20,000 nucleotides of DNA from IMG/VR virus record IMGVR_UViG_3300037502_002629; one strand, 5' to 3'. The DNA comes from an uncultured virus (IMG/VR IMGVR_UViG_3300037502_002629). Taxonomy: Duplodnaviria; Heunggongvirae; Uroviricota; Caudoviricetes. This document shows positions 1-20,000 of the stretch, piece by piece. Positions within the stretch are counted from its first letter, which is position 1. Each line of letters opens with the position of its first letter. Below the pieces are notes generated by a model. That model did not search any database and was not told where the DNA came from. It was given only the letters and a program-made list of their open reading frames with translations. Both the position numbers and the translations under genes were made by a program.

Positions 1-879
1 GCAGGCTAGCTGATCAATTTGTCCTTTTTTAAACATATCCAGATTATCTTCTGAGAATGGATGACCGCTGTAGTAAACATAATTACACATTCTGTCTGCC
101 TGATCTTGGGTATTACAGAATATAATACACTTACCTTCTATAGTAGTCAATAGCTTTTTAGCGTATTCTTCTTTACTTCTGTAATCCATAATTGCTCTCA
201 TCCGTCCAATTCTGTTAAATTGTTCTTGTGAAGCGGATGTACTTTCGTTAAGACGTTTGCACCAATATGCGTAGTTATCACTTTCGCTTGTATTCCAGGA
301 CTTTCCTTTTACATTTACTTCATACGTTTTAAGCCTTGATAAATTAACTGGGTGCACTGTAATCCTATAATCATTTAGGATTTTATCATCCACAGCATCA
401 TCAGTAAAGTAAGTAAACATAATAGGGCAAAACCTAGCCACCATCTCGCCCTTTTCGCTATAGTAATTTCGCGGTGGTGTACCTGTGAGACCAACGATGA
501 TATTATCATAAGCAGTAAGCCATAACTGATGAGAATGTAGAAGACTGTGGCACTCATCGAGATAGACAACATCATAGTTTAAAGATTGCTTATGCAAACT
601 TAAATAAGTAGTGACAACAACTCTATCCTTTAGATGAGTCATTCCAAACTTATCCATGTCATCAAACCAGCTACTAAATATAGTTTTTTTAGGAGCTACA
701 ACAAGAAATTTAGCATCTGAATTGACTTTTTTAAGATACCAATCCATGTGTTTAAGACCTATATATGTCTTACCAACTCCCATGCTGATAGCCAATCCCA
801 CTCTTTTGTAGGATTTTGCTATATCTAATGCCTTTTCCTGTATTTCTTCGCGCTTAGAATTTGATTGAAGGAGGCTCAT
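1..879 (-). CDS. Superfamily 2 (DExH) helicase, 3' end runs off window
   Basis: Not in the ORF track because it has no stop in the window. Frame from ATG at 879 (MSLLQSNSKREEIQEKAL) is open to base 1. Walker A MGVGKT, motif Ia LVVAPKKTI, Walker B VYLDECH, motif III GLTGTPP, motif IV CIIFCNT. Confidence 0.9.
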   Translation of the reverse strand, partial: MSLLQSNSKREEIQEKALDIAKSYKRVGLAISMGVGKTYIGLKHMDWYLKKVNSDAKFLVVAPKKTIFSSWFDDMDKFGMTHLKDRVVVTTYLSLHKQSLNYDVVYLDECHSLLHSHQLWLTAYDNIIVGLTGTPPRNYYSEKGEMVARFCPIMFTYFTDDAVDDKILNDYRITVHPVNLSRLKTYEVNVKGKSWNTSESDNYAYWCKRLNESTSASQEQFNRIGRMRAIMDYRSKEEYAKKLLTTIEGKCIIFCNTQDQADRMCNYVYYSGHPFSEDNLDMFKKGQIDQLAC

Positions 880-1072
880 CTGCTCTGTCTATGTTTAATA
901 CTTCTTCGTCAATTGTACCAATGATATAATATGCATCTTCTAGTGCACTACGAAAGTGCTTTGACCTAAACTCTGAAGGGCAATCCTCATCGGCGTTATT
1001 TGTAATATTGATTAACGCTCTGTACACGTTATCAAAATGTTTTAATTTAATAGAATCAGGTGTTTTTATCAT
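854..1072 (-). CDS. hypothetical protein (72 aa)
   Basis: ORF tiles between neighbours with overlapping start/stop. Confidence 0.7.
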   Translation of the reverse strand: MIKTPDSIKLKHFDNVYRALINITNNADEDCPSEFRSKHFRSALEDAYYIIGTIDEEVLNIDRADEPPSIKF

Positions 1073-1311
1073 AATTCAATTGTTAGCATTGATTCACTAT
1101 TCCAGCGTTTTACCAAATCTGGCCAATAATCATTATCATAATTATATTTATTGACTACTTCAACAAGTTCTGGATAGCCTTTTGCCAGCTTTGCTCTGTT
1201 AGTTTTGTCTAGTGCAAAAATTGCATTGATCAAGCTAGTCATACCGCTACCAGCTAATCCTAATTTATACATGCAGAAAGTATTCTCTGCTTCAGTCACT
1301 GTCGATATCAT
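1069..1311 (-). CDS. hypothetical protein (80 aa)
   Basis: ORF tiles with neighbours and has phage-like composition. Confidence 0.7.
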   Translation of the reverse strand: MISTVTEAENTFCMYKLGLAGSGMTSLINAIFALDKTNRAKLAKGYPELVEVVNKYNYDNDYWPDLVKRWNSESMLTIEL

Positions 1312-1708
1312 TTATTCTCGAGTTACTAAATCCCAGTTCTTTTGCTTCTATAGGATGCTGTTCAATATATTGATGACAGCTTCTGCAAACGGGCAACCAG
1401 GTTACTTGATTTAAATATTGTTTTGATCTTCCAGATTTATGGTGAATATCTGTTGCATGGGCTGTGCAACTATCCAACCTCGCCAGGCAATAAGGGTGCG
1501 TGCCAAGAAACTGCTTCCTTAATGTAGAGTATATCTGATCTAAGACTGCTCTTTTTTTAGATCTTACTGGAAGTACTTTAGATTGTTGTGGGAATTTGGG
1601 CGGCATTTTTTTAGACCAGCATGATTTACAGTATTTCTCGCCTTCATCATTTTTCCAAATTACCTTCATTTCACCACAACCAGAACACTGTTTTAATTTA
1701 ACATTCAT
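1292..1708 (-). CDS. HNH endonuclease-like protein with N-terminal Zn finger
   Basis: N-terminal CSGC..CKSC. C-terminal C..C-ATDIHHKSGR..N..WLPVCRSCHQYIE is a beta-beta-alpha-Me/HNH pattern. Confidence 0.75.
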   Translation of the reverse strand: MNVKLKQCSGCGEMKVIWKNDEGEKYCKSCWSKKMPPKFPQQSKVLPVRSKKRAVLDQIYSTLRKQFLGTHPYCLARLDSCTAHATDIHHKSGRSKQYLNQVTWLPVCRSCHQYIEQHPIEAKELGFSNSRINDIDSD

Positions 1709-1947
1709 TCATCATAGTTTTCAACGTCAAGGTCTGAAAGTGTATCTAAGTCTGACTCATCAGATTCATCTTCTTCATCTTCAACTAACTTTGACTCTCC
1801 ATGTACTAAAACACTGGCGACAAAGGGATTATACACCTCATCACCGTAATTTAAGCACATTAAATATTCAAAATCATCATCTGTCATCCTTAAATACACC
1901 TCCAAAGAAACCTCAACAGATTTTCCATTTGGTAGGTTGATAATCAT
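1705..1947 (-). CDS. small acidic hypothetical protein
   Basis: 80-aa ORF, ATGA overlap with the HNH gene, acidic C-terminus. Confidence 0.75.
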   Translation of the reverse strand: MIINLPNGKSVEVSLEVYLRMTDDDFEYLMCLNYGDEVYNPFVASVLVHGESKLVEDEEDESDESDLDTLSDLDVENYDE

Positions 1948-2005
1948 TGTGTTATAATGTATACAATATGACTACCAAGCTACCAATATTTAATCTTAAA
2001 CTTTT

Positions 2006-2037
2006 CAAATTTACAAAAAACATGGGATTATAACACT
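2006..2037 (-). promoter_or_regulatory. possible Bacteroidota-type promoter (-7 box TAAATTTG)
   Basis: TAAATTTG (2013-2006) in the intergenic gap upstream of 1947; the -33 box is poor. Confidence 0.4.
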
Positions 2038-2431
2038 ATAACTCCACATCCCTTATATCTAAATCACCATTAAGATCTACATCTATTTTGGTGCCTACTT
2101 TAGCTTGCCAGGGTGCTATCTTCATCCCTTTCACATAATCTTTCGCATTTGGGATAAACCCACAATCTTCTTTGACGTGCTGTTCGCCTAATACTCGTAC
2201 AGGTACTTCTTTGGTAACACCTCCAGCAAGAGTGATTTTAATACTCACTCCAAATTTCTGTTCGCACTCAAAGATACCTTCAGCATGATGCCTGAATGCC
2301 CGATGTCTTACATCAGGCACCCAAGCTTTTGTCTCATCGAACCAGTTATGAATATGGACATATTGTTCCCACGTACCACCATGTTTCTTGGCGGAGCTCA
2401 TCGCGTGGTGTAAAGGCGTCGCCATAATCAA
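2036..2431 (-). CDS. DUF6915-like protein (His-rich)
   Basis: P.HHA.SSAKK.GG..E.Y..IH.WFDETKA..PDVRHRAFRHHAEGIF.CE..FG..VR..GEQHVKEDCG matches the DUF6915 pattern as recalled. Confidence 0.75.
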   Translation of the reverse strand: MIMATPLHHAMSSAKKHGGTWEQYVHIHNWFDETKAWVPDVRHRAFRHHAEGIFECEQKFGVSIKITLAGGVTKEVPVRVLGEQHVKEDCGFIPNAKDYVKGMKIAPWQAKVGTKIDVDLNGDLDIRDVEL

Positions 2432-3453
2432 TCTTCTAAGAAATGTCTAAGGTCATCTGCTTTCATCTCATCAAAGTGTTCTTCGTCCTCATCTTCTGTT
2501 TCTTCTTCTTCGACTACTATTTCCTCTTCTTCTTCATCTTCATAATCATCTTCGGTTATTTCATCAAAGAATTCATCGTCATCTGGAATCTTATCAACAT
2601 TAGCAGTCATACTTACACTGTGGTCTTCTTCTGTAATATAGTTATAATGATCCCAGCTAAATGAATTTGTAGTAAGGGTCATGTCCCCGCGACCACCTTC
2701 ATTGTTGTAGAATCCACATTCTTTACTATCAATAAGGCGCCATATAAGTGAATCTAGTTCCCCAGATATTCTAATAGAATGGCGGTCACCGCTTTCTGTT
2801 TTTACGTAAACATCATCAGTACCACCAGAATCACCACTGCCACTATAGCTAATTTCAACACTTTTTATACCACTTGGTATTTCCTCAGCATAATGACTCT
2901 CCTCGAAAAAATGTTTCCACAGATTAAATACCACTTCATCTAATTTTTCACTCATTTTTTCTGTATAAGGATTGTGATATACAGGTTTTGGCGGTGTAAT
3001 TGGTACTTCAACAGTTACAGCGTCAAGTGCTTCTTTAATTATAGAATCCACAGCATCAAAATAAAATAACCCTATCCAATTGCTATATATTAGATCAAAT
3101 GACATAGTACCTCGTTCTTCCTGATTATCTATTCTGAACAAAGTGAAACAGCCTTTCTCCATATCAATTTCGAAGTGTTGGTCACCCTTCTGCTCTGCAA
3201 TAGGAATTTCAATAAACTTGCGCGCATTTGCGATAGAGTGAAACACATCACCTATCGTATCATAAGTTCTTTTCTTAGATCCTATTGAAAGATCTGGATT
3301 GCGCTCTTTAAATCTGGCAAATGCATCTTTATAACGTACAATTTCATTAATAAATTCCTGAGCAGAAGCTATTTCGTTAACTTCTCTTGATGGTAATGAA
3401 CCCAGCACAGTTAATCCATTTGGTAGTATAATATTCAGAGTTCTTGATAACAT
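2428..3453 (-). CDS. protein with C-terminal DUF6878-like domain and acidic tail
   Basis: ISYSGSGDSG..GFYNNEGGRGDM motifs; adjacent to the DUF6915-like gene; D/E-rich tail. Confidence 0.65.
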   Translation of the reverse strand: MLSRTLNIILPNGLTVLGSLPSREVNEIASAQEFINEIVRYKDAFARFKERNPDLSIGSKKRTYDTIGDVFHSIANARKFIEIPIAEQKGDQHFEIDMEKGCFTLFRIDNQEERGTMSFDLIYSNWIGLFYFDAVDSIIKEALDAVTVEVPITPPKPVYHNPYTEKMSEKLDEVVFNLWKHFFEESHYAEEIPSGIKSVEISYSGSGDSGGTDDVYVKTESGDRHSIRISGELDSLIWRLIDSKECGFYNNEGGRGDMTLTTNSFSWDHYNYITEEDHSVSMTANVDKIPDDDEFFDEITEDDYEDEEEEEIVVEEEETEDEDEEHFDEMKADDLRHFLED

Positions 3454-3827
3454 TATTCTGCTAGTTTAATTGTTTGTAATTCTCCTGTTCTGATTGCTGC
3501 TTCCAGCTCCATCCAATAATTGACAATATTACCTCCTGCCAATACCAATATAGTTTTATAACCTCGTTTTTTTGTGCCCATTTGTCTAATAGACCTGATC
3601 CTCATTTTATAATCAGACCAACCTGATGGTAACTTAATTGATTCAACTATACCTGGTGCTGTGTAAATGTACACGTAACTGCCATTAATACCTGAACCAA
3701 GTCCTAATACAACATCATCACCTACTTTATAGGTAACGCCGTTACTTGCCACAATACTATCTTTCTTTTCACCCTGCGCTAATGCGCTGGTAGAGATAAT
3801 CATTAAAATAAACAGTAATTTCTTCAT
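3453..3827 (-). CDS. secreted protein with Sec signal peptide
   Basis: MKKLLFILMIISTSALA/Q signal with Gln at +1, typical of Bacteroidota. Confidence 0.75.
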   Translation of the reverse strand: MKKLLFILMIISTSALAQGEKKDSIVASNGVTYKVGDDVVLGLGSGINGSYVYIYTAPGIVESIKLPSGWSDYKMRIRSIRQMGTKKRGYKTILVLAGGNIVNYWMELEAAIRTGELQTIKLAE

Positions 3828-3837
3828 ATTTGTTAAA

Positions 3838-3866
3838 TTAAAAGCCCCCAGTTTCCCAGGGGTTTG
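3838..3866 (-). terminator. possible rho-independent terminator after vWA gene
   Basis: Minus strand CCCCTGG-GAAA-CTGGGGG hairpin followed by CTTTTAATTT. Confidence 0.45.
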
Positions 3867-3869
3867 TTC

Positions 3870-5708
3870 TTACAGTGTCACTTTTTCAGTAATCAACGTA
3901 TTGATTTTAGTACGCAGAAATTCTACAAATTGAGCAGGAAACTTTGACATATCATTCATGTGTATAACATTCTTAAACATGTCTTTGCTTCTATAACCAT
4001 CAATTGCAATTTGTATTACTTGAAAACCCATTTTTTCTACTTCATTCACCATCCTTCGTGTATGATCTATAGCATATACACCAGTATATTTATTCGCACA
4101 GGGAGAACCATCGCTAATGACAATAAATAAACCATTATTTTGTGTTTTACTACGCACACGCTTTGCTGCTGCTATAATAGCGGAACCATCTCGGTTTTCA
4201 TATTTAGCGCTGATATCTGCAAGTGCAGTTTTCTGAGGGCTTCCTGGTTCTTTATATATTTGAATTTGTGTCGAACCTGTTCCACCTGTATCATACTTCT
4301 TCATATAATCAACTTCACCATCCCAATCAGCAGTATGACCATAGATAAATAATTCTACATCTTTGACCTTTTTGAGACATTCATTAAGATAAATAGCTGC
4401 TTTGCGTGCCTGTTCAATTTTATATCCATGCATGCTACCAGATTCATCCACTAAAATAGTTACAGACAATTTATCAGTTTTTACTTGACCAATGCGTTCA
4501 TAAATAGTAGATACATGTTGTTTAGCCTCGGCTAACTTATTAGTATCTAATCTACCGCTTCGCATTGACTTTAGAATAAATTGATAATCTCTGTTTTTGC
4601 GATGTAATAAATTTGCTATAACATTTGCTTTAGTAAGATCTATTTCATTAAGCAGACTGTTATACTTATCAGCACTGTGTTTACTGTCAGCAACATTTAA
4701 ATAATCAATTTTACTACCGCTTACTTTAATATCAATCTCTTCTTTTTCATCGAGTTCTTTCATGAAACTAGCAAAAGAGCCATCCTCTTTTTTGTCAGAT
4801 TCTTCCATTTGTTCCATTAGCTTTTTAGCAAAATCGCTCAAGGAATCTTTTACAGATTTGCTCAATGATGTTTTTTTCTCAGATGTATCCTCGTCGGTTT
4901 TAGACTCATCACCAGAGCTTTCATCACCGTCTCCATCACCATCTTTATCACTATCTGAATCAGCACTACCACTTTTTTCTGACTTGCTTTTTTCTTGTTC
5001 TGTTACAAATTCAGAAATAATGTTACTGATTTTTTTACTTAGCTTATCACAATCTTCTATATCATCAGGTATACCATTATACTTTAATATTTGCGATTTG
5101 ATTTTATCAATTGGAATTTGAAACTTGCTAAGTTCTTCTTCTGTAATTTGGTCTGGATATCTAATAATGCGATCAAAGAGATCAAGCAGATGCTCATAGT
5201 CATTACTTGCTACTGGTCGCGTCTCGTATTTATGATCTTTGTATTTTTTTATAAACTTCAAATACCCTGGAGTATGCTGAGCCATTCTTGTATTTATCCG
5301 TTCTTGGTTCAGAGCATTAAATACAAATGATTTTAACGAAGACCGAACTTTGCTATTTTTTATTCTTAGGCGTTCATCTTTATCTAAATGCACAAGACTC
5401 GCAATATTTTGTAAAGACGCGCCTATAAAAACGTCAATATTGGTATCATTCAGCAATTTAGTTGGAATAAATGCTTTATCTACACTATTAGCATTACCTG
5501 CAAATTCTTTACGACTAACGCCCATTACTTTTGACATCACCGATAATAAACTTGCAGCTTCTTCCATGTTTATTTTTTTACTTCCACCAAGAAAGAAATC
5601 GCTGTAATTTGCATAACCTTTATCCCAACTATAAGCTCGTTTGCTGGGATCATAATGAGTATAGCCATAATCGGCATCTCTGCTAAACCAATCTCTAAAA
5701 TATGTCAT
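3870..5708 (-). CDS. vWA-domain protein (CobT/NorD-like MoxR partner)
   Basis: SGRLD..L motif, MIDAS ILVDESGSM, ENRDG, IVISDGSP; acidic/Ser-rich central linker; downstream of the AAA+ gene. Confidence 0.88.
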   Translation of the reverse strand: MTYFRDWFSRDADYGYTHYDPSKRAYSWDKGYANYSDFFLGGSKKINMEEAASLLSVMSKVMGVSRKEFAGNANSVDKAFIPTKLLNDTNIDVFIGASLQNIASLVHLDKDERLRIKNSKVRSSLKSFVFNALNQERINTRMAQHTPGYLKFIKKYKDHKYETRPVASNDYEHLLDLFDRIIRYPDQITEEELSKFQIPIDKIKSQILKYNGIPDDIEDCDKLSKKISNIISEFVTEQEKSKSEKSGSADSDSDKDGDGDGDESSGDESKTDEDTSEKKTSLSKSVKDSLSDFAKKLMEQMEESDKKEDGSFASFMKELDEKEEIDIKVSGSKIDYLNVADSKHSADKYNSLLNEIDLTKANVIANLLHRKNRDYQFILKSMRSGRLDTNKLAEAKQHVSTIYERIGQVKTDKLSVTILVDESGSMHGYKIEQARKAAIYLNECLKKVKDVELFIYGHTADWDGEVDYMKKYDTGGTGSTQIQIYKEPGSPQKTALADISAKYENRDGSAIIAAAKRVRSKTQNNGLFIVISDGSPCANKYTGVYAIDHTRRMVNEVEKMGFQVIQIAIDGYRSKDMFKNVIHMNDMSKFPAQFVEFLRTKINTLITEKVTL

Positions 5709-5712
5709 TTTG

Positions 5713-5898
5713 TTATTTTTTAAATGGTTTATCTAATTCTTTCCTATATTCATCTATATCAGTGAAAACAGGAGGAACTTTCCCGCACATAGCACACCCC
5801 ATCTCTCCATGAGAGACAGGGTATACTACTGGTGAATACTGTTCGTTTTTGCAATAAATGCATTTAGTTTGCATTATTACTTTTGCCGTTTCAGTCAT
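5713..5898 (-). CDS. small Zn-ribbon protein
   Basis: CIYC..CAMC; TAATG coupling to the AAA gene stop. Confidence 0.65.
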   Translation of the reverse strand: MTETAKVIMQTKCIYCKNEQYSPVVYPVSHGEMGCAMCGKVPPVFTDIDEYRKELDKPFKK

Positions 5899-6392
5899 TA
5901 GTTCGCCGCAATAATTGATTTTACTTTACTACGTTCTGATACACCAGAGGCATCATCAAATAGGGGCAGTATAACTTTCATTAATGCACCTACAGTATCA
6001 AAGCCATCTTTAATCAAACTCGCAGCAAGCAGGGTGTGACGTACTGATATTACATTACTCAGTTCCTGCTCTTTGAATTGATTACGAATTGTAGAAGATA
6101 CTTTAACAATCGCCTTAGCTGTTTTAGTGTCAATACCAGTGCGAATTGTTAAGATGTTTTCTTCTGCTTGCTCAGAGGGATAGCTCAATTCCACAGGGAA
6201 GAAACGATCTAACAAAGCGCGGTCAATCTGAGTAGTACCACTATACTCCGCACCTAAGTTAGCAGTGGCAAAGAATACACATTTCTCATTGACGGGGATA
6301 CTACGCAGTGCATCACCGCCTGCAATGTCTACAGGAAGATATCTACGTTTGTCAAGACATGGGAACAATATGTTTGCGGCTGAAATCGGGGC
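5898..6392 (-). CDS. MoxR/CbbQ-type AAA+ ATPase, exon 2 (164 aa)
   Basis: APISAANILFPCLD..FFATAN (sensor 1)..DRALLDRF (Arg finger)..ISVRHTL; continues in frame from exon 1 LLDELNR. Confidence 0.9.
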   Translation of the reverse strand, partial: APISAANILFPCLDKRRYLPVDIAGGDALRSIPVNEKCVFFATANLGAEYSGTTQIDRALLDRFFPVELSYPSEQAEENILTIRTGIDTKTAKAIVKVSSTIRNQFKEQELSNVISVRHTLLAASLIKDGFDTVGALMKVILPLFDDASGVSERSKVKSIIAAN

Positions 6393-6448
6393 CAAATATG
6401 TTATCATAGAAGCTCTTTATCTTCTATTTCTGTATATTACTATACAGT

Positions 6449-7372
6449 TCAGACTATATCATCATCATGATTATTAATCATGAGCAGGGCACTCGTGTTA
6501 GCATTACTGTCCTCAACATTACTTGGTAGGACTCGGCTATTAGTCGTTGAACCTTCAAGAGCATTACTGCTCAAGCTTGGCTGCTGATTGTCCTCTGAGC
6601 CATCAGTAGGAGTTTCCAGCAATTCACCCTGTTTTACAATCGCTATCCCCTTCTTAAATCTGTATTTACCTTTAACTTTCTTACCTATACCTCTACAAAC
6701 ACTTGAAATACATGCACACAAACTATCAAAATTATCTCCTTCTTCATAAATGCTTCTAGCTGCAGTAGCTATATTTTTAAATTCTGAAATATTACCTTCA
6801 GAATCAATCATAGTTACTCCAACCCATTTCCACTTAGATCTTTGTAAATCATAAGTGACTTCAGCATTTTTGTTGTAGCTCCACAAATAACCACCCGCAG
6901 ATTTAAGTTTACCATTACAAACTTGTATAATGGAACTTGCTGCTATGTGAGTCTGTCGTTGAGCTTCTTTTGTAGAAGGATAATTACTTACTAGTTTACC
7001 ATCAAGTCCAAACTGGTATACAGTTTTACTGTTAGGTATAGAATTATTTTGTGTTACAGGATCCAGTTTATTATTCAATACTGGCCCTAACAACTCAATC
7101 CAATTTTTTTCTAGTTCAAGTAATTTTTCTCTTGATATGTCTTTTTCAAGATGCAGTACAGAATAATGACACTTTTCTGAACCGTGTTTGTTGAATGTGT
7201 GCTGCATCCTAGAATTTTCATGACTATTCTTTATCAATTTGTTTTTATGTTCCCTAAGTCTGTTTTGAATATTTACAGAACTTCCTACATAATTTAATTC
7301 ATTGATTTTGAGATAGTAGATTCCAGGATACTTACTTATTACATCAAGTGATGTTTGAAATAGAGGTGTCAT
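6449..7372 (-). CDS. intron-encoded GIY-YIG homing endonuclease with NUMOD1-type DNA-binding repeats
   Basis: GIYYLKINELNYVGSS..R..EH..ELEKNWI; VYQFGLDGKLVSNYPSTKEA..I..VCNGK..SAGGYLW. Confidence 0.9.
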   Translation of the reverse strand: MTPLFQTSLDVISKYPGIYYLKINELNYVGSSVNIQNRLREHKNKLIKNSHENSRMQHTFNKHGSEKCHYSVLHLEKDISREKLLELEKNWIELLGPVLNNKLDPVTQNNSIPNSKTVYQFGLDGKLVSNYPSTKEAQRQTHIAASSIIQVCNGKLKSAGGYLWSYNKNAEVTYDLQRSKWKWVGVTMIDSEGNISEFKNIATAARSIYEEGDNFDSLCACISSVCRGIGKKVKGKYRFKKGIAIVKQGELLETPTDGSEDNQQPSLSSNALEGSTTNSRVLPSNVEDSNANTSALLMINNHDDDIV

Positions 7373-7399
7373 TGTAATTAGTATTAGATGATTTTAATA

Positions 7400-7431
7400 C
7401 AAATATACAATTATTTGTTAAGATAAACAAA
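7400..7431 (-). promoter_or_regulatory. Bacteroidota primary-sigma promoter for the endonuclease
   Basis: TTTG (7431-7428)-N20-TATATTTG (7407-7400), about 28 nt upstream of ATG 7372. Confidence 0.7.
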
Positions 7432-7452
7432 TACTTAAGATTTTATTTATTA

Positions 7453-8220
7453 ACGATTCAACTCGTCAAGAAGTACGATACCATCTTGTTGCACATGGCC
7501 TACAAATGGAGCATAATCGAACTCTGAATGACCGTCTTTATTCAACCTGTGCACACCTAACAATGCAGATTGAGCATCTTGCACAGTACCCATATCCTGT
7601 ATACTCAAGGGTTTTTCCATGGCACGCGCAATGTGTGATACCAGCTCTGTCTTGCCTGAGCCTGTAGGTCCTACCAACAACGTATTTTCACCACGCATGA
7701 TGTTACGTATTAACAAATACCATACATCTGCATCAATGTGAAAACCTGTGCTTTGCTCATCTGGACAAGGGTACAATCGCATAATACGATCTCTTAGTGT
7801 ACCTGTTTCATCTTCGGCATAAGCTTTACATTTAGCTTCCACATCTAACAAGTAACCCATCTCGACCCACTTAGCTGCATATTCGAGGGCTTTTTCGCGC
7901 TTAATCTCATTAGACATAAGCATCCACTCAAACGTGTAGTTAACATCTTCGTGTGTGCAGGATATTTCACCTACAGTATTCCCATATACAGTTTCTTCGT
8001 AAATGACAGGACGCGGTGCCCCTATAATCTTAGAAACTACTTCACCCCAAAGGATTTCACTAACAATAAACACTGTCCCTATCGGGAATTTTGTCAATAT
8101 TTTAGAGTCACCTGTAAACGTGGTGCTGGATAAATCAATTGCCTTTGGTTTATTAGGCTGGTTGTCAACAAATTCAATGTTAAATTGTGTACCTCTGAGG
8201 GCGGTTTTAATTAAATACAT
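7453..8220 (-). CDS. MoxR/CbbQ-type AAA+ ATPase, exon 1 (256 aa; spliced product 420 aa)
   Basis: Walker A LVGPTGSGKT; Walker B IVLLDELNR ends exactly at the intron. Confidence 0.9.
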
Positions 8221-8222
8221 GT

Positions 8223-8468
8223 TTAATTTTTAAATTTTGATTGTAGATATTCAATAAGATACTTTGCGTAACTAACCAGTAACACATGTTTGTCAAATAC
8301 AAATTGTTCTTTGCCTTCAGCTAACGCCTTTGCATATTCTTTTTTTAATCTTGCAAAGTCTTCTCTGTCAAAAGATCTGTAATCAGTCATAACTTTACGA
8401 TTGGACGTTTGACCATAATAAATAATACACAGAACCATCAGGCCTGCTAACACCAGTACTATAAGCAT
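8223..8468 (-). CDS. small protein with N-terminal transmembrane helix
   Basis: Hydrophobic residues 2-17, then a basic helical region. Confidence 0.6.
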   Translation of the reverse strand: MLIVLVLAGLMVLCIIYYGQTSNRKVMTDYRSFDREDFARLKKEYAKALAEGKEQFVFDKHVLLVSYAKYLIEYLQSKFKN

Positions 8469-8655
8469 TCATAATAATATTACTGAATTCATCTTCTGAA
8501 AACATATAATTACTTTTAGGTCCAAAAACTAAATTGCAGATATATGTTTCCGCTTGGTTTATTATCTCCTCACTAAACTGTTCCTCTAAAATAGGAAATG
8601 CCTCAATAATCTGAGGCATTTCTTTAATGATTGCTAATACATTTAATACTCTCAT
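8395..8655 (-). CDS. hypothetical protein
   Basis: ATGA-coupled to the upstream gene. Confidence 0.55.
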   Translation of the reverse strand: MRVLNVLAIIKEMPQIIEAFPILEEQFSEEIINQAETYICNLVFGPKSNYMFSEDEFSNIIMNAYSTGVSRPDGSVYYLLWSNVQS

Positions 8656-8870
8656 GCAAGATCTAGTTCTTCAAACAGTAAACCATATCCAATAATACCA
8701 GCCACCCAATTCTGAATAGTTTGTTTGGCTTTACGCTTAGACTTATAGCCCTCGCTTGTGAGAATAATTTGTCCATTTACAGTACTGATAATATGCCAGT
8801 ACCATTGTTTGTCAATGCCTCTCCACAACTGAAGAGCATACATTGGTTTGTTTTTACGTGTTTTTTTCAT
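8652..8870 (-). CDS. DUF1508/YegP (UPF0339)-like protein
   Basis: WYWHIISTVNGQIILTSEGYKSKRKAKQTI matches the NG.II..SEGY.SK pattern. Confidence 0.7.
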   Translation of the reverse strand: MKKTRKNKPMYALQLWRGIDKQWYWHIISTVNGQIILTSEGYKSKRKAKQTIQNWVAGIIGYGLLFEELDLA

Positions 8871-8941
8871 ATTATGTCCATGTTAGATTTAACTATTTCA
8901 ATCAACTTTTTTAATCATTTTGTCAAGTTATAGGACGGCAG

Positions 8942-9175
8942 TTAACTTCTCTCGTTCCAGTAGTCATCAAAATCGCACATTGACCGGGCATAGACATGAC
9001 CTCTGGCATCATGTGCATGGATTGCAGCGTCCCAAGTTTGACCGTGTTGGTGTCGTTCAAGCTCCAGAAGTTCCTCAGCCTTGTCAATCGCTTGGGCGAA
9101 TGAGAGTATCTTACTTGGATTATCCTTGAGCATCTGCTCACCCCATTCAATCAGTTGTTGGAGTGCGGTCTTCAT
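8942..9175 (-). CDS. small phage protein, KQTAV..EW family paralog
   Basis: MKTALQQLIEW..LELERHQ..FDDYWNE; start at ATGA overlap 9172-9175. Confidence 0.7.
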   Translation of the reverse strand: MKTALQQLIEWGEQMLKDNPSKILSFAQAIDKAEELLELERHQHGQTWDAAIHAHDARGHVYARSMCDFDDYWNERS

Positions 9176-9402
9176 CCTAACAGTTGCCTCCATTTTTGCT
9201 GGATGTCATACGGATTCTTGACATACTCGTTGAGTTCATTCACAGCCTCTTCTACACTTTCAAATGGGATTTGCTTGCAGCCTACTTTAATGACACATCC
9301 TCGTGCCATAAATTCAATCTCAATCTTATACTCCTGAAGGAAGTATTGATTTGAAGGTCTTTGAATTGAAGGTTCGGTTGGTGTTAATGTGTTGTGGTTC
9401 AT
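9172..9402 (-). CDS. hypothetical protein
   Basis: ATGA-coupled on both sides. Confidence 0.7.
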   Translation of the reverse strand: MNHNTLTPTEPSIQRPSNQYFLQEYKIEIEFMARGCVIKVGCKQIPFESVEEAVNELNEYVKNPYDIQQKWRQLLG

Positions 9403-9647
9403 TGTTTAGGTTGTTTATAGTTTTCATTATAGTAATTCTCAGCATATACTTGGTCTGTCCAAGGTTCTGATAGGTAGTCTCGACCATTCCTAAAACTTTC
9501 TTTTGCTACCTTGACAATCATTTCTGCTTCCTTTTGTTTAGCAATGGCATATGTCATACAAGCTGTTTCATATAAATCTCCATCGTGTTCAAAATGACTT
9601 TTAATTTTATCAAAGTACCAATCTACTGCGGTTTGTTTATTTTCCAT
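9399..9647 (-). CDS. small phage protein, KQTAV..EW family paralog
   Basis: MENKQTAVDWY..AKQKEAEMI..AENYYNENY. Confidence 0.75.
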   Translation of the reverse strand: MENKQTAVDWYFDKIKSHFEHDGDLYETACMTYAIAKQKEAEMIVKVAKESFRNGRDYLSEPWTDQVYAENYYNENYKQPKQ

Positions 9648-9843
9648 ATGTTTCATTGTAGTATTGTTCTGCATTATTTAAAGTAATATCTTCTGGGAAT
9701 GAAGAACCTTCATCAAATCCTCTGTCAAGCGCTTTCATTATCTGCTCCTTCTCTATTGCGAGTGCTTGGTCAAAGTCTGATGCTTGAAGTTCTTTTGTCT
9801 GGCTTAGATTCCAAAGCCATTCGACTGCTGTCTGTTGTTTCAT
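9637..9843 (-). CDS. small phage protein, KQTAV..EW family paralog
   Basis: MKQQTAVEWL..ALAIEKEQI..AEQYYNETYGK. Confidence 0.75.
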   Translation of the reverse strand: MKQQTAVEWLWNLSQTKELQASDFDQALAIEKEQIMKALDRGFDEGSSFPEDITLNNAEQYYNETYGK

Positions 9844-9844
9844 A

Positions 9845-10234
9845 TTAATACTCTCTTTTAGGTATAAATTTTTCCATTCCAATGATGTACTCTTCAGCTA
9901 TCCAAGAAGTGGATGTGGTGTAATACTTTTCTCCCATCTTAAATGCTCTATGCGTTTCTTCTACATCATTGTAGTTTGTCTTTACCATGTACTGATTGTC
10001 GGGGTTGAACCTTGCATGAAATACTTGAGTGTCTTCTTTCTTAGCCAAGCTTTCTTCATACTGCCAATCCTTTTGTAGCCATTCAAAGAGGTGTATCCTT
10101 TCACCTTCTGTCATTTGACTCCAATATTTGTCTGTTAAGTTTTGCCAAAACATTGTCCGTGCAATTGGTCTTGGCGGTATACAAGCCTCTGCTAAGAAGG
10201 CTAATTCAAAGAAATCTATTGTGAATGTAGTCAT
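9845..10234 (-). CDS. hypothetical protein (129 aa)
   Basis: Likely start MTTFTIDFFEL at 10234; the longer ORF-track start overlaps the next gene. Confidence 0.7.
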   Translation of the reverse strand: MTTFTIDFFELAFLAEACIPPRPIARTMFWQNLTDKYWSQMTEGERIHLFEWLQKDWQYEESLAKKEDTQVFHARFNPDNQYMVKTNYNDVEETHRAFKMGEKYYTTSTSWIAEEYIIGMEKFIPKREY

Positions 10235-10283
10235 ACTATGGTTGTGTTTTGTTTCATCTATCCCATCCCCTCCTGCTGGATTG

Positions 10284-10319
10284 GCGAAATAATATATCGG
10301 TAATAATAAGTTAGCGGTA
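10284..10319 (+). repeat. right half of an attC-like site (R' GTTAGCG)
   Basis: GTTAGCGGTA (10310-10319) is the exact reverse complement of TACCGCTAAC (10744-10753) at the other end of the same cassette; left arm not seen. Confidence 0.6.
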
Positions 10320-10322
10320 ATA

Positions 10323-10697
10323 TTACTTACCGTACACAAACCAAATCGGCTTAACTGAACAAAACATTCCCCAATCTTGACTGCCAACACCACTTCTTTC
10401 AGTTGACAACTCAAATGCAACTTTTGTGCTTCCATCTGTATCGGGTTCATTTGCTGTTGGTTTTTTATTGGCTTGATACCATCCCCAAGCGAAATCAATA
10501 GTTTGTTGTAAATTGTATTCGTAAGGGAATTTTTCGCACTTGTCCGAATACCTTGAAAGAAATAATTCGTTTTCAATTATTTTATATCCGTTGCATCTAA
10601 ATTCCTTATTGAAAGGAACTTCATCCAATGCAATAAGTTTTAAGCCTAATTCAAAGGCTTCTTTTGTGGTGTTTCTAACTAATACTTCTACATTCAT
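10323..10697 (-). CDS. cassette 1 hypothetical protein (124 aa)
   Basis: ORF fills the interval between core sites at 10310 and 10753. Confidence 0.8.
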   Translation of the reverse strand: MNVEVLVRNTTKEAFELGLKLIALDEVPFNKEFRCNGYKIIENELFLSRYSDKCEKFPYEYNLQQTIDFAWGWYQANKKPTANEPDTDGSTKVAFELSTERSGVGSQDWGMFCSVKPIWFVYGK

Positions 10698-10746
10698 TTT
10701 ATTATCGTTTTTAATTGAAAATCACTCGTAAACTAAACCGTACTAC

Positions 10747-10877
10747 CGCTAACAAGGGTTTGTAGCAATAGGGGCAGAAGTGCTTTAATTAAGCTGTGTA
10801 CTTCTAATCAGCTTTAGTAGGTAATTGAACAGTAGTGCATCTAATCCCCTACTGCTACAAGCCCCGAAACGTTAGCT
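10747..10877 (+). repeat. attC-like recombination site A (131 bp)
   Basis: CGCTAAC-AAGGG-TTTGTAGCAATAGGGG..CCCCTACTGCTACAAG-CCCCGAAAC-GTTAGCT imperfect palindrome. Confidence 0.8.
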
Positions 10878-11498
10878 GCAACCGTAAGAAAGCACCTCGA
10901 TAGCCTTGTTCGCTTGTTCGATAGTTAATCCTTCCATTGAATCACAGCAGATAAAATATTTTGATTGTTCGTAAAGCATATCGGAATCATCATCTAAAAT
11001 CACATAGGTAAAATCAGTTCCCAGCTTATTTGAACGCATCATTTTAAAACTACCATCTTCATTTAAAATTTGGTATCGCTCATTTTGTTCAGGGTAAGCA
11101 TACCAAGGGTAAATTACGTGTGTATCTAACCATTGTTTAATTTCAACACCCCTCGGAATTGATAAATGAACACCTTTTTGTAAATATTGATAAGCTCTAA
11201 TTGTTATACCTATAATTTCATCACAAAATTTAAAGCCGTGTTCTTTCATGTGTTCAATAGTATCTTCAATAGTATGTTTTCTCCAACTGCTACTAAGAAC
11301 TATTTTTGCACCTGTTTTTTCTATTATCATTCCAAGTAATTCTTGTTTTTCGGGTGTTAAAGCCCACATTCCATGCTCAACTGTTTTTGGTGTAGCAATT
11401 ACCCCATCAATATCGAGAAAAATAAAACGGCAGCAGCTAACCGCACCTATACGCAAAATGGGGTTGTCGTTCTCGTTGGATAAATTTTCAGTATTCAT
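10872..11498 (-). CDS. HAD-superfamily phosphatase (HAD domain of Swiss-Army-knife RNA repair type), cassette 2
   Basis: IFLDIDGV, IVLSSSWR, RGVEIKQWL, YVILDDDSDM..GLT motifs; likely start MNTENL lies inside attC-B. Confidence 0.85.
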   Translation of the reverse strand: MNTENLSNENDNPILRIGAVSCCRFIFLDIDGVIATPKTVEHGMWALTPEKQELLGMIIEKTGAKIVLSSSWRKHTIEDTIEHMKEHGFKFCDEIIGITIRAYQYLQKGVHLSIPRGVEIKQWLDTHVIYPWYAYPEQNERYQILNEDGSFKMMRSNKLGTDFTYVILDDDSDMLYEQSKYFICCDSMEGLTIEQANKAIEVLSYGCS

Positions 11499-11567
11499 AA
11501 GTTTCGTTTTTGTTGTTAATTTTGTGGGTACAATCCCCATTCAGCGCATAGCTGCAACTCGTTAGTG
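11435..11567 (+). repeat. attC-like recombination site B (133 bp)
   Basis: AGCTAAC-CGCAC-CTATACGCAAAATGGGGTTGT..ACAATCCCCATTCAGCGCATAG-CTGCAACTC-GTTAGTG. Confidence 0.78.
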
Positions 11568-11574
11568 GCAAGTG

Positions 11575-11892
11575 CTACTGACCGTTCCATAACAAACGAT
11601 GTTCGTCTAACTTGTCATAATATTGTTTCATATTTTCATCGCCTACAATTTGTTTTAATTCCTGCTTCCAAAAGTCTTTTTCTAAATTGTGAAGTTCATT
11701 AGCTCTTATAAGCCTTGCAGTTTCGTTAGGGTTCTCAAGTTTATTATAGTTCAGTGTTGCAAGCCTTAATCTGAATCCACTTATAATTGCTCTTACTTTA
11801 GGAATTAAAACATCTTTCCTAAAATATGGCTCATCGTTTATAGCTTGTACTAATATTTCTGATAATTCTTTTGTACTCGTTTCTTTTGACAT
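11575..11892 (-). CDS. cassette 3 hypothetical protein (105 aa)
   Basis: ORF fills the interval between attC-B and attC-C. Confidence 0.8.
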   Translation of the reverse strand: MSKETSTKELSEILVQAINDEPYFRKDVLIPKVRAIISGFRLRLATLNYNKLENPNETARLIRANELHNLEKDFWKQELKQIVGDENMKQYYDKLDEHRLLWNGQ

Positions 11893-11916
11893 TTTCGTTT
11901 AATTTACCGCACCAGC

Positions 11917-12019
11917 CGCTAACAGCGGTTTGGTGCTATTATTTTGCCTATAAATTTTATCTAAGGCTTGAAGTATCTGCAAGGCAAAATAACAGACACC
12001 AAGCCACCAAACGTTATGT
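11917..12019 (+). repeat. attC-like recombination site C (103 bp)
   Basis: CGCTAAC-AGCGG-TTTGGTGCTATTATTTTGCCT..AGGCAAAATAACAGACACCAAG-CCACCAAAC-GTTATGT. Confidence 0.8.
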
Positions 12020-12325
12020 GCAAGGCTGCGGGACGTTTTCAATATAAGTTTCCAGTTTTATAAACCTATACCCTTTTTGAAAGCTAAACATTGTATGTCC
12101 GCAAGTTTTATGATGCAATCCAAATAACATAGTATCAAATGTTTTATTTGTGAGTGAAGTTATAAATGTTTCAACTGAAAAAGGAAATGTTATTTTCTTT
12201 TTTGCTATACCTAAAACACTTCCGCAACATCCGCAATAAAACTTGCTGCCTTTTAGAATATCGTTACCATCTGATTTCTCAACAATGATTGTATCTCTCA
12301 TTTTATCAATTAGAACTTTTTCCAT
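12014..12325 (-). CDS. cassette 4 Cys/His-containing protein (103 aa)
   Basis: CGCCG..HHKTCGH; stop codon lies inside the GTTA core of attC-C. Confidence 0.78.
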   Translation of the reverse strand: MEKVLIDKMRDTIIVEKSDGNDILKGSKFYCGCCGSVLGIAKKKITFPFSVETFITSLTNKTFDTMLFGLHHKTCGHTMFSFQKGYRFIKLETYIENVPQPCT

Positions 12326-12354
12326 TGCGTTTACAAATTAAATTTAGTGCTGAA

Positions 12355-12380
12355 CACATCACCCCACCGTGAAGTAGACT
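12355..12380 (+). repeat. 26-bp exact direct repeat, copy 1
   Basis: CACATCACCCCACCGTGAAGTAGACT, also at 14672-14697. Confidence 0.95.
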
Positions 12381-12637
12381 CCATCTCGGCTTGTTTGCTT
12401 GGTTACGTTGCGATTCATAAACTTGAAGGTCTCGACAATCCACTGCATTATGGTCCGGTGCATCGTCTTCTGATGCTCTTGGAATGCTGTCCTGATCTGA
12501 TCGACAATATCAGTGAGCTTGTATTCGACTCCGATGATGATGAATTCCTTGATCCACAGCATGACTTCTTCCGGGACTGTGTTGATGAGCTTCTTGTAGC
12601 GGAGGGTGTTTGTTGTTTCATATTGGGAAGCGGAGAG
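12359..12637 (-). pseudogene. 5'-truncated gene fragment, GC-richer than flanks (tentatively a primase/helicase-like C-terminus)
   Basis: Frame LSASQYETTNTLRYKKLINTVPEEVMLWIKEF..GVYFTVG* is closed upstream by the TAA of the cassette-5 core (12638-12640); family guess is from memory only. Confidence 0.4.
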
Positions 12638-12647
12638 TTATAGGTAA

Positions 12648-12821
12648 TTAAAAAATTGACTTCAATCGTTTCCACCACGATTTCCATCTAAACCTAATTA
12701 TTGTATCACATATCATACATTTATCCATTGTGTAATGCTCCGTATTTGTGTAAACGATATGACGGAAATCATTGCAGTCGTGCTTTACATAAGTTACTGC
12801 TTTATCTTGTTCTTTATTCAT
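12648..12821 (-). CDS. cassette 5 small Cys protein (57 aa)
   Basis: MNKEQDK..HDC..CMIC; bounded by GTTATAGGTA (12637-12646) and its reverse complement TACCTATAAC (12838-12847). Confidence 0.65.
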   Translation of the reverse strand: MNKEQDKAVTYVKHDCNDFRHIVYTNTEHYTMDKCMICDTIIRFRWKSWWKRLKSIF

Positions 12822-12840
12822 AATCAATTTTTTAACATAC

Positions 12841-12904
12841 CTATAACAAAGTGTATAAGTAATGTGGCTAAATAAGTTTATCTGTAAGTTGAAAGTATGT
12901 GCAA
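12841..12904 (+). repeat. left half of attC-like site D (truncated)
   Basis: CTATAAC-AAAGT-GTATAAGTAATGTGGC; no complementary right arm follows. Confidence 0.55.
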
Positions 12905-12952
12905 ATATTGCGGTTAAGTGTCTATCCATTTTATCGGAATAGAAACATTCAC

Positions 12953-13153
12953 CTACTTTACCGTATTTGTGGTTGCATTTTGAAGAAGTTCAAGCCTTGA
13001 TCGAATTAAATCTCGCATTTGCTTTGCTCCTTGAATCCTGTCGTTTCGTATTTTACGATACCTTCCATCAGTGTGGGAATAATGTTCAGTTGTGAATATC
13101 TCTTTTATTTCCTCATCAGTAGGAAACAAAAGTGCTAATTTTAATATATCCAT
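12953..13153 (-). CDS. hypothetical protein (66 aa)
   Basis: LFPTDEEIKE..IQGAKQMRD, a short phage-type ORF. Confidence 0.6.
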   Translation of the reverse strand: MDILKLALLFPTDEEIKEIFTTEHYSHTDGRYRKIRNDRIQGAKQMRDLIRSRLELLQNATTNTVK

Positions 13154-13240
13154 ATTCCTGTTTTATATAGATAATCGTATGTGAATGTCCATGTACAATG
13201 TGTCATATTGTTATTTGAGTTGCATGGTTAGTGGTTGGTG

Positions 13241-13621
13241 TTATTTATGGCTATCTGAATCGCAGTTATCACCTCCGCATATTCTGCATAATCCTTTTTC
13301 GGATGAAGATAATTCAGTCAATCTTTCTGCTTTTAATGCACGGTCACGCCAATCATTAATTTGATCTAATGCACTTGCCGCATCTTCAAACCTAAACCTT
13401 TTTTCTGTTGCAAGTTGTTGTTTCAGCCTTTTCATCTCCTCCTCCATCTCCAACAACGCCTTCCGCATCTCAGGGGCAAGGGGGAAGAGTTCGCAATCAT
13501 CTCCATTACTAACATCAGCAATGTGTATTTGTCCACTGTATATTGATCCGTATTGAGTATTATCCCACTCCCCCTCAGTCGGATTGAGTGCTTTGAGTTT
13601 TTCGATTAGGTCGGTGTTCAT
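13241..13621 (-). CDS. hypothetical protein with coiled coil and C-terminal CxxC motif
   Basis: Start MNTDLIEK at ATGA overlap with the extended ASCH stop; ends CRICGGDNCDSDSHK. Confidence 0.7.
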   Translation of the reverse strand: MNTDLIEKLKALNPTEGEWDNTQYGSIYSGQIHIADVSNGDDCELFPLAPEMRKALLEMEEEMKRLKQQLATEKRFRFEDAASALDQINDWRDRALKAERLTELSSSEKGLCRICGGDNCDSDSHK

Positions 13622-14043
13622 GATATGATTTTCCCGTGTTTTATAACAAAATATAGTTTGTTTGGCTCTGCTCCCCATTGAGGGTTTCCTGTTCTGATTT
13701 CAATTCCTTTATGCTCTATCCTTAAAATCCGTTACGTATCCTTTGACTTTGGATAGCCTAAAGTCATTACATTGTAATCGAATTGAGCAAATGGACTTCC
13801 AGCAAATTGCCTCCATTCAGCAAAATCGTATTTGCCTTTTACAAAATCTGACATTGCAGAAAAATATCCTCCATGTGGTGTATGGACTTTCTTTAGCAGT
13901 CTTTTAGCCCAATATTCATTTATCTCTCTGTAATCTTCGGTTTTTACGCCCGCTTTGGTCATTTCAAACCATTGTCTTTTAAGAGATAGTCGCAAGTTTG
14001 TAATGGTAGGTCTGTTCATTGTTTTTTCGATTAGGTATGTCAT
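13618..14043 (-). pseudogene. ASCH-domain protein interrupted by an in-frame TAA at 13732-13734
   Basis: LSLKRQWFEMTKAGVKTEDYREINEYW..MTLGYPKSKDT*RILRIEHKGIEIRTGNPQWGAEPNKLYFVIKHGKIIS*; the family-like C-terminus continues in the same frame. Confidence 0.8.
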
Positions 14044-14219
14044 GATTTTTGAAAGTCTTTACAAGTGTTTTTATGAGATACTGATTGTTTATGCTTCGTG
14101 CAATAGTGTTTAATCCAAACCTTCTGCCCCCAATCACCTGCGGTCTTGCTGGTTGCTATCTTGCAGAATTTGCACTTAGTGCAATTCTCTGTTTTCATGT
14201 CGTGGATTTGGTCGGTCAT
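14040..14219 (-). CDS. small Cys-rich protein
   Basis: CTKCKFC..YC..TC; ATGA overlap with the ASCH gene. Confidence 0.6.
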   Translation of the reverse strand: MTDQIHDMKTENCTKCKFCKIATSKTAGDWGQKVWIKHYCTKHKQSVSHKNTCKDFQKS

Positions 14220-14223
14220 GGGG

Positions 14224-14598
14224 TTAGGGGTTAGATATACTTGATCCGCCACAAGGAAATATTGTTTTCTTGCCTGCCCAGAAATCTATAATCTTTAAAA
14301 ATATTTCTGTCCTGCTGTTTCCATAGAAGACAAACTCTCGCATTCTTGCTTCGATAGCGTGTTTATGTTTTACCTGAAACCAATTACCATTAACATCCTC
14401 AAAACTCTCAACGTGTTCTATTGGCTCCTCTTTTGCATAGTGCCAACGTATTTTGTTTTTACCTGACAGCATTCTTGCTATTGCCTCAAGATGATATTCT
14501 GTTTTTTCTTTGATTGCTTCGTCAATCATTAATCTTGCTTCGTACTCTTTTTCATGCTCAGGCATAAAAGAGTTAATCATTCCTGTTAGACTTCTCAT
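14224..14598 (-). CDS. hypothetical protein (124 aa)
   Basis: ORF on the coding strand with an A-rich upstream region. Confidence 0.65.
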   Translation of the reverse strand: MRSLTGMINSFMPEHEKEYEARLMIDEAIKEKTEYHLEAIARMLSGKNKIRWHYAKEEPIEHVESFEDVNGNWFQVKHKHAIEARMREFVFYGNSRTEIFLKIIDFWAGKKTIFPCGGSSISNP

Positions 14599-14671
14599 AT
14601 TTCCTTTTTTCTCTCACACCGTCATCGCCCGGTGTTGTGGCGGTTGTATTATCGGGAAGCGGGGCGTTACG

Positions 14672-14697
14672 CACATCACCCCACCGTGAAGTAGACT
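14672..14697 (+). repeat. 26-bp exact direct repeat, copy 2
   Basis: Identical to 12355-12380. Confidence 0.95.
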
Positions 14698-14710
14698 GCT
14701 GTTTGTTGTG

Positions 14711-14798
14711 TAGTCAGTGTGGGATTTGAACCCACATCTCCCATCTGCGATGGGGCGTTACCCTAGACAGTATTCATTCCTGTTTACGCCAACCGACT
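14711..14798 (-). ncRNA. tRNA-like element (atypical D and anticodon arms)
   Basis: Acceptor AGTCGGT/ACTGACT+A; T arm GTGGG-TTCAAAT-CCCAC; D stem GCGT/ACGC with 27-nt loop; short arm CCCA-TCGCAGA-TGGG; no encoded CCA. Confidence 0.7.
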
Positions 14799-14802
14799 GC
14801 CT

Positions 14803-14991
14803 TTATTCTCCTGAAAATCTTTCTGTGTGTGTATTTCTGATTTGCTTTGCTTTTTTAGCAATATCAGGTCTTGTAGGATCTGACAGCTGCGGGTTACACG
14901 CCCACATTGTACTTATTATGCAAATGATAACAGTTTTAATTACCTTTTCCATATTTCCAATGATAATGTACAACAACAGCCGATAAAACAC
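14803..14991 (-). CDS. small possible lipoprotein
   Basis: From the internal Met: MEKVIKTVIICIISTMWA-C, a lipobox-like signal. Confidence 0.4.
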   Translation of the reverse strand: MFYRLLLYIIIGNMEKVIKTVIICIISTMWACNPQLSDPTRPDIAKKAKQIRNTHTERFSGE

Positions 14992-15364
14992 CTGCTATAG
15001 CAGTAGCAACCCACCAGTTTCTACCTTTGCGAATAGATGCATATTGTTTATTGCAACTCACTAATAAATTAGTGTTTTCAATAGATAAGCTATCATTATA
15101 GTTTTGCAATCGTAACAGTTCTCCCCGCAGACTTGCAATATTTCTATCTTTTGCATCTAGAGATTCAGTTTGATTCTTAAGATCGGCGCGTAAAGTAATC
15201 ACTTCAGTTCTTACAATATCGCACCTTTCTAAATCCTCAAGCATAAACTGCATAAGATACTTAGGTGTGTAAATTAAGGAGTCTTTACTCTTGCTTATAT
15301 CGTTTTGTGAGTACGTCAATGAAGTATTCAGAACTACTATGAGAAACAGGAATAACTTTTTCAT
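14936..15364 (-). CDS. signal-peptide, coiled-coil protein with C-terminal TM helix
   Basis: MKKLFLFLIVVLNTSLTYS/Q; heptads; WWVATAIAGVLSAVVV. Confidence 0.7.
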   Translation of the reverse strand: MKKLFLFLIVVLNTSLTYSQNDISKSKDSLIYTPKYLMQFMLEDLERCDIVRTEVITLRADLKNQTESLDAKDRNIASLRGELLRLQNYNDSLSIENTNLLVSCNKQYASIRKGRNWWVATAIAGVLSAVVVHYHWKYGKGN

Positions 15365-15629
15365 TTTTCTTTATGATTTTAGTTATGATTATTGGTTTGT
15401 TTTTGATTGAGGCATTTTCAGATTGTAATAGTTTAACAGTATCGTTTAACTGATCTATTAAATTTTCCATTAGCGCAATTTCTTCATTCTGCTCGTCATA
15501 ATCAAGTTTTAACTTACTTAACTCATAATTCATGTTTTTTAACACATTTGCCGAGTCACGCTGCTGAGTGTAAGAATAAATCAATCCTGCTAATAATACC
15601 GCAATTATGCTGTACAATACTTTATTCAT
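15285..15629 (-). CDS. N-terminal TM plus coiled-coil protein (i-spanin-like topology)
   Basis: Hydrophobic residues 4-19, then coiled coil; 80-nt overlap with the downstream gene. Confidence 0.65.
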   Translation of the reverse strand: MNKVLYSIIAVLLAGLIYSYTQQRDSANVLKNMNYELSKLKLDYDEQNEEIALMENLIDQLNDTVKLLQSENASIKNKPIIITKIIKKNEKVIPVSHSSSEYFIDVLTKRYKQE

Positions 15630-15924
15630 GTAGTTGATGTTTTTTATAACTTATAATTTGTTCGATAAATGAGCGTAATAGAAAGCGATCAGTAAATTCA
15701 AAATCAGGTGTCTCAAAAAGCTGTACTTTCCATTCGTCATTTGTTACTTTTTCTGAATCCATGCTAATCAGACAAAAATCGCTATTCATGTCTGATAATG
15801 CATATTCATAGTAATAATAACCAGTGGCATCTCCAGATTCCTCTGGAGACACCACGATTTTTGTAAAGCCTAAACGCTCTAAGTCCATTTCATTAATTCT
15901 CATAATATCCTGAACCCTCCGCAT
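15622..15924 (-). CDS. hypothetical protein
   Basis: INEMDLERLGF..GYYYYEY; tiles with neighbours. Confidence 0.7.
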   Translation of the reverse strand: MRRVQDIMRINEMDLERLGFTKIVVSPEESGDATGYYYYEYALSDMNSDFCLISMDSEKVTNDEWKVQLFETPDFEFTDRFLLRSFIEQIISYKKHQLHE

Positions 15925-16490
15925 TCACGTAAAAAGTTAATGAAGTCTTTAACATCATCGACCCTACAATTGTGAGATGTTCTGTATGTAAAGCCATCCA
16001 CTTCAAATTCGCCACCGTTTATGAAAAGTTTTGGACCCAGATACAATTCAAGTTTTGTTTCCTTTTCATCTGATACAGTTACATTACTGATACTACCTTT
16101 TTCATCAACTACCTTTTGAAAATACCATCCTGTGTTCAAACCTATGATATTCCAATCCTTGAAATTTTCATTGATGTATGTTTCCAAATGGTTAGCCAGA
16201 ATATCACATTCCTCCTGCGTCTCTAACCCAGCGCCTGAATTTGTATGAATGTTTGTGATAAAACCTTCAGCAAAACCCAATTTATATTTTGTATTACAAG
16301 CCAGTGTGATTTCTGCAATTGGTCGCCAGCACCATACATTCGCTCTGAAATAATAACCAGGGTTTTCCTTTTCAAACTGATTTATTTGCTCAATATAATC
16401 ATGTTTTTCCTGTTCAGTGCTTTGTTCCCAGTTGATTTCAGGTTTTTCACTTTTTAGTGTGGGATTTAAACCATAAATATCCATTCCCAT
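15900..16490 (-). CDS. phage hypothetical protein (196 aa)
   Basis: MGMDIYG..YFRANVWCWRPI..FINFLRECGGFRI. Confidence 0.8.
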   Translation of the reverse strand: MGMDIYGLNPTLKSEKPEINWEQSTEQEKHDYIEQINQFEKENPGYYFRANVWCWRPIAEITLACNTKYKLGFAEGFITNIHTNSGAGLETQEECDILANHLETYINENFKDWNIIGLNTGWYFQKVVDEKGSISNVTVSDEKETKLELYLGPKLFINGGEFEVDGFTYRTSHNCRVDDVKDFINFLRECGGFRIL

Positions 16491-16873
16491 TATTTACCAA
16501 ATTGATCTTTTAATTTCTTTAGTAATTCTTTTATGTTCTGACCTTCTGATGAAGTATTAAGATAATCCATGAATTGTGGGTCGTCTATTCCTGAAAATCC
16601 CATTTTTTGAATTAACTCATCTACTTTAGAGGAAAGATTTGCAACCTTGTCCAAACCACTCATTATACCATCCATTTGCTCATCAATCATATGTTGAATG
16701 ATATGTAAGCCAGCAATAGACGCACTTGGACTAGCCATAACTTTACAGCTTTGAGCTGTTGGATATCCGTTTTTGTCAAATTCAACTGCAAGTAATACAA
16801 TTTGCGTATCTGAATCCTTCATGTTTTCAGATAAAGCTTCAAATATTGATTTTAGCACTGATTCTTTACTCAT
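16490..16873 (-). CDS. hypothetical protein
   Basis: TAATG/ATGA coupling. Confidence 0.75.
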   Translation of the reverse strand: MSKESVLKSIFEALSENMKDSDTQIVLLAVEFDKNGYPTAQSCKVMASPSASIAGLHIIQHMIDEQMDGIMSGLDKVANLSSKVDELIQKMGFSGIDDPQFMDYLNTSSEGQNIKELLKKLKDQFGK

Positions 16874-17166
16874 TGTTCTAAGTTTGTTTTGATTTGTGGT
16901 TCTGCTTCTTCTATTAGTTCAACTATTGGACTAAGTTTGTCAACTATGCTTTTTATAGTCTGATAGTAGTGGCTGCTTTTTACGGCAGCCACTTCCTGAT
17001 CAGATATTTCAATTAAAAATATACTCTTGGCCTGCATCCCTTCAGCTTCAATATCATGCTGCTCAGTACGATAGCCTTTGTTTAACGTATTAGTTAGTTC
17101 ATCAAAGTGCTTCTTAAACTGATAATACACACAACTGATTTCACTGTTATTTAGATTTTCGATCAT
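16870..17166 (-). CDS. hypothetical protein
   Basis: Coupled ORF. Confidence 0.75.
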   Translation of the reverse strand: MIENLNNSEISCVYYQFKKHFDELTNTLNKGYRTEQHDIEAEGMQAKSIFLIEISDQEVAAVKSSHYYQTIKSIVDKLSPIVELIEEAEPQIKTNLEQ

Positions 17167-17648
17167 AATTTTATAGTTTCTTCATTTAAACAATAGAAGT
17201 TTAAAGGTAACAATTTATTATTAATCCAAGCATTTACGATATCAGAAGTAGTTATTTTCAATTCACGGAGTGTAGGCATTTCAGCGTACTTACCATCTTT
17301 ACGATAATCCAGTTCCACATGGGGGAAAATCACCGCAAGAAGTTTATTGTATGCTCCATAATACTTTGTGTATTTGAGTTCATTCACTACGTCAGTGGCG
17401 CGGATGTGTTCGTTTTTGATCTTAAAGAGAGTGGGTTGATCTAAAGAAGAAATTTCTTCAGAAGTAAAACTTGCTAATCCATACATTAAACGTCGATACA
17501 TGTTACGTTGAATTTCATTCATTTGAAAATAACGTTTTGTGTTGCTCGAGTTATGAACTTCTTCCTTATTGTAAGGTATGAAGTTTGATTTACCGTTTTC
17601 GTAGTTAATGGCAATACCAGTGCGGGTTGCGGTGATTGTTTTGTTCAT
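17163..17648 (-). CDS. hypothetical protein
   Basis: 161-aa ORF tiling the operon. Confidence 0.75.
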   Translation of the reverse strand: MNKTITATRTGIAINYENGKSNFIPYNKEEVHNSSNTKRYFQMNEIQRNMYRRLMYGLASFTSEEISSLDQPTLFKIKNEHIRATDVVNELKYTKYYGAYNKLLAVIFPHVELDYRKDGKYAEMPTLRELKITTSDIVNAWINNKLLPLNFYCLNEETIKL

Positions 17649-17676
17649 GTCAGTGGTTTTTTAGATGGTTATAATG

Positions 17677-17961
17677 TCAGTAATGGGGATTTACAGCATG
17701 AATTAGCTGAATAGGGAGGTCCCAATGTTCAAACATAAATACATATTCTCCTTCTTTGGGACCATGGTTAAGGAGAACGGGTTGTCCAATTGTGGTGGAT
17801 GCTAATTCTTCGAGATCGGTTAAAGAATCTGCAAACAGGGTATAGGGTTTGCCCATATAGTTAAAGTAGCAGATGAACTTAAAGATATAAGGTTCTGGTA
17901 CTTCACGATATTGCATACCCTGGTTAATTTCATCGTGGTAATGTTCTTTTGTTTTGCTCAT
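17677..17961 (-). CDS. hypothetical protein
   Basis: 94-aa ORF, ATGA overlap. Confidence 0.7.
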   Translation of the reverse strand: MSKTKEHYHDEINQGMQYREVPEPYIFKFICYFNYMGKPYTLFADSLTDLEELASTTIGQPVLLNHGPKEGEYVFMFEHWDLPIQLIHAVNPHY

Positions 17962-18296
17962 ATAATTTCGACTGGGTGCCAGTTATCATATTCACAGATT
18001 GGGCGTTTGCCTGTTTTGAGCTGTATAATGTGCTCTTTACCTGTGTGTAGATTTTTGTGGACTAATGTGTAATTTTTACTAGTGTAGTTTGGTATTGTAA
18101 CAGGAACATCAAAATACACGTATTTGACAATTTGATCCATGGATTCATAGCGTCTATAGCGCACTTCTCTTGTGACCAGATCTTCTGTGCGTAATAAATA
18201 CTCCATTTCTACTATAGGGGGTTCATGGATTTGCTTTTTACACAAACGCAGAAATGCCCGCAGTTTAAGTTTAACAAGTAGTCTTTTGAGTTTCAT
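17958..18296 (-). CDS. hypothetical protein
   Basis: 112-aa ORF. Confidence 0.65.
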   Translation of the reverse strand: MKLKRLLVKLKLRAFLRLCKKQIHEPPIVEMEYLLRTEDLVTREVRYRRYESMDQIVKYVYFDVPVTIPNYTSKNYTLVHKNLHTGKEHIIQLKTGKRPICEYDNWHPVEII

Positions 18297-18316
18297 ATAC
18301 TTTAAGGATTAAACAC

Positions 18317-18346
18317 AAAAAAAGGGCTGGATACTCCCCAGCCCTT
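18317..18346 (-). terminator. rho-independent terminator
   Basis: AAGGGCTGG-GGAGTAT-CCAGCCCTT followed by a T run on the minus strand. Confidence 0.8.
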
Positions 18347-18361
18347 GTAACCACATGAACA

Positions 18362-18718
18362 CTAATTTATACTATGCATTTGCAATTTAACTTCCTGCAG
18401 GAACATAATGGCGTCAATGAGCTGGTCTTTATCAGCATAAGGAATGATGCTTTTATACTTACTGACCACGGTTTCAATGTTGCTGTTACAGCTACGCTCA
18501 ATGCTTTTGAACTGTTTAGACAAGTACTTGTTGGTGGGAATGTCTGATTCATTCAATGCAGTACCTGGCAACGTTTGAAGCAAGATAACCACCTGTTGGA
18601 TATAGGTGTCTGTGAGTTCAATCTTGTTTTTGGTTACCAGGTCCTCTACTTTGAGAGTATCTTGTGCATACAGGTCGGCGCTGATAAACAGCGAGAAGAT
18701 AATCAGGATGTTTTTCAT
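18362..18718 (-). CDS. secreted protein with Sec signal peptide
   Basis: MKNILIIFSLFISADLYA/Q. Confidence 0.7.
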   Translation of the reverse strand: MKNILIIFSLFISADLYAQDTLKVEDLVTKNKIELTDTYIQQVVILLQTLPGTALNESDIPTNKYLSKQFKSIERSCNSNIETVVSKYKSIIPYADKDQLIDAIMFLQEVKLQMHSIN

Positions 18719-18727
18719 GCTGTGAAT

Positions 18728-19090
18728 TTAGATTTTTTTAAGCAATTGCATTAAATCATCCATTGGATCTGGTTTGTTTTGCATGTTCAGAATAGCCTTT
18801 GTAATGAGAAAATCACGCAAATTATGACTACCGCAGTTTATGATTTTCTCAATTAACCCTGATTTTGTGTCAGTATCTTTGGATAGCTTTAGCAATTCAT
18901 TCTTTAAATCATCCATTTCTTCACGCATGAAACCACAGGCTTCCAATACATTAGGTAGACTATGATCGAATTTACGTACAGGCTTTGTACTGGTTGTTTC
19001 GTTTGGGATGTTTACAATAGCCCAATCAATTTCTTCTTTTGTGAGAGAATTCTCTGCACTAAGAATTACCTCCATTATTCTGTGTTTCAT
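18728..19090 (-). CDS. hypothetical protein
   Basis: 120-aa ORF. Confidence 0.7.
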   Translation of the reverse strand: MKHRIMEVILSAENSLTKEEIDWAIVNIPNETTSTKPVRKFDHSLPNVLEACGFMREEMDDLKNELLKLSKDTDTKSGLIEKIINCGSHNLRDFLITKAILNMQNKPDPMDDLMQLLKKI

Positions 19091-19105
19091 ATTGTAATAT
19101 ATTGT

Positions 19106-19852
19106 TTAACAATAAGATTGAAATAGTTTGACCAGCTGACCATTTTCAATTATTGCGGATTCAAGTTTAGTTTTATTTTTCTTGACATTGGCCATAAATT
19201 TGGCATGATTGTATGATTTATTGGTGCGGTAAAACTTCCAGAACTCGCTGCAGAAATACTTAATCTCATATCTGTTACCGCGTTTAATGACCTTAAAAAG
19301 GTCAGTAAGATAATCTAATGCTTGTTTGGAGGCATTTTCATTCTTAATCTTAAATGTACCTTTTTTAATGATTTGAGTGCTGCGGTGTCCAACATCAGTG
19401 TTGCTCAGTATTGAAGCAAGAATTACCAACTCAAAATCATATTTAGTGAAATATTCATTAAGTTTGATAAAGTCTGGGTTGATATTACTCCAGGCGGTAA
19501 CATAATCCTGCATAGTCCAGCTTTTACTGCTGGAATTAAGCAGGGCTATATGTTCAATGAGCTGTTGTTTGTTGTTGATTTGAATTTCAAGGTATGGAAT
19601 ATTCATATTGTTGCGCAAAAGAGCCATACTAAGATGTTGTCCATCAATGATATACTTTTCTTTTTTACCAGTGATGAAGCTAAATTCAGAAACAACGACA
19701 GGTCGTATAATGCCCATAGCATTTATGCTTTCGGACAATTTGGTGACTTGTTGTGCTTTAATGGGGCGGTTAATACCTGCCAGCAGATTAAGTTTTGTAT
19801 TTGCTGTGGTATATTTAACCTGCAATTTTGGTAATGTAGTAGATTTTTTCAT
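19106..19852 (-). CDS. ParB/Srx-like N-terminal domain protein
   Basis: INRPI...QVTKLSESI...GIIRPVVV..YIIDGQHL..AL; the canonical GxHR Arg is Leu here. Confidence 0.7.
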   Translation of the reverse strand: MKKSTTLPKLQVKYTTANTKLNLLAGINRPIKAQQVTKLSESINAMGIIRPVVVSEFSFITGKKEKYIIDGQHLSMALLRNNMNIPYLEIQINNKQQLIEHIALLNSSSKSWTMQDYVTAWSNINPDFIKLNEYFTKYDFELVILASILSNTDVGHRSTQIIKKGTFKIKNENASKQALDYLTDLFKVIKRGNRYEIKYFCSEFWKFYRTNKSYNHAKFMANVKKNKTKLESAIIENGQLVKLFQSYC

Positions 19853-20000
19853 TTTGAATACCAGTGATTTAAGTTTTATACTATTGATAATGTCAGTTAT
19901 TATTGGTAACTTCTGAGTATCTCATTCAGTTACACAGTTTGGTTAAGGGGGAGAGATTTTTTTGGTGCTACCTTTTTTTGTCAGTGATTTACTTTATGAC

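Follow-up and report, generated by a model that had tools for sequence, protein, structure and literature searches.

We analyzed a 20,000-nucleotide stretch of DNA (the window) from an uncultured freshwater phage, and found that its CobS/MoxR-type ATPase gene is very probably interrupted by a mobile group I intron, which carries a gene for a GIY-YIG endonuclease and is predicted to splice and to home. Comparison of aligned alleles demonstrated the intron borders, the ribozyme fold, the P1 and P10 pairings, and a presence/absence polymorphism at the insertion site. The intron is an unambiguous, if unremarkable, case of a familiar class of mobile elements, located in a gene that we did not find reported as a host: our search of the full-text literature found no paper reporting a CobS/MoxR-type ATPase as the host of a group I intron.

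The interrupted ATPase gene and its ribozyme

The first exon of the ATPase gene encodes the Walker A (GPTGSGKT) and Walker B (LLDE) motifs, matches the Pfam family AAA_5 (37.1 bits, cut-off 22), and ends in LLDELNR, with a T/U as its last base (position 7453), and the second exon matches the family CbbQ_C (40.3 bits, cut-off 20.6). The PHROG 249 profile is divided over the two exons, with exon 1 covering profile positions 117-203 and exon 2 covering positions 213-334. The insertion point lies two codons past Walker B, inside the conserved DELNRAP motif. The gene of the vWA partner contains no interruption in the window, which carries one intron. Our assignment of the host gene to the CobS/MoxR class is based on three features, i.e., an AAA_5 P-loop, a CbbQ_C C-terminal domain, and an adjacent vWA partner, all of which were found.

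The initial annotation of this region described a MoxR/CbbQ AAA+ ATPase cut just after Walker B, and both the Pfam domains and the existence of an intronless allele bear this out. This allele, which the initial annotation had proposed to look for, was found as the protein P0002, an uninterrupted 420-aa homologue that is 98% identical, reads LLDELNRAPISAANILF, and is collinear across the junction with no gap. Removal of positions 6393-7452 joins LLDELNR to APISAANILF in frame and gives a protein of 256 + 164 = 420 aa, matching P0002 and agreeing with the initial annotation, all of whose coordinates we confirmed. At the predicted ligated-exon junction, ...UUGAAUCGU is followed directly by GCCCCGAUU... 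(AAUCGU joined to GCCCCG).

The intron opens with two in-frame UAA codons (7452..7447) and its last base is a G at position 6393, so that the U and G splice boundaries proposed earlier are those that we observe. A search with group I intron models, also proposed earlier as a check, returned a match to Rfam RF00028 (Intron_gpI) at 6719..6430 on the minus strand, which scored 87.3 bits against a gathering score of 50 (E 2.2e-21) and covers the model in full (positions 1-253 of 253). No other Rfam match occurs in the 20-kb window. The core fold was derived using RNAalifold on four alleles, and its pairing was scored in a 65-sequence family alignment. In this alignment 85.6% of cells are paired, compared to 65.0% in shuffles (0 of 500 shuffles were as high), the covariation score is 0.470 compared to 0.149 in shuffles, slid controls gave 31-46%, and 56 of 67 pairs show changes on both sides. 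The core helices P3 to P9.1 are thus backed by covariation in the aligned sequences, and this includes P3, P7, and P9, which had been recognized before. P3 encloses P4, P5, P5a, P6, P6a, the 5′ strand of P7, and P7.1. The weakest helices in the family alignment are P5a, P7.1a, and P8 (54-68% paired), and we tentatively attribute this low pairing to misalignment of variable-length hairpins by MAFFT; P8 is short in the window, and is 51 nt longer in the alleles L006 and L012. A conserved tail, GAUAACA...G, comes after P9.1.

The description of this intron as IA2-like, with extra stems between P7 and P3′, was only partly confirmed. An extra element is present between P7 and P3′, but it is one long, interrupted, covarying hairpin (P7.1/P7.1a) and not two separate hairpins, and the intron is without P2, with GUAAAA alone separating the guide sequence from P3. 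Subgroup IA2 (the T4 td/nrdB/sunY type) was reportedly characterized by Michel and Westhof in 1990 by two extra hairpins, P7.1 and P7.2, in this position. We class the intron as probably of subgroup IA type, with IA2 as a candidate assignment.

Table 1. Positions of the exons, the intron, its helices and guide strands, and neighboring coding sequences in the window
Feature	Position	Strand	Details and basis
Exon 1 of CobS/MoxR-type AAA+ ATPase	8220..7453	minus	256 aa; ORF list, sequence
Exon 2 of ATPase	6392..5901	minus	164 aa, APISAANILF...IIAAN; stop codon 5900..5898
Downstream partner, CobT-like vWA protein	3870..5708	minus	612 aa; Pfam CobT_C 55.3 bits (cut-off 21); PHROG 17276 (aerobic cobaltochelatase CobT subunit)
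Group I intron	7452..6393	minus	1060 nt; frame restored on removal; Rfam; alignment with 341-nt ORF-less and 1109/1055-nt ORF-bearing relatives
Putative homing-endonuclease ORF, inside P1 loop	7372..6449	minus	307 aa + stop; Pfam, structure-entry alignment
Read-through tail of ORF, last ~64 codons	roughly 6643..6452	minus	runs across ribozyme core to UGA 6451..6449 in J8/7
Internal guide sequence, P1 strand GCGAUU	6638..6643	minus	pairs with exon-1 end AAUCGU (7458..7453), U.G wobble at splice site
Internal guide sequence, P10 strand GGGGAU	6645..6650	minus	pairs with exon-2 start GCCCC (6392..6388)
P3	6631..6625 / 6491..6485	minus	98.0% of cells paired, 65-sequence alignment
P4	6621..6616 / 6587..6582	minus	91.5% paired
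P5	6611..6608 / 6594..6591	minus	RNAalifold, 4 alleles
P5a	6606..6603 / 6598..6595	minus	RNAalifold, 4 alleles
P6	6581..6579 / 6553..6551	minus	96.4% paired
P6a	6572..6568 / 6563..6559	minus	94.6% paired
P7 pseudoknot helix, GACUA / UAGUC	6545..6541 / 6456..6452	minus	100% paired; 3 of 5 pairs invariant, 65 sequences
P7.1	6539..6536 / 6502..6499	minus	96.4% paired; both-side changes in 4 of 4 pairs
P7.1a	6532..6528 / 6513..6509 and 6525..6523 / 6516..6514	minus	
P8 hairpin	6483..6475 / 6473..6465	minus	Rfam, allele alignment; 53.8% paired in MAFFT alignment
P9	6447..6441 / 6436..6430	minus	base 98.0% paired, many compensatory changes
P9.1	6427..6421 / 6412..6406	minus	98.0% paired, many compensatory changes

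Guide sequence and endonuclease gene

Approximately 810 nt separate the 5′ splice site from the downstream guide sequence, which places the endonuclease ORF in the P1 loop. In the window, P1 is a perfect 6-bp helix including the U.G wobble, and compensatory changes are seen in other alleles, where the exon sequence AACCGU of L012 occurs with GCGGUU, and the exon sequence GAGUCGU of L072 and L359 occurs with GCGUCUC. P10 likewise shows compensatory changes, with GCUCCA paired with UGGAGU in L072 and GCACCA paired with UGGUGU in L359, and with the third base of the Ala codon pairing C-G, U-A, and A-U across alleles; in addition, the GGGG-CCCC pairing is recovered when the L006 intron, which is ORF-less, is folded by free energy. 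These helices are not free of mismatches: P1 of both L072 and L359 contains one U.U mismatch, and in P10 of the window the G-C pairs number only 3-4, and the register fitting L072 and L359 includes one C.A mismatch.

A GIY-YIG protein had been noted in the intron previously, and our analysis of the ORF substantiates this, with a GIY-YIG catalytic domain (PF01541) at residues 17-97 (38.2 bits, cut-off 22.6) and a DNA-binding module NUMOD1 at residues 116-149 (24.9 bits, cut-off 22.8). In an alignment to the I-TevI catalytic domain of entries 1MK0/1LN0 (E about 1e-6), the GIY, YVG, Arg, and Glu residues are conserved, and the query has R and E where 1MK0/1LN0 bear Ala substitutions. Codon comparison demonstrates an intact endonuclease gene under purifying selection, with 66 synonymous and 56 non-synonymous codon differences from L012 over the 242 codons of the ORF body. 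In the tail of the ORF there are 1 synonymous and 8 non-synonymous differences from L012, and 5 synonymous and 16 non-synonymous differences from L006, several of the tail differences being paired changes in P6a that compensate each other at the RNA level. This tail, in which we see no constraint at the protein level, looks like untended read-through. In L072 and L359 the ORF stops at a UAG within the guide sequence, and the enzyme therefore evidently works without the tail. In the window lineage, this ancestral UAG has been removed by a frame change, so that the ORF now continues through P3-P8 to the UGA in J8/7. Translation of the ORF through the catalytic core should hinder folding of the ribozyme, unless this translation is delayed or rare.

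A hairpin hiding the start of the endonuclease gene was considered and rejected. When the 5′ part of the P1 loop is folded, the nucleotides immediately preceding the AUG are paired, with a z of -1.66 and 11 of 200 shuffles equally good, i.e., the fold is indistinguishable from shuffles, and the idea of I-TevI-style control was dropped for this reason. Our literature search for ORFs in the P1 loop found no phage intron with an ORF in L1, a result that does not imply novelty of the arrangement. The nuclear PpLSU3 intron, which encodes I-PpoI, has its ORF in P1.

Alleles, predicted mechanism and alternative readings

Among the best 120 matches, 11 of the 119 other protein clusters have an intron at the same site, with lengths of 256-269 aa and ends at ...DE[LI][NS]R. 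Of the viral-contig loci, 5 of 72 contain an intron at this site and 67 of 72 are uninterrupted there. We distinguish three forms of intron alleles, i.e., an ORF-less form of 341 nt (L006/7/8) and forms of 1109 nt (L012) and 1055 nt (L072) with an endonuclease gene, and L359 is a fourth intron-bearing lineage. A scan of metagenomes with a back-translated junction pattern gave mostly noise, with an exon-1 match in 5 of 117 loci, and L359 as the sole new complete intron. A second intron site in the same ATPase gene family is located at Walker A, in locus L077. The marine locus L361 shows 44% exon-1 identity and a partial endonuclease match, and no Rfam or nhmmer core match was found in its available DNA.

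The intron-containing allele was found across both splice sites in contigs of four lake/freshwater metagenome runs, at approximately 98-99% identity; for example, one run (X4) contains records of 1131 and 1139 nt with 17 and 12 differing letters. No contig in these four DNA runs joins exon 1 directly to exon 2, and the evidence for the intronless allele thus comes from P0002 and from more distant loci. One 85-nt contig of run X2, which skips 6655..7423, was rejected as a candidate for an ORF-less form, being a weak match that has just 26 letters on one flank and differs at 8 of 59 letters. Near-identical phages were not found by megablast among GenBank phages, and tblastn with exon 1 gave no more than four matches, all of them distant and partial; one is to Bacteroides phage BS162P1, where the homologue is uninterrupted. 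The ribozyme is a member of a widespread phage intron family. A 17-nt core motif matches at least 120 viral contigs and is too generic, so we used a 3′-domain motif instead, which is present in 95 viral contigs.

These surveys qualify the view, expressed in the initial annotation, that the host gene is unusual. The lack of any such host in the papers that our full-text search covered agrees with it, but the site is often occupied in metagenomes, as the counts above demonstrate, and the family has the second site in L077. The same annotation took the intron to imply that the MoxR-vWA module is conserved and important in this phage group; conservation of the module in phages is upheld by 73 related viral-contig loci. 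Homing endonucleases require a conserved target, not an essential one.

In the mechanism that we favor, the ribozyme would fold in the transcript, and its guide sequence would base-pair with the six terminal nucleotides of exon 1 (P1) and with the opening nucleotides of exon 2 (P10). A molecule of exogenous guanosine occupying P7 would attack after U7453, and the freed end of exon 1 would then attack after G6393, producing the message for the 420-aa ATPase. The two in-frame UAA codons just past the 5′ splice site would halt ribosomes arriving from exon 1, and an in-frame stop in this position is, according to PMC3984707, a noted feature of group I introns in bacteria and phages. In the manner of I-TevI, the endonuclease would cut intronless alleles in co-infecting phages, and repair would copy the intron in, i.e., homing. 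In vivo splicing, endonuclease activity, and the cleavage site are what we infer from these features of the DNA.

A splicing-dead relic, with the ATPase being a pseudogene or functional only as a truncated 256-aa protein, is highly unlikely. In its favor are the loss of the ancestral stop from the endonuclease ORF, which now continues across the core, and the mismatch in P10 of the window. However, all core helices are intact in the window and fit the family covariation, its P7 residues are the invariant residues of the family, P1 is unbroken, both exons have retained open frames and share 98% identity with the intronless protein, and the intron allele recurs at approximately 98-99% identity in four separate lake/freshwater runs. 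Phage genes split by mobE-type endonuclease insertions provide the model for a different reading, in which the ATPase is naturally made as two assembling polypeptides, with a free-standing GIY-YIG gene between them and no RNA splicing. This would fit two observations: gene callers list the 256-aa piece as a protein of its own in 11 further clusters of the best 120 matches, and the ORF list contains an ATG-initiated ORF (6407..5898) that spans exon 2. We nevertheless consider it extremely improbable, as a complete ribozyme lies between the two halves, changes in the guide sequence go along with changes at both exon ends, and the break falls within DELNRAP rather than at a domain border; moreover, the ORF-less 341-nt intron at the same site demonstrates that the interruption is independent of the endonuclease gene.

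Even if the intron splices correctly, the tail of approximately 64 codons could be a functional, dual-coded part of the endonuclease, e.g., a maturase-like or regulatory extension. The window, L012, and L006 all keep the frame open across the core, including the 51-nt (17-codon) in-frame difference in P8, and in the 280-nt core stretch the two remaining frames hold 6 and 18 stops. We regard a functional tail as unlikely, and rejected it as the main reading, on the basis of the ORF ends at the guide-sequence UAG in L072 and L359 and of the codon differences, which are mostly non-synonymous in the tail (16:5 compared to L006, and 8:1 compared to L012) and 56 non-synonymous to 66 synonymous in the body. 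It is equally doubtful that translation through the core, from P3 to J8/7, is a maintained switch, in which the ribosome unfolds the ribozyme and a transcript is either spliced, giving the ATPase, or translated, giving the endonuclease. If this were the case, the core would be a dual-use stretch, both RNA and protein-coding, kept open in at least three diverged alleles and also across the 51-nt in-frame difference in P8.

Significance and relation to known introns

With a mobile intron as the favored reading, the CobS/MoxR-type ATPase, which is one of the two parts of a phage ATPase/vWA module that is widespread, would join the genes that host mobile group I introns. Gene callers report the split ATPase of the window as a 256-aa "hypothetical protein," the endonuclease, and a 169-aa fragment, and since they also split the ATPase in the 11 other clusters among the best 120 matches, annotation of this module in aquatic phages is systematically broken. 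The alleles form a natural series, i.e., intronless, an ORF-less intron, an ORF ending at the guide sequence, and an ORF running through the core, that is suited to studying how endonucleases are gained and lost and how translation of the ORF conflicts with folding of the ribozyme.

By sequence, the nearest named ribozyme identified by blastn with the core is the intron in the dUTPase gene (gp34) of crAssphage (Carjivirus communis, BK010471.1); the match covers 70% of the core (query positions 29-217) at 83.1% identity (E 6e-47). This intron is also found in a phage, and the isolated phages in which our search detected a related ATPase include a Bacteroides phage. The two differ in host gene, a dUTPase as opposed to an AAA+ ATPase, and in the family of the endonuclease, with crAssphage gp35 annotated as a "putative intron-encoded HNH endonuclease" and the window encoding a GIY-YIG protein.

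The T4 td intron with I-TevI (IA2, GIY-YIG; 1MK0, 1LN0) likewise interrupts a protein-coding gene of a phage and encodes a GIY-YIG enzyme with a modular DNA-binding tail, but its host gene is thymidylate synthase rather than an ATPase, and T4 is absent from the blastn matches to the core at E ≤ 1e-5. The I-TevI ORF is located in the P6 region, not inside the P1 loop, and td has a P2 plus separate P7.1 and P7.2. In both the td intron and the window intron, the 5′ splice site is followed by an in-frame stop, and a conflict between translation of the ORF and the core is discussed for I-TevI (PMC3984707).

According to Nord and Sjoberg (NAR 2008, PMC2248736), the nrdF intron of the Bacillus cereus group, encoding I-BthII, resembles the window intron in being group IA, with extra P7.1 and P9.1 and a GIY-YIG enzyme, and in having a P10 formed by nucleotides adjoining P1. 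It is located in a ribonucleotide reductase gene on a bacterial chromosome and has its ORF in the P6.1 loop, whereas the intron described here is found in a phage and has its ORF in the P1 loop.

Intron borders and the interrupted ATPase gene

The Rfam group I model is matched over the model's full length (87.3 bits, E 2.2e-21), and this is the sole Rfam match within the 20-kb window. An exon-1 search identified an uninterrupted ATPase homologue of 420 aa (P0002) that is 98% identical to exon 1 and whose alignment runs on as ...LLDELNRAPISAANILF..., exon 2 following directly on exon 1, and the same gapless junction is found in six further homologues (54-75% identical). Since all these proteins are collinear across the junction, the intron borders proposed in the initial annotation are exact, with U as the final base of exon 1 and G as the final base of the intron. 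Pfam assigns AAA_5 (37.1 bits) to exon 1 and CbbQ_C (40.3 bits) to exon 2, and a single profile, PHROG 249 (the CobS-like "porphyrin biosynthesis" family), is cut in two, with profile positions 117-203 on exon 1 and 213-334 on exon 2. The intron is real, and its earlier interpretation was essentially right. We also observed a Cys-rich ORF (CxxC...CxxC, zinc-ribbon-like) between the ATPase gene and the CobT-like vWA gene, the start of which overlaps the ATPase stop (TAATG), and for which a Pfam search returned no family above cut-off.

Features of the ATPase locus and of related loci
Feature	Coordinates	Strand	Remarks
Exon 1 ORF	8220..7453	-	256 aa; C-terminus ...GIVLLDELNR, directly into UAA UAA
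Intron	7452..6393	-	
Intervening stretch	between both ORF pieces	-	1060 nt; holds 307-aa ORF (7372..6449)
Rfam group I match	6719..6430	-	
Guide P1 strand	6643..6638	-	GCGAUU
P9.1 stem and loop	6406-6427		
Exon 2 ORF segment	6392..5901	-	encodes APISAANILFPCLDKRRYLP...IIAAN
Cys-rich ORF	5713-5898	-	61 aa
Downstream gene	5708..3870	-	CobT_C/vWA (Pfam)
Viral-contig loci L006, L007, L008			exon-exon gap 341 nt; no endonuclease gene
Viral-contig locus L012			exon-exon gap 1109 nt; ORF 79% identical to window's endonuclease
Viral-contig locus L072			exon-exon gap 1055 nt; ORF 51% identical to window's endonuclease
L122 cores	1548-1775, 1974-2207, 2448-2676, 2768-3000		

Ribozyme core, guide sequence and endonuclease gene

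Relatives of the window's core were taken from 66 near-full-length nhmmer matches; two were removed, the first because of a long insert and the second for its deviant 3' end. The remaining 64, all non-redundant, were aligned with the core (65 sequences), and pairs were counted on a structure built from the helices of the window itself. Paired cells reached 85.6%, versus 65.0% in shuffles and 31-46% with partners slid, and 56 of 67 pairs showed changes on both sides; none of 500 shuffles reached any of the observed measures. P3, P4, P6, P6a, P7, the P7.1 base, the P9 base and P9.1 are each 91-100% paired, and the lower pairing of P5a, P7.1a and P8 (54-68%), which vary in length, is attributed to alignment error. 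The IA2-like label given earlier is tentative: an additional element separates P7 from P3' and identifies this as a subgroup-IA-like intron, but the element folds into one long hairpin, and P2 is absent. Across the 65 otherwise diverged introns there is hardly any change in the P9.1 loop GAUAAAGA or in the 3' tail GAUAACA, unlike in the P9.1 stem, which co-varies freely, and conservation of these unpaired bases suggests a tertiary contact.

No complement of the exon-1 end occurs in the intron's first 80 nt. Such a complement lies six bases ahead of P3, where the guide forms a perfect 6-bp P1 helix (GCGAUU/AAUCGU, U.G wobble included), and one base upstream of this strand P10 is formed by GGGGAU and the first bases of exon 2 (GCCCC). 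In the endonuclease-bearing alleles, guide GCGGUU faces exon AACCGU in L012, and GCGUCUC faces GAGUCGU, with one U.U mismatch, in L072 and L359; P10 reads UGGAGU/GCUCCA in L072 and UGGUGU/GCACCA in L359, so that the third base of the Ala codon co-varies with the guide (C-G, U-A, A-U). These pairings put the 5' splice site and the guide about 810 nt apart and locate the endonuclease gene in the P1 loop, which is only about 30 nt long in L006.

The ORF in this loop matches GIY-YIG (38.2 bits) and NUMOD1 (24.9 bits) in Pfam, and its N-terminal 100 residues align (E about 1e-6) to the catalytic domain of I-TevI (1MK0, 1LN0), retaining GIY, YVG and, at the positions substituted in both entries, Arg and Glu. 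Its first 242 codons differ from L012 by 66 synonymous and 56 non-synonymous codons, which fits purifying selection. In L072 and L359 the ORF stops at a UAG that the guide carries between its P10 and P1 strands. A shift of frame relative to these alleles puts this UAG out of frame in the window and L012, where a tail of about 64 codons (81 in L012) crosses P3-P8 and ends at the UGA that is part of the conserved J8/7 sequence AGUCUGAAC. The tail shows 16 non-synonymous and 5 synonymous codon differences from L006, and 8 and 1 from L012, and several changes are both halves of RNA-compensatory pairs in P6a; because of this excess and these pairs, we read the tail as untended read-through. Part of the review by Hausner et al. 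concerns ORFs that reach into core sequence and hence need translation control (PMC3984707).

Occupancy of the insertion site

Among the best 120 exon-1 matches, 11 clusters besides the window's own are only 256-269 aa long (43%-98% identity to the window), and all 11 stop at ...DE[LI][NS]R, one reading nine residues further, into its intron. We examined 73 related viral-contig loci, 72 with both exon matches, and in 67 of these 72 the exons abut. A metagenome scan added one complete, diverged allele (L359, Rfam 83.6 bits), and contigs of four lake/freshwater metagenome runs span both splice sites of the intron-bearing allele at about 98-99% identity. These comparisons indicate that the DELNR-AP site is a recurrent homing site. 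A marine metagenome contig (L361) carries an exon-1 homologue (44% identity) ending at the same DE..R-UAA junction, and a GIY-YIG match comes after it (residues 11-91, 53% identity); neither nhmmer nor Rfam found a ribozyme core in the contig sequence examined, and this may represent a degraded intron or another kind of ribozyme.

A different group I intron is present in L077:2373-3500 (IMGVR_UViG_3300043775_003636), where Walker A of an ATPase homologue is split (GPTG-SGKT; exon 1 ends ...LLIGPTG and the following exon starts SGKTEL), with an Rfam match of 90.9 bits at 3187-3465 and no intron at DELNR-AP. Homing sites in this ATPase family thus number at least two, and each of them lies at a catalytic motif.

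A new host gene for a known element

Group I introns carrying GIY-YIG or HNH genes are textbook elements of phage protein-coding genes. Our full-text literature search on phage group I introns associated with MoxR or cobS found no relevant paper. The alleles form a tidy natural series in a new host gene for a known element type; the mechanism is not new.

We located the 3' domain motif, made up of the P9.1 loop and GAUAACA, in 95 viral contigs, and the ATPase is host in 5 of the 80 motif loci taken with flanks. Of these 80, 37 downstream frames, the longer non-duplicate ones, were searched against Pfam, and 19 matched a family (E <= 0.001), including minor tail/tape-measure, UDG-like, family A DNA polymerase, ThyX, DnaB-type helicase, tail tube, SU10-type capsid and dUTPase; two matches, one to ribonucleotide reductase and the other a second one to AAA_5, stayed under Pfam's own cut-off.

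L122:1548-3000 (IMGVR_UViG_3300020414_002119) holds four separate near-full-length family cores within about 1.5 kb, which implies that a gene there is divided into very short exons. In L232:1570-2846 (IMGVR_UViG_3300012983_001643), the exon downstream of a family intron matches AAA_5 weakly (20.2 bits against a cut-off of 22), and the host gene is not a homologue of the window's ATPase at this site; dynein-related AAA+ host genes may thus be of a second kind here. In freshwater/lake runs X2 and X4, summed contig depth over the P3-P6 core (window 6522-6677) is 2-7x that of the flanks (up to 41 versus about 6), and many contigs diverge on either side, so further introns with a near-identical core occur in those lake metagenomes.

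The nearest named intron by blastn is that of the crAssphage dUTPase gene (83.1% identity over 70% of the core), which carries an HNH endonuclease. Given this relative, the 95 contigs and the varied host genes, the ribozyme is nothing out of the ordinary: it belongs to a large phage intron family that has spread into many genes, accompanied by different endonucleases.

Follow-up and report, generated by a model that had tools for sequence, protein, structure and literature searches.

Integrons are regarded as a bacterial device with the IntI integrase as its defining part, and to our knowledge phages have been regarded at most as occasional bearers of stray attC sites. A 20,000-nucleotide stretch of DNA from an uncultured virus (IMG/VR IMGVR_UViG_3300037502_002629), referred to here in its whole length as the window, carries a row of small genes separated by imperfect palindromes, which raises the question of whether this row is a mobile cassette array and what type of recombinase acts on it. 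The initial annotation of this DNA had read the row as integron cassettes with their genes reversed relative to attC, served by an integron integrase of a host or a distant integron. The present analysis leads to the conclusion that 10296-12847 is very probably a five-cassette mobile array of an integron-like gene-capture system of Bacteroidota-type phages, here without a recombinase.

Hairpin sites, docking site and cassettes of the window

The features are as follows (coordinates are those of the window).

10296-10313, plus strand: docking site (attI-like), ATCGGTAATAATAAG|TTA, with the crossover between G10310 and T10311
10311-10871, minus strand: cassette 1, gene 10323-10697 (124 aa, no family), with hairpin site 1
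10750-10874, top strand plus: hairpin site 1 (attC-like), 125 nt from TAAC to GTTA, arms 10756-10774/10846-10864 (19 nt, 89%)
10872-11561, minus strand: cassette 2, gene 10872-11498 (208 aa, HAD_SAK_2 phosphatase-type domain, PF18143, E 1.2e-21), with hairpin site 2
11438-11564, top strand plus: hairpin site 2, 127 nt from TAAC to GTTA, arms 11443-11463/11535-11555 (21 nt, 81%)
11562-12013, minus strand: cassette 3, gene 11575-11892 (105 aa, no family), with hairpin site 3
11920-12016, top strand plus: hairpin site 3, 97 nt from TAAC to GTTA, arms 11936-11949/11982-11995 (14 nt, 93%)
12014-12350, minus strand: cassette 4, gene 12014-12325 (103 aa, cysteine-rich, no family), hairpin lost
12347-12636, minus strand: scar, the remnant of a gene truncated at the 5' end, G+C-richer (0.42-0.46)
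12638-12847, minus strand: cassette 5, gene 12648-12821 (57 aa), inverted ends of 19 nt and a decayed hairpin (left arm only)

Each cassette consists of a gene on the minus strand and a hairpin site upstream of it, intact in three of the five cassettes. Neighbouring cassettes meet head to tail at G|TTA, and the first one abuts the hairpin-less docking site, to the left of which there is no hairpin. Of the five cargo proteins, one has a HAD-type phosphatase domain and the other four are small and without a known family, and the gene of cassette 1 has no Pfam or PHROG match.

The three imperfect hairpin sites have a single architecture and a single polarity, as the initial annotation had noticed. 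The site detector, which requires TAAC and GTTA at the two ends, paired arms and a base at which the right arm exceeds the left by 2-6 nt, produced 3 matches on both strands of the 20-kb window together, all inside the flagged stretch, whereas 40 dinucleotide shuffles averaged 0.1 matches and never gave more than 1. This final detector, based on arm-only folding, replaced an ungapped match and a whole-site fold, which were dropped because they missed most sites or called both strands. Single-stranded DNA folding of the three sites gives z values of -2.8 to -3.6 relative to shuffles in five of the six strand folds: -2.80 on the plus strand and -3.37 on the minus strand for site 1, -3.44 and -3.59 on the two strands for site 3, and -3.09 on the minus strand but only -0.49 on the plus strand for site 2.

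The ends of the units were also claimed to be complementary to each other, and this stands for units 1-3 and for the unit 12637-12847 but not for 12014-12636, whose matching right end was looked for and is absent within the window. Complementary ends are found at 10310-10322/10741-10753 (13 nt, 92%), 10871-10885/11427-11441 (15 nt, 87%) and 12637-12655/12829-12847 (19 nt, 84%), and the ten letters beside the cores pair at 8, 8 and 7 of 10 positions in units 1, 2 and 3. Over 212 neighbouring pairs of the site family described below, the mean pairing is 7.51 of 10, as against 3.17 of 10 for the two flanks of one site and 3.21 of 10 for random pairs.

The hairpin of cassette 4 has been lost, as its relatives show: in contigs L253/L257 and L256 an intact hairpin with matching ends lies past the cassette 4 gene, and near 12350 their sequence parts from that of the window and L255. 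The scar stands in the place of this hairpin, has a longer form in L255 (93% identity over 12013-12615) and ends at a second docking-like junction, G12637. Past TACCTATAAC (12838-12847), at the end of cassette 5, no hairpin folds in the window (z -0.25 and -1.37), whereas L259 and L260 have an intact one there.

Contig L255 matches the window with 88-93% identity over 8965-9175, 9743-9845 and 12013-12615, and has the identical 14-nt docking motif and G|TTA, which run directly into cassette 4. Therefore, cassettes 1-3 are extra at the docking site of the window, and the two contigs form a clean natural before/after pair. Three further studies contributed contigs with breaks at 10313, 12013/12017 and 12637. 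A contig of sequencing run X2 matches 10205-10313, continues with 1221 other letters and rejoins the window at 12357. The comparisons with sequencing runs (X1, X2, X4 and X6) used assembled contigs, not raw reads, and parts of the window left uncovered in X2, X4 and X6 are given no weight. A habitat reading was discarded, as the small word shares in other runs are no evidence of habitat. Six viral arrays that carry a recombinase have an AT-rich ...ATA(A)G|TTA junction, 40-52 nt away from the recombinase start codon. An 8-codon open reading frame starting at 10257, 52 nt from G|TTA, which is the spacing of the recombinase start in three of the six loci, was considered as a recombinase stump and ruled out, since L255 and window positions 9826-9843 identify it as a 5' end duplicated from the adjacent MKQQT... 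gene family. Five contigs with the gene at 9845-10234 (L003-L007) have no array and almost nothing else in common with the window.

Cassette exchange in related contigs and phages

Cassettes 2, 4 and 5 of the window are mobile units, occurring in other viral contigs between unrelated flanks with homology that starts at G|TTA. The initial annotation had proposed a cassette row recombining at G|TT and had asked for the same cassettes in other contexts with junctions at the core, and the junctions in related contigs and phages bear it out on both points. Cassette 2 is 92% identical in L013 over 10870-11572 and about 90% identical in L014/L015; its left junction G|TTAGCTGC recurs in L013, L014, L015, L017 and L018 beside unrelated left flanks, and its right junction G|TTA in L013 and L014/L015. 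In L017 and L018 the HAD gene has a different hairpin and the homology stops at or near the left-hand TAAC, a pattern that a simple one-crossover model does not predict. The homology of cassette 4 begins at 12013 in L253, L254, L255, L257 and one run X6 contig, and that of cassette 5 at G|TTATAGG in L258, L259, L260 and contigs of runs X2 and X4, the context being different each time. Cassette 3 has a relative in L248 (75% identity over 11582-11906). Relatives of the cassette 1 gene lie in L025 and L026, loci in which the detector found no site, and no second context was found for it. A run X1 contig has 10789-10874 of site 1 in common with the window and diverges directly past GTTA, and a run X6 contig matches 11906-12017 only, site 3 being surrounded there by unlike DNA on both sides.

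The window sites belong to a family of 253 distinct sites, found in the window itself, in five Flavobacterium phages, in 33 IMG/VR contigs and in 9 bacterial loci. Their common architecture is TAAC, 1 unpaired nt, stem, loop, stem, 5 unpaired nt with AAC as the last three, and GTTA. The asymmetry between the two spacers was correctly seen in the initial annotation but their lengths, 5 nt on the left and 9 nt on the right, were not, because four of the five left letters and their partners pair and covary, leaving 1 unpaired letter in the left spacer and 5 in the right one. The family sites are 60-130 nt long, conserved in structure but not in sequence, with one bulged base in the right arm and a conserved C.A mismatch at flank position 7; RNAalifold predicts 17 pairs from 37 sites, 16 of them with compensatory changes. 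A conserved T.G pair had suggested a top-strand folding bias in the first phages, but this bias is gone over the 253 sites, where arm-only folding is more stable on the top strand in 132, on the bottom strand in 116 and tied in 5, with no clear strand bias. At least 141 stretches were found in the IMG/VR scan, with arrays of up to 16 sites among the contigs listed.

The five Flavobacterium phages have 10-cassette arrays in which whole units are shuffled at G|TTA. When these arrays are cut at the right-hand G|TTA, the 50 units fall into 23 full-length clusters with 17 partial pair matches, compared with 31 clusters and 52 partial matches when they are cut at the left end instead. One 784-nt methyltransferase cassette has four different left and five different right neighbours, the break lying at G|TTA, and the site of a methyltransferase cassette in Flavobacterium phages is about 76% like site 3 of the window. 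DNA methyltransferases are the commonest named cargo in related arrays and probably protect the phage from host restriction; the methyltransferase content of Flavobacterium phages has been linked to plating efficiency across hosts (Nilsson et al. 2020).

Hairpins between co-directional genes that fold well on both strands, one of them with a start codon (that of cassette 2) inside its loop, could instead be terminators or RNA stem-loops between early genes, the genes being swapped by homologous recombination within them. Because the hairpin sequences are unlike each other, there is little homology to recombine on, and the breaks lie beside unrelated DNA at one point of phosphodiester scale, G|TTA. 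The ends of a unit pair together far better than the flanks of one hairpin (7.51 versus 3.17 of 10). In addition, the terminator scan called none of the three sites, no T run follows their stems, and no Rfam family matches them; the single Rfam match, to a snoRNA, is at chance level (E 0.18), and predicted sigma-70 promoters and terminators did not rise above shuffles. We therefore regard a role as terminators or RNA elements as very improbable. It is even harder to believe, and in our judgement extremely improbable, that the palindromes are small MITE-like or REP-like non-autonomous elements that insert alone and leave the genes outside the mobile unit. This would suit the cases in which one gene has different hairpins, namely the HAD gene, as seen in L017 and L018, and a Flavobacterium phage unit with copies unlike each other over the last 56 nt, as well as the run X6 contig with only site 3 in common. 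On the contrary, gene and hairpin move together as full-length units, as indicated by 23 clusters against 31 for the alternative cut, a gene pair with and without an intervening hairpin is not seen in the five-phage comparison, and the outer stem of a site is completed by the far end of its own cassette alone.

Gene orientation and the partner recombinase

The top strand of the window sites is the plus strand, because a hairpin moves together with its left-hand gene, and the right-hand GTTA is the point of crossover. The initial annotation had reached the same polarity from spacer lengths, a weak argument for a right conclusion. It had also placed every gene on the minus strand, and this reversal is general: the gene lies on the bottom strand of the site in 147 of 165 viral cassettes, with 1 on the top strand and 17 ambiguous, and both window cassettes scored for orientation are of the bottom-strand type. 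Therefore, in viral arrays the hairpin is upstream of the gene and transcription runs toward the docking site. In bacterial arrays with the same sites, in contrast, the gene is on the top strand in 18 of 19 cassettes, and the recombinase comes first with the genes downstream on the same strand.

The absence of a recombinase from the window was confirmed by a six-frame search (best tblastn E 0.63, best profile E 1.3). A PF00589 recombinase is present in 6 of 24 viral array loci (E 3e-34 to 2e-43), a count based on comparing 28 of 64 flanking open reading frames with Pfam in contigs of which many are fragments. This recombinase is an Xer-like tyrosine type of 264-289 aa, located at the docking end on the gene strand. 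Its best NCBIfam model is the XerA type, followed in varying order by XerC, XerD and the integron-integrase model TIGR02249, on which the recombinases score 139-165 bits against a cut-off of 265. They match TIGR02249 in two stretches, skipping about model positions 176-238, where they have only about 13 residues; the skipped stretch holds the IntI-specific segment. Homologs with 30-46% identity are found in bacterial genomes, mostly of Bacteroidota including Flavobacteriia, and in 9 of the 80 loci retained, at least two sites of the same architecture adjoin the recombinase homolog. Above the cut-off, PF00589 is absent from all three complete Flavobacterium phage genomes and all five further IMG/VR records searched, so that most carriers seen are orphans, and it is adjacency that ties the enzyme to the sites. 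One weak PF00589 match (E 0.01) lies about 40 kb from an array in the carrier records searched.

Judging from this adjacency and from sequence comparison, the partner enzyme of the system is likely to be an Xer-like recombinase and not an integron integrase, contrary to the initial annotation: those related viral arrays that retain an enzyme have a small Xer-like recombinase, which falls short of the integron-integrase cut-off and is without the IntI-specific segment. The opposing reading is that the array is a classical integron remnant (CALIN), with ordinary attC sites and a host IntI-type integrase. The cores TAAC and GTTA and the G|TT crossover are as in attC, and the related recombinases do reach 139-165 bits on TIGR02249. 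Moreover, Qi et al. (2023) predicted attC sites in Polaribacter phage P12002L, two of which were tested, one being inserted into attI1 by IntI1; our scan places the P12002L sites in the same kind of array, and an integron integrase is therefore a possible actor. The site that failed with IntI1 is P12002L attC1, the one that is a true hairpin of the family, and the 21 phages listed by Qi et al. include no Flavobacterium phage, although those bear 10 sites each. The extra unpaired letters lie in the right arm of the top strand, while the aadA7 attC in Table S3 of that study has its extra base in the left arm. Together with the sub-threshold TIGR02249 scores, the skipped model positions, the XerA-type best model and the bottom-strand genes in 147 of 165 viral cassettes, these features make this reading quite improbable.

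The mechanism beyond the breakage of units at G|TTA is drawn by analogy with integrons, including enzyme activity, circles and the use of a folded strand. By this analogy, a tyrosine recombinase would excise a cassette as a circle through two neighbouring sites and reinsert the circle at the docking site, reading a folded single strand whose shape, but not sequence, is conserved. Since the window has no recombinase, its five-cassette array is either frozen or served in trans, in which case the donor might be a co-infecting phage or a homologous recombinase beside same-family arrays in chromosomes of Flavobacteriia or other Bacteroidota. With the recombinase missing and the hairpin lost from two of the five cassettes, the window copy may be a fossil. 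Tentatively, and with considerable doubt, the site family can be viewed as two mirror forms with separate cassette pools: a bacterial form with the gene before the hairpin and the recombinase leading, and a phage form with the hairpin before the gene and the recombinase, if kept, closing the row, most phage arrays being without the enzyme and served in trans by a host Xer-like recombinase or a co-infecting phage. If this were true, the host enzyme would set the pace at which lytic phages re-equip themselves with anti-restriction and other accessory genes.

Comparison with integrons and other known systems

The published precedents found are partial, namely Qi et al. (2023) and Ross et al. (2019). 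Qi et al. (Front Microbiol 14:1091391) applied IntegronFinder and HattCI to 10,705 phage genomes and listed 21 phages. The arrays described here resemble their phage CALINs in methyltransferase cargo, and by our scan the P12002L array is a member of the present family with short hairpins. Ross et al. (bioRxiv 10.1101/471110) described the recombinase-associated acquired interbacterial defence clusters (rAID-1) of Bacteroidales, defined by a recombinase at least 44% identical to a B. fragilis XerD-like protein and located 5' of at least two co-directional low-G+C genes. The likeness lies in co-directional low-G+C genes that stand in a row next to a tyrosine recombinase of the XerD family, and the bacterial arrays found here likewise have the recombinase first and same-strand genes downstream. 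The phage arrays differ from rAID-1, which as described is chromosomal, carries immunity genes and has its recombinase at the 5' end, in that the phage recombinase is at the 3' end, with none in the window. A kinship with rAID-1, likened by description and not by sequence, is a lead and not a result. Also by description, the recombinases may resemble the "integron-like" subgroup of simple tyrosine recombinases of Smyshlyaev et al. (2021; Mol Syst Biol 17:e9880), and relatives of IntI without the insertion are therefore on record as proteins; the passage on this subgroup deals with proteins only, without cassette arrays, sites or phage carriers.

The likeness to integrons and CALINs extends to single-gene cassettes with their own imperfect palindrome, TAAC/GTTA cores, the G|TT crossover, cassette-specific end pairing, conservation of structure rather than sequence, and a docking site that has no hairpin and lies at one end, next to any recombinase the array has. 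All three window sites have an attC-like core and structure, and G|TT boundaries and paired ends are present as in integrons, but the window has no IntI-type integrase and its genes are not on the top strand. With three sites within 1.3 kb and no recombinase in 20 kb, the window would have the composition of a CALIN if sites of this family were counted as attC under the published definition. As for an Xer-like cassette array, the site architecture is present in the window and an adjoining recombinase is not. In contrast to integrons, the associated recombinase is Xer-like, of 264-289 aa and without the IntI-specific segment, the phage genes are on the bottom strand with the hairpin upstream and transcription toward the docking site, and the sites have bulges of 1 versus 5 unpaired letters and a C.A mismatch at flank position 7. 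A phage would accordingly bear a working-style cassette array of a system related to integrons yet distinct from them, and common, with the window as one more orphan array in it. Such a system would account for the shuffling of methyltransferases and other accessory genes by lytic Bacteroidota phages, and it bears on the origin of integron-type, structure-read recombination from Xer-type enzymes.

Hairpin sites of the window and their architecture

Every credible gene of the 20-kb window is encoded on the − strand, and together they resemble a tailed phage's early and replication region, with a helicase, a ParB-like protein, an HNH-like protein and a MoxR/CbbQ-type ATPase that has a VWA partner, besides many small unknowns. 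Short segments of Cellulophaga and Flavobacterium phages give the top DNA matches, so the host is likely of the Bacteroidota type. The MoxR/CbbQ-type AAA ATPase (5898-8220) appears split into an AAA_5 N-terminal part (7450-8220) and a CbbQ_C part (5898-6407), between which lies a GIY-YIG/NUMOD1 homing endonuclease gene (6449-7372); its VWA/CobT-like partner is at 3870-5708. The features of the array are as follows.

10296-12847, genes on − strand: cassettes 1 to 5
10296-10313: docking site, an attI-like junction without a hairpin, crossover at G10310|T10311
10750-10874: hairpin site 1, from TAAC to GTTA
11438-11564: hairpin site 2, from TAAC to GTTA
11920-12016: hairpin site 3, from TAAC to GTTA
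12347-12640: scar fragment

The initial annotation had described three long imperfect inverted repeats between small genes, and all three are present where it placed them. When sites 1-3 are folded as single-stranded DNA, five of the six folds are better than those of shuffled sequences, with z between −2.8 and −3.6; the exception is site 2 on its + strand (z −0.49). A site detector built on TAAC...GTTA with the first and last 24-28 letters mutually paired and a right arm that has 2-6 extra unpaired letters at its base finds exactly sites 1-3 and no other match on both strands of the window, and gives a mean of 0.1 matches and a maximum of 1 on 40 dinucleotide shuffles. The four complementary end pairs that had been proposed are also real, with 92% over 13 nt, 87% over 15 nt, 7/10 beside the core for the third and 84% over 19 nt. 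The 5-nt and 9-nt spacers of that description turn out to be mostly paired and covarying, with just 1 and 5 letters unpaired, and, contrary to it, folding gives no hairpin after the last TAAC (12847).

The anatomy of the site family was derived from 279 sites, which have a median length of 126 nt and a range of 53-194 nt. To the 253 distinct ones the window contributes 3, Flavobacterium phages 24, 33 listed IMG/VR contigs 198 and bacteria 28. On the left side, the consensus runs TAAC-A, four covarying pairs, a near-invariant T.G and T-A, and a variable stem and loop; on the right side, five unpaired letters ending in AAC follow the right arm and precede GTTA. For 37 sites, RNAalifold predicts 17 pairs, and compensatory changes occur in 16 of them. 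The outer stem is completed solely by the far end of the site's own cassette. In 39 arrays (the window, five Flavobacterium phages designated L001 and L008-L011, and 33 listed IMG/VR loci), 182 distinct pairs of cognate ends were compared: positions 1-5 of the flank are paired in 86-91%, position 6 in 66% and positions 8-11 in 71-86%, with no pairing beyond 11. Position 7 from the TAAC/GTTA core is a C.A mismatch in 144 of the 182 and pairs in just 1%; 97% of sites have its A on the GTTA side. The end match of 212 neighbouring pairs is 7.51/10, against 3.17 for the two flanks of one site and 3.21 for random pairs. The folded single strand would be the form of the site that is used, and cassettes would pass through circular intermediates.

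Exchange of whole cassettes

Site 3 is about 76% like an intergenic element in 21 Flavobacterium phage records, where the element is annotated as a 34-aa 'hypothetical protein'. The phages hattifnatt9-1, mumin6-1, filifjonk9-1, snusmum6-1 and mymlan6-1 carry 10 sites each between single − strand genes, these counts excluding one 195-nt match with off-type bulges in each of two records. Cut after the G of the right-hand GTTA, the five arrays yield 50 units in 23 end-to-end clusters with 17 partial pair matches; cut at the left-hand TAAC, they yield 31 clusters with 52 partial matches. The five arrays are thus reorderings of whole units when cut at the right-hand G|TTA, so that cassettes do occur in other orders and contexts with junctions at the core, a check that the initial annotation had proposed. 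For example, a 784-nt methyltransferase cassette occupies four array positions with four left and five right neighbours, all different, and sequence sharing begins and ends within G|TTA. All five arrays have the same left end, a junction without a hairpin, ...TGTAATATTGTAG|TTA. Because whole units are reordered with the break at the right-hand G|TTA, the comparison settles the polarity: each hairpin goes with the gene on its left and crossover takes place at the right-hand core, which makes + the 'top' strand and the genes reversed, the polarity originally proposed. The gene adjoining the docking site in these phages (1073-1270 in L001; also in L008-L011) is conserved and encodes a 65-aa protein that, from its translation, looks like a ribbon-helix-helix regulator.

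The window's own cassettes also occur elsewhere. Cassette 2 encodes a HAD_SAK_2 domain (PF18143, E 1.2e-21) and has relatives in contig L013 (92% identical over 10870-11572) and contigs L014 and L015 (about 90%), the latter two having the same flanks as each other. In these three contigs and in L017 and L018, sequence on the left is unrelated as far as the G and identity starts at TTAGCTGC, and the right break in L013 and L014/L015 is G|TTA. For cassette 4, homology begins at 12013 in four of five contigs, and the hairpin, lost in the window, is intact with matching ends in three of the five (L253, L257 and L256). For cassette 5, homology begins at G12637 in three contexts, in two of which an intact hairpin follows TATCCTATAAC, the window retaining the left arm only. 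Relatives of cassette 1 are found only in loci without detectable sites. In runs from other studies, which as assembled contigs speak for presence only, one contig has 1221 other letters inserted where 10313 meets 12357, one begins at 12013 and two begin at 12637; in the run from which the window itself may come, a second contig has 10789-10874 in common with the window and then diverges. On these breakpoints, cassettes 2, 4 and 5 of the window are judged to move.

The HAD gene is accompanied by a different hairpin in L017 (2028-2690) and L018 (3487-4039), where homology to the window stops at 11465 and 11441, respectively, the latter being the end of the left-hand TAAC. Since homology ends at or near this TAAC, it is possible that cassettes may be exchanged at the left core as well. 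A comparable case is one Flavobacterium phage unit in which the difference is confined to the last 56 nt.

Contig L255, with identities to the window of 88.6% over 8965-9175, 93% over 9743-9845 and 93% over 12013-12615, is by this similarity a relative of the window phage, and the two differ by three cassettes at the docking site. In L255, the motif ATCGGTAATAATAAG|TTA is followed directly by cassette 4; in the window, cassettes 1, 2 and 3 stand between the same motif, at 10296-10313, and cassette 4. This difference is the trace expected of insertion at an attI-like docking site or of loss from it. Common to both is a scar, in which a G+C-richer gene fragment stands in place of the cassette 4 hairpin. 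In the window, this fragment has a G+C content of 0.42-0.46 against about 0.33 around it, its 5' end is cut off, and an out-of-frame fusion links it to another copy of the '...GTTGTTTCATAT + 13 nt + G|TTA' junction, which looks like a second docking site. Since two of the five hairpins are lost, the window array is partly decayed. A further insertion of 447 nt (9848-10294), present in the window relative to L255, lies between the start of gene 9637-9843 and the docking motif, brought gene 9845-10234 and has no hairpin sites at its bounds. Eight codons from the 5' end of the neighbouring gene are also duplicated in it, with a start codon at 10255-10257.

The recombinase of related arrays

In agreement with the original remark that no integrase is in view, no tyrosine recombinase is found in the window by Pfam in 28 ORFs, or in six frames by tblastn (best E 0.63) or profile search (best E 1.3). 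None is found in three complete Flavobacterium phage genomes, nor above the cut-off in five IMG/VR records with cassette 2 relatives. A pattern scan of IMG/VR gave at least 141 stretches, and among the matches listed there are 79 loci with DNA, many of them with one-polarity arrays of up to 16 sites. The flanks of 24 array loci were examined, and 28 of 64 flanking ORFs of at least 140 aa, mainly the larger ones and those nearest the docking end, were run against Pfam. Among these 24 listed loci, six encode a PF00589 recombinase (264-289 aa) whose N-terminal domain is SAM-like. In all six, the recombinase gene occupies the docking end and shares the strand of the cassette genes, and its start codon is 40-52 nt away from the first G|TTA. 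The catalytic residues R, K, H-x-x-R, H and Y are retained. Their best NCBIfam model is XerA (176-207 bits, cut-off 220); next, in an order that varies, come XerC, XerD and the integron-integrase model TIGR02249, which scores 139-165 bits against a cut-off of 265 and matches in two stretches, skipping model positions of about 176-238, where only about 13 residues are present. Because XerA scores best and TIGR02249 stays below its cut-off with this segment skipped, these enzymes are read as relatives of IntI and Xer without the IntI-defining segment. The structural reading of a cassette array with reversed genes and no integrase in view is right; the host or distant integron integrase proposed as its partner should give way to a putative Xer-like recombinase that is absent from the window phage.

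An alignment search of prokaryote genomes gave at least 598 relatives of the recombinase, of which the best 80 (30-46% identity) are mostly from Bacteroidota, including Flavobacterium, Psychroflexus, Chryseobacterium, Zunongwangia, Maribacter and Polaribacter. Nine of these 80 loci have at least two sites with this architecture immediately downstream of the recombinase and on its strand, two (L168 and L170) have sites upstream in a phage-like layout, and the remainder have fewer than two sites by a strict detector on contigs many of which end near the gene. Outside Bacteroidota, a homologous recombinase with same-architecture sites occurs in L196 (Desulfitobacterium sp.), L222 (a Spirochaetia MAG) and L168 (a Saccharimonadales MAG). 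The last is the best match among those listed (46% identity); its layout is phage-like, and the contig may be of phage origin and binned with the genome.

Of the 19 cassettes in the bacterial arrays, 18 have their gene on the top strand. The gene is on the bottom strand in 147 of 165 cassettes of the 33 listed IMG/VR arrays (1 top, 17 ambiguous), in 43 of 45 of the five Flavobacterium phages (2 ambiguous) and in both scored cassettes of the window. In bacterial and phage forms alike, the recombinase occupies the docking end and points the same way as the cargo; it is first in the row in bacteria and last in phages.

Comparison with known systems

A full-text literature search returned no account of the site family, the Xer-like phage partner or the reversed gene orientation, and Supplementary File S1 (Dryad) of Qi et al. 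2023 may hold more sites. In the available part of that paper, IntegronFinder and HattCI were applied to 10,705 phage genomes, and the 21 phages listed there with integron parts include no Flavobacterium phage. Of the sites of Polaribacter phage P12002L, its attC2 was recombined by IntI1 and its attC1 was not; our analysis identifies attC2 as the hairpin-less junction at the end of the P12002L array. This published phage 'CALIN' (29150-32290) is a short-hairpin array of the window's site family; the three methyltransferase genes in it are encoded opposite the top strand of the site. Nilsson et al. 2020 linked methyltransferase content of the Flavobacterium phages to plating efficiency, the words 'cassette' and 'integrase' being absent from the accessible portion of the text. 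According to the sections available of Smyshlyaev et al. 2021, the IntI insertion is not conserved throughout the 'integron-like' recombinase subgroup. Bacteroidales rAID-1 clusters, as described in the part of Ross et al. 2019 at hand, combine a XerD-family recombinase with integron-like intergenic repeats.
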